Positions 1-64,000 of a stretch of DNA of 64,000 nt are shown here, piece after piece. How positions within the stretch are numbered: the stretch's first letter is position 1; each line of letters begins with the position of its first letter. The notes below the pieces were generated by a model. The model was not told the origin of the DNA. It ran no database searches and saw only the letters and a program-made list of their open reading frames with translations. The stretch is from Vezdaea acicularis. Taxonomy: Eukaryota. Location: contig JAPEUI010000006.1 in assembly GCA_026025075.1 (NCBI GenBank), positions 1 through 64,000 of the forward strand, written 5' to 3'. The translations under genes were made by a program, and so were the position numbers.

Positions 1-788
1 CTCCTCCACCGCGTCCCAACGTCTTTTCCTCCCCGTTCCCCCTCCCCTTCCTCCTCCTGCTTCCTCCCCGCTCCTCCTCGTCATCCGGCATCCGTCCTGG
101 CTGTTCCTCCGCGATCGTGCAAGGATACGAACTGACATCTGCCATTGCGCGGCCCAATGCTCAAGCGAAGAGCGGGCCCCCTGGACGTGCACCGGCCCAC
201 GCACTCGTGAGCTCGGACAGCCTGGTGGTCGCACCGCGACAAGTAGCCTGCTCTCGCTTGCCCGCTGCTGCAGATCCACGGGGCGCCTATCAGCTGAGGG
301 CCCCGGACCTGTCCACCTCTGCCCACCGCGACCCCCCTCCGTCCGTCTCCGTCCGCCGCCGCCCACCTCTCTGGGCGGGCCCCCCCTGGTCGCGTCGTTC
401 CCCTTTCGGCCTCGTTGCGGCTGCGCGGCAGCCCTGGACGCTGTCGCTACGGTACGAGGGGACGCTCAGCGCGCGCAGGCGGTCGGCGACATGCTGGGGA
501 TCGTCATGAGAGCAACCTCCGGCCGACACGCTCTGCTCGACACAATCTCCTCGACACCTCCGCCGTCCGATACGCCCGTTAGCCTCATCGCCGCATCGTG
601 TCCGTGGACCGCTGTCGTTCTCCTCCATCGTCCCCAGATCACGCCTTAACGCTGGTTGTGACAAGGTCGTCCGGTATCACGCTCGCGCCCCGCTATTCGC
701 GTTTTGCTCTCTTGGCGGAATTCCCGAAGCGGACGCCTCGTCCCCACGGTAATCCCCCGGACGCTCGGCATTTGTATCGAATCTGCCG

Positions 789-812
789 TGACTGACTGAC
801 TGACTGACTGAC
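789..812. repeat. (TGAC)6 microsatellite upstream of the DUF1765 gene
   Basis: Six perfect TGAC units read directly from the sequence. Confidence 0.9.
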
Positions 813-970
813 AGATTGACAGCTCCACCGACTCGCACCCATCCGGTCAAGACAACAAGAGCAATACCTTGCTCTCGATACGGCCAGCTCATGTAGTCTC
901 GACACTGCTACTCCTCAATCGAGTCGGGCTCAATACGCCCTAGGTCCCTTATACGCTGATCGACGCCGCG

Positions 971-3900
971 ATGGCGCCGAGTGCTCTGTTCACCACTTCG
1001 ACGCCGCTTCTGCCTCACTTTTCCGAAACTCCATTCCGTGTCGACGACGATGAGTGGGGATTGCAGCGCGATGGCCCTATTCCTCGCTCCGCCAGCCATA
1101 CATACCTCCCAGAGGTTACCGATTCCGCGGCCAACAAAGAGACCTTACAGCGTCCGTCGCTGCCTCGCGGCTCCTCTGAACGACAATCGCAAGGGAGCTT
1201 CGGTGAGCAAGAGAGGCAACAGCCGACCGAGTTCGCTCCCTACGAGGATGCTCGTTCGAGATTCGCGGCGAACGCCGATAAGCGTCGATTCTTTGGCCTG
1301 ACCGACAACAAGTCTGCCGTCTCCCGCGTGATACCCGTATCAGCGGCGGAGGCCGAGAACGATGCGGTAGGGCCGATGGTCTCTGGAATTAAACAGAGGC
1401 CCGGTCAGACGGTGGAGAGGAGGCGGACGCAATCCGAAAAGATCAAAAACTTCGCCCGCAGATCGTGGACCTCGTCGCGATCCTCGTCTCCCAGCAGTAC
1501 CGAGAAGGATGCTGGAAAGGACGGAGCGAAACAGCAGCAAGATCGAGAGGCGTGGCCACTACCCGTGCCAGCAGCGACGCCGAATGGTGATCATGCTAAT
1601 GGATCGGCCCGGTTTGCTGAGGAGACGGTCAACGGCCATCAAAACGCCAATCCGGGAAAAGAGCGGAGCAGACCAACCGCAAGATTGAGAAAGAGGACTA
1701 GTTCTCCCAAGAAGCTTTCTCCACCAGAATACGGGCAGTCACCATCAAGTTCAGTCCCGAGACTCCCAAACGGTGTGCAATCCTCGGGCTACCCTACACC
1801 TTCACCACTTCAGATATCGAGGTCGCTTTCCTCAAAGGCCTCTGGTCTTTCGCTGAATAGTGGACCATCACTCAAGCCAGATGCGCTCGCGAAATTGTTT
1901 CGCACGCTTGACGTTGAATTCCAGCAGTACGTCGAGGATCTCTGTGTCCCCGTGCCCGCATGTGTACTCACGATGTCCTAGGTTCGAGATTAAGAATGCT
2001 GTCTTCAAGGCAAACAATGTCCGAACGATCCTCCTTCCCTTCCTTCGAGACTATGCCCATCATCCATCGAACAAGATCCTGAGAGCTGAAGATCTCGAGA
2101 AAAGGATCGGGGTGCTGAATAGGTGGTGGATGGGTCTTTTGGATATGCTGAGCAACCCGACGGAACGGGCAATATCATGGACAGATCGACACTCGTTCAT
2201 CGAAGGAATCTCGGGCATCATGGCTCGACCAGAGTGGCGGACGGCGCCTTCGGAATTCTCTCCCTTGGCCGATCGATATCCTCGTAATGTCTACAGAGCC
2301 GGAACTTTCACCTCGCTCGACTCGCCAACAGATTTCATATCAGAGTCCGTCCATCACAATATCCGGAACATATTCGTCAGCAATCTCCTCGCGCAGATGT
2401 CGTTCGTGGTCAACGCGATGTCGCAGAGATCAGCCCCGCCGAGTCTGGTCGCCCTTTGCGGAAAGACCGCCGCGTACGCATTTTTCTTTTGCCCCGGCGT
2501 GGCGAACATCCTCGTACGCTTGTGGAAAACGCCACCGGGCGTGCTACGAAGGGTTCTTGACGAGTTTGGTATATCCAACGAATCGGACTTTAATGGAAAA
2601 CACGAGGATATCGTGTACGGCTTTCCCAAATCCTTACATCCCCTAAGGTTTGTGTCATTCGATGGCAGCGTGAAAAGCATCTGGAAACCCAAGAAGGGGG
2701 GTGTGCCATTGGGTACTGAACGGATAGACTGGAATGGGAAATGGACGAAAAGATGGTCTGGCCGCGATACCGATCTATTTTTCATCTTCTGCAAATATTT
2801 CTACAGCCTTTTCGCCGAATTCTTACCGCCTGGATCTAGGAGTAGCGAGCACATATGTGCTCCCGGGTTCCTCTATGTAAATGCCCAACTTTTGACAATC
2901 ATCGATTCAACCATCCACCGGCACAATGAGATATTAAAGATTGACGCGCTCCACGGTCCATCATCAATCACATTTGATGACGTGTTGGAGGGACCGGATG
3001 TCACGGCTATCGCAGCACTTTCTCTTCCCATTGCAGAACTAGAGAGACCGATGGCTGAGAACCGGCTTATAATGCTTCTTCGGGAATTTCTCTCGGACAG
3101 CAACCCAAAGCAGGAGAGCAGCCAGCAGATCTTTGCCAATGCTATAGGGGGCATACTTCGAGCTGCGGCGAAGAAGACCTCGCTCTACGATCAGGCGGCG
3201 TGCTTCACCCTCTGCGAACTTCTAGAGGAAGCTCTCCAAATCCTGATGGCGTACCAGGATGAAAGCGGATCCAAGCGCGACTACGTCGACTGGCCCTTCT
3301 GGCAATTGGTCTGCCAGCGGATGCTCGACAGCGAGAACAGCATCACGGAAATCCGCATGTTCTCGTTCCTCTACACCATGTGGAACACGATAGCCAACGA
3401 TCCGGCACGCAAGTCAAAGCTGTGTCTGGGCTGGCTGCTGACCGAAACGGCGTTCGAGAGGCACTTTGCTCATTGGTGCCCCATGGTCCGCGCATATTTT
3501 ATGCGATTGATCTGCTGGCGCGTCGCGCACTACACCGGCGAGGCGTCAGAAGTAGACGTGTACGTCACCCCTAGTCTTTTTCTCAGTACATCCAAGCTAA
3601 CAGCGATCTGCAGGAAAATCCTCTACGCAACCTCCACGCGCCTCAAAGCGATCTGGTACAAATTCTGTTTCCTCTCGGAAGAAGCGTGGGAAGACGGCCA
3701 CTCGGCCCCGACCACCACCCCTTCCTGCCCCGCCCCAGGCCGCCGCTTCGCCATCGTCAGCAACCCCAAACCCCCACCTCTCCCCTCCGTCTTCCTGACC
3801 CTCGACCCCATCGCCCACGCCAATTCCGACCCCGCCCCCACCCCCCTCAAACAAGACACCCCGACCTTCAAAGGCTGGAAGGCCCTCCGCAGCATCATCG

Positions 3901-4373
3901 GCATCACGTCCGAACTCCCCCCCAACCCCAACGCCACCAGCAGCAGCAATTCCACCAACTCCACCATCACTACCACCACCACCAACTCCACCAACTCCAA
4001 CACCCCCTCCTCCTCCCCCCACACCCGCTCCTCAACGCGCCATCCCCCGCCGCCCCCCCTCTACAAATTCTCCCTCTCCCCGCTGCCCCACCCCACCTCC
4101 CAACGCCCCAAATCCCTCAACCCCCCCCGCCTCCCCGACCCCGCCGCCCGCTTCCTCCACGCCAAAATGTCCCACGTCTTCGACATCGCCCCGCGCATCG
4201 CCCCCCACGAACTCACCCAGCCCATGAAGTATTCCGGTCGCGCCCTCGCCGAGTGGGCCATCGTCCTTACCGAGGCGGCGACTTTTTGGGCGAAGCGCAG
4301 GCAGGAGGGTGATGAGTCTGGGGAGGAGGTGCCTGGGCTCGGGGTCGAGTCGTTTAGGCGGTTGGGTGGGTGA
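971..4373 (+). CDS. DUF1765-family fungal protein; introns 1927-1981 and probably 3560-3613
   Basis: ORFs 971..1981 and 1860..4373 join through a GTACGT...CCTAG intron, giving EFQQ|FEIKNAVFKANNVRTILLPFL. Motifs AYAFFFCPGVA, W.GRD.DLFFIF, HWCPMVRAYFMRLICWRV and C-terminal YSGRALAEW...VPGLGVE match my recollection of DUF1765. The start codon is uncertain. Confidence 0.8.
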
Positions 4374-4843
4374 GCGAGAGGGGGAAAGGGGGAAAGAGGG
4401 GATGGGGATGTGTGATGCGGGGTGTAGAGCTGTCTTGGGAGGGTCGGCGGGTTTGTTGCTCTTCGGTGGAGAGAGTGGGTTTCAAGACGAGGTTTTGGGG
4501 AAAGTGCTGGGCAGGTCTACATATGTGAAGGAAACGGCGGGGGAAATGTGTAGGCTACATGGTATATACACAAAACACACTTTACGAGAGAGAGAGGACA
4601 TATGAACATTTTCTACCACAATAGCACACTAACCCCCTCCACTATATTCCGTTCTGCGGTCCTGCCCTAGCCCAGCGCGTCTTGGTAGATTGACGAGCTA
4701 TTTGTTTCTCTCTCCCTCTTGCTCGCGTAGAAATACAAATCCCACATCCCCTCCCATCCCCTCTCCCCCCCCCTAAATTCCCACGCGATGAACAAACTCC
4801 CCTCCATTTCCCCCTACATCCCTCCCTTGCCCAGCCTGGGAGG

Positions 4844-5779
4844 CTAGTACATAGCTTCCCCAACCCCAGCATCCTGCGCTGTACTACCCGCGTACACATC
4901 TACATCTGCATCTGCATACACATCCCTATCCACGAGCCTTTCGGTGCGGGCCGAGGAAGGGGGACTACTGGGGAGGTAAGCGAGGGGGCGGGAGGTGCGG
5001 GTTGGTGTTGTTGGGGTTTGTGGTTGTTGGAGAGCGGGGCGGGTGAGGTTGGGGAGGGGTGTAGTATCGTCGTCGTCGTCAACATCATATTGATGTTCTG
5101 CGGCTTTTGCGGCGGCTTGGGGGAAGTGGGTGGAGAGGGCGGAAGAAGGGGTTGTGAGGGGGGCGAGGGCGAGTTCGCGGAAGGACTTTGAGGTTTGTTC
5201 GGTGCGGATTTTGTAGATTGCTAACTGTAGGCCGAGACGGAGTTTTGAGGCATGCTGTGAGGAGGGAAGAGAGGGAGGGTTAGAGGATAGAATCTAGAGG
5301 GTTGAGAGGGGGAAAGGGGGGAAGAGGGGACGTACTTCGCGAGGAGAGGGCTGGGAGGAGGGCGGGGAGGGGAGGGTTTGTGCTGCTGAGCGGGTGAGCT
5401 GGGTTGGTGATGGGATTGCTGTTGTCACGGGTGGCTTCTCCGGCGGGTTTGAAGTAGAGCCTGGTTGTTCGATATGAGGTGGGGTCGTGCTGTCGTCTAA
5501 GCCCGGCGTTGGTGGTGAGGAGCGCGCTTTCTTGGCGTCTAGTACAGCTCGAGAACTTTCCCACGACTCAACTTTACGCTTTTTGTTCGGAGACGGGAAT
5601 ATTTGTGCGGTATTCGCGTCTGGGCTCTGGGTGAGAGGGGCTGGTTTGGCTGCTGCCGTTACTACTGCTACTCCCTTGCTCGACACCAGCTGAGAGGCGG
5701 GTTTGGAGGGCGTGCGCGAGGTGTTGACGCCCAGTTCGCCGAGGGCGCGTCGAGTTGGGTTTAAAGGCGTGGTAGACAT
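4844..5779 (-). CDS. Whi5/Nrm1-like G1/S transcriptional repressor (~284 aa), intron 5255-5335
   Basis: Exon 1 (5779-5336, MSTTPLNPTRRALGEL...) splices via GTACGT...CACAG to exon 2, which reads HASKLRLGLQLAIYKIRTEQ, a Whi5-type GTB motif. The protein has many S/T-P sites and an N-terminal RxxL D-box-like motif. Stop TAG at 4846-4844. Confidence 0.7.
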
Positions 5780-6297
5780 CAGGGCTTGTGGATGGGGGGT
5801 TCGTCTCGTCGTTGAGGAGGAGGTGGAGGAGGCAATTGGTCGCGCGTTGACGAGGCTAGGTAGCTCTCTAGAGCTCAGAAACCGCACGTGCTTTGTTGCT
5901 GTCACAGCCCAAGATGAGAACGACTGTGGGCTTGATAAAGAGGTTGTGTATATTCAGGAGCGAGCGTGATCTCTTCTAGGAGCTTGCAGGGCAAATCGAG
6001 GGCAGAGCGTGGTGATAACGAGAGTGGAGTGCCGTCGCGTTATGGTGCGGAGCGTGCGTCGCGAGAGCTTCGATATTTATTGACGGCAGCGCGGCATCTT
6101 CCGGGCTCCTCGGCCCCGCGGTTTCGTTTCCCCGACCCCTGTCCTCTGGGGCCGGCACCGAAATATCTCTAGGCTCGAAATTCTGCTGGGAGGTATTCTT
6201 GTATGATTGCAAGCCGGTAGTTGTCTCTCTTCCTTCTTCGTTATAAGGTCTCAGGGAGTCTGCGTGGGTGTGTTCTGAATCTCAATCGCTTGACGTC

Positions 6298-7232
6298 ATG
6301 GCAGAGGATGCGCCAATGATCAAGATTCTAATGCTTCATGGTAACCCTCTTTTCTCTCAACCCCGTCCCTCCATGCCTCATTTAACATTACCTTTCCAGG
6401 CTTCACGCAGTCTGGGACCCTCTTTCATTCCAAATCTCGCGCATTGGAGAAGCACCTTCAACGCAGCCTTTCACCTCTTGTTGGCGGTCGGCAATCGTCT
6501 GTGAAGCTGGTGTATCCAACTGCGCCTACTCGCGTCAGCTCTTCGGATATCCCTGGATATGTCCAACCCACTACATCGCCTGATGAGCCAGAGCAGACCG
6601 ACTGCTGGGCCTGGTGGCGGATGGACCTTACCACCATGACATATACAAACATGGAAGAAGGTCTCGAGCTTGTGGCCAAGACTATGGAAGCGGAAGGACC
6701 ATTCTCGGGAGTCGTTGGTTTCTCTCAGGGCGCGGCGCTTGCTGCAATGGTCTCTTCTTTGCTCGAAGTCGGAAGAGCGGAAATTTTCGGTGCCGGCTCT
6801 GCTAGTGGCGGCATGTCATATCCTGAGAGCTTCAAGACGCTGGCGCATCCACCCTTAAAGTTCTGCATCTCATACTCAGGGTTCAAGGCCCCGCATAGCT
6901 TGTATGCTGCTTTCTACGAACCACCGATAGAGACACCGATCCTACACTTTATTGGATCTTTAGACACGGTCGTCGATGAAAGCAGATCTACGGCCCTAGT
7001 AGAGTGCTGCAAGGGATTGAGCAATAGGGCTAATGGCGCAAACGATGAGTCGGAGAATTCACTAAGGCAGGAAAGAGTGATATACCATCCTGGTGGTCAT
7101 TTCCTGCCCAGTCAGAAGCCATTGTTGAATGTTGTATCCAATTTCATCTCCGAAACGTTGCAAAGCACTAAGCCTAAGGCCTCCATAGACGAAACGGAGG
7201 ACGATGTAACAGCTATGGACGTTCCCTTCTAA
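6298..7232 (+). CDS. FSH1/OVCA2-family serine hydrolase, intron 6341-6399
   Basis: Spliced N-terminus KILMLHG|FTQSG, nucleophile motif GFSQG, LHFIGSLDTVV and HPGGHFLP. Confidence 0.92.
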
Positions 7233-7399
7233 GCTCTACTAGGCATGTGGGACGCTACAACACATGCGGTTCACTCGCCTCGAAGCAGCGAACAATCGTG
7301 AGCGAGACCAGCAGGTCTAGAACGGGTATTCTCAGGCTTGCAGACTCATCATATGTACAATTACTATCGTTACATCTCTATCTGAAGCAAGGCTGAGTT

Positions 7400-9539
7400 T
7401 CAAAAAGTCGGCATCTCCCCTCCGTCTAGATACCAGTTCCAGTTCTGATCAAGCTCAAGGTCCAGATCCATATCCGCATTCACCATACCCCTCCAGTCTA
7501 CGTCTATCTGCGGAAGCCCAAATTCGCCTTCGAGAATAGGGGAAATAGACTCTTCCGGATTCACAGAGCTGTCTGAGCCGGTTCGCACCTCAGAGTTCAA
7601 TGCCTCTGGAGCAGAATACAGTACACCGGGAGACACCGAGATGGTACCCACATAGGGAACAACAACCTTCCCATTCCAGCTCGCCGCATTGGTTCGTGTT
7701 TGGTTGCCGTGGCTAGCAGCGCCTAGAGTTTCTAAAACCTGTATAGCTTGGCGAGCTACCCTACAGCTGTCTCCAACTTGATCTGCCACTGTCTCACGCA
7801 ATATCTCCACCGTCCTGTCAACAAGGCGCCAATCTTCGGCTTCTTGTTCTGCGTCACGCGACGAGGATTGCTGGCCGTAACCTAGCAAGCCCAGGAGAAG
7901 CAGAACTGACGCGGTGAATCCCTGGAAGTCGAGTATGCGGCACAGGAAGAAGAAATCGCCTACATCGACCTTCATAACGTGGTATAGCCGTACCAGATCC
8001 CGAGTCGCTTCAAGGCATGCAATCCGGCTGTATTCATACCGAGGATTACCACCAGATTGAAGCATGAACGGTAGATGAAGGAAAGACTTAATTTGGTGAT
8101 GCCAGAATTGCACCAGTATGCGCTCGAAACATTCTCTCCTGGAGATCGCTCCCGTTGCTCGCAAGGGTAGTATATTACACCAACCGTCGGGTAGAGTGCT
8201 ATTTAGATCGTGCAAAGCTTGTTCAATCTCTAGAGTTCTGGGAAACGACGGGCTTCCTGACTTTTGATTTCGATCAACAACCTGGCCTGCAATGATGGCT
8301 AGCTTTCGCCGGTAAACCGCGGTAGGTGAAGGGTGAATCTCCGTCTGACCCTCTGGCAGGTGGTCATGCTGATTCTCAGACACAGCATAAGGCAAACCTA
8401 AGAGAAGGCTCAAGTATCGATCTAACTCGAACAGGGACCACCAGATTGTTTGACGCCGGGTCATGGAAACCCAGGGGCTGTTACTCGTAAGACACTTGCG
8501 GTGCAAGCTCAAGAGCTGGGCAAATGAAATAGCTCGGTGGAAGAGGAGCCACGCTTTTCGAGGTTGACCGAGGGCAATGTACATTTTCGCTCGTAGCATG
8601 AGCAACTCTATACCTTCGAATGAGCAAACGTATTCATTGTCGGATATAACTATCCGGTCAATATACGTCAAATAATGCTCCACCAGATCTGTCAAGGGTA
8701 GCGGCAGATTTAATGAATCGCCTATATCGCTCGGACGAACCTGTTGTAATGACATCGTAAGGCACAAAAGGGCAAGAGCCACGATCACTGGATTTTCTTG
8801 GTCTATGCCCCAAGACACAAAAGGCAACGGGCTGTCTGTGTCATTCATTTCAAACATTTCTGGCAATAGGCGCTGCCAAGTTAGCCACCATGGTCCGCAA
8901 GATCCCATGATGGTTTCGATGTCTTTCTTGCTTGGGCAAAGGGACAGCAATGCTTCACGGACCTCCTTTTGCTTCGTCCTAGTCCTCTCTTTGGTCTTGT
9001 CGAGGATAGCTGGTCTGGGAGGATCATCGAGAGTCCCGTTCAGGTTCTGGTCCGGTGTGTGACTCAGGACGGCATTATTAAAGAGAGACAGCAAGGGGGC
9101 ATTCTCATGATGCTCAAGGGGTGACTCCGGTGAATCCGGTGTAGGAGGCAAGGCTCGCAAGCTGCTCAAGACCTCTGCCGCTCCTTTTTCACTATCTCCG
9201 GTTATTTTGACGGTCTCTTTCTTTTCTAGCAGCAGGGACTCCACCAGGTTCTCTAGCTGCGCTACTCTGTGGCGCAAGTTCTGTCCCTGATCTGAAGCTA
9301 TTGGGTGTGGATTGCTTTGGTCTCGGCAACGAACACCTCGAGCGATACAACTTGTGCACACTAAAGAGTTCTCTGGTTGGAATATGCAGCGAGCTTTACG
9401 ACGTCTGCCTGTTTGGACGTCAGCGAGGGAGACTCTGCACGAAAATAGCACCCTCCATACATTCTATACAGCTACGCGTGCCTTTCCGTAGCTTTTTGCG
9501 AGGTGCAGCTTCTGGTACTGCACGTGATGGCATCGACAT
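7400..9539 (-). CDS. Zn(II)2Cys6 transcription factor with fungal-specific TF middle domain, intron 9409-9460
   Basis: Splicing gives KLRKGTRSCIEC|RRRKARC...CTSCIARGVRC, a complete six-Cys binuclear cluster. The middle homology region reads RRQTIWWSLFELDRYLSLLLGLP. Confidence 0.92.
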
Positions 9540-9702
9540 GATCGTTGGCTTTATGATTACCAACCTCAATTCAGCGGCGTCTTAGTACTGTACACAAAGC
9601 AGATCCGTGGCAAATGTCCCCAAGAGTTGGGGAAATGAATCGATACCGTATTTGTTAGCATACTGGGTTTCGGGACGCATTTGTTCTTTCGATGGCCGAC
9701 AT

Positions 9703-9718
9703 GTCCGAAAAGTCGGAC
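9703..9718. promoter_or_regulatory. Perfect inverted repeat GTCCGA-AAAG-TCGGAC (CCG-N6-CGG), candidate Zn2Cys6 site
   Basis: Lies in the divergent promoter between the TF and the NmrA-like gene. Paired CGG triplets are the typical binding unit of this TF class. Confidence 0.35.
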
Positions 9719-9961
9719 GAACTCTGTCAAGCGAGACCTTTGCTCACCAGATTTCAACCAATCAACACGAGCGATACCGACTACAGCCCAGGCAAGCCCT
9801 TGAACAATGACGCACCATTCTCCCAAAAGCGCCCCTGCCAAATCTGCTTCCTACCAATCAGGTTAGGTTCGGGATCGGGATCAAAATGTCCGATGTTTGC
9901 AAACCTGGGCGATCCATGATGCTTTCTAATCATGACAACCCCATCCCTTGCTTCAATGCCT

Positions 9962-9967
9962 TATAAA
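9962..9967 (+). promoter_or_regulatory. TATA box (TATAAA) of the NmrA-like gene
   Basis: Canonical TATAAA about 95 nt upstream of ATG 10060. Confidence 0.5.
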
Positions 9968-10059
9968 GAGGCATTGGGCAATTTGAGTCTCTTTAACATC
10001 AATCCTCTTTGAATCTCAATTGTATTCCGCAGAAGCTAATAGCATATTACACTCGTAAA

Positions 10060-10968
10060 ATGGCTTCTCTAAGGTCTATCCTCATCACTGGCGCGACTGG
10101 CAAGCAAGGAGGGGCAGTCATAGCTGCACTCCTCTCACAACCCAAACCTACCTTCAAAATCCTCGCCCTAACCCGGAACACCACCTCAGCCAGCGCGAAA
10201 GCCCTCGCGGCCAAGCCCAACGTCTCCGTCATTGAAGGTAACCTCGATGATTGCTCTGCCATCTTCGCAAAAACCGGCAAAGTCTGGGGCGTATTCAGCG
10301 TTCAAGTACCCCTTGGTGGGGGCCAAACGCCCAAAACCGAAGAAGCGCAAGGCAAAGCGCTCGTCGATGCCGCCGTAGCCAATGGCGTCGAGAACTTCGT
10401 CTACACCAGCGTCGACCGTGGTGGGCCCGAAAAGTCTGAAGTAAACGCTACCTACATCCCGCATTTCATATCAAAGTACAACGTCGAGAAGCACCTTGTC
10501 GAGAAGGCCAGTACCAGCCCGCAGAAGATGTCCTATACGATCCTGCGACCTACGGCCTTCTTTGACAACTTGACATTTGACTTCATGGGCAAGGCTTTCG
10601 GTGCAATGTGGGCGACTATGGGTGACAAGAAGCTGCAGTTCATCTCAACGAAGGACATAGGCTGGTTCGCTGCTCAGGCCTTCTTGAAGCCCGACGAGTA
10701 CCATAACAAGGCTATAAGTCTAGCGGGCGATGAGATCAACAACGCAGAAGCAGCGGAGAAGTTCAAGAAAGTTACTGGCAAGGATATGCCGGTCACATAT
10801 ACATTCATCGGCCGTGCGATTAGGTGGGCCGTGGGGGACATGAATGCAATGCTCAAGTGGTTCGAGGAGGAGGGCTATGGTGCGGATATTCCAGCATTGA
10901 AAAGGCTGCATCCGAAACTACAAAACTTCGAGGAATGGCTCACGGAGTCGAGCAGTTCCTCAAAGTAA
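10060..10968 (+). CDS. NmrA-like NAD(P)-binding protein (atypical SDR)
   Basis: ILITGATGKQGGAVI Rossmann motif, FVYTSV, HFISKYNVE, TILRPTAFFDN and DIGWFAA. Intronless; ATG in AAAATGG context. Confidence 0.93.
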   Translation: MASLRSILITGATGKQGGAVIAALLSQPKPTFKILALTRNTTSASAKALAAKPNVSVIEGNLDDCSAIFAKTGKVWGVFSVQVPLGGGQTPKTEEAQGKALVDAAVANGVENFVYTSVDRGGPEKSEVNATYIPHFISKYNVEKHLVEKASTSPQKMSYTILRPTAFFDNLTFDFMGKAFGAMWATMGDKKLQFISTKDIGWFAAQAFLKPDEYHNKAISLAGDEINNAEAAEKFKKVTGKDMPVTYTFIGRAIRWAVGDMNAMLKWFEEEGYGADIPALKRLHPKLQNFEEWLTESSSSSK

Positions 10969-11179
10969 TGCTTGATGTTATGTTATAGAATGCCTTTGTT
11001 AGCAGCTACATGCCGTGTTCGAGTACTTCATAATTTATTTCAGTTCGTTGAAGCGTTTTGAAAGACCGATATCTGACCACTATCCCAGAAGCAATTTTGC
11101 ACCCTCGTCTAAGATCCATTGTACCCTATTCACATTTGTTCCTGACTAGCCCCGTGCCAAGACTTCAAGTGCTACTCCC

Positions 11180-12961
<1,782 letters not shown>

Positions 12962-13475
12962 TCTGCACTTTCAAAACGCGTGGTGCGAGTAATCTTTTGT
13001 TTTAAGATCGCTCAACACGTTCATGAATTAAGTAAGAGTCGCAATATACGCATTGAGGTGGGCCTCAGATTTGAAGGCTGAAGATTTAGCAGAGTGATAT
13101 AGAACGAGTAGTGGGGCATTTCGGTAAACCCCACTAGACAAACCTGGCGTCACTGCAGAAAGTCAATATTTCGCTAAGACAGGGGTGAAACCATGGGTAG
13201 AATCCAATCCAGTCTTGCCCGTTCTCTGACCGTTGCTATGATTGGTCTTCAATTCTGTTTCTCGCCGCCGGCAGAATGCGACGATGATAAGACTGCCTCT
13301 TTCCGTATAGATTTGTGCATTATCTAGCTCATCTGCCGATTGATTGGCCAAATCTCTTTCGCGCTCTTAACAGCAAGGCGTACGAATGTTCTGCTGCAGA
13401 TTCGGTGATACATATGCGGGATGGCTCACATATTGGTTTCGATATCCTAACAAGCCCAAGCAGGACTTCAATTTA

Positions 13476-14103
13476 TCATGTCTCGAAAAAGTTCTCTTTG
13501 TAAAACTTGGCTTCGGCGATGCTCTCAAGAATGTCCTCTTTTGCTTCATGCAAAACCTTCTTCCTGGGCACCTGCTGCAGGATATGATTCGGAGCCCATC
13601 TTCGTGCTGCTTCCTTCATCGAGCTGACATCAAAAAGTCTGTAGTGGAGGTGCATCAACACTTGGTCATATGGCGCCTTCGCCAAGAAAGATCGATCCGC
13701 ATGTATGCTGTTTCCAGCTAGGAGGGCTTTTCGAGGCTCTGGAACGATTTGCTTGATGTACTCGAGTAGGCCTGAAGCTGCCTGCTCGGGCGTCATCGAA
13801 GATGCGAGGACAGCAGCAGTGAGGCCGGTAGAGGCATGCATCTTGGTGCACCACTCATCCATCGCATCCATTGTTTCTTTGGGATGACCGATGATTGCCC
13901 CCCACCCTCCCGTTTCTATGAAGTTGAGCTGGTAATCTGTAACGAAGCATGATATCTGTAGAATCGAATTCTTCGAGGGGTCCAGACCGCTCATCTAGCG
14001 CCAAGAAGCCTATGGTGAGTGTAGTACACAATCGCAGATATCAAACCTATCGTACCTCGCAGTCTATCCATACTAGAGGGTCCTTTGAGCGGTTCACAGC
14101 CAT
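13476..14103 (-). CDS. REX2: Oligoribonuclease (Orn/REX2, DEDDh exonuclease), one intron
   Basis: MAVNRSKDPLVWIDCE|MSGLD, MDEWCTKMH, LAGNSIHADRSFL, LHYRLFDVSS and HEAKEDILESIAE. Confidence 0.93.
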
Positions 14104-14871
14104 GGCTATCCGGATAGCTGCGACTCTAGCAGTGTAGCTATCTGTCTTGGCCTTTTGAGATGTTTCGTGAAATTTTACGCTAGCATTCCGACAATGCAGG
14201 TCCCGATATTTGCTTTCCCGATCAGAAAGTATCGTATCGCTTGCGGTAGGCGAGTTCGGACACGACGAAGGATGCGAACAATCGGTTCTAAGATTCGTTC
14301 TGAATAATTAAAAGAATCATAGCCACAACCCTATAATGTATTTAATGTGGAATGCCTTCATGGTACCGAATTCTTGATTTTTTCTTCGTGGGCAGATATC
14401 ACACATGATACACTCGACTCTGGCGGCCGAATTTCACCCAGCATTGTCCGCGAACAAGCCCCCTCCACTACTCCCAGAAGTCTATAAACAATATGCTTCG
14501 AAAGGCAATTTTTTCTTGCGTTAAAGTAACAGAGAGAAATTCAAAGATTATCATGACCAAGCTTTGGATATTTTAGAACCAAAAGGCATGTATATATTGC
14601 AGTATACGTCAAAGCTATCTATTACCCCATATAGGGATCTGGCCGACCAAGCGAGGAACGAGGAGGCTGAAGCACTCGTATCTACCAGCCGGCAAGCACA
14701 GCCTAGCGAGCTCTAGTGAAACCATTAGAGCCTGCCTTCACTTCAATATGAGTAAATGCATTGAGCTGTGCTCGTCTTGAAGTAGTGGCCATCTTGCTGT
14801 GGTTGCTGCCCGGAGATCGGCGACTTGACTAATGTAAGAACAATATCGGCTTGCCACATCCAAGATATCCG

Positions 14872-16521
14872 ATGTCTACGAAAGCGTCAGGCGATCGACG
14901 AGCTGAAGGGCCTAGATTCCTTGTGATTGGCGCAGGCTCTCGAGGCAATACATACGCAAGAGCCATTACTCAATCTACAAATGGCGTTATAGCCGCTATC
15001 GCAGAGCCCATTGAATTCAAACGGAGAGAGCTGGGCGCTCGGGATGTTTGGAAGAAATCTGAGCCAGAAGATGGTGAAGAATTTGAGGGCTGGAAAGAGT
15101 TCTTGGAATATGAGCAAAAACGTAGGAAAGATGCCTTAGCAGGAAAGAATGTACCAGAAGGAGTTGATGGGGCTATTATATGCACCCTAGATGATCAGCA
15201 TGCTGAGATCATTATCGGCCTTGCCCCATTGAACCTCCACATACTCTGTGAGAAGCCACTGGCGACCAATTTACGGGACTGCCTGAAAATTTACAATGCC
15301 ATTAGGCCGACGTCTGAAGAAGCAACTGCTCGGAGCATCTTCTCAATCTGTCATGTCCTTCGTTATAGTCCCTATAATATACTTCTTCGCAAGCTAATCC
15401 TTGAAGACGATGTGATCGGAGATATAATCTCGGTCGAACACACAGAGCCAGTTGGATGGTGGCATTTCTCTCACAGCTATGTAAGGTAAGATTGTTTGTG
15501 CCGTGATGGGAAGCTGGTACAAGCTGATCATCATAGGGGCAACTGGCGCAAGGAATCTGTGACGGCACCCTCGCTTCTCACCAAATCTTGCCACGATATA
15601 GACTTTCTCTTGTGGCTACTATGTTCTCCACCACCAGGTTCAGAACAGCCCCCTCATATGCCTGTAGATATCATGTCTACTGGTTCGTTGAAATACTTCA
15701 AGAAGTCACGGAAACCTGCCGCAGCTAAGGACGCAACCAATTGCCTGTCATGTCCAATAAAAGAAGAATGTGTATATTCTGCTAGTAAGATTTACGTAGA
15801 TAAATTCCTCAAGAAGGGCAACACAGGGTGGCCAGTCAAGATTGTGGCACCAGAGATTGAAGCCTGTTTGACCACAAAAGGCCCAAGGGCCGCGGAGGAT
15901 TTATTGCTGACCAAGCTCGAAGAAGACTATACGCCAAAGACACCACAGGAACTAGTGGACGCAAGGCCATGGTTTGGACGATGTGTCTATGAGGCGGGCA
16001 ATGACGTATGTGATGACCAGGTCGTCACTATGTCTTGGGAAGACGATCCTGTACGATCGAAGCAGTCTGAAGAGCATGGCTTGAAAGGGAGAGGCGCGAA
16101 GACCGCCACTTTCCATATGGTGGCACTTACTGAGAGCATCTGCGAGCGAAGGAGCAAGATTTATGGCACCAGAGGCGAGATTACAGCGGACAGTCTCACA
16201 ATACAAGTGCATAATTTTGCCTCAGGGAAGACCAAGACACATTTCCCAGAAGCCGAAGGTGGAGGTCATGGTGGAGGTGATATAGGACTTGCGCGTCAAT
16301 TCGTCAAAGCTGTTGACGCTGTGAAGAAGGGGACTATGACTGTAGAGAAGGCGCAAGCACTACACTTGGGTTGCTCTGCGGAGGAGATTTTGCGAAGCCA
16401 CGCAATGGTGTTCGCTGCAGAAGAGGCCAGACATGGGAAGAAGGTGGTAGCATGGACGGATTGGTGGCAAGCAAATGTGCAAGGACCTTTGGAGAATATG
16501 GTTTCGGACGCAGAAGGCTAA
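14872..16521 (+). CDS. Gfo/Idh/MocA-family oxidoreductase, intron 15486-15536
   Basis: IGAGSRG, LCEKPLA, HVLRYSP, spliced HSYVR|GNW, KSCHDID and GGHGGGD. Confidence 0.93.
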
Positions 16522-17964
16522 ACGATTCTCTGACCGGTAATTGTCGGCGCGGTTTGGGAGCGATGTTTTGAAGCTATTGACAGAAGATTGACTGTCTTCC
16601 CAAGCGCTTCCTTCAGCCCTCGTAGGGCTAGGTCCATTATTAGATGTCGAGAAGTACCCCGTCCAGCGTCAGCGATCAGGCCGAGGCCACAGCGCTTGTT
16701 AAGATTGGGTGTAGAATCTCTTACCCGAATAATCGCTGGCGGTTAGTCCTGAAAATAGATGCTCCGTGTTGCCCCAGGTTTCTATTCTAAGGCGGTCGTA
16801 AATGAAGGACCTCGCCTTGCGCGACATGTCCTTGACGCTTTTTGACGCCTTACAGAGATCAGTGTCAAGATCTCTCGCCGACCGAGGGGCCACTGATGAG
16901 GCCAGTGACGATATCCAAGGGGGGGATGCCAGAGTACCCCACAGCTCGATCGCGGTCTTGAGTGGAGAGATGAGTCAACGAAGCACAAGATGCCTATTGC
17001 CGGTGAAACGGCAAATAAGGTTCCATGCAAAGTCGAGAATAAACAGGATGCAGCCAATCGATAGCAGCGATAACAGCTAAACCGGCTCTTTCTGCAATCT
17101 TCGGGGCCGCACTATGCGAATTATGCAGCGTCTAATGCTGTCTCCACGACCAATCGAGCCAAACATCGCGTAGCATTTCGCGTACCTCGGTAGCCGCCAG
17201 CGCGTACCCAGCGCGTCCCCAGCGCGTCATGACTCAACCGCTCGACCTCTCCCCCACATTTTGCTGCTTGATTATCACCGTAGCTTGCTGGCAAGCGACG
17301 TTTCAGAGCAAGACTAGCGTCGAGATTATCATCCGACAGCATCTTGAAACGAAGTGCCCGTTGACGCCCGCCTCCACCGCCACGAGGACCCTCCTCCGAA
17401 GGTCGGCGAGACGCGTCCATCATCCTTCTACTAACCCAGAGCGCGGAGGACAGACCGCTCACCGCCCAAGGTCCCCACATAGGACTGCCTCATACAGTTG
17501 GCGCGCGGTGTTCGTGACAGGTTACGTGGACTGGCGCTATGTTTGATGTCTGTATCTGAAGACTAGTTTCCGAAGGCGCCGCCCAATGCGGCAATCTCCA
17601 CGGTTTCAGGTTGTATGCTATCTCATGATGCTGGCAGATTATCATAATCTATGGCTGCGCGCTTCTGGCCTACTTTGAAGAAGATAAGTAGACCATTGTC
17701 CCGCTCTCCGTTGGCCTTTCGTTTCTGTCCAAGCAAGTTTTGCCTCTTACGAAGTCGAAGAGCTGTGCTCTTCTGTCAATTACTCTGTCACGAATCTCAT
17801 TTGTTCTATCTCATTTGTTGGATAGACATTCATTGGAGCTGGTCTCCCCTCCCACGTAATTCTTAAAGATAATCACCACACCCAGTTAAGGATTTACTTG
17901 TTAGCGTAAGTCTTCAGCTTGTCCGATGGTTGGACCGTGATTAATGATTTGTAGTCTGGTAGCT

Positions 17965-19440
17965 ATGATGTCCTTTTACCAACCCAGTACTCCTCCATAC
18001 GACTTTTACGTACCGGGCCACAGTCGTCACGCATCGACGTCGTCGATGTATTCAAATTTCTCTTCCCCGGATTCCCCTGATACGGCTTTGACCACACCAG
18101 TCAAGTCGCCGATTCGCAACCATGGCCCGATGCTTCTTCCTAAGATTCGCTCTCAGGATTCCAACATCGAGCCACCCGTGAAGAAGCATCGCAAGGCCCT
18201 CTCTACCTCCTACAACCCCCCTTCATACGCTGTTCGCCCTCCCGTCTCTCGACGAACCACGAGTCCAGAGCTTGCTAGCCCAGCTTCTCTCTGCTCTCCT
18301 ATCTCCCTCCACAGCGCGCCGGTCACGCTCTCTAACTTTGCCAAATATGCCTTCCCCGCCTTCCATCAGCCAGCCTACACTGCGGATCCTGTCTACTCCG
18401 GCGCAACATTCGTCCCCTCTTCGACGCCAGGCGCATCGACCTTCGTCCCACCCCCAAGCAACCTCGCCCCGCGCGAGTATATTCTCCCCACCGAGCTCCA
18501 ATTCTTCGACGATGCCGTCACCACCTCCACCCTGATGTCCTACCTCACAACGCCAAACCCAGCTCCAACCCTTGTCCGCAGCGTCAACGCCCACATCGGC
18601 CGTCGCGAAGGGACGCACTTCTGGTGGGACGTGCGCAACCTGCGCGCCTGGGACGACTTCACCCTCGAGACCATCAGCTCCATCCCCGGTCTCCTCCCCC
18701 TCCTCAACGTCGCCGTCCCCGCCACCGCCCTCCCAACTCCACAAATACCGCGCTCCGCCCTCCAGCCCGAAAGCGAAGCCGCCCTCCACGACCTGATCCT
18801 AACCCACTACGGCACCCAACTCAACGCCGCCCTCAAGATCGCCCAGGGCCAGACGCACATGAAAATGCGCTCCTCCGGCGGCATCTTCATCTCGAACTAC
18901 GTCAACGAAACCCGCGCCGCCGGCGTCCTAGGCGGCGGCCGCGTCGTCGGGCTCGCCAAGAGCTTCGACGCGTGGAACAGCGGTATGCGCGCCGAGGCGC
19001 CCCACCGCAAGGTGGAGTACCTGCGGGGACTTGCCCATCTGCACAAGCTGATGCGCGAGCACTCCTGCCGCTACGGCTTCCTGATGACGGAGATCGAGCT
19101 GGTGGTCGTGCGGGCTGGCGCGGAAGACGTCCCGCGCTTCGGCCTGCTCGAACTCAAGACTATCCAGCTGAAGAACACGGATGGTCTGACGGCCGGGCTT
19201 GCGCTGTGGTATCTCCACATGCTAGCGAAGGAGGAGCCCTTGCTCGGCCAACCGGGCTGGAAACTTGCTGTTGGTGGCCCCGCGGCGAGGACGAGGGCGA
19301 ATGTTCTGGAGGACGGAAAGGATGATTGGATTCCCGAGCCGCAGCTGGCGGAGAAGAGGCTGGCGAAGAGGGGGAGGGGTTGGGTCTTTCCGAGTGATCC
19401 TCTGCATCGGCGGGAGTTGCCTGGGAGGAGGGTTAGGTAG
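17965..19440 (+). CDS. Conserved fungal protein of unknown function (family often auto-annotated 'sialidase'); probable 5'-UTR intron 17906-17954
   Basis: 491-codon ORF with strong codon bias. Conserved-looking blocks GPMLLPKIR, HFWWDVRNLR.W.DF, YLRGLAHLH..MREHSCRYGFLMTEIELVVVR and KRGRGWVFP. The ORF-track ATG at 17944 falls inside a GTAAGT...TGTAG intron. Confidence 0.8.
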   Translation: MMSFYQPSTPPYDFYVPGHSRHASTSSMYSNFSSPDSPDTALTTPVKSPIRNHGPMLLPKIRSQDSNIEPPVKKHRKALSTSYNPPSYAVRPPVSRRTTSPELASPASLCSPISLHSAPVTLSNFAKYAFPAFHQPAYTADPVYSGATFVPSSTPGASTFVPPPSNLAPREYILPTELQFFDDAVTTSTLMSYLTTPNPAPTLVRSVNAHIGRREGTHFWWDVRNLRAWDDFTLETISSIPGLLPLLNVAVPATALPTPQIPRSALQPESEAALHDLILTHYGTQLNAALKIAQGQTHMKMRSSGGIFISNYVNETRAAGVLGGGRVVGLAKSFDAWNSGMRAEAPHRKVEYLRGLAHLHKLMREHSCRYGFLMTEIELVVVRAGAEDVPRFGLLELKTIQLKNTDGLTAGLALWYLHMLAKEEPLLGQPGWKLAVGGPAARTRANVLEDGKDDWIPEPQLAEKRLAKRGRGWVFPSDPLHRRELPGRRVR

Positions 19441-20590
19441 ATGGGCGATGTGGGGTTTTCCTTTTGTTGTTTTTTAGCATAGCATGGTCTGGTGTAGCAT
19501 AGCATTATTATTCCTTTGCATGGCGCGGTGGCATGGCTTGGTGTTTGGGAATAGTCAATTAGGTAGTTAGGTAGTTAGGCAATCAGCATTCACTCAGTCA
19601 ATCAATGAACCAACCAACCATCTAAGCCATTGCCTCAAACCAGTTCACTCCTCTACTTACCATATGTATGTCCATTTCACAGCAGGACCGAGTCATCCAT
19701 ACTTCACACTCCACACACCGCACCCTACCCTGTTTCCCACTACAATCTAAGCGACAACAGAAAAGCTCACGAAAAAACCGCTTGAACGGCCCGTCAAGCC
19801 GCAGCCGCCATCTAAGCCACAGCCGCCATGTAGCCCTCTGCGGCCAGGCCGCGTGTAGAATTGTATCCCTTTTTCCCCTGGATCATAATTGTGGGCGGTG
19901 GGGTGTTTGAGGGGGTTTGTTCAGGGTTGGAGGTGGGAATGGGAGTTGGAGTGGAGGTTGGGGAGAGGAACTTGTGGTGGAGGGGGGAGGCGTGTTGGGC
20001 GTTGCGTGAGAGGGGTAGTGGGAGGACTGGGCGTCAGAGGGGGAGTAGGTGGTGAGAGGCGCTGAGCGTTGGATGGGAGTGGGTGGTGAGGGGGCTTATT
20101 TCTGGAGATTGTTAGAAGGGTCAATAATTGCATACAGTGATGGGAGGAGGGTTCATGGTTGGTCGAGGCGTAGTGAAGCCCTTTAGATCCATTGAACAAA
20201 CTGCGGTTTTTGGATGGAGACAGAAGGAGACAGATGGAGTCGCTCGGTTCTCTTTGATTCATATGTGCTAGGCGCCAAAAAAATATAACCATGAACTGAT
20301 ACCGATCGGACAGGAAATAACCAAGAGAGGTGGGCAGGCTCGTAACAGAGCCCCATGGCGGCAAAAGGACGTCTTCGATTTCCCCTAGAAATCAACCAAA
20401 CAACCCATTACTGATACGGGATGAAACTCCGACGAGGTATCTGCTCCGGACTGAACTTCGTAGCATTGATCTCTCAGCGAAAATGCTCTGAGTTGCTGTG
20501 CCCAACGCCGTCCGATCGCGCCGACCAAAAAATGTGCTTTTTTGCCATTGGCTCTACCCCGTCGCTGTCGCTGGTGCTGTCGCTGGTGCT

Positions 20591-21253
20591 TCAAAGACGC
20601 AATTGCAGGATCTTGACGTCGATCCATCGATTGAACTTCCAGCCAACGCCCTTGAGGTCGCCGACTTCCTTGAAGCCCCACTTCTTGTACCATTTGACGA
20701 GTTCCATGCCCTGCTTGGGAGCCTCGACGTCGACGGACATGATGCAGAGGATTTCCCTGATGCCCTCGGGCTCGGGGACCCCGTCTGGCTTGGCCGGCGT
20801 GCCTGAGGCGTCCGGCATGGAGATGCCTTGCTTGGGTCGGGGCTTGTGGGTGCGGATGATGTCGAGGATCCAGTTCATGAGCGCGGTGCCCACGCCACGC
20901 ATGCGATGGTCCGGGTGCAAGAAGATGGAGAGCTCGACGGTGTGAGCGTAGGCTCCCATGGGATAGCGGAAGCCGGAGAAGTAGGCATACCCGATCACGG
21001 TCCCGTCATGTAACGGGACATCCTGGTCGGGGGAGAGGGGCGAGAGGGAGGCGACGAGGAAAGGGAGGTCTTGCTCCTTGATCTTGTGGAAGCGGGACAA
21101 GAACTCGCTCTCGGGGAAGGGCGTGGTTTGGAAGGTCTGCACCGAGCGCTGGACATAGTGATTGAAGATTGAAGTGATAGCTGGCACGTCGGCCAGGAGC
21201 GCGGGGCGGATCGTAAGGGTTGAGACTCTGTTGGAGGTACCGTTGGCTGACAT
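20591..21253 (-). CDS. GNAT N-acetyltransferase, phosphinothricin/methionine-sulfoximine acetyltransferase (PAT/YncA)-like
   Basis: IRPA...D.PAI.SIFNHYV, AYAHTVELSIFLHPDHRMRGVGTALM (acetyl-CoA motif A) and GFKEVG.LKGVGWKFNRWIDV. Confidence 0.88.
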   Translation of the reverse strand: MSANGTSNRVSTLTIRPALLADVPAITSIFNHYVQRSVQTFQTTPFPESEFLSRFHKIKEQDLPFLVASLSPLSPDQDVPLHDGTVIGYAYFSGFRYPMGAYAHTVELSIFLHPDHRMRGVGTALMNWILDIIRTHKPRPKQGISMPDASGTPAKPDGVPEPEGIREILCIMSVDVEAPKQGMELVKWYKKWGFKEVGDLKGVGWKFNRWIDVKILQLRL

Positions 21254-22879
21254 GTTGGGTGTGCATGATGACAAGATCGTGAGGGACGGCCGCCCGGGAT
21301 TTTGATGTCGACATGCGTACTACGGGTAGACCAAGGTGATTAGAGTTAGTGTGACACCTGATTGCCAACGAGGGATCGGATAGATCTCCCCAGTGGGGGA
21401 GATCGCGGCAGGATGATTGGCCTTGCTCCGTCCGGGCGGGCTACAGGACGTCACGACTGCTGCCAATGCGAGACCGACAGAAAATCCGTCGGCTGGTCCC
21501 CTGAAACAGCAATCCGATTGTTGAAGAGTCAACAACCGATGGAAACATAAGAGAGTACCGCGTACAGCGCAATAGGGGGGGCAGTTTGATAGGGTTCAGC
21601 GCGCTCTCCGCCGAACCAGCCCTCGTGGGGGGGCAACGGGGAAACCCTATCCGACGTGGGCTTCGGATGATATTCCGGGCTGCGCTTGTACTTTCTCGAT
21701 GATGAGGTCTCACGGCTCGCGATGGCGATCGGGGACGTCAGAGTGGTCACGTTTCCGTCGATATAACACGTCCGACTTCATATAATGCGCAATGGCGGAC
21801 TTTGGATATCTACTTGGCAACACTTAGAAAATAGATAGTAGAGAAATGTACCGATAACGGCAACGGGTCACGTGGGATAAGGGGTGCTGAATGATCTTCG
21901 CTTCGCCATGCCTGATTGGTCTCCCGCGCGTCGGTCTGGAGGTCTCCACTCGGCGACCAGCGCTAGGCCTCTTTCAGTGTTAGCGTCTCGGCCGAGAGGA
22001 AGTTTGATGGGAACACACCGCCGGCAAGGCTGAGCTCGCCGGCGCGCTTTTCCTTCTTCCTTTGGACGACGTCGGTATCGGGATCGGCGTCGCCCTCTGA
22101 CACCGCGGATCAACCAGGGCCGTTCGTACTCGAGTCCGTGCAGCGAGCTTCGATGCGGCTGATACGTCGAAACTATATTTGGCGAGAACTCGATGCAGAC
22201 GTCTGTTGTTGCCAAACGCGGTCGGCTAAGGTCGAGATCGGGGCGGACGCGGTTCTGGCTGCGCACCACGTCCTTCTCCACGCCAATCCCCACTGGTGGG
22301 CCCCTCCGCCGACGCCGCTTTGCCAATATCTGCTTCGGCCCGGATGTGGGCAGGTGGCAGGCCCGAGCAGCGCGGAAGGCACGCGGCTGGGCGGCGCGCA
22401 CACGCTAGGCCCCGATACGGGCTGGCGGCACCTCTAGCGAGCGTCCGGCTCGTGCGAAGATTCTCCTTTCCCAGTCGATCTTTCCCTTTCACCCAAAGCT
22501 CCTACTCGTTCAGGCGGTGCTGGGCCGGGCTGGCCATGGGTCGGCGCCTTCCCAAACTGCTCTCTTTCACCATCGCCAAGCTCCCCGTGACTGCGCCGCC
22601 CCCAGCTCCCCAGTTCACAGAGCTCTAGCCGGCTTGGGAGGTAGAGTCCGACTGAGCCTCCGGTGGCAGCACAGAGAGCTTGGGCTCCCGCCGGTAGCCT
22701 TGTCCGTCCCCCGGCCTCGTACTATAATCGTATCTCCGGCGTGACTCGCGCCCTTCTCCTGTCATCCCTCTTCATTTTCCTCTTCAGCCTCATCCAGCGT
22801 AGAAGAGGCATCGTCAGCTTCTATCGTGCATCCCTTCGTTGATTGAGCCCTCGTCGCTACTGTGCGATCGACCGTCGTG

Positions 22880-24190
22880 ATGATTGGTCTGCTTACGAAT
22901 CTCCTCCTCGGCTCGTCGTTCGCGGCCATCGTTGCAGCCGGTCAGGCACCGCAATGGGATGGCGTGCGGCCCACAACCGTGGCAGAGAGCCTGCGCGCCG
23001 ACGGCATCGGCTTCTCCCCGATGCCCACCGAACCCCCCGAGTTTGAGATGTTGAAGAAGAGAGGCGCCAACACCTTCCCACCCTACGTCTGTGGTTTCGT
23101 GACGGGTGACCAAGGTGTGCCGAATGGACGACTCAAGATACGCACCTTCGTACTGACTCAATCGTAGCGAACTCCGTCTACTGCTCCTCGACGCGCACAT
23201 GCGTTATCAACAGTGTCTATAGCGCCCAGGCTTGCTGCCTGGCAAATCAAAACTCCGCCATTTCTGCTCAATGGACAGGCTGGTGTGTGATCCGCATCGG
23301 ACGCAAGTAAAATCTGAAGCTAACATTCTTGCAAGTTATTTCTACACTTCATGCCTGGCATACGCACAGATTAGCAGCGGTGGATCTCCGAACTCTCTAG
23401 TTACTACTTGGTACGTTGGGTCGGGATTGATATATGCAATCCTTTGGAAAACACTAACAACCCCTTTAGCGATTCTGGCGAACCCTATTGCTTCACCTAT
23501 TCTTATACCGATATTGGATATGCCAACTATGGCTGTAGCACACGTGCCTATATCAGTCTTGTCTCTACCGATTATATCGGCGATAGTGGCTCTTCTGCCA
23601 CCGCGGCCAACTCAAATGGGATCTTTGGGACGAAAGATACTGCCTCGAACCAGCCAACAACCACAGGCGGCCCAGCAACAACTGATCAGAACCCTGGCGG
23701 TACTACCACCGTGACTGCTCCACCCACGGCCACGCCCACTCCAACGAAGGCCAGCTCCAAGTCAAATGCAGGTGCGATCGCGGGAGGTGTCGTTGGCGGC
23801 CTCGCTGGGCTTGCTCTCATAGTTGCCCTCATCGCTTATCTCCTTATTCGGAACAAGCGCAAGGGCACTACAACGAACACAGGGCAAGGTGCTGTAGCTC
23901 CTGGTCCAGGGCCAGACATGGGCTATCCCCAACAACCCCAGCAACCAATGCAGTACGATCAGTATGGCAACCCATACCCACAGCAGCAGATGCCGTACCA
24001 GCAAGGCCAATACGGCCAGCAGCAGATGCCTGGTGCGCCAGTGGCGGGCGGGTATTATGCGAATAAAGATGTGCCCCCGCAACATACAGGAAGCGACACA
24101 GTGACTGGAACCACGCCTGCACACACGGGGACCAGTGAGGTGCACGGTGAAAGCAAGGCTGCCGCACCTGTGTACGAAGCTCCTACCTAG
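22880..24190 (+). CDS. Type I single-pass membrane protein (signal peptide, Cys-rich ectodomain, S/T stalk, TM helix, Q/P/Y-rich tail); three introns starting at 23115, ~23283 and ~23411
   Basis: MIGLLTNLLLGSSFAAIVAA signal. Spliced exons give CGFVTGD|ANSVYCSSTRTCVINS..QACC...C|YFYTSC...C|DSGEPYC. TM segment AGAIAGGVVGGLAGLALIVALIAYLLI followed by RNKRK. Confidence 0.82.
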
Positions 24191-25304
24191 ATGCTATTGT
24201 TGTGTGTGACTGCATAATCCGGTTGTTGAAGAGGAGGATAGCTGTGGTGATGGACGTCTTTTGGTATAGTCATGGTAATGCGCGAGGATACTGTTGTAGT
24301 GGCATCAGGGCGTTTTTGTCGTGTTCGTTGTTGATATTCAATACCTCTAGGTGGGAAAACCACGCTTTTGCTTGTGCCTTGCATCCCTCATTTCTACTGC
24401 TTCGGTTTTTAGGGCTGGGCCTTTGACGTGAATTCTAGCATCAATTCACCAGTTGATGCATTGTAGCCTTTCGTTAGAGTGTTCTACTATGCTCTGACTT
24501 GTGACGTGCCAGCTACTCACCACTCATGAAGCTCAAACTCTTGCTCAATTCGACAGAACAGACTCAAGGACAGCCACAATAGCTCGGGGGAGACAAGCTC
24601 TAGGGTAGAGTCAACATTTGCTCGAGGAAGCGGTGTACCCGAAGGATTCTCATAGTCTCATGTTCGAGTTAAAAGCCATTGTGGCGAGGAGGGGCAAAAA
24701 AAGGTCACGTTCGAACAATGAATGCTAAACACAAGGGCGGATCTCTGACAATGCAGCATTGTCCCTTAATAAAGAACAGTACTTCGACAATGCCGAGCTT
24801 GCGAAGTTGTCGCGTTTTCCATTGTCTACATACTCGCTTCCGCGTTGTTCTGAAGGTCGATGCTATTCAGGGCATCAATCGCTCTACTGGCAACCTTTCA
24901 GTTACAGTGGATCTCACTGCAATTAAAATATTTTCTTTGGCCAAAGCATAAGGGCGCGAGAATTGAACTTGAATCCCCAAAAAGTTCCACACAGCCACCT
25001 TCATCAATACGCCCTGAGCCAACTGTGTTGACGATCCTCCCTCTGCCACCCCCCCAAAACCGTTGCCTCGTCCACACAAGACAGCTGCCGTATTGTTGTG
25101 CCCTAGCGTCGAACACAACGTTCAACACAGCGAAAGACGCATCACGTCACTGCAATCTCACGATTTGCCTGGAACACACAGCTCCTTTGGCTCAACACAC
25201 TACGTTCACCTGCTCACCCACCTGTATAAGTTGAGACCAAACGCCCACAGCCCACTTTACTTTTTCCTTCATACACCACCGTTGCAAGACAGATACGCTT
25301 CTCT

Positions 25305-25780
25305 CAGCTCACCTTACTCAAGATCTTTACAGCCTCTGGCCTGCCTGCTTTTACAGATACTACTCACTCCATCGTTGCTCGAGACTTACTCTCGCCCAAC
25401 AACTCACTTCTCTTCTGAACGTTTACTATTAAGTGAACTTTCATCCGGAAAGTAGACCTGTCAGCCAACCCCCTACAAGATCTTCACGGACTCTGGTCTT
25501 GTATCACAGATAGATTTCCCTTGCTCTATTTCTGCTCGAGACTTACTCTCGTCCTACGCCTTACGCACTTCCGCAAGGCTCAATACTCAGTAAACTTTCA
25601 TCCGCAAAGTAACTCCTCTTCTTAGCCAACCTTATATCAGGCCTTACTGACTCTGGTCTCCTATCATAGATACTTGGTGCTCTGTCTGTTCGAGACTTTC
25701 TCTCGTCCAACGCGTCACACTCTCTATCTTCTGCAAAGTTCACCACGAAGTGAACCTTCATCGACCATCACTCCTCAGCC
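25305..25780. repeat. Three degenerate tandem units of ~157 bp immediately upstream of ATG 25796
   Basis: Recurring anchors (C/T)TCGAGACTT(A/T)CTCTCG at 25378/25535/25689, AAC(T/C)TTCATC at 25436/25593/25753 and CTCTGG at 25334/25491/25651. Confidence 0.85.
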
Positions 25781-25795
25781 GTTTCTAGAGTAGAG

Positions 25796-28500
25796 ATGGC
25801 GCCAGGTAGAATAACACGAGCTATGGCTAAGGGAGCCGCCTCTTGCCAACCCTCCGGCTCCCCCCCACCACCTCCAAACCCTGCTGCCCTTGCCCCAGCT
25901 TCAGCAGGAATCGTGAAGAAGAAAGGTCGCACGGCCGCTACCGCCAAAAAGGGTGGGAAGAAAGCCTTGAGGCCTCGTGGCCCAGATGGGCGTTTCTTGA
26001 AGAAGCAAGAGATTGTCTCCCCGCCTCCCGCCAGACCCTCAACCCCACCTGTCCAAGGGGCAGAGCCCTTCGCTGCCGCTCTCTCACCAGTTGCCTCTCC
26101 ACCACCAGCCATCAAAGACGAGCCGTTGTCTCCACTGGGTGTCCCACCACCCATCATCATTGACGATGAGCTGCCTTCTTCCGCGACTGTCGTCCTCGGG
26201 ACACAGCCGGCTCCGTCGGCAACTGTCATCAAGACAGAGCGCGTCTCGTCGCCATCGCTCGAAGATGGTGGCGTGAAGCGCAAGCGCGACGGAGGAGAAA
26301 GAGAAGGTGAAGAGGAAGGAGAAGGGGACGAGCAAGCTTCGAAGAGAAGCAGACCGTCTCCAGAGGAGACCGGGATCGTGGTAAGTACAACCAACATCCT
26401 TCTACAACAGCTTAAACTGACTGACTCAAAGGTCCAGAAGCGCAAGCGAACCGCTCGTGTCCTGGAGGAAGAGGTGGAGGAGAAAGATGATCGAGCTCCG
26501 AAGCGGAGTAAGCCGTCTCCAAAGGAGACTAAGAAGTCTGAGGCCCCGTTGCCCAGAGTAAGTACAGCACTTTCCCAATAGCGACTTAAGCTAATAGGAT
26601 ATAGCGACGAAACCCTCCCCGCAAGGTAAAGCGGGAGTATGGCGGAGTCGAGGCAAGGCCTCCTCCAACCGATATCTCCGACATCCCTCTACCATCCACG
26701 GAGATGGTAGAGACATCGGTTCCTCTCGAGACCGCAGAGGTCGGAGGACATTCTCCAGAGGTCGAGAGGGCTCAGAGTCCCTCACCTCCCTCTTTGCCGC
26801 GGAGGAGCCCAACACGCCGGGCATCGGACAGCTCGTTCGCGACGAGCAGAGACACGACCACCATAGACCTATGGAGGATCCCGTCGTTCTCTCCGCGACC
26901 GGTCTGGGAGGAGGAGGAAGAGGCGCCGGTGCCACACGACTCCGAGGTCGTGCCGCTGGTCCCGGAGCCTCTCTCCTTCGATGACGGAGAAGCGCCTGTT
27001 CCACAGGCCTTCGAGTACGTCTCGTCATCCCCGGAGCCGCTGCCGACGGAACTCGGCTTCAAATTCGAGTCGCCGGGCCCAGATTCGCCGCCGACGATCT
27101 CGACACCGAGCACCGCTGCTCGACGGTCGTCGGGAACGCCACCTTCTCGCTCTCTCTCGCCGAGAGCGAGAACGAATATGCCAGGCAGGGCTTCTGCCAG
27201 TCCGTCCCTGGGACGAAGAAGACGTGATGGGTCTTCTTCGTCGTCCAGGGCGCGACCACATACGCCCAGCGACACCCAAGAGGTGCAGAGGCAAGAAAAA
27301 GAGGAAGAAGACGGCGAGCTCGATGGAGAGCATCCGGCAAAGCGGATGCACACAGAGCAAGGGGATGTCGGCCCCTTCTCTGTCTCGGCCTGCGTAACGC
27401 CGCAGAGCGACTTCGACGGTGGGCAACCGCCATCGGCCTCCCCGTCGACCCGAGCCTCGTTGAGCAGGCCGGAGATCAACATGTTGCTCCGCCAGCTCCT
27501 GGCATCGGGAAGGATATCGACGGCGTCGATGAGGAGAGACGAGGTTGGTGATTTCGACATCACCACCTTGTCGTTCGCCGAACAAAGGCGAGAGATCTTC
27601 GCCGCTGGCAACGTGCCAGCAACCCCGACGCCTCGCCCCGCCCTGACGCCCCTCCCCGCTCCGCCGACCCGCCCTACCCCGCCAACCCGACCTTCGTCGA
27701 GCAGGTCGGAGACCAGCAGGCTGCTCCGCCAGCTCGTGGCATCGGGGAGGATGAATGACAGGGATGATGAGCTCGAGCTCACCACCTTGTCGTTCGCCGA
27801 GCAAAGGCGGGAAATCTTCGCCGCTGCCGATGTGCCGATGGACGATTCGGCACGAAGCCAGGCGTCCCCCACCGCTCAGCTGGCTACTACGGACGTAGCT
27901 CAGCAAATAGAGCAGGATGAGCTGATGGCAATGTCGCTCATGTATGGGGACGAGGCGGAGGCAAAGCAAGAGACGGACGAAGAGATGGCGAGACGGCTTT
28001 GCGAGGAATGGAACGGGACCGGAGCTTCGAAAGCGAAGAAGGTCTCGGCCCCAACGCCCGACGCCCGGAGGCGTCCATTGGCATCGAGTTTGCTTCGCGG
28101 ACTCGAAGGAACTCCCGACGACTTGGTGGATCCAGGTCTGCGTAGAAGGAGGGACAGGAAACGCCTGTCCCCGCTACCGATCGAAAGGAGACGCCCCACC
28201 CCGCGATCGGCCCGCCCCTTGAGGTTCGGCGACGACCTTGACGACCCGCCGGAAATCCCGTCTGAGGAGGCGGAGAGAGAGGAGCAGTGGAGGAGGAGGG
28301 AGGCTGCTTACCGGAGAGAATGGCAAGACAATGAGTCCTCTGCCATTCCGAGCGTTCCCTCACCGACCTCTCCGACCTTTCGCCAACCCGATTGCATCGA
28401 TAGCGACGATGAGGACGGCGACGACAAAAAGGGCAAGAAAAAGGAGGACAAGCGCCCTGTCGAGAAGGGGGAAGATGCCAAGGAAGAGGACGAGGAGTGA
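25796..28500 (+). CDS. Orphan, largely disordered, probably nuclear protein (~868 aa); exons 25796-26380, 26432-26557, 26605-28500
   Basis: Two GTAAGT introns with branch sites join ORF 25796..26581 to ORF 26704..28500 in frame. Several KRKR/KKK NLS-like clusters. An internal duplicated block differs only at synonymous positions. Confidence 0.72.
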
Positions 28501-28716
28501 GCCTCCTTGCCTCCGAGAAAGCTGGCCCCCCTATCGACTCCGAATCCGAACGCCCCCTTGTCGACGGACTTGGATCCTTTCCCTTGCTTGCTGGAAGGTG
28601 AAGAAGAGGAAGGTATTCGGGCGTGGCTTGTTTCTCGGCGTGAGAAACGCCAATGCGAACCCCTTCGGCCGATCAGAACATCTCCTTCGCCGCCAGGCGG
28701 TTCCTCGGGTGCGACA

Positions 28717-28930
28717 GAGTGTGATCTCTATAACTCACTCCGCTATCATTCGACGACCTCCCTTACGAAAGAGCGTGATCTCTGTAACTCACTCCGCAGT
28801 CATTCGACATCCTCCCTAAAGAAAGAGCATGGTCTCTATGAATGCGACGTCTCCCATCACGAGCGTCGCCAGAGCGCGAATCTCTATAACTCACTCCGCT
28901 GTCATCGATTTCCTTCCTTTACGAAAGACT
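28717..28930. repeat. 54-bp tandem repeat (two full, one partial, one displaced copy)
   Basis: GAG(T/C)GTGATCTCT(A/G)TAACTCACTCCGC...TCATTCGAC...AAA at 28717 and 28771, partial at 28825, and again at ~28872. Confidence 0.85.
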
Positions 28931-29419
28931 GGGGTCCTCGACGAACTGATCACGATGTCTCCTCTTCTCTGCTAGCTGAGTATGATCTCCTTTGAATTCA
29001 TAGCGACGCCTTGTCTAGATTCCTGCTAGATCTGAAAACGTCTTCTCCTAAAGAGAATCTTCGCAGCAAGATCATCGCCTTGTTTTAAGTTCCGATTTTC
29101 CTTTAAGGTCATTTGAGAGCTTCTCTTCATTTGAAGGAAGATCGCATCATACTTTTCGGCCACAGCTCCGCCCTTTGTTCCTAGGATCGGCCCGTCCGCG
29201 TATACCCCAGAGGAACCCATCAAAGGCCTCAAGGTTGGAAAGGCAAGCGACTAGGAACGATACTTTCGTTTCTGGCTCCAGAATGCAAATGACTCTCGAT
29301 TGTAACCATCTGGAGGAGGCAGCTCGTCTTCCCGAGCCTTCTGGGTCAAGCAAACTCTTGACCTTGCCTTCACGTACTATCTTCCACCGAGATGTGATAG
29401 ATAAGTGTCTGTCAAAGCA

Positions 29420-29690
29420 GACTTCGTTATGTCCGCGCGGACTCCTATGATTCCCGCCAGAATACTCCTCCTGGCGACAGACTACTCTTTCCATCAGCCT
29501 CTGCTCCCTCGTAGCGCCGAACGTCAATCAATCAGCGGTACCCCTATTCGACGAATCAAAGAAAGCGCGAGTGTGTCCGACCTAATCAGCGCCGGTGTAT
29601 TCGGCACAGTTGAGAAAGTGCGTCGACTGACTTATATGTCCGCACGGACTCCTGTGTTTTCCCGCAAGAATACTCTTACCGGCGACAGGC
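29420..29690. repeat. Pair of ~60-bp direct repeats (29420-29480 and 29629-29688)
   Basis: TATGTCCGC(G/A)CGGACTCCT(A/G)TG...TTCCCGC(C/A)AGAATACTC...GGCGACAG occurs twice, ~207 bp apart. Confidence 0.8.
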
Positions 29691-29836
29691 GACAACTCGC
29701 AGGAGGCTCATCACCCTTACGACAACGACTTGGAATGAAACTTTCGGCGGCGATTTCGCCTTGGTAGAGTAAGTCGGGTGATTCTCCGAGTCATCGGAAT
29801 CTTTTTTTGAACTTTAAGTTATGGGCCACTATTGGA

Positions 29837-30605
29837 AAGTGGAAGAAGGTGAAGCGTTTTCGCACCTGTCTTCTCGCCTTTGCTCCTCTGGGAGCAACAG
29901 CGAGAGAACTAGCCTACGGGCTCGGGTTTTTTTCTAAGTGGAAGAAGGGGGAGGATTTCCTTTGTTTTCCGCACTCACCTCTGCTTCCTCGAGAGTAAGT
30001 GGGTGCGGCAGCGGCCCTAGTGGCCTGGGTTTTGCATCAAGCGGAAGAAGGGGGAGGATCTCATACAGCTCTTTCGCCTTTGCTCCTCTGGGAGCAAGAG
30101 CGAGAGGACTAGCCTACGGGCTCGGGTTTTTTTTCTAAGTGGAAGAAGGGGGAGGATTTCTTTTGTTTTCCGCACCCGCCTCTGCTCCTACGGGAGCAAG
30201 TGGATCCGGCTTAGGTTTTGCATTAAGTGGAAGAAGGCGGAGGATTTCCTTTGTTTTCCGCACCCGCCTCTGCTTCCATGGGCGCAAGTGAGTGCGGCAG
30301 CGGCCCTCGTGGCCTGGATTTTGCATTACGTGGAAGACGGGGGAGGATTACACACCGTTCTCTCGCCTTTGCTCCTCTGGGAGCAAGAGCGAGAGGACTA
30401 GCCTACGGGCTCGGGTTTTTTTCTAAGTGGAAGAAGGGGGAGGATTTCCTTTTGTTTTCCGCACCCGCCTCTGCTTCCAACGGGAGTAAGTGGGTGCGGC
30501 AGCGGCCCTTGTGGCCTGGGTTTTGCATTAAGTGGAAGAAGGTGGAGGACTGCTTTTTGCGCGTTTCATCATTCTCGGCTTCTACTCAGGAAGTATGAGA
30601 GGACT
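29837..30605 (+). repeat. Higher-order tandem array of eight ~100-bp units (A-B-A-B'-B-A-B-degenerate) with conserved hairpins
   Basis: Units start with AAGTGGAAGAAGG or a close variant at 29837, 29936, 30039, 30137, 30225, 30328, 30425 and 30530. Lengths are 99, 103, 98, 88, 103, 97 and 105 bp. Confidence 0.95.
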
Positions 30606-31045
30606 TGTCTTGCCCTTTGGTGGCTGCTTAGATAGAACGGGCGGGAGGAAGTGGAGGAGTTTCGTTTCGGTGGCGGCTCACGCTGTCTAGATGGGCACAA
30701 GGCATACTACGCGGTGGCACAGAAGCAGAAAGAGAAGTATGGGGGGCAAAAGTTTCATTTTCATTAGACTAGCTTAGGAGAGTCGTTATAGGCTAGTAGC
30801 AGTAGCAGCTGCAGTGATATAGTACAGAGAGACTTGAGAATGCCTTCTTATCATGCTTAACAAGAACGCGCTATTCGTATTGCACCGAAACGAAAAATCG
30901 ATCAAGAAAATGCTCGCATGCCTATATTGCTCGTCGTGATGTCGAAAAAGCTTTCATAACAGTCACCTGAAATGCCCGAAGAATATCGCTGCTGTTGCTA
31001 CCTGGCTCATTCATGTACTCCGTCCTTCATGCTGCCTTTGGGACT

Positions 31046-34000
31046 TTAGCATACCACGAGGTAGTTGCTCGGCACCAGGCCTCTCCCTCCTATTCCGCCG
31101 CCTGCTGCAGATCGGACTACCTCAGCTTCCCACCACCCGTCGTCCTGGAGCCGGAGCACCGCCACGATGTCGCCTTTGCCGAAGGAGAGTTCTTCGGGGA
31201 TGGCCGCTGTGTAAAGGTAGAGCGCTCGAGCTAGGCACAGTTCAGTTAGTCCTGAGAATGGAAAGGTGGAAAAGAAAGGTCATAGCTTACCATAATGTAT
31301 AATCTGCCGCCCATCCCTTGTCATCTGTTGTCGCCCATCACTACTGCCCATCGCCGCTGTCGACTTGCTCCGCTGCCTCCCTCCTTGCTGCTGACCATGC
31401 TGGCTCCCATAGCTGCCACCACCGCCGTCGTAATAGCTAGTTGGCCGCCCAGCCCCATGCCGGCCTCGTCCTCCACTTCCTCTGTACATCGATTCGCCGT
31501 CTTGCTGCTGCTGCTGTGGCGGCATGGCTAAGGTCATCTCGCTACCCACAGCACCACGCTGCGCATACATCGGGCTAGGAGATGCAGAGCGTGCTATGCT
31601 ATGGTTGTCTTGTCTGTCAGCAGGCGAGTGCTGGCGGCTGCCATACCCTCCTTGCTGATAGCGGCCTTGGGCACTTGAAGGTTGTTGGCGCCCGCTACCG
31701 TAACCTGGACGGGGGCTTGCGCTTCGCGGTGGAGCAGGGCTCGTGGCCCTAAGAGGCGCGCCATTGATGCTGCTATTACCGCGTGTGCTCGGTCGAGAAC
31801 TACCCTGGGTTGAACGAGGTGCTTGGGGCGAGCCGAATACGGCTGCAGTTTGGTCGATGTATTTCTGGCGCGTCTGCTGCATCTGAGCAGACGTGAAGGC
31901 CGGCTGAGGGAGGTCGAGTCGCTTCATTGGGGTGTCATAAGATGGAGGTGGTGTACCCCGCTGAGCGGAGGAGACAGGGTTGGCGAACTGTTGTGACTGC
32001 AATTTGGCGTCGGGAGCAGGAGTTGATAGGCCGTGGTATCGATCTGCTGACTGCCGAATAGAGGAGGCTTTGGTGACACCCTTAAGTTCGGCGAGGGCTG
32101 CAGCTATTGGATCATCGGTATCGGGGGTGGGAGCAGTATTGGAGCGATTATTCTGTCGTTTGTCCGGAGAGGCGACGTCGAAAACATTATTACCCACGTT
32201 CAGCTGGAAGTTGGCGCGTGGATCGGCCGGCTCAGGACTGCCACTCATGTGGCGGGGGTCACCGAGGACCATAGCTTGGGCGTCCTGGCCGTAAGCAGGT
32301 GGGCGGCGAGTCGGGCTTGTATTGCTGGACCCCCCTGTGAGACGTGCTGACCAAGTATTGCGGCTGCTCGGAGTCGTGACATTTGACGAGGCTTCATCGT
32401 TGCGGTTCAGATCGCGTTTACTTTTGCGACGGAACGGGCTGTGGCCTTGGAAGAAGCCACTTTTCTTCTTGTGTGCTAGTTGCTCGTCATTCGAACTGCC
32501 TTTTACCGGTGACTGCTTCCCGCTTGTGGGTTCAATGCTTGAGAACGAAGTCGGGTTCGAATAATCACTCTGGGAATCACGACTAGACGGCCTTGCTGGG
32601 CTAGGTGCAGAGCTTCTCTCAGATGGTGGACCGGTTCGACAATACATCGTCATGCCATCTTGAGGGTACTCGTTGTGAGGAACAGCTGCAAGTTTTCCAT
32701 GTTGCTCTCCTTGGTAGTCTAGCCGCTGTTGCTGCTGCTGCTGTCTTTGCTGTTCTTGATGTTGTTGGGCTGCGTGCAGGGGTGTGAGTGTAGTCTCTCT
32801 GCTAGGGGGTGTTTGTATATTCCCATGTCCCATCTGTGCGGCCAGTGCTGAGTTTGGATCATGATGGGACTCATACGTTGAGGGTTGTGGAGAAGAAGTT
32901 CGGTAAGCTGGGTTGATACTACGTGGAAATTGAGCAACAGAATACTGATCGTCCTCGGACTGCTCAGATTGCGAGTCGTTCACATCACCTCGGCAAAAGT
33001 TGATGTATTTAGGGGGATCTGGTATCTCTTGGCCAGTTCCCTTCTCCCGAATGAACGTGTTGATGTCTTTCTCGACTTCGCAACCCTCAAGGGATAAACG
33101 GATCTTTTCACAGGACTAGAGGGTTCGTTAGCAGGCATTCCTGTTTGGTAAGGCAGAATGACCTACGGCATCATCCGTAACGCAGACAGTGGACGAAATA
33201 TTTGCAAAGCTCCAAAGGCTGCTCTTCATAAAGTCCAGTCTTTCTTCCTCAAGGTCCTGAAATTTCTGCATATAGTTGTTAGCATGCCCCTCTACAAGAA
33301 AGCCATTGACATACATCGCAAGCGGCCTTCCAATCGCGGTTCCAACGTCCTGTAGTCTCCTCAAGCACTTTGATTGCTGCTTCATATTCCGCATTCGAGT
33401 TGGCAACTGATATTTGCGTCTTTTCAAGCTTCGCCTTGTTCTTGCGCTCCTCTTGTCCCATGACCATATGTCCCTGAGCTAGATAGCCTTTGATCCGTAG
33501 ACAATCTTGCTCATATCGATCCCTTGCCTAGAAGGAATGAGTTAATGGACACTTCCTTATGGATATGATATCGTGGTGGCAAACCTTGTTGGCGACGAGT
33601 GTCTGTTGACACTTGATCTTGAAGAGCTTTTCGATTCCTGTTTGTACAATCTTTCGTCGCTCCTTCATCCCTCCAGCAAAAGCCGCCAGCGGCTCTTCAA
33701 GCTCGCTCTTCATCTGCGCAGCAATACTCTGATGAGACTTTGCCATGGTATCAACCTCCCCACGCATCGTATCCAAGGACGACCGCAGGGTTCCCGCTTC
33801 ACATGACCCTAAAGGTTTCCGACACAACGCCAGTAACTTGCGAGCGTATTCGTCTTCAATAGCGGCACGAGCTGTCAAACAAGATTAGCGCTGACATGAA
33901 GATCCCTAAGACGTAGAGGGGTGCGCATACTATTATAGAATATCTTCAATTCGTCGCTAGTAACTTTTGCATTGTGCATGCGCTCCAAAAGCGGATGGAC

Positions 34001-34131
34001 GCCAGCATCGTCTTTGCCCCAGAAATTATTTGCAACTGCGATAGATTAGCTACTAGGCTCTGGTCATGATATCCGTAGAGGTACGAACAGGACATTGAGA
34101 CGGCTGGGCCGTCGGCGATGGTGCCGGGCAT
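31046..34131 (-). CDS. HOF1: F-BAR/SH3 cytokinesis protein (Hof1/Cdc15/Imp2 family), multi-intron
   Basis: Spliced N-terminal FCH region MS|FANNFWGKDDAG, ARAAIEDEYARKLLAL and KFQDLEEERLDF. The last exon is an SH3 domain: ARALYLYTAAIPEELSFGKGD...DDGWWE...GLVPSNY, stop TAA at 31048-31046. Confidence 0.93.
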
Positions 34132-34816
34132 TGTGCCTGCTTTCCCTTGTTTTTGTATGATGCCCCCCTAAGGCCTGGGGGCGTAGCTATAGCTACCTTC
34201 TCAGATCAAATCGGAAGAGTACGCCTAATAGTTATTGGGAATAGAAGAATGCGCTATAGTGCGAGACATGCGGCATTGGAAGACCTTCAAATGTCTGTGC
34301 GGGAGGTTGGAAAGGCATGAAATGGAGGTGGGTGGACGGTAGTCAAAGTGTTGACTCCAAAATTAGGCGGTTGCCTGGGGCAACGCTACCGAGTTACCTT
34401 GACCGAAAGCGACTTTGGAAATCAATACTGCCACCACAAGCGCTTTGATTGAGAGATATATTACTCAGGAAACCTCCGGGCTGAAGCCGAGTTACAAGGT
34501 CCTGAAATTTGTATTGGTTGTTCGTCTCGTTTCACCTCTGGGCTGCACGCAGCGAGTTGGCCAAGGTGTCTGTATTTTGCGGTCTACGCAATCAAAACGC
34601 ATTCTTATTATTCTGACAGTCTATTGTATCAATTCAATGAATTTGTCTTCAGCTTTCCCTACAAAATGACTGTGTTGAGCAGATTTGCTCAAGTTATGAG
34701 ATCTCAGAATCAACGCATGCCTCCCATAGTTTGCCAAGCGACTTAAAGCTGCGTTGTATTTTTGTGGCTACGGACACCATCCAGTCCAACAAGATCAGGA
34801 ACCGGTTGGGTCTCCC

Positions 34817-35518
34817 TTAGTAAAGGCCCCTCTGGTCCCGCTTCAGTGCTTCCCTTTCATGGTCCACAACCTTATAGCATCCGAGGAAATCCAGTAAATG
34901 TATCAGCTTAGTCTTGTGAATGCTGGACTTTGACTTCGTGTGCGCCGCACGTAGGTCAGCAGCGATGAGATAACAAGACATTATACGGTCAAGTTGACCA
35001 GCATCCATAGTCCTGAAGGTATCAACAGATTTTGCTCGTCGGAAATCGTCGGGAAAACGGCCATCACGAGTCATTTTCGGTTGGATCTCACTGAAGTCTG
35101 GGTCAGCGCCGTACAGGGACATATGGACGCAGGGCCAAAAATACCAATAACTCGAACCTCCTCGCACATTCCCATTTGCTAGCTGGACTGCCAAATTCGT
35201 GCGCCATACAAGATTGTCAAGCTGCATCTCAGAAGGTCCCTTATACCCCGCTCCAGAGGAATAATGCCCCGAATATTGACCGTCCTGATCGAAGTATGGC
35301 GAATTTGAACGCGCGACTACAGTAGACGATGTAGAGTATCGTGGTGCACCATAGAAATCGCTATTTTCAAGCCCTAATCGTACGTGGGTATAGGTATCCT
35401 CTATATCTCTTGCGCTCATTGCATCTCTTGCACTCATACTGCGATCTAGGGGATAAGGAGTTGTCGGGAGAGACCGGTAATGGCCGGGTTCGTCTCGGTG
35501 GTGAGGCATCAGAGTCAT
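34817..35518 (-). CDS. Hypothetical protein (233 aa)
   Basis: Only long ATG-initiated ORF in an otherwise gene-free interval; protein-like C-terminal half. No family recognised. Confidence 0.55.
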   Translation of the reverse strand: MTLMPHHRDEPGHYRSLPTTPYPLDRSMSARDAMSARDIEDTYTHVRLGLENSDFYGAPRYSTSSTVVARSNSPYFDQDGQYSGHYSSGAGYKGPSEMQLDNLVWRTNLAVQLANGNVRGGSSYWYFWPCVHMSLYGADPDFSEIQPKMTRDGRFPDDFRRAKSVDTFRTMDAGQLDRIMSCYLIAADLRAAHTKSKSSIHKTKLIHLLDFLGCYKVVDHEREALKRDQRGLY

Positions 35519-36723
35519 TGTTGAAGGCTAGGAAGAACCGATGAACTGTACTCGAATTGAGGGAAGCGTTACTGGAGTGTGGAAAGATATGATTCTTAAG
35601 TACTGACAGCTACTCACTAGGAAATGTCTAACCTAGTTAAGATGATTCTTGTGCCTGTAGATTTGTCTCACGCTCCCGCCGGACCATGTCCGTAGAGTAG
35701 AACGTGTCAACCACATAGCAAACTGGCACACGCCATCAGATTGTGTGTCCGTAAATAAGCTATGAATCATGTGCGTCTTCGCACGAGGAAAACGTTTGCT
35801 TGTCGCTATTTCAAGTTGCCTCAGACGGTTATGTGCATGATACGAGAGTTTGGTATTCTAGCAACGCCCCTAGCAGCTAATATGCCTGAACTCGAAATTA
35901 AAGCCCAAAGAGAACCACTCCGGACCAACCTTCACCGCTTTTCAAGGAAACTTGAAGACAAACAATGACCATATAATTCACCGTCGGAAATATAAGACTG
36001 GAGACAATGACCTATTTAAGGCATAGTAACTTAAGGTGGTGATTTGCCACATATGGAGCCGAGTCTGGTATGTGAGGGCGAAAAAAGCCTTAAAAGCCCA
36101 AAGCAGAGCAAAACAGGCGCGTGTAACTCCTTGTTGGACCATAGTTAGAAGTGACAAAGCTATTGTCAAGAAGCACAACGTGGAGCTGCAGGGTTGAGGA
36201 GATAAAAGTGGAGTTATGACGACACAAAATGAGCGAAATATCTGATAACTATGTCATCTTTGTGACCGGCTCCCTACTTGATGGTGCATCCAACGTAATG
36301 CAGGGACCTGCAATCTGCCGTTGACCGAATCATGCTGTGTTTCTTTTCGAGTGCCTTTCAAGGCCAATGTAGGTCAGTCAAGGAACTTTGGACTGCGAGA
36401 CCCCACATAGCTGAAGGTAGGTTGGCTGGGATTCCCGACTTCTTCATTGATCTGATAGATTGCTGCAAGTCGAATTTTGACCATGCAAAGCAGGGTCTCC
36501 ATAGCACCCCCTCAAGCAATGTGTAAGCGATAATCCTTGACGGAAGGACTTCAGATAATGAAGGGGCCATTTCCTCCTCCTCCAATTTACAGGATTATAT
36601 AGGCCGCTAATGAGCTAGGTTGAGGCAATGTCAGGGTGATCCATGTGCTTTGGTATGGCCCATGATCTAAGAGCATTAAAACTTAGATGACTCAGCACCT
36701 AAGTATTAGAGTTTTATTCTAGA

Positions 36724-37211
36724 TTATTCTCCCTCGGAGATGTTATTCTCAATGCTTTCATCTGGGCCATGTGCACTCGCGTTCCGTTTTCGAATGCCGT
36801 CTAGTGACTCGATGCCTTTGGCTGGGCCACCAGTGACGCTAAGGCTAAAGGATCTCTTATGCCCGCTCGGCCGTTCCGTCAAACTCGGAGCTCTTGGACG
36901 CTGTCGGCCTCTAGCTCGGCCACCAACGACTGGTATCTCATATGTGACCGATCGCCAGATGTAAAGGAGCAAGTCGTAGACTAGGAAGCAGGCCCACGGA
37001 CCAATCGTCAGGATACCGAGCAGGATCTATTGATTGTAACATGTACTTAGCAAGTGAACCACTGGAAGAGCAATTGTAATTTGTTTGGTAAACCCTCGAT
37101 CTGATCTAGCCAAAGCATTGTGCAAGGTAAGGAGAGTGGACCTACGAAAATACGAGCTACCCACGTTTCTACAAAGCTGAGGTTTGCAGGAAGTATCGAG
37201 AACAATCCCAT
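36724..37211 (-). CDS. Small conserved-type fungal membrane protein (122 aa), intron 37027-37145
   Basis: MGLFSILPANLSFVETWVARIF|ILLGILTIGPWACFLVYDLLLYIWRSVTYEIPVVGGRARGRQRPRAPSLTERPSG. A GTAGGT...CTAAG...AATAG intron restores the frame. Confidence 0.8.
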
Positions 37212-37758
37212 CGTAAAGATGGCGCAGTTTGAAACTTAGGAATCTTTGCCAATTAGTCCTGTAAGGCAGTCCGTTTTTCCCGCAGTGTCGATCGGCAATA
37301 AAGTTTGCTGGGGCGATGAGACGAGATGGGTTGGTATTATATTTCTTCCTGCGTCGGCGAAAGACGGAAATATCATCCCCGAGTACTGGGACCCCGATCA
37401 GTTACGAAGAGGCCTTCTTGATCCGCTGACATATGCGCTTGTTGTTTCTACATTAGGTTCTAGTAATAATGGGCACCCTAGAGGAGCTGTCATGGTTACA
37501 CTAGGATATTTTGGAAGTGGCATGTGATTATCCAATCCACGGTCACAAATTTGCCAATCGAAATCATTTCATAATATACGCAATCCGTCTTGCATGTTTG
37601 CTTAGATGCGCAAAGCTTAATTCAGAACAGCAAGATATTAGGACTTCAGAAGCTGCAATTTCTTCTTTTTTCTATGCCCTCATAGTAATGCACACACGAC
37701 ATTTGATGTGAAACGACTCGAAAATCTCTTGATAGATCGCCTGCTGACCTCCTTGATA

Positions 37759-40163
37759 ATGCACATCCTTGTACGTACAATGCATGCTTCTCTAACTATA
37801 CATAGTTCCTAACAATTCTAGATTGTCAATGATGATGGCCCTCCTTCAGAAACTGCCTCACCTTACATCTCCACACTCATCCATGCTCTTCGCACGCAGA
37901 CCAACCACACTCTGTCCATAGTCCTTCCTAGTACCCAAAAGAGCTGGATAGGAAAAGCTTTATTAGTCGGACAAACTCTCACCCCAATCTACTACAATGC
38001 TATCACTGCAGCAACATCGCCTCATCCAACGTTCCCCACTTCCACGAAACAAGAGGAAGAAGACTGGATTTTGATAGACGGTACCCCAGCTTCATGTACT
38101 CAGCTCGGTCTACACCATCTTTTCCCGTGGAAACCTCCTGTGGACCTTGTGCTCTCAGGTCCAAATTATGGACGTAACACAACCGCCGTGTTTGCCCTTT
38201 CTTCCGGTACACTCGGCGGTGCACTCGAGGGCGCGGTTTGTGGGTTTAAGGGTATCGCTCTATCATATGCTTTTTTCTCCCAAGTTCATGATCAAGAGGT
38301 GATTAAGGAGGCTAGCGAGCTCAGCGTGCGAATTGTAGACCGATTATGGGAGGATTGGGGTAAAGACGTGGGAGTCTACAGCATTAACGTACCGCTGAAA
38401 GCGGGCGTGTCGAAGAAGCCCATTTGTTGGACGAGCATGCTCCAGAATGTATGGGGGCAAGCAAGCTGTTTTGATGAGATAAAAGAGGACGACGTAGAGA
38501 CGCCGGACGCAGCTGAGAAGGAGATACGAGAGCAGAAAATAGGCGCTCTAAGTGGACATGCCAAGGGAAGAAGTTTTAGATGGGCACCAAAATTTGGCAG
38601 CGTGTATAAGAGCGTAGAGGATGCAGGGCCGGGGAGTGATGGCTGGGCTGTTAAAGAAGGCTGCACAAGGTATGTGACTGCCTTTGAAGACCTCGAAAGT
38701 TGGTTATACTGATTTTGAATGAAGTATAACTCCAATAAAAGCGAACTTCATGCACGTGCCTGGGTTTACAGGCGAGTTGAAGCTGTGAGTTCGAAAATTC
38801 TAGAGATAGACTAGATCTAGATATGGAAATGTGCAACTAGAAGCTTAAATACGAGAAGCGTACTGTCTAACGTTCTTATCATAGATCTCCCCAGTGCAAC
38901 CGACTTTACGCCGTGGTAGCGTATGGGGATGAATATGTTCAACCTCTCCTGCTTTCGGCCTTATCGCAATATCTGCCAGAGGGGTCTTATGACTTGATTG
39001 GGTCTTTTGATCAGGTTCCTTCTCCGACGTCAAATTGCCTCCAATTCCTTCCTTATGAGCTTATAGACTTTGAGCATGTATTGTTGCACCCCAATACATC
39101 TCTCACAAGCGCTTATATCATCCGGAAAGCGCTTATTCGCAAAAACTATCTCTCTTCTCTGATTCTACATTGGGTTGCAAAGCATCCCTCGAGCTGTCTT
39201 AAGCACCATGTCAAGACCACAGAAGCTTTTGAAGTTGATTATGCAGAGTTTCTGGATGATGCGCTCGTAGATTGCTGGGATTTAAAGGAGAGCTGGGCCC
39301 GCTCGCAACACAAAACGGACGAGCAGAGGGAATGGTGGATATTGAAGCCTGGGATGAGTGATAAAGGACAAGGCATCAAACTTTTCAGCTCAGCAGAAGA
39401 ACTTCAGGAGATATTTGACACGTGGGAAGAGGAATCGCCAGACTCCGATGAAGAACTAGAGGATGGCAGCAACGATGATGCTGACGTATCCGCTGATAGC
39501 AAAAACGACGACTTCATCATGACTTCTCACTTGCGACACTTTGTCGTGCAGCGATACATCCACCCACCACTAATATTCTATACTAGAAAGTTTCATGTCC
39601 GTGCATACGTTCTATGCGTGGGCTCAATGCGAGTTTATGTATCGAGAGAGATGCTTGCGCTTTTCGCCTCACATCCCTATGCTGCACCTTGGGAGGATGC
39701 CCCCACGACAAGTTACCTTACGAATACCTGTTTGCAAGATGCAACTACTTCGGAAGCAAATGTGAAGCGATTCTGGGATCTTCCCAGCGTTGCAGACTCG
39801 AAGGAGGATGCAACTCCGAGATATGATTGGAAGGAATCTGTCTTCCACCAGATCTGTAAAGTCATCGGAGAGACTTTTAGGGCAGCCGCGCTCACCGCTG
39901 TGACTGATTTCCAACCTATACCGAATGCATTCGAGATATTTGGAGTAGATTTCCTTATTGATGCAGACGAGAAAGCCTGGCTGCTTGAGTTCAATGCCTT
40001 TCCAGACTTCAGACAAACTGGGGATATGCTACGGGACACAGTCATTGGAAACTTGATGAAGGGTGTAGTCAACCTAGCAATTGCTGGCTTCTTCAAAATA
40101 GGTCCTCCAAAGCTTGCAGATGGCATGGTAGAGGTTGTGCACGTAGATTTAGGGAAATCCTGA
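37759..40163 (+). CDS. PBY1: SurE phosphatase / tubulin-tyrosine-ligase-like fusion protein (Pby1-like); introns 37771-37821, 38670-38724, 38785-38884
   Basis: SurE motifs MHIL|IVNDDG, QKSWIGKA, DGTPASC and SGPNYGRN...SGTLGGALEG. TTL/ATP-grasp motifs WILKPGMSDKGQGI, RKFHVRAYVL, LTNTCLQ and FEIFGVDFL...LLEFNAFPDF. Confidence 0.9.
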
Positions 40164-42022
40164 TGGCATAAGAGTGATATTGTTTGCTGCGCTTTTGCGC
40201 AATGCCATCGGGGTGTATTTGTCATAATGATCGCTGAAACATGGCTATGCTGATGATTTTTGAGGGGAGATCGAGAATTATAGCTCGAGAGAGCCCCTGG
40301 ATGAGCAAATGCATGTCGAACGCACCAGTGACCGCACAGATTGACTGGCTCGTCCAACTCACGGCCGAACATGTAGTAAGGCGACAATACCTTGCTAGCC
40401 CTAGCTTCTAGCCCTAAAAAACACTGACTAGTGCCAGTTCCCTATATCTCTCTAAGAACAGATTTTGAAATCCTTCGGATTGCCACGAACAGCACCAGGC
40501 ACCTCGCTCTTGATTTCCTCTCCGGTTTCCCGCCATTACTGGCCATTCAAACCTTGGAGGCGAGTCTGGGTAAATTCATTACAGCTGAAAGTGCCGAATG
40601 CAGGCCTTCATCCCCATCATAAGAATCGCCTACTCAGCGCTCCAATGATACCTTCAGGCCTCTATCATAATGCACAACATGAAGTTGTACACATGATGAC
40701 GGACCCATATATGAGGAAGAATCAAGTGCGCCATTGAGGCTGTCAAGTATCTTCCATGCGACAGGCGTCTGCCTTCCGACTTGTCCTCACATGTATGAAG
40801 TAGAGGAAGAAATAACAATAACCCCTACTGATGGGATTTGAGGATGAAGAGCAAGCAAAAGCTGCCCCGGCTGAGACTAGCGCACAGCCTTGAGACTTCT
40901 CTGGCGAGTTGCCGATGGGAGAAGGGTACGCCTTACTGTCATCGTGGTAAAGCTAATCTTCCTAGTGTAATTAGGGACCTATAGCCGTTCTAGACATCAC
41001 CTGACGGGTAGTCTTTTGGGCAACCCAAGGCGTTCTGCGATCAGACATATCTCCCTCTCTCTAATAATACTCTCCGAAGGCTGCCTTGATTATCCCGCTT
41101 TCGTTCCTTCTCCAACCCTCCTCCCCCCCGGGACTGATCAGCTAAAGGGCATAACAAGGTCTGTTTATGATCTCACAATTCTGCCATGAATGCCAAACAC
41201 GAGGCATCGTGCTGCTGCAGTCCTAGATACGAACGTAGCCGCCATTTCCTCGCGCACAATACTTGTTTATACGGCGTCTACTGTAGACGGAGGCACGCCT
41301 TAATGTGCCTTATCGTCTGGCTGCTCTTACGGTAAGCGTCGGGGTGGGCCGTTGCACCTCGCCGGCTAGGTTAGGTCACCTCGGGGTCCATTGCATTTAG
41401 CTTTCTAGGCATCCGCGGCCCCCAAGATCCTTACTCTCCGGTTATCAACTCGACCGCAGAAAGGAAGCAGGAAAGTAGCACCCTTTCGCTACTCTAGCTT
41501 TACGCGGCCCCTAAACTCATATCTCAGCCGCAGTGGAGAACGCGCAAGGCAGCAGCTTAGTAATGATCCGATATTGCCTTGACCGGAGATTCCTGCACTG
41601 AGCGTGACATAAGAGCTGACCCTTTGCAAACCTTTAAATTGAGTCATGATCGCTGCCTGCGCTGGGGTTGAAAACTCAGACGTGGTGGGAACAGCGCATA
41701 CGCTGCCTTTCTTACTGTGCCCTCTGTAGTCCAAATGAGCACAACCCTGCAGCGCTCCCCCCCCAAAGGTGCAATGGCTAGAATCCGTGTTTTCTGCTCC
41801 TGAAAGCATCTCCGTGTCTCATTTACATTAAGCCGTGGACATACATTCTGTGTTTCCTCCCTAAGTTCAACCATCTGGCGTACGTGTTTCACTTGCTTTC
41901 CGGCCGCTGCACCGGCCGACACCAGTTTTCAGTTTCTCAAAGTTTTACCTATCAGAATCTCAAAAATACCTCCTCCTTTAGTCGCATTCAGCGTGTGATA
42001 GCTCTCTGCAATTCTCGTTTCC

Positions 42023-45000
42023 ATGTGGTCAAACTCTGCTACAGTGGTGGCCCTTCACTATGGGCTGCCACTCGCGGTGTTCTTTTATTATCTTCTTTCT
42101 CAAGGAATAAGTGCTTGTTTGTTACACAGTAGTAACCGAAAATTGGAGTCTCAAAGAAGCCGGCGCCGACTAATTGTCTGGCTCCTGGTCTTACTGGTTT
42201 CCTCATATGTAAGTTCTGTATATCGAAGACTGGTCTCATCGACGGTTAAACGAACTCGATCTTGCTTATTGTCATTATACTCGCCTGTACTTTTTGACAA
42301 GTCATCTAACCACTCATTCAAATGCAGGTCGCTGCTTCCATTGCCTCTTTGGTGCAAACATTGACGCAAAATGGATGGTGGTGTGGCAAAGACTACGTGG
42401 TAAGCCATCTCATTATACTCCTCATCGCTACGTGGCATCAAGATCGCTTCAGCCCTCCTCGCAGAGATGTTTGAGTATGCTAAAAAATTTAAGGTCTACT
42501 ATCTTGCCTCGATTCTTGCATGGAGCTTTGAGATTGCTGGGTTGATTGATGCTGAAGTGCCTGTCTGGTATCCATACTGGGGCTCATGGCTCATTGGATC
42601 AATCATAGAGACCGCTCTATTAGCTCTATCGGTGTTTCCTCAACATCCTCGAGATACATTTGAGTGGATAGGACTAGGTATTGGCATCTTTCGCGTCAGC
42701 ACTTTACTTTGTCTCTTAGCTGTCTATGTCGCGTTCGAATGGCTCCAGGTTGCCATTCCTCCTGACGAAGAGCATCAGGGGTTACTCTCTGGAGAACCTT
42801 CTACGAAAGCTTGTAATGGGTCTGCAAGTGGTGAAATTTCGAATGATAGATCATATGGAGCAACCAACACGGCTGAAGAGAATGACGAGGCCGGTGAATC
42901 TACGACCGAGGAGGAAGACCCTGAAGAACCGGATAATATGCGTAAGGAGCGTAAGCTGAAAGCGAGAATGAAAAAACGCTTGGCGGAGAAGGGAAATTGG
43001 TGGACTTATGCAAAGAGCTTTTCGGTACGTTGTTTAGAACCGCCCCTCTTCGCAACCGCACCCACCCCTGATAGTGGCTCTCTTGATCCTAAAGCTTATG
43101 CTAAGTACTTTACTAGATTTTTCTCCCATTCGTTATGCCCTTTCATGTAAGGGGGCTCCAGTTAAACTTGGTATTCACTTTTGTGTGCCTACTGGCTGAG
43201 CGGGCACTTAACTTGCTCATTCCGCGGCAGTTGGGTATTGTCACGAATGCCCTAAGTGAATCTAAAGGTGAGATATCGAACATTGCACAAGTAGAAACCG
43301 TTGATCAGCTAATGGATAAAGGAGGAAACACCCCTTGGTCACAAGTCGGAACTTATGTCCTTCTTCAGTTCTTAGCTTCCGGTTCCGGACTGAGCGCGAT
43401 CAGGTCTTATCTGAAGATTGCTTTGAATCAATACTCTTACAAGGCCTTGAGGACCGCTGCCTTCAGCCACATTATGAATCTTTCAAGCGACTTTCATAAC
43501 GACAAAGAGTTGGGATCGACCTACATGGCTGTCTATCGAACAGATTCACTAACTAGTCTTATGGACCTTGTAACGTTCGAGATCCTACCTTCTTTGATAG
43601 ATCTTGTTGTAGCCTTTGCTTACTTTTATTACCTTTTCGACTCTTACATGGCCCTAATTATTGGTACTGTCGCAGTAGTATATCTATGGCTTACCACGAG
43701 ACTCACCCGCTGGCAGCTAAAGTTCCGAGGTCCATTTTGGAAGGCTGCGACCGCTGAGTACGAGCAAATGTTTCTTGGCCTTGGAGAATGGCAAACCGTT
43801 AGTGTAAGTGCCCCAACCGCTGCAATAATCGAATAAGGGGATAGCTCACTCCCTTGAAGTACTTCAACCGGATCCCCTATGAGCAAGGCCGATACTATGA
43901 TGGTGAGTCTAAGGGTCATGAGTCCGTATAGTGTAAAAGCTGACATAGTTAGCCATCGTACGAATGCAATTCAAGGAGCGTAGCCAACAACTGGCGTATA
44001 GTCTTATGAGCGTCTCTCAGAGTATCATATTCACAGTCGGCTCTCTTGCTGCGTGCTTTTTGGCTGCCTACCAGGTATCCCAAGGCATTCAGCCAGTTGG
44101 AAGCTTTGTGACTTTGTTGACGTATTGGGCAAATCTAATAGGTAAAGCAGTCTGAAGCGTTTGCTGCCGTTCGAATTACTGACATACTCAAGGTCCACTC
44201 ATCTTCTTCGGGAACATGTATAGGACTATTGCAAGCTACATGCTTGATGCCGAACGTCTACTAGATATCATGACGAAAAAACCAAATATTGATGATAAAG
44301 CAGGGGCTAAAGACCTCGAGTTCAAAGACGGAATCATCGAATTTGACCGTGTTAGTTTCGCCTACGACGTACGGAAGCCAGTTTTAAAAAACGTCAACTT
44401 CACCACAAAGCCGGCACAAACAGTTGCACTTGTTGGTGAGACCGGTGGTGGAAAATCGACCATACTCAAATTGCTCTTCAGGTTCTATGATATCACAGAA
44501 GGGAACCTAAGGATTGATGGCCAAGATGTGCGGGATGTAAGTCTGAGGTCCCTTCGAGAGAATATTGGTGTTGTCCCACAGAGCCCCAGTCTCTTCCAGG
44601 ACACGCTTATGGCGAACATCCGCTACTCAAGATTGGAAGCTACAGACGAAGAAGTATTTGACGCTTGCAGAGCTGCCGCCATCCATGACAAGATCATATC
44701 ATTTCCAGATGGCTACAAGTCAAAGCCTGGTGCGCGAGGCGTGAATTTATCCGGTGGAGAACTTCAGCGGATCGCTATCGCAAGGGCAATACTCAAAAGG
44801 CCTAAGATCGTCCTGCTAGATGAGGCAACAAGTGCTGTTGATACGGAAACGGAACTCATTATCCAGGAGAGCCTTAAGAAGCTGATACAGGGAAAAACCA
44901 CCATTGTGGTTGCCCATCGTCTGTCTACCATCATCAACGCGGACGTAATCATTGTCGTCCACGGAGGGGAAATCGTGGAGATGGGTACCCACGAAGAGCT

Positions 45001-45079
45001 TGTTCGGACTGAGGGAAGATATCATAGCTTGTGGACTAAGCAGATCTTCACCTCGGATACTACTAAGAAGACTAATTAG
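42023..45079 (+). CDS. ABCB half-transporter, HMT1/ATM1-like (heavy-metal tolerance type), ~7 introns
   Basis: N-terminal extra TM region and ABC TMD, then an NBD with Walker A GETGGGKST, signature LSGGELQRIAIARA, Walker B LLDEATSAVD and switch AHRLSTI. Exons join through canonical introns. Confidence 0.92.
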
Positions 45080-45658
45080 CTATTCTTTAAAATTTAGACT
45101 TAGACTTAGGACATAAACCACATCTGGTCGGTACACGACCAATGATTATTTTGGCATCTAAAACGTTCGACCGTTGAACAATCAGGCTGCCACAACATCA
45201 GACTTGATACAAAATCGCGAGTATTGGTATGGTTCTTAGGCTAGAACGTATAGAAAGATCCGTTCTGAAAATCCTTGAACGAACACGATCAGACCCTCAA
45301 GCTCATGCGCGAAACCCCGACAAGAAAGGGCTAGACTAGGCACTTCCAAACCCTATATCGCTTATCTCAGAACTGCTCTAGTCCTTTATCAGAGTAGTCT
45401 TCGTAACTACGTGCTACCACCAGATGTTCTGGTGAGGAGAGGATTGTGGAAAATCAATGATCAAAATGTCTACATCATGTTCATACGATCAGGAGCGCTT
45501 CATGTGGTTAGAGATGAGCACCTCCATTCCCAGAAAAGAAGAAGATACTCATCTATAGTTATATGAAGCTGTCCGTCAGATGTATAGTTTAGAGGTCAAA
45601 CAAACGATCGATCAAGAAAGTCTTATAATATTGATGCTACCCTAACAGATATATAAGA

Positions 45659-47028
45659 TTACTTGAGCTCCTTGAGCGGTGCTTGCGTTTGAGTCCCATC
45701 TGCAGGCGCTGCAGGAGCAGCGCTAATCGTATTCGTAGGGAGCGCCTTATCCTTTACCTGCTCCTGCTTCTTGGACTTCTCGGGATCCCACCGCCAGCAG
45801 CCGCCCGTCTTATCAGCTTCTAGGGTTTCCCCGACTTTAGGGCCTAGTCGCTCGAATAGTTCGTCTTTCTGCGTGCACGAGAAATATCTTCGCTCCCAGG
45901 TGCGCCCCTCAGCGCTTTCCTGCTTGCGGAGTTCGCGCTGTGAATTCTCGATCTTGGACTTCTCAACAGAGGTGACGTCCATGTTGCCATTTGCGATGGC
46001 GCGCGCGACGGCGTTCCAGGCACGCCGCGATTCGAGGGGGTCTTGTTCGTCTAAGGCGGCGATGATGAGCGGGGTTGTTTTTGAAGTTTTGGGGGAGTAT
46101 GTTTCTATCTCATGCTTTTTTGCGTCCTTGAGCGTGAACGAATCCGTCCACTGCCCGTCGACATGGAAAAGCGTCTCTTTCGGCTTATCGTTATGGTGGA
46201 GCGTGGCGGTGAAGGAGTTCTTCTTGCCACTTAACCAACCTCTACCAGAGTAGTCGATCTTAGACGTGTAGCCCGAGGTGGAGACTATGTAAGAAGCTCC
46301 ATTTAGCTCAACGAAGGGAGTACCATATATAAGGCCTTCGATATGAAGAGATGGGAGCGTTATCAGGTAATCCTCGTTATAGGCGTCGATGTGCAGGAGA
46401 GCATGCCCAATCTGCTTGACTTGTATGGTCCGGGAGAATGAAGCTTTCTGTGCATTATATCCTTGGAGACTTACGCCGTGCTTTGCGTTTGTTATGCAAT
46501 AGGCGGTTACAGGTGGGTGGTGACTATGGTCATGGATTAGGCCGTTCTGGTATTGGAGATGGAGGGAACTGCTTACCTGACTTGTTCGGAGACGAGATTT
46601 GTTGTCCCGGCGGTGTCAACCCATTTTCCCAGGAAGAGCTCTCCTAAGAAAGGGTTCAATGGTTTCTTCTCGGATCCCAATTTATCGTTCCGACTGCTAT
46701 ACTGCTGCTTCAATGTGCTTAAGAACCACTTGAGGACCGCTAAGGCGCGCTTGGCCGGGTCTTGCTCCGAGGCTGGAGCCACAAAAAGGCTCGGGTGTTC
46801 TGCCCAATATGAGGAGTACTCGACTAGAGACGTGCTACTAAGGATGAACGGCGGGGCAGTGAGCGATGAAAGGTCGCCTGAAAACGATGCGATAGACTAT
46901 TGAGATATATTAGGATGATACCGTTACGTATCTCGGATTCTCCTATTGGTACACACCTTTAAGAACGATGACCAGGAGCCCTTGTTTTGTGGAGCGACTC
47001 CTGCCCCCTCTTCCTTTGAGGAAGCCAT
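45659..47028 (-). CDS. KES1: Oxysterol-binding protein Kes1/Osh4, two introns
   Basis: [45 protein letters not shown] fingerprint EQV|SHHPP and ESRRAW. Confidence 0.95.
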
Positions 47029-47432
47029 ACGCTGCGTACAGAGACTAATAAAGAGTTCGACTGTTGGTTCATATGAAGCCTCGGCCTAGATGGTGTCGAC
47101 TCTAGGTGAGAGCGAAGAATTGAAGGTGCTGTAATATCTTGCTCTGCCTATTGTCGTGAATGATGACAGAGGCGCAAGGTTCCACCCGCTGCCTGCATGT
47201 GTAGATGTCTCTAGACCTGTAACTTACGCAGCCGGAGTGGCGCGACCAAGGTGTTGAGAAGCACCAATGACATAGTTAAACCCGGATCGGGGCTAGTAGT
47301 AGAGCCAATCAAACGAAGGTCTGCGCATACAGCTCCCCGAAGCGACATAATCTCAGATTTTGACTACGAAATCCGGTCGATTGAATCTTCTGGTAGACCC
47401 ACAGTAGATGGCATTGCAAGGGCATACGTTCA

Positions 47433-48399
47433 ATGGCATGCGCTTCCTGTCTTCGTAAGCTACGCCTGAGTACCAAGTTACCCTGGCCTCGGCCTATTCT
47501 TCTTCAGATTCGGGGTAAGAAGACGAGGAGTGCCCGAGAGCCCAATTTTGTCAATGTTAGACTAAGAGGGGACATCACCAAATATGGACGTAAAGGTAGG
47601 ATCACATCTCATATCAATTGCGCCAGCGGCCTTCCTATTCTTATTGCCATCTATCTAAGATCCAGAATAGGAGCCATTGTACCCATCGCACCAGGTCGCA
47701 TGCGCAACGATTGGTTCCCAAGGGGTAAAGCCGAATACGTCAATGATGCAACACTACGGCAGATGAAGTCGCAGAACATTGTTTTTCAGCGAGATTTTGG
47801 CTTCAAAATAGGACAGGAGGATTTGAGAAAGACTGACGCGGGCGACGTTGCGGCGGATATCCCACATGAATCTCTCAAAGTCGAAGTCGAGTTACTTACG
47901 GTCAGTATGCAGAGGACTCGAGCATATTTCAAGCTCCGAAAGAGGCTATTCGACCGATATACTGATAATTTGATAGCCAATAAGGTCCAGACAACTCATA
48001 AGCATGCTAATTCCTCCGAGCATTGAGTTCTACAGGCAGCCAATCTTGGCTACCAAAGAACCAACTCTGAATCAGGAGCAGAAAGGCTCTGCTGGAACGG
48101 CTGAACTGGAAACACCTCACGTCAGTGAACAGGCAGCTACATCAGACTCAATCGGAATTTACGGCTCCGTGACTACGACAGACATTGCCGTAAACATGAA
48201 GGCGGTCCTCGCCGAAAACGACGAGGGCTCACGAGTTGTAATACTGCCAGAGGATATCACTTTTGTGCAGACACACGTTACTGGGACTGAAGAGCAAGCT
48301 GATAGGGTCAAGGCGCTGGGCGAATTCGAAATTGAGATCAAGGTCAAAGGTTCCGATGAGGCGGTGAGAAAGAAAATTAGAGTTAGGGCACAAGAATAG
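47433..48399 (+). CDS. Mitochondrial ribosomal protein bL9m (yeast MRPL50-like); introns ~47596-47670 and 47901-47976
   Basis: Arg-rich presequence ending QIRGKK, L9 N-domain VRLRGDITKYGRKG|AIVPIAPGRMRNDWFP, and C-domain IYGSVTTTDI...RVKALGEFEIEI. Confidence 0.85.
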
Positions 48400-48915
48400 A
48401 GCTTATTGCGACATTATCTTTTCCTAATGCTCCAATGAATGATACCGCCAAGCATGTTCGCGCTTAAGCAGAAATGCTTTTCTGTTTTCGTGGTCATTCA
48501 CCCAATTCGAAAAGCAAGCAGGACGGCTTGCATGTTTTCGAACTGACGACTAGGTAAAGCGCGTCGGGCAGGGGATTGAGTCAATCACACGCGCACGCTT
48601 TAGACCGATATTCTACCCTTTTTCGCCTCGACCGTTGTTGGTCCAATAGGGTCGCCACTCTAACCCTTGCAATACTTCGGCAAACTGTGGGTAGCCCCGC
48701 CTTGAACCCCTCCAAAAAGCACCTGTCACGGATTTCTTTACTGATAGGGTCACTGCATTTTTGCTCCACCCAAGACCTAAGGGAGGAGACTTTTTTTTCG
48801 AGCAACAGTACTTAAGCGTCAGATATCCAGAGGACTTTCTTCGTCTCGTTAAACAGAACTATTCAATCTGCTTCCAACCCTACCAGCTCCCACATTCCGC
48901 CTGGCATAGATCAAT

Positions 48916-50168
48916 ATGGGCGTCCAAGATGTCTTATCTCGAAAATCCGGAGTCATTGTTGGGGACGACGTGCTTAAATTATTCAACTATGCACAGGAGA
49001 AGGGCTTTGCCATGCCTGCAGTTGTAAGTGCTTATGCATGTTGAAGGCTGCAGTTAAAGATCTATCTGCTAATAACATGTGTTAGAATTGCACATCATCT
49101 TCAACGGTTGTCGCCGTCCTTGAGGCAGCCCGCGACAAGAAATCACCTATCATAATCCAAATGTCCCAAGGTGGATCTGCATACTTTGCTGGGAAGGTAA
49201 AGCTATAGGAGTTTCAATGGCTAGGAATCTCTCTGACACGAAATTGTAGGGCGTTCCAAATGGCAAGCAAGAAGCCTCGATTGCCGGTGCCGTCGCAGGG
49301 GCCCATTATATCCGATCTATTGCTCCAGCCTATGGCATTCCTGTTGTTCTACATACCGATCATTGTGCAAAGAAGCTTCTGCCATGGCTCGACGGTATGA
49401 TGGATGCGGACGAGGCTTATTTTAAAATCCATGGCGAGCCTTTATTCTCAAGCCATATGATCGACCTAAGTGAAGAGAGTAAGGAGCAAAATATCGAAAC
49501 GACGGCAAAATATCTCAAACGTGCTGCGCCAATGAAGCAATGGCTTGAAATGGTGAGCACTAGAAAGGCCCAACGTAATTCTGATCATCTGTAACTGAAC
49601 CTTTTAGGAAATCGGAATAACTGGTGGTGAAGAAGACGGCGTTAACAACGAAGATGTAGACAATAACTCGCTCTACACCCAACCTGAGGATATCTACGAT
49701 ATCTATCATACCCTCTCAGCTATTTCTCCCTACTTCTCTATAGCAGCTGGCTTCGGTAATGTCCATGGTGTCTACAAGCCTGGCAACGTCAAGCTACGAC
49801 CAGAGCTCCTCGGTAGGCATCAAGCCTACGTCAAGCAAAAGATCAATGCAAAGGAGGATAAGCCTGTATTCTTGGTATTCCACGGCGGTTCCGGATCAGA
49901 GAAGGAAGAGTACAAGACGGCCATATCTTACGGCGTGGTGAAGGTTAACCTTGACACTGATACGCAATTTGCGTATCTAACGGGCATAAGGGACTACATG
50001 CTCAACAAGAAAGACTATGTCATGAAGCCGGTAGGTAACCCTGACGGTGATGACAAACCGAACAAAAAGTATTTCGACCCGCGCGTTTGGGTGCGTGAAG
50101 GCGAAAAGACGATGGCTGCTCGTGTCTCAGAGGGCCTAGTGGATTTCAATTCAGCTGGGCAGCTATAA
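48916..50168 (+). CDS. FBA1: Fructose-bisphosphate aldolase, class II; three introns
   Basis: MGVQDVLSRKSGVIVGDDV, LHTDHCAKKLLPW, LFSSHMIDLSEE, EIGITGGEEDGV, FGNVHGVYKPG, VFHGGSGS and YFDPRVWVREGE. Confidence 0.97.
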
Positions 50169-51658
50169 ATTTGTTAATCACAAGGTAATTCATACAAATC
50201 GCAGGGTCAGCTGTTGATTGATAGCTGTATAGAAGGGACGGTGTCCTTTTCAACCCAATTTGGTCAGCGGCCTCTCCGCCGTTGCTCATGGATATCAAAG
50301 TTTGCCAAGAACGGCTTATGAAGATAAGAGTTATGTATCTGTGAATACTGGAAGAAGCTTTCGTAGTGTCGCCGACCTCATTTCAGCAGATCCGTTAGGG
50401 CAAACCATTCATCCACAACATACCATTTGGAGAAATTGCTGAGAACTTATAACCTACCTGCATCATAGCTGTGAATCGTATTTGAAAACTCATTAGACCG
50501 AGTGGCATTGAGCCCGCCCGTTACTCAGTTACGCTCTTCAGTATTCTGTCGAATTCCACACTGAATGATCTCCCATCAAGAGAGGGGCTTTTTGCCTCTC
50601 TGCCCTCAAAAGCGACTGTATCGTGCTTCTCCAAATATGGTGATTGACATGAAGCATATATAATGAGGTCTAGGGCCTTCCAGGAGGGCCGTATGCAACT
50701 CGCAGCCCGAGCAGAAGCGCATACTCCTTGCTACTGAAGGTTAGTTGTTTCCCACTACATATCAGATATTCATCTGTCGGCTCAAAAGGCGATTCAAGCG
50801 ATTCAGCTGAAGAGGAAGATAAGCACGGTTTGATAGACGAATTGGTGGCAGCTGAAAATCCCTGCTTAGCCAATACTGAGCTGCAGGCGTGTGGCTTACC
50901 CGAAAAGCCTCTGCAGCGATCGATCGGGCTACCCTATCTAGAACTCGTTGTAAAAGACCATGTCCCTCAACTAATAGATATGGATTCAATTGCTGGGATA
51001 GGCGGCGATGATGTTCCTTTATATGAAAAGTTTATCTGAGACTTCCTCGATCATTGCCTGTGGTATCGCCTGTATTCCACAGCGGTAAGCAATTGATTTT
51101 CTACGTGCGTGGCTTATGAACCCGTCCAGCGCCACGATCCAACGGTCAAAGGGAAAAAGCCAGTCAGCGGCCGCTACGACGCTGCACCCCGAAAATAGGT
51201 TTTTCCTGAGCCGAGAAGATGGCGCCACCCCATCCATAGGCGTTGCGCTTACTGACCGAACGCTCTGCATTGTGGTCTGCAAAACCCTCTCTACCACTCC
51301 ATTGTCTCCTTCCTCTCTACATCATTCTTTTCAAATCCTATTGCCAGTTCATCGTGGTTCTTTATGGAGATTCTGTTTCTTCCTAGGGCTATCTTCGCGC
51401 CGAAGCCAGTTCACGTCGAATTCTCAGAAGCTTCCGTATAGCATCCCAAGACCGGCGTAGTCTTTCTTTACGGTTCTTGTTTTTTATAGCTGTCGCCCAA
51501 TTAACGATTACCAAGGCAACTTCAAGACGACCTTTAATCCTCCGTGGCTTTTGTATTGATGATACGATCACCGATGTGTCGTGATTTAGGGATCAAGCAG
51601 TACCTAAGCTCTATTCCCTAAGAGGACAGCTCTGAAACGGAGCTTCATGATACATGCA

Positions 51659-54600
51659 ATGGACGCTTTCATTTTCCACGTTCTTAATACAAGGCAGAGC
51701 ACGACACAGCAAGAACCGCCAGAGGGGGCTAATAAGTTTCTTGACCTACTTAGAAATTCTTTTTCAACAGAACTTCAAAAGAACGCTTTCTGGGCTTCGC
51801 TTGGAACGTCTCTTGGAATCTCTGCTGGTCTTGCTCTCCTCTTCTCAATACTGCGGCCTCATAATACTGTTGTATACGCGCCGAAGTTGAAGAATGCTGA
51901 CGAGAAGCATGCACCGCCGCCACTTGGAAAGGGTTTATTCGCTTGGGTGAAACCAGTTTTCAAGATACGGGAAGCGGAACTTGTGGATAAGATCGGCATG
52001 GACGCTACTATCTTCCTACGTTTCACTCGGATGCTAAGGAATATGTTCATAATCATGGCCATCATTGGATGCGCTGTCATGATTCCTACCAATGTTGTAA
52101 GCACAAAGAAAACTGGTATACCAAGCGATACTTGGTCGTCAATGACCCCACTACTAGTGTGGGGAGATGCTATGTGGGCACATGTCGTTATATCATATCT
52201 TTTCAACATCATCGTCGCCTACTTTTTGTGGAGGAATTATGGCACGATAACCCGCTTACGACGGCAATACTTTGATAGCCAGATTTATCAGACCAGTCTG
52301 CATTCGAGGACGTTAATGATTACGCATATTCCCAATGAGCTACGTTCTGATGAAGGAGTAGCTCGACTTACTGGACAAGTCAATGTGACTTCAGGAACAC
52401 CGCTTACTGTAATCGGAAGGAACGTGAAGATTTTGCCAGATCTCATAAAGGAGCATGATAAGACAGTCCACAAATTGGAATCTTACCTTTCCAAGTACCT
52501 CAAAGATCCAGACCATTTACCCGCTAGTAGGCCTACGTGCTCTCCGTCAAAGAACGACAAAGCATATAGCAAGGGGCAGAAAGTGGACGCTATTGAGTAC
52601 CTGACCTCAAGAATCCGAGACCTTGAACGCCAAATCATACATGTCAGAGAGACAGTCGATATGCGCGATCCTATGCCCTTTGGGTTCTCCAGCTTCGAGA
52701 GTATCCCGGAGGCACATGCAGTAGCGTATAGCGCAAGAAGGAAACACCCTGACGGCACAACTATAAAGCTGGCTCCTAGGCCTAGCGATATTATTTGGAA
52801 AAATCTTCCGCTCTCTAAGGGTAAAAGGCGATGGAAACGGTTTATGAACAACATTTGGGTCACTCTATTGACCATCATCTGGGTCGTTCCGAACGCCTTG
52901 ATTGCTGCGTTCCTAACTAACCTTTCAAATCTTGGTCAAGTTTGGCCTGCCTTCAAAGTCCAGCTTTATGCGCACCCAACAACATGGGCTGCTGTACAAG
53001 GCATTCTTTCGCCAGCCATCCTCTCCCTCGTCTACCTATATCTCCCGACTGTGTTCCGTCGCCTTGCCATGCGCGCTGGTGACACCACGAAGACATCCCG
53101 CGAGAAACATGTAACACACAGACTTTATGCCTTCTTTGTATTCAATAACCTTGTCGTGTTCTCTTTCTTTTCCGCTATTTGGGCGTATATCAGCTACATC
53201 GTAGATGAAGCGAAAGGCGACCACGTCAATGTGTGGAAAGCGATCCAGGATCAACAGCTAATTTCGAAACAGCTCTTCCCAGCTTTATGTCAAGTCTCTC
53301 AGTTCTGGGTCATCTGGCTTCTCCAGAGGAATCTCGGAGCCGCAGTTGATATTGCTCAGCTCTGGACTCTTTTTTGGGTGGCATGTGCAAGAGCTTTCGG
53401 CCAACCAACACCACGCCAGCTAATCCAATGGACTGCACCGCCGCCATTTGAGTATGCTGCATACTATAATTATTTCCTTTTCTATTCTACTGTAGCGCTC
53501 TGCTTTGCGACATTGCAGCCTATAGTGCTCCTAGTCACAGCTATATACTTCGCCCTCGACGCTTCACTGAAAAAGTACCTTCTCATGTATGTCTTCGTCA
53601 CGAAGACTGAGAGTGGAGGGCAATTCTGGAGGATCCTTTTCAATAGACTCATCTTTGCAACGATACTCAGCAATTTCGTCGTCGCGCTTGCGATATACGC
53701 CCGCGCGACTAGTAAATGGACGATGCTAATAGCAATGATCCCAGCGCCTCTCCTCATGCTCGGCTTCAAGTGGTGGTGTGCTCGGACCTTCGACGACAGG
53801 ATGTACTATTACAACAAGTCGGCATTCAAAGATCCAGAAGCGAATCTCTCACTACCGAATAAACCTCGTAAGAACGACAGACTAAGCGTCCGATTCGGCA
53901 ATCCCGTCCTCTACAAAAGGCTTATCACGCCTATGGTGCACGCTAAAGCTACTGGGGTTCTTTCCAAGATCTACCAAGGTCGCCTTCAAGTTGATGAGCA
54001 TTCATCACCATCCGCTAGCACCTATGGAGATGTCCACATGGCTGCCCTTTCGGCTTCTGGGCGCGCCATTGATCGTCCCTCCTCGGCTGCTCCCTTTGAA
54101 TCCGTTCCCGAAGGCCAGCTCGATTTCTTCTACTATAAAAATCGCGATGAGTTCGGAGACGAACATGGCGCAGGTGAAATATATGGTCAGCATATCGATG
54201 CTCTATCGGATCGTCCATCCACGCCGTCGACAATCTACTCAGGCTATGGTGATCGGACGGGCAGTCCAGTTGGGTACGGTAGTAGACCTGTGCCTTATCG
54301 CGTGGGTTCGGAAGGCTCAGGTGTCCATCCAGCGTACAGGACTGGGTCACCTACTGTGGCGCCGGGACAACGAGGTCGATCGGGTCCCGGTTACCGCGGT
54401 GGCTCATCTGACCTGGGCACGCAGCATCAAGGGCTATATTCCTATAGGAATGAGAGCGAGGCTGGGCTCGTGAGGAATGCGGCACAGATGCCACTTGGGG
54501 TGTCGAGTGAGCGGGAGGAGAGCGTTGAGCGCATACGGCAAGGAGGGAGTGGTTGGGTAGGCGGTAGGAGAGGGTATGGGAATGTCCCTCAGCAGGAGAG

Positions 54601-54667
54601 CGAGGAGTATGATCCCATGAGTTATGACTATTTCCGTGAACAAGGCAGGGGTGGAGGGAGGCATTGA
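51659..54667 (+). CDS. OSCA/TMEM63 (CSC1/RSN1, DUF221) calcium-permeable stress-gated channel
   Basis: ~1000-aa intronless ORF with LRPHNTVVYAPK, IGMDATIFLRF, LAPRPSDIIWKNL, PPPFEYAAYY and YVFVTKTESGGQFW, plus ~11 hydrophobic segments. Start could be 51647 or 51659. Confidence 0.93.
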   Translation: MDAFIFHVLNTRQSTTQQEPPEGANKFLDLLRNSFSTELQKNAFWASLGTSLGISAGLALLFSILRPHNTVVYAPKLKNADEKHAPPPLGKGLFAWVKPVFKIREAELVDKIGMDATIFLRFTRMLRNMFIIMAIIGCAVMIPTNVVSTKKTGIPSDTWSSMTPLLVWGDAMWAHVVISYLFNIIVAYFLWRNYGTITRLRRQYFDSQIYQTSLHSRTLMITHIPNELRSDEGVARLTGQVNVTSGTPLTVIGRNVKILPDLIKEHDKTVHKLESYLSKYLKDPDHLPASRPTCSPSKNDKAYSKGQKVDAIEYLTSRIRDLERQIIHVRETVDMRDPMPFGFSSFESIPEAHAVAYSARRKHPDGTTIKLAPRPSDIIWKNLPLSKGKRRWKRFMNNIWVTLLTIIWVVPNALIAAFLTNLSNLGQVWPAFKVQLYAHPTTWAAVQGILSPAILSLVYLYLPTVFRRLAMRAGDTTKTSREKHVTHRLYAFFVFNNLVVFSFFSAIWAYISYIVDEAKGDHVNVWKAIQDQQLISKQLFPALCQVSQFWVIWLLQRNLGAAVDIAQLWTLFWVACARAFGQPTPRQLIQWTAPPPFEYAAYYNYFLFYSTVALCFATLQPIVLLVTAIYFALDASLKKYLLMYVFVTKTESGGQFWRILFNRLIFATILSNFVVALAIYARATSKWTMLIAMIPAPLLMLGFKWWCARTFDDRMYYYNKSAFKDPEANLSLPNKPRKNDRLSVRFGNPVLYKRLITPMVHAKATGVLSKIYQGRLQVDEHSSPSASTYGDVHMAALSASGRAIDRPSSAAPFESVPEGQLDFFYYKNRDEFGDEHGAGEIYGQHIDALSDRPSTPSTIYSGYGDRTGSPVGYGSRPVPYRVGSEGSGVHPAYRTGSPTVAPGQRGRSGPGYRGGSSDLGTQHQGLYSYRNESEAGLVRNAAQMPLGVSSEREESVERIRQGGSGWVGGRRGYGNVPQQESEEYDPMSYDYFREQGRGGGRH

Positions 54668-55263
54668 ATAAAAAGCGGGATGGGTTGCATAAGTTATGTT
54701 TGGGTCTGCTTGAGTTCCTAGCGCTGCATTGGGAAGGTGCGGATTGTTCTTGGGCTAATAAAGCCCGTTATCTCTACACCAAGATTTTAGAGTGCTTCAT
54801 AATAGCGAGCTTTCGAAATACTCTTGCGTCTGATATAATAAACCAGACACTGCAGTGCGAGAAAACGAGAACGCGGGGGAAAGCGAAGTAATTCTTCATA
54901 CAAATTCACGAAGGAAGATACCTCGCTAAATTACCTGGCACGCCTAGGTCTCTGAGCTTCGCTTATCTAACAAATCGGAGCTTGCCATTAGTCGATCGAT
55001 TTACATTGAGACGATGTCTAATCGTAACAAAGGCTCCTCTCTTTACAAGCAATCCGAAGAACTGCCTTGAGCCTAATATCATCGGCCCACGTGGGGTTCA
55101 TACTACGAGTCCTGTGACTAGGTCGATCTTCTGTATAACTCGACTCTGGCCTATCCGGTATTTATAGACGATGGCCTTTCGACCTAACATCTGTATCTAC
55201 TAGCTTAACATGGATATCGACAGAACTTCTTGGTTTGAGTATTCCAGTTGATGGAGTCGGAAG

Positions 55264-57186
55264 ATGCCAGAGAAATCTTTGACAATTGCAACATATGCTG
55301 CCGGCGCCTCTCTTGCGGCTATCACCTTAGTTTATGTATTCGGGCCGACCTTCTTCATAGACGGCGATTCGTCTACAGCATCAAGCGGGACCCGGAAGAG
55401 AGGCATTGTCGGGTTGACGAATCCTGCGAATGACTGCTTCATCAACTCGATACTTCAGGCTTTAGCTGGTCTAGGAGAACTTCGAATATACCTGATCAGA
55501 GAGTCCCATCGAAGAAGGTTAGATGGCAGAGAGATATATAAGATACTGCCTGAAGAGCTTGCGGGGATCAAAGAAATAGATGCACTAAAGCTTGAAGGTG
55601 TCCGTCGGGGAATCGTGACACAAAGTCTGAAGGAGGTGTTGGATAGCCTGAATGAGAGACCCATCTACAAGAAGACTATTTCTGCCGCAGATTTCGTCGC
55701 AGACTTGGAGTATGCATTTCAGCAAAGAATCAGTCGGCAGCAGCAGGATGCTCAGGAGTTCTTGCAAGTCGTTGCAGAGCGGCTCTGTGATGAGTATCAT
55801 GCTGGCAAGAAGGCGAGAGAAAAAGCTGCTCAGCGCCATAGTTCTCCTTCCAGTGGATCTCAAACTAGTATGAATAACGAAACAATGGAGATACGGGACA
55901 AAGAGCCTGGACGTCTTGAATTATCAGATCGAATTGATCAATTGGGTTCTAATGCTCCATCATCGGGTTCTCTAGAAGCCGGCAAGATGCTTGAGGAGAA
56001 AGGGGTCGCCGACGAGGAGAAGGAGGTGGAGGAAGGGTTCCCGTTCGAAGGCACGCATGAATCATTCGTCGAGTGCCTTACTTGCCATTTCAAGCCAAGG
56101 CCCAGCGTTTCCGCCTTTGTGACACTGACCCTCAGCGTTCCTCAGACAAGCTCCACATCACTGAATAGCTGTTTTGATGGGTTCTTCAAGACCGAATACA
56201 TCGAGGATTACAGATGCGACTGGTGCAGGCTCGAACATTCGTTACAGCTACGCTCGTCCGAGTTGTCAGCTGAAAAAGACAGCAGGAAGAAAGCAATGAT
56301 TGAGTCAGAGATTGTCAAGTTACGCCATGCTCTTGAAGTTGACGCTGAGACACCCCCTTCAGATGTGACACTTCCGGACCTCAAGCTTGCCCCAAAGAGA
56401 AAAATTGCGCGCCATGTCCGTATTACCAAGTTTCCAAAGATTCTCGCAATACATCTTTCGAGGTCTATTTTCGATCCCCGAAGCTATTCAACGAAGAATT
56501 CAGCGAGAGTGTCGTTTCCCGAACGGCTTCCTCTTGGTGGCATGCTTAATCAGAAACAGTATAAACTACTCGGGGTCGTTACCCACAAAGGCAGTCACCA
56601 CAGCGGCCACTACGAGTCATTTCGACGGCAGAATTTGTATCCGCCATTTTCAACCCCAAATACATTCAAGCAAAGCAGGCCCTACAGTCGTACTGGAACA
56701 CCAAGCCCCTCTGTCATCGCTAGTCCAAACATACCGGTCGCCAAAGCAATTGTAGGAGAGCATATCGAGAAGCCCATACTTGCGCTCTCCCCAGCCCCTT
56801 CGCCTTCCACTGACGAATCCGGAATCTCTCCGGTACCTTCGCTATCCCCACTCTCACCGGCTTCAACTAGGCCATCGTCAGAATCAACGTCGGAAAACCC
56901 AAATTTCAATCATTCGAAATTCAGACCGACTTCAGCGCCTCGAGAACAGCCTAGCAATGTCACTTCTCGACTCTCTACGCCGCTTTCGAAAACTGCAAGC
57001 TCTAGAACAGAAAATGTGGCGGAGAAGGACCAGTCCATACTAGATGTGACACGGTTTAAGCGCAAGAAGAAGCCTAACGATAGGTGGTGGCGCATCAGTG
57101 ACGACAAAATTAAAGAGAGTAAGACTAGCGACGTCTTGGGGATGCAGAAGGAGGTGTATCTCCTCTTCTACGAAATGGAAAGATAG
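55264..57186 (+). CDS. Ubiquitin-specific protease (USP/C19) with N-terminal membrane anchor, Ubp16/USP30-like
   Basis: Cys box GLTNPANDCFINSILQAL, QQDAQEFL, His box VVTHKGSHHSGHYESF and WWRISDDKI...VYLLFYE. Hydrophobic N-terminus AAGASLAAITLVYVF. Confidence 0.93.
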   Translation: MPEKSLTIATYAAGASLAAITLVYVFGPTFFIDGDSSTASSGTRKRGIVGLTNPANDCFINSILQALAGLGELRIYLIRESHRRRLDGREIYKILPEELAGIKEIDALKLEGVRRGIVTQSLKEVLDSLNERPIYKKTISAADFVADLEYAFQQRISRQQQDAQEFLQVVAERLCDEYHAGKKAREKAAQRHSSPSSGSQTSMNNETMEIRDKEPGRLELSDRIDQLGSNAPSSGSLEAGKMLEEKGVADEEKEVEEGFPFEGTHESFVECLTCHFKPRPSVSAFVTLTLSVPQTSSTSLNSCFDGFFKTEYIEDYRCDWCRLEHSLQLRSSELSAEKDSRKKAMIESEIVKLRHALEVDAETPPSDVTLPDLKLAPKRKIARHVRITKFPKILAIHLSRSIFDPRSYSTKNSARVSFPERLPLGGMLNQKQYKLLGVVTHKGSHHSGHYESFRRQNLYPPFSTPNTFKQSRPYSRTGTPSPSVIASPNIPVAKAIVGEHIEKPILALSPAPSPSTDESGISPVPSLSPLSPASTRPSSESTSENPNFNHSKFRPTSAPREQPSNVTSRLSTPLSKTASSRTENVAEKDQSILDVTRFKRKKKPNDRWWRISDDKIKESKTSDVLGMQKEVYLLFYEMER

Positions 57187-57550
57187 GCAAACTTAAATAC
57201 GTGGAATGCATTAAACGTATGAACACTTCTATTTGTATATTATCAAGCATAAGAGGCTATACATAGAGAGGCGCGGCGGACGTCCCCAGTGGCATGTTGG
57301 GCAATTGCATCGATATGGGCGTAAAGGCAGCAGACCTGTCGGGTGCATTGTATGGTGACTATCAAGCATGGTGGAGAATTGGCCATATGAAGAGCCACAT
57401 CACCATCTTCACTAGAACTGTACTTTTTCATACCTTGATTCGTGATTGAGATTGGAGCAATTAATGTAGACGTGAGAATTTGAAATGGTGCTTCACATTC
57501 TGCAACGCCCTTTTCCTTGGCTTGATGAACGAGAAACTCTTATTGACTAA

Positions 57551-57949
57551 GAGAAGTGGGACATTACTTTTTCGGACAGCATTGGTAAAGCTAATCCTCA
57601 CATCTACTCAGACGAGGATGCGGCCGCTACTAGTAAAGAGATCGATGCTACAAAGGTACGCAAACTGAAGCTGGCTAGCATTGGTCTTGACAGCTGATAT
57701 TTGCAGAGGCTCTTGCGAGTGGAACGACAATTTCTCCACCGATTACCCAAGTTGGGGGCTATCCTGTTTCAAGTCAAGACATACCTCTACACCCTGGGTG
57801 AGGTCAAAGCTGGAGGAATGGGTGATGAACTAGCGCAGGCAATTGATGGGCTCGTAAATGGAAACGCACCGGACATGGTACGCTATAAGGGGGCTGTGGT
57901 TTGGAGGGAAGCGGTAAAGGCTTACCTGAGAAATCGTAGTATGGCTTAG
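57551..57949 (+). pseudogene. 5'-truncated remnant of a DUF3445 (heme-dependent oxidative N-demethylase alpha-like) gene; intron 57656-57706
   Basis: Spliced translation ...HIYSDED...EIDATK|RLLRVERQFLHRLPKLGAILFQVKTYLYTL.EVK..G.GDELAQAIDGL..GNAPDM..YKGAVVW matches the family C-terminus as I recall it. An in-frame TAA lies just upstream and there is no room for the N-terminal two-thirds. Confidence 0.65.
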
Positions 57950-58135
57950 GATATAACGGTTTGTCTTGAAAAACAGGTCTCTTGCTTGAGAATAATAAGC
58001 TCTAAGTATCAACCGTATTAATGGAGCAGGAGCTCAGGATGGAAACCCCCCCCTGCACAGTACGCTAGTATACAGCATTACAGTTCCAACAATCCCAAGG
58101 TAGGTTCTACATCAATGAGTATATTCATAAGCCAG

Positions 58136-61100
58136 CTATTTCGGCTCCGTTACAACACCTTCATATTCCCTCGAGCGAATGTACTCCAAAGTCCGCATAA
58201 AGTGCGCTTTCGGGTTTTCGATCGAGGAGGTGTCTTGGTTGGTTTGAAGATTAGAGTGAATGAGTTCGATAAGTCCGTTAAGGTACTTTGTCGTTACCTA
58301 TAGATAGATTTAGCAAGTAGAAGCTGGCCAATCAGTAAGTATTAAGCATACCGCTTCATTTTGCTGGTCAAAATAGTAGACGTAACGATTCAAAAGTTCC
58401 ACGAAGAGTTCGACGGATACGGCTGTATCCATACATGCGTCAGCAACGCGAAGAGCCCGCTGAAGACATTCGAGAACACGTTTTCCATCACGGTATAGCT
58501 TTATATTATCAGCGCCTGATGAACACAGCGTTATATTTGACGGAAAGACCTACATTCTTGCTGTCCTCCTCTCCCTTTAAGGGGTTCTCTACCGCCCACC
58601 AAAGATGGCTAGCGAGGTAGACGGCTCGGCACTGGTCTGGTTTCTTGAGTAGCTTACTGCCATGCAAAGCACATTTTGTAATCAAGGTATCGTAATTCTC
58701 TTTATTGAAGCCTCTAGTGCCATGCAATGCACCTGCGATGACGCAAACTGCTTGAAATTGTGCCCTTGAATCGCTTATAGCCTCCTCGTATATTGTGAAT
58801 GCCTCGGCAAAAAACTGGTAGCTAACCTCTTCAAAGCCACTTTGGTCTGCGACTTGACCACAACCAATGAAAAGGCGAAGACATAAGTCTGCAGAGCCGT
58901 TGACGCGGGTGTATAGAGTACTAATATTGCTGAGCATGAACTTGTAGAGTGATGAAGACTGCATTGACCACGTATCGTCATAGTGTTCGCGGGTTTTATA
59001 GCGTCGAGCAAGCTTGATCGAGGCAGTTATGAGCGCGGGTGTCGTATACTTAATGCGCTCATTACCTTCGTTGAATGCTTTTCGTGTGATTTGGAGGAGC
59101 TAAGCACGTCAGACCTTGCTTTAGTTGATGGTTGTAGATATTTACCTTAAATTGGGTGTCATTCTCTGGGCTATTGATTAAATGAACTATCCGTGCTAGC
59201 CACCCTTGTTCTTCAACCATCTCATCGGTCTCGGCGCCTCTTCTCTGCGATGCAGTACCCGGATATCCTGCTGGTTGTTGGACTCCTTCTTTCACCAAAA
59301 CTTTAAGGATCTCCAAAACTCCTTCTGCATTGTCTACAGTCGATATCTTAGTCTGACTTTTCAATATGTTTCGAGCAACCTCCCCCGCGACGGCCCTTCG
59401 AGTTGAGTAACTTTGAGCGTGAAGTAACGGCAGGTAATTTGGAAGTGAAAGCGCCGTAAAAAGAGAAAAGTAGGATTTAACAGGAGCGAGCAGAAGGCTT
59501 AGTATGTTATTCTGGGCAGCAGCAGAGTGGAGGTCGGCACTATTAGCAAACTCGGTTACTTTCTGATTTGTGTAGGAGAGTACTTGGTCAACGTAATCTG
59601 TGGAAGTCAGCCAGCTCTTAGCATAAGATTAGGTCCAAATACCAAGGCGCTCGGGATAAATGTTCCTGAGAAAACAGTCAGAATGAGGCCAGTTTACCCG
59701 GTAGAATATGAGCTTACAGCGCGAGGTTTGTCAAGGATACCAGAAGGGCAATTATATCCTGTATCGGTAGCCTTTGCGCTTGGACAAGGTTTGCGACCTG
59801 ATCATAAAAGATCTCATATAATTTGACACCGTCCGGGATACCTCTATGTCTGCCTGAGGCTTCATTCCCATTTTCAGTGGCCTTAGCTGGCTTGACAATG
59901 GATTCAGCAACGGCCTCGCCAGGTTCTGGTGATGATGGGACTGGAAACACGCCATTGGACTCGCTTTCGGTGGCTGCGTCGCCGTCGCTACTAGGATTAG
60001 GTGTCTGGCTTTGGCCGCTCTCTCCCGAGACACGGAGCTTTTCGAGGAGTCTGATTGTAGCTTCACCTTCTTTCCTCTTTTTTTCCTCCAAAGGTTCAGA
60101 GTCGGACTCTCGTGAGGCGTACGCGGAGAGCCTATCCATCAGACCGATTACTATCTTTTTCACGTTGACATGAGGATTTAGACGGGCTGTGGCAGACAAC
60201 AATTGGTCTAAAGTATTGAGATGGAACTCATCGGGGAAGACTTGGGTTATAACTGTGGGCAATGATCAGCAAACCTTGCACCAAGTCCATAGTGAAGCTT
60301 CGTACCTTCGAGTAGATATTCTTGTGCAAGGACATCCCGGCATTGCACGACTTGCTCTAATAAAGGAACAAGAATAACATTCTTGTACGCTTCTAGGTCA
60401 ACTAATTGACTAAGCCTTTCTAGATTACTTCCCACTAGTAGTTGTAGCTGTTGCCGTTCTCTTGTGCGCTGTTCTCGTTCACGCGAATGTCCCTGATGCT
60501 GCAGTCTGACCCACAGCTTGTTCATCTCCACGAAGTTTGTCAATATAAAACTGATGGAGTCCTGGAGGTTGCCTTCTGGTCCATCGCCATTTCCATTCGG
60601 CAAGTGGTCACGAGCTTGACCAGAGAGGTAGTATCGCAAGAAAAGACCCCTAACAGGATGTTGCACCCCTCGACTCATTTCCATCATATCTTTCATGATT
60701 TCCTTGACTGGGGCGTCTTCAATGGCCATATATACAGTGCCAACCGTGATCATGAGATAAAGTCGGGGGACAATATTCCCTGCGTACTGCACAAGCTCAT
60801 ACAGATCTGCTAAGTGATTTCCCGGATGACTCTCACGCAGGTATACTGATAAGTGGCGAAGCGCGTCAAAGACGGCCATATAGAGTTCGTAGTATTGTTT
60901 TGGGCCAAGGCTACTTGTCCGGAGTTCAGACACCAAAGTCGAGCTTTGGAAGAAGTATTCGTCAGCTCTAGATCAAAAATAACACCTAGCAAGCTTGCTT
61001 CGGCTTCATCAGATTGAAGAGACAAACCTGCATTTGAGCGCGTCCATGAGCTTGCCCTCCTTCTCCAGGCATTTGCGCATAAGGTGTGACTGTTGACGCA

Positions 61101-61161
61101 CCACACCTATAGCATCGTCAAGAAGGCGGGCCTGGTCCTCAGCACCTTGAGGAGACGCCAT
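58136..61161 (-). CDS. VPS35: Retromer cargo-recognition subunit Vps35, multi-intron
   Basis: [27 protein letters not shown], signature [29 protein letters not shown] and [20 protein letters not shown]. Stop TAG at 58138-58136. Confidence 0.97.
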
Positions 61162-61630
61162 GGCAATATGCGATCACACCAGTCGTCCCCACTTGATACC
61201 TAGTCCAGAGGTTTCCCAAGTCATTCAGATTTGACTGTGGAGGCTCAAACTTCAAGGAACTACGCATCAGGAAGAAGTTTCGCGATTACGGAGTGCAGAT
61301 CGCCTGTCTAGTCTACGGCTCGTTTCTATAAGTTGGGCACAGGGATGCTTGTCTTTGAACCGCAAAGCATTAGCTGATCTCGTGGGAAAGCTCTATACAT
61401 TCTGTTTTAAATATTAATCTATGTAGTATTCTATAATTCCTCTATGTCCACTTGTCCAATCGCTATGCAAGATTCTCAACCCTTGTAAATGCAGCCGATT
61501 TGAATACTCCGTCCCAGATATCTAATCCGGTCGCTACCGTTCCGTGCATTGCTGACATGTAAACTTCCGTAAGAAAATCTTTCACAAACATTTTGGTCCC
61601 TGCTCTCATGGCCTCCAGAGTTGTTATTCC

Positions 61631-62407
61631 TCAGGCTAAGTGATATGTACGGGGATCATTTCGCGCTATCGAAGATAATGGCCGTGGCGGCCTATGTTCA
61701 TCCGATGTATACATGACAGTTCGAATCTTAGTAGGATTTATGAACTCCGTAGATGCGGTAGGTAATCTTGGCACGGTGTGAGGTTGTGTTTGTGTCGCAG
61801 GACTGACTAGAACTGTCAAGGTGCGCACGACATCCGGCCCGGTACGATCGACGTCGATTACAACCTGGAGAAGCCGTAAAGCAACGCTCGATTGCAATGC
61901 AGGATCCACTTGGCGTTCCGGGATACCTTCGAGAATCTTTTTTGGTGCCTCTGCAGAGGTGAGCCCTCTCTTTCTCTGCCTCGTCTGATTATAGAACGCA
62001 TAAGTGGTATGCCACATACCATCGTCATATGACGCTGGCGTTGATAGTTGAGGGGGTGAGGTACTTGGGGGCGTAGGTGGTGGGGTAATCAAAGACGTCC
62101 TTTCGGACTGAAAAACGCTCGGTGAAGCTGTAACTAGAACCGTTGTGATGGATTCCGACTCGCTAGGAAGGACAGTAGATATGATTGTCTTCGTTAGAGG
62201 TGCTGATGCACTTTCGACGATTGTGCGTATTTCTGTCTTCGTTGCGGCTTCAGATGTACTAGACTGGCCTCCATCCACAGGAACGACTGAGTAAGACACG
62301 CCTCTGCGCAACATATCGGTAGGATTATTTATGGAGGCAAATGGACGAGCACCAGCCGGAAGTGGTGAAGAAACCGCGACAAGCATAGACAAGATAAAGA
62401 GACGCAT
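61631..62407 (-). CDS. Secreted Ser/Thr-rich hypothetical protein (258 aa)
   Basis: Signal peptide MRLFILSMLVAVSS, RR and KR dibasic sites, and motif-like blocks YSVVPVDGG and YDDGMWHTTY. Confidence 0.7.
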   Translation of the reverse strand: MRLFILSMLVAVSSPLPAGARPFASINNPTDMLRRGVSYSVVPVDGGQSSTSEAATKTEIRTIVESASAPLTKTIISTVLPSESESITTVLVTASPSVFQSERTSLITPPPTPPSTSPPQLSTPASYDDGMWHTTYAFYNQTRQRKRGLTSAEAPKKILEGIPERQVDPALQSSVALRLLQVVIDVDRTGPDVVRTLTVLVSPATQTQPHTVPRLPTASTEFINPTKIRTVMYTSDEHRPPRPLSSIARNDPRTYHLA

Positions 62408-64000
62408 GATCGCAACCCTGTTATGCTTGCTGCTGAATTAGTCCTTAAACATAGATTTATCGTTGGCTCCAAGCTTGAGCAATGTTAGGTTACAGAGAAA
62501 CAAGGTCAACAGCAGGCTTGCGACTGAGCAATGCCCTTTGAATCAACAGAAACTCAGATTGTTGAAAGAGATGAGAAAAGAAAGTTTACAACGATGGAAA
62601 CTTTCAAGCGAGGAAAAGGCCATTCCAAACTTCTATGGAATTGTAGATGGCTGGAAGTCGATGGATGCGTGCTGTCGTGGTTGCGATTGGGGGCAACAAA
62701 GTTGGGAGGCTGGTGATGCCTCTCCTCGGTTCATGAGGGTGGCTGGCGAAATTTACCGGGCATGGCAACGGGCAAACGGCCAAAGCTTGGCGAGCAGAGG
62801 TAGCCATGCACGTGCCATATTGCTTACAAATGCCGCCTCAGGGACAACGTAACTTCTGCACTGTCGATTATTGGCCTCACCTTTGCATCATATTGAACGA
62901 CCGCCGAATTCTTTCGCATAGGGCACTCATATCTGAATATGGCTTGGAGGCCTCTTGTTCCAAATAAGTTCGAGCTCGCACTCCAAAGCTATCATGACTA
63001 TCGGGTTCAAACGGGAGTAGAGTCCGCCAATTGTCACAATGAAATACCCGCTTCACCCAGGAAAGCCTTTTCAGTATCAATAAATTGGATGCGTGAACTC
63101 ATCCCGTACCCAGTTTTCCGTTCATTCGTATCTTCATGTCTTCTTACTGCGTTACAGTCTCCTTTGCCTCTTGACGTGACAGCAGACTTAATCCATTCCT
63201 CCGTGAAAATCCCACGTAGACAATCATTATAGTGATGTCGCTTGGCACGCTCAAATCCTCTCATTATTCTTTACAGAGCTTGTTTCTTCCAGATATCGGT
63301 GGTTTGATCGCAAATGCTTCATTCAAGGTCCAACTAAAGTGTCGTTACCCGCCTGTTGCCCTATGCCTTAGGGCTTTGACCCTTCCTCGCGTTACGCGAG
63401 GCGAGTTACTTCGCGTATATTTTCGGGGACCTTCTTCTCCTTATGGATGCCATGTGGCTATTCTCCGATAAGGCCAAGCTCCAGTAATACCAATAGGGAA
63501 CAGACGCTTACCTTGGTCAAAGATAGTGTCTGTTCTCCAAAATAAGCTAAATCCATACACCAGCCAGCCAGCTAGTTCATTGATCGAATAAACTCTTCAT
63601 TCTAGAGTCCACTCCTAATGCTCTACTAACTAGGCGGAAGTTTTGAATGAGTCGTGCTGTATCTTGCACTAATCTGTAAGATTCATCCTTTGTCATCCCC
63701 CTTATTATTCCGGGCTTTTGAACGTATCACAGCCACATCGCTGCAGTCAAGTCGTTTTAAGACAGTTAATGATAACATGGGAAGCCAGGTTACATTTGGA
63801 TCTTCAAACTGCCCAAGGTAACATTTTCCTTAGTCGATCTTCAGAGCGTTACAATTACACAGGGCTCGAAGAATGGCTGCTTCTAAGAAGCTGAACAAAG
63901 TATACAAAAAGCTCAGCACCACTCTTCATGACACCATCTATGAAGTTGCACATCCACGGGGTGAAAGGCGTATCCAGGAACAGATCCGATATGGTTACTC

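Follow-up and report, generated by a model that had tools for sequence, protein, structure and literature searches.

VNTR minisatellites are the described systems to which the tandem array analysed here comes closest. They share with it head-to-tail, non-coding units that can form hairpins, as is the case in Colletotrichum lentis, whose rDNA spacer holds such minisatellites (PMC4560493), and they resemble it further in higher-order duplication, in decayed edges and possibly in array paths that differ between related samples. There are, however, clear differences. The units from C. lentis are 23 and 39 nt long versus 88–105 nt here, the array of C. lentis lies in the rDNA spacer and ours between two protein-coding genes, and ours is composed of two alternating unit types whose stems differ in sequence and yet both pair. 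For the hairpin minisatellites of C. lentis the authors speculated on small-RNA synthesis without showing it (PMC4560493).

Three other systems have to be considered. Through template switching during replication perfect stems can arise, and the resulting substitutions can look compensatory (Monttinen and Loytynoja, 2022, PMC8794818); near-perfect reverse-complement arms, multi-base, apparently compensatory differences and a shift in register, here between the 3′ arms of A and B, are common to such hairpins and to our two unit types. That paper concerns RNA genes rather than tandem repeats, and for the present array we infer the mechanism. Fungal milRNA and other hairpin small-RNA loci (PMC3547838, PMC9757828) are alike in being intergenic hairpins in a filamentous fungus, and the T runs of our array could end Pol III transcripts; most abundant milRNAs of Neurospora are Pol III-dependent and intergenic (PMC3547838). 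Compared with such loci, our array is tandem, has stems of only about 17 pairs, is no more conserved than the background of the surrounding spacer and is known from its sequence alone. In a re-analysis, basic standards were satisfied by fewer than half of the hairpin small-RNA loci that had been described from fungi (PMC9757828). Bacterial intrinsic terminators and REP/BIME elements, finally, also combine a G+C-rich hairpin with a T run after it, repeated between converging genes, but our host is a fungus, and the short stems here have only 4 pairs and are separated from the T run by a 4-nt spacer.

The window, by which we mean the whole 64-kb stretch of DNA that was analysed, is fungal nuclear DNA: open reading frames away from the array match Fungal_trans, DUF1765, PGM1_C_vert_fung, RSN1 and UCH. 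Two convergent genes are separated at their 3′ ends by a repeat-rich spacer of about 2.5 kb, in which the array is located (Table 1). From the stop codon of the left open reading frame it is 1.3 kb to the start of the array, and the array ends about 0.4 kb from the stop codon of the imp2-like gene on the right.

Table 1. Positions of the array, its units and the neighbouring features in the window.
Feature	Position	Strand	Details
598-aa open reading frame, left neighbour	26704–28500	+	Low-complexity or disordered
54-nt tandem unit, 2.4 copies	28712–28839		Same spacer as array
Direct repeat of a ~90-nt stretch, two copies	29428–29509 and 29635–29717		Same spacer as array; copies 207–208 nt apart
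Hairpin followed by T7	29777–29808	+	29 nt upstream of U1; terminator-like look
Whole array	29837–30640	+	U1_A, U2_B, U3_A, U4_B′, U5_B, U6_A, U7_B, U8 (decayed A-type)
Leader starts	29837, 29936, 30039, 30137, 30225, 30328, 30425, 30530	+	Spacings 99, 103, 98, 88, 103, 97, 105 nt
U1, type A, edge unit	29837–29935	+	Long hairpin 29868–29909, short hairpin 29911–29922, T7 29927–29933
U2, type B	29936–30038	+	Long hairpin 29969–30008, short hairpin 30013–30025, T4 30030–30033
U3, type A	30039–30136	+	Long hairpin 30068–30109, short hairpin 30111–30122, T8 30127–30134
U4, type B′	30137–30224	+	Long hairpin 30170–30209, TACG loop, 2 outer-stem mismatches
U5, type B	30225–30327	+	Long hairpin 30258–30297 (weakest, z −1.5), short hairpin 30302–30314, T4 30319–30322
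U6, type A	30328–30424	+	Long hairpin 30357–30398, short hairpin 30400–30411, T7 30416–30422
U7, type B	30425–30529	+	Long hairpin 30459–30499, short hairpin 30504–30516, T4 30521–30524
U8, decayed A-type, edge unit	30530–30640	+	Leader intact; hairpins and T run lost
Higher-order duplication B-A-B′/B-A-B	29936–30529	+	B-A-B′ 29936–30224; B-A-B 30225–30529
imp2/cdc15-like septation protein gene, right neighbour	31046–32983	−	Assigned by homologue search

The array consists of eight head-to-tail units of 88–111 nt in the order A B A B′ B A B plus a decayed A, and all eight have a purine-rich leader in common. Of the leader 20-mer AAGTGGAAGAAGGGGGAGGA, 13 positions are invariant across the eight units; with up to 3 mismatches it is found in 7 of the 8 leaders, compared with 0.01 expected from shuffled sequences, the leader of U1 being more diverged (5 mismatches). 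A 40–42-nt inverted repeat is present in seven of the units, its 19-nt arms forming a stem of about 17 pairs with an internal loop, and a 4-bp hairpin followed by a T run in six. In U6, for example, all 10+7 pairs of the long hairpin are formed, one of them as G-U. In U4 (B′) the short hairpin is deleted, about 17 nt being missing. TRF reports a higher-order period of 289 nt (2.0 copies, 89% matches), and the two blocks of the higher-order duplication differ by 26 substitutions (17 transitions and 9 transversions) and an indel of about 17 nt. Inner units of the same type are 88–94% identical, whereas the identity to other units is only 68–89% for U1 and 67–79% for U8, which is nevertheless detected both by nhmmer (E = 1e-5) and by a covariance model (23.8 bits). 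When the whole window was searched with nhmmer --max and with the covariance model, filters off, the eight units were found and no further copy.

The feature is real, and the initial annotation of it was largely accurate. The stems and the short hairpins AGCC[TACG]GGCT (type A) and GGCC[5 nt]GGCC (type B) can be read in the sequence as described there, as can the T7, T8 and T7 runs after the A units, the T4 runs after the B units and the C(TACG)G loop in the long hairpin of B′ at 30183–30198. That the array is non-coding also holds, only two of the seven full unit lengths and not the 289-nt period being multiples of 3. Eight units had been counted; eight leaders are indeed there, but the eighth unit is decayed and folds no better than its shuffles (z +0.9).

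The array behaves for the most part as would an ordinary tandem repeat that changes fast, and with a probability that we put at roughly 55% it is a hairpin minisatellite confined to this locus, with unequal exchange, gene conversion and template switching as the processes that have shaped it. It would be a non-coding minisatellite in a spacer prone to repeats, its units, each with a 40–42-nt inverted repeat, belonging to two related types (A and B) with lengths near 100 nt, and it would grow and reshuffle by mis-aligned recombination or replication slippage. Traces of such growth are seen in the duplicated 289-nt B-A-B block, in the slippage-type deletion of the short hairpin in B′ and in the edge units U1 and U8, which are the most decayed. 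Gene conversion would homogenise the copies patchily, as their mosaic conservation suggests. The hairpins would be inverted repeats at the DNA level, probably made and sometimes re-perfected by replication template switching and not by selection on an RNA, and the terminator-like look, a hairpin plus a T run, would simply have been copied along with the unit. Minisatellites generally have non-coding units of about 10 to over 100 bp and evolve in concert, and several of these traits are found here: non-coding units that follow each other head to tail 88–105 nt apart, a homogenised centre with decayed edges, and a segmental duplication. We favour this reading because the two strands fold alike, the variants in the stems are unbiased, the units are decaying and conservation is opposite in A and B; because the same spacer holds two other repeat families; because pieces that include array units diverge like the neighbouring spacer in the X5 relative; and because there is no Rfam, tRNA or convincing C/D snoRNA match and no further copy in the window.

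The competing explanation that deserves most attention is that the plus strand gives rise to small structured RNAs, corresponding either to one unit or to a B-A dimer (about 200 nt), with their 3′ ends at T7–8 and possibly made by RNA polymerase III, or that it is a lineage-specific cluster of milRNA-like hairpin precursors. On present reading of the sequence we hold this to be unlikely. One point that speaks for it is the stability of the long hairpins. Compared with 300 dinucleotide shuffles on each strand, those of the A units have z-scores of −4.4, −3.5 and −5.5 on the plus strand and of −5.2, −3.2 and −4.8 on the minus strand, and those of the B units of −3.9, −2.9, −1.5 and −4.8 (plus) and of −2.7, −2.8, −2.1 and −2.9 (minus). 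On the plus strand the long hairpins beat the shuffled controls (z −1.5 to −5.5), a comparison on which the initial annotation had made its proposal of a structured RNA depend. For whole units on the plus strand the values are less pronounced, z −1.5 to −2.9 for A and only +0.3 to −1.4 for B. The whole array has a z of −4.6 on the plus strand versus −2.5 on the minus strand, with 30 shuffles only; this somewhat lower value on the plus strand also favours an RNA and counts against a mere minisatellite. The stems themselves, however, show no strand asymmetry, and folding that is about equally good on both strands points away from a selected plus-strand RNA. A hairpin of leader plus pyrimidine tract, which RNAfold draws in B units, was set aside as a composition effect, its z-scores of −0.65 and −1.07 being at shuffle level.

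If an RNA from the plus strand were protected, G-U pairs should prevail over A-C mismatches among the variants in the stems. The outer stems contain 57 Watson-Crick pairs, 8 G-U, 4 A-C and 1 other combination in 70 cells, and the inner stems 40, 5, 1 and 1, respectively, in 47 cells. Counted as distinct variant sites there are 7 G-U versus 5 A-C and 2 others, to which a 1:1 ratio fits (one-sided binomial about 0.39). There is thus no strand bias in the stem variants and no sign of a plus-strand RNA being protected. The earlier statement that most arm variants among the B copies are G-U compatible does not hold up, the B units having 4 G-U sites versus 5 incompatible ones (3 A-C and 2 others). 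The stems are moreover decaying, with non-pairing outer-stem cells in U1, U3, U4 and U5, i.e., in four of the seven full units, or in five if the inner stems are counted; this, like the loss of the short hairpin from B′, is against a structured RNA.

Conservation along the units is mosaic and opposite by type, which likewise points away from a structured RNA: the A units keep the hairpin and vary the linker, and the B units do the reverse. Of the 90 nt compared between U3 and U6, only the first 36 contain substitutions, 9 in all (P = 1.3e-4), and a 62-nt A body is identical, whereas in the three pairs of B units the long hairpin holds 8 of 12, 5 of 8 and 5 of 9 differences, with leader and linker nearly constant. 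Gene conversion, i.e., patchy homogenisation, explains both types, and selection on the hairpin explains only A. The identical A body of U3 and U6 by itself can nevertheless be counted on the side of an RNA, since purifying selection would explain it as well as gene conversion does.

Also in favour of an RNA is the structure that A and B have in common although both partners of some pairs have changed. When the outer stems are compared in structural register, 5 of 10 pairs have both partners altered between A and B, and both types pair, as the initial annotation had noticed; neither on this point nor in the comparison with shuffles do the grounds apply on which it would have given up a structured RNA. 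If the alignment is fitted to a model based on the B units, 94% of 134 cells pair, compared with 36–50% when the partners are slid by 1–3 columns, and both partners change in 5 of 21 pairs, a number reached in 17 of 500 shuffles. The covariation score is 0.252 versus 0.160 ± 0.021 in shuffles, none of 500 reaching it, and 0.04–0.11 with slid partners. For a hand-made structural alignment of six units, from which U4 is omitted as it has no short hairpin, the SCI is 1.06 on the plus strand versus 0.94 on the minus strand. Both alignments are, however, fitted to the structure, and the three A units are placed inconsistently by the B-based model, each having 3–5 non-standard pairs. From a MAFFT alignment of seven units RNAalifold recovered only the inner stem, because the outer arms of A and B do not align by sequence.

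What the copies offer under the heading of structure conserved over sequence is in effect one contrast, A versus B, and not many independent events. When A and B are aligned by sequence only, their 3′ arms are offset from each other by 2 nt. This register shift argues against stepwise compensation pair by pair and fits template switching in one step, in which one arm is re-copied from the other. The fact remains, as a counterpoint to a minisatellite without function, that pairing is kept or re-made in both types by something. A further counterpoint, which also favours an RNA, is the recurrence of UNCG-type C(UACG)G tetraloops and of T7–8 runs after the A units, although the B units end in T4 only.

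Searches for known families have been of no help to the idea of an RNA. With Rfam there was no match at gathering score over the 64 kb, self-cleaving ribozymes such as hammerhead and twister, snoRNAs and snRNAs included, so the earlier remark that the array is not recognisable as a known family holds for RNA; with E up to 10, the region 29300–31100 gave 11 matches of 13–23 bits, all far below gathering (36–80). ARAGORN found no tRNA or tRNA-like gene in the window, and no Pol III promoter boxes, which in tRNA-type genes are internal A and B boxes, were apparent by eye. A scan of both strands of 28400–31400 for C/D snoRNAs (C box RUGAUGA, D box CUGA 40–140 nt apart, terminal stem) yielded two candidates, both outside the array and neither convincing; a snoRNA cluster was dropped, GUGAUGAG near 29714 on the minus strand being without a good D box or terminal stem. 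A fungal milRNA precursor is an expressed hairpin to one arm of which small RNAs of about 19–25 nt map; arms of 19 nt with an internal loop, as here, are short for a Dicer substrate. In its boldest version the proposal would be that of a lineage-specific small RNA family with an internally looped hairpin of 17 pairs, a mini-hairpin capped by UNCG and a 3′ end consisting of a U run, transcribed from the plus strand, perhaps by Pol III as B-A dimers, with A and B as co-evolving variants whose stems are kept by selection. This we consider quite doubtful, and more so than the general proposal.

Comparison with relatives at the same locus also bears on the matter. DNA read sets covering the locus come from moss metagenomes (X1–X4) and from one organism (X5), and contigs from four of these sets were compared. 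Both in samples 95–99% identical to the window and in a relative about 90% identical (X5) the array occupies this locus, with contigs running from unique flank into units on both sides of the array. It is therefore not very young, being found in a relative that is about 10% diverged. The contig path of X5 reads A, a B that is 18 nt shorter, an A with a linker close to that of U3, B and a decayed end, which is three units fewer than in the window; in X1 and X2 the contigs pass straight from U1 into U7 (29927 to 30416). These shorter paths may reflect a true difference in copy number or a collapse of repeats in short-read assembly. The region 30016–30318 is without contig cover, which is uninformative in short-read contigs. 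Where X5 can be compared with the window, pieces with array units, flanks included, differ by 9.4% (40/425 and 35/371), pieces of the spacer by 8.7% and 9.6%, and a gene-bearing piece by only 4.9% (25/512). That the array diverges no less than its spacer is evidence against a structured RNA. At position 30487, in the stem of U7, the window has a T, whereas all four DNA runs, the relative with about 90% identity included, have a C; this is a derived CpA-to-TpA transition in the window, by which a G-C pair has become G-U.

Less probable again is a cis-acting function, in DNA or in nascent RNA, for the convergent genes. The array could be a zone of termination or insulation limiting collisions by read-through, or an array of binding sites with the purine leader, CT-rich on the minus strand, as motif; the sequence makes us regard either as improbable. 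The position between convergent 3′ ends, at the distances from the two stop codons given above, would suit such a function, as would a leader that all eight units share with its invariant positions, and T runs on the plus strand (A runs on the minus strand) every 100–200 nt. Against it stand the leaders of the A units, which vary by 1–5 positions, and the rest of the 64 kb, in which there are other gene pairs with nothing comparable between them. Termination by eukaryotic Pol II is not known to use signals of a hairpin plus T run, which also counts against it. As a bacterial intrinsic terminator the array was rejected in view of its fungal host and of a scan (stem of at least 5 pairs, T run 0–2 nt from the stem, bacterial host) that flagged only U2 among the seven full units and, in two overlapping calls, the upstream hairpin at 29777–29798. 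The total for the scanned region was 23 versus 17.2 ± 4.0 in shuffles, which is within expectation.

A Helitron has at its 3′ end a hairpin about 10–12 nt before a terminal CTRR, begins with TC at its 5′ end and occurs in multiple dispersed copies. The A units do have their short hairpin, 11 nt and then CTAA, but that the array is the remnant or an internal tandem region of a mobile element, such as reiterated Helitron-like 3′ ends or a foldback or MITE-type element, is very improbable, since the B units are without CTRR, no terminal inverted repeats flank the array (the hairpins of the units and a single 10-nt palindrome were all that turned up), there is no second copy in the 64 kb and no related match in the metagenome, prokaryote and viral collections scanned, and the X5 relative carries the array at the same locus. 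The earlier suggestion of a rolling-circle or other mobile element thus finds no support, and a Helitron 3′ terminus was rejected, CTAA following the hairpin in A only and the array having no other copy within the 64 kb. The leader as the polypurine tract of a retroelement was likewise dropped, there being no LTR-like context.

In the collections just mentioned, the leader 20-mer had 99 single-match loci among metagenome contigs, with which 28501–31280 aligned in blastn over no more than 36 nt; these are chance purine tracts. A 25-mer from the A hairpin had no match in prokaryote genomes. Among viral contigs the leader 20-mer matched 16 loci, 14 of which share one conserved stretch, perhaps from a terminase, and the other 2 of which are identical to each other. 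The viral matches are apparently phage coding sequence, a coincidence of sequence unrelated to the array. A narrow literature search returned no description of an array of this kind.

If the array is an ordinary minisatellite, it is a caution that paralogues in a tandem repeat can show a conserved structure with changed sequence, and can do better than shuffled controls, even where no RNA has a function, since copying, conversion and renewal of inverted repeats all take place in the DNA. The array could then serve as a length-variable strain marker for the moss-associated host fungus. Should the RNA reading prove true, a new family of fungal small RNAs in tandem arrangement would have been found.

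Some observations on the surroundings of the array may be added. The hairpin upstream of U1, with the arms GGTGATTC..GAGTCATC or, further inside, TCCGA/TCGGA, resembles the tails of the units in that a T run follows it. It was not picked up as a unit by nhmmer or by the covariance model, and it may be what is left of the tail of an older unit, or else the seed of the array. The copies of the direct repeat of about 90 nt contain short palindromes, e.g., GTCCGCGCGGAC, and around 29430–29656 the X5 relative differs in structure, a loose end with a joint that "goes back 155".

The left open reading frame has no Pfam family and, when 8000 candidates sharing most words with it out of about 5.8 billion protein clusters were scored, a single match, to one protein with 98% identity. 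It is rich in proline, serine and arginine, has an acidic-lysine tail and contains an internal duplication, a motif ending in TTLSFAEQRREIFAA being present in two copies. For the 517-aa open reading frame of the imp2/cdc15-like gene, 790 homologues were found, several of them named and many with FCH and SH3 domains. The gene has a long middle exon (31280–32983) and an SH3-like last exon (31046–31279); the long open reading frame stops at 31280 and the last exon is in another frame, which implies a short intron. The FCH/F-BAR part is expected at the N-terminus, above 32983.
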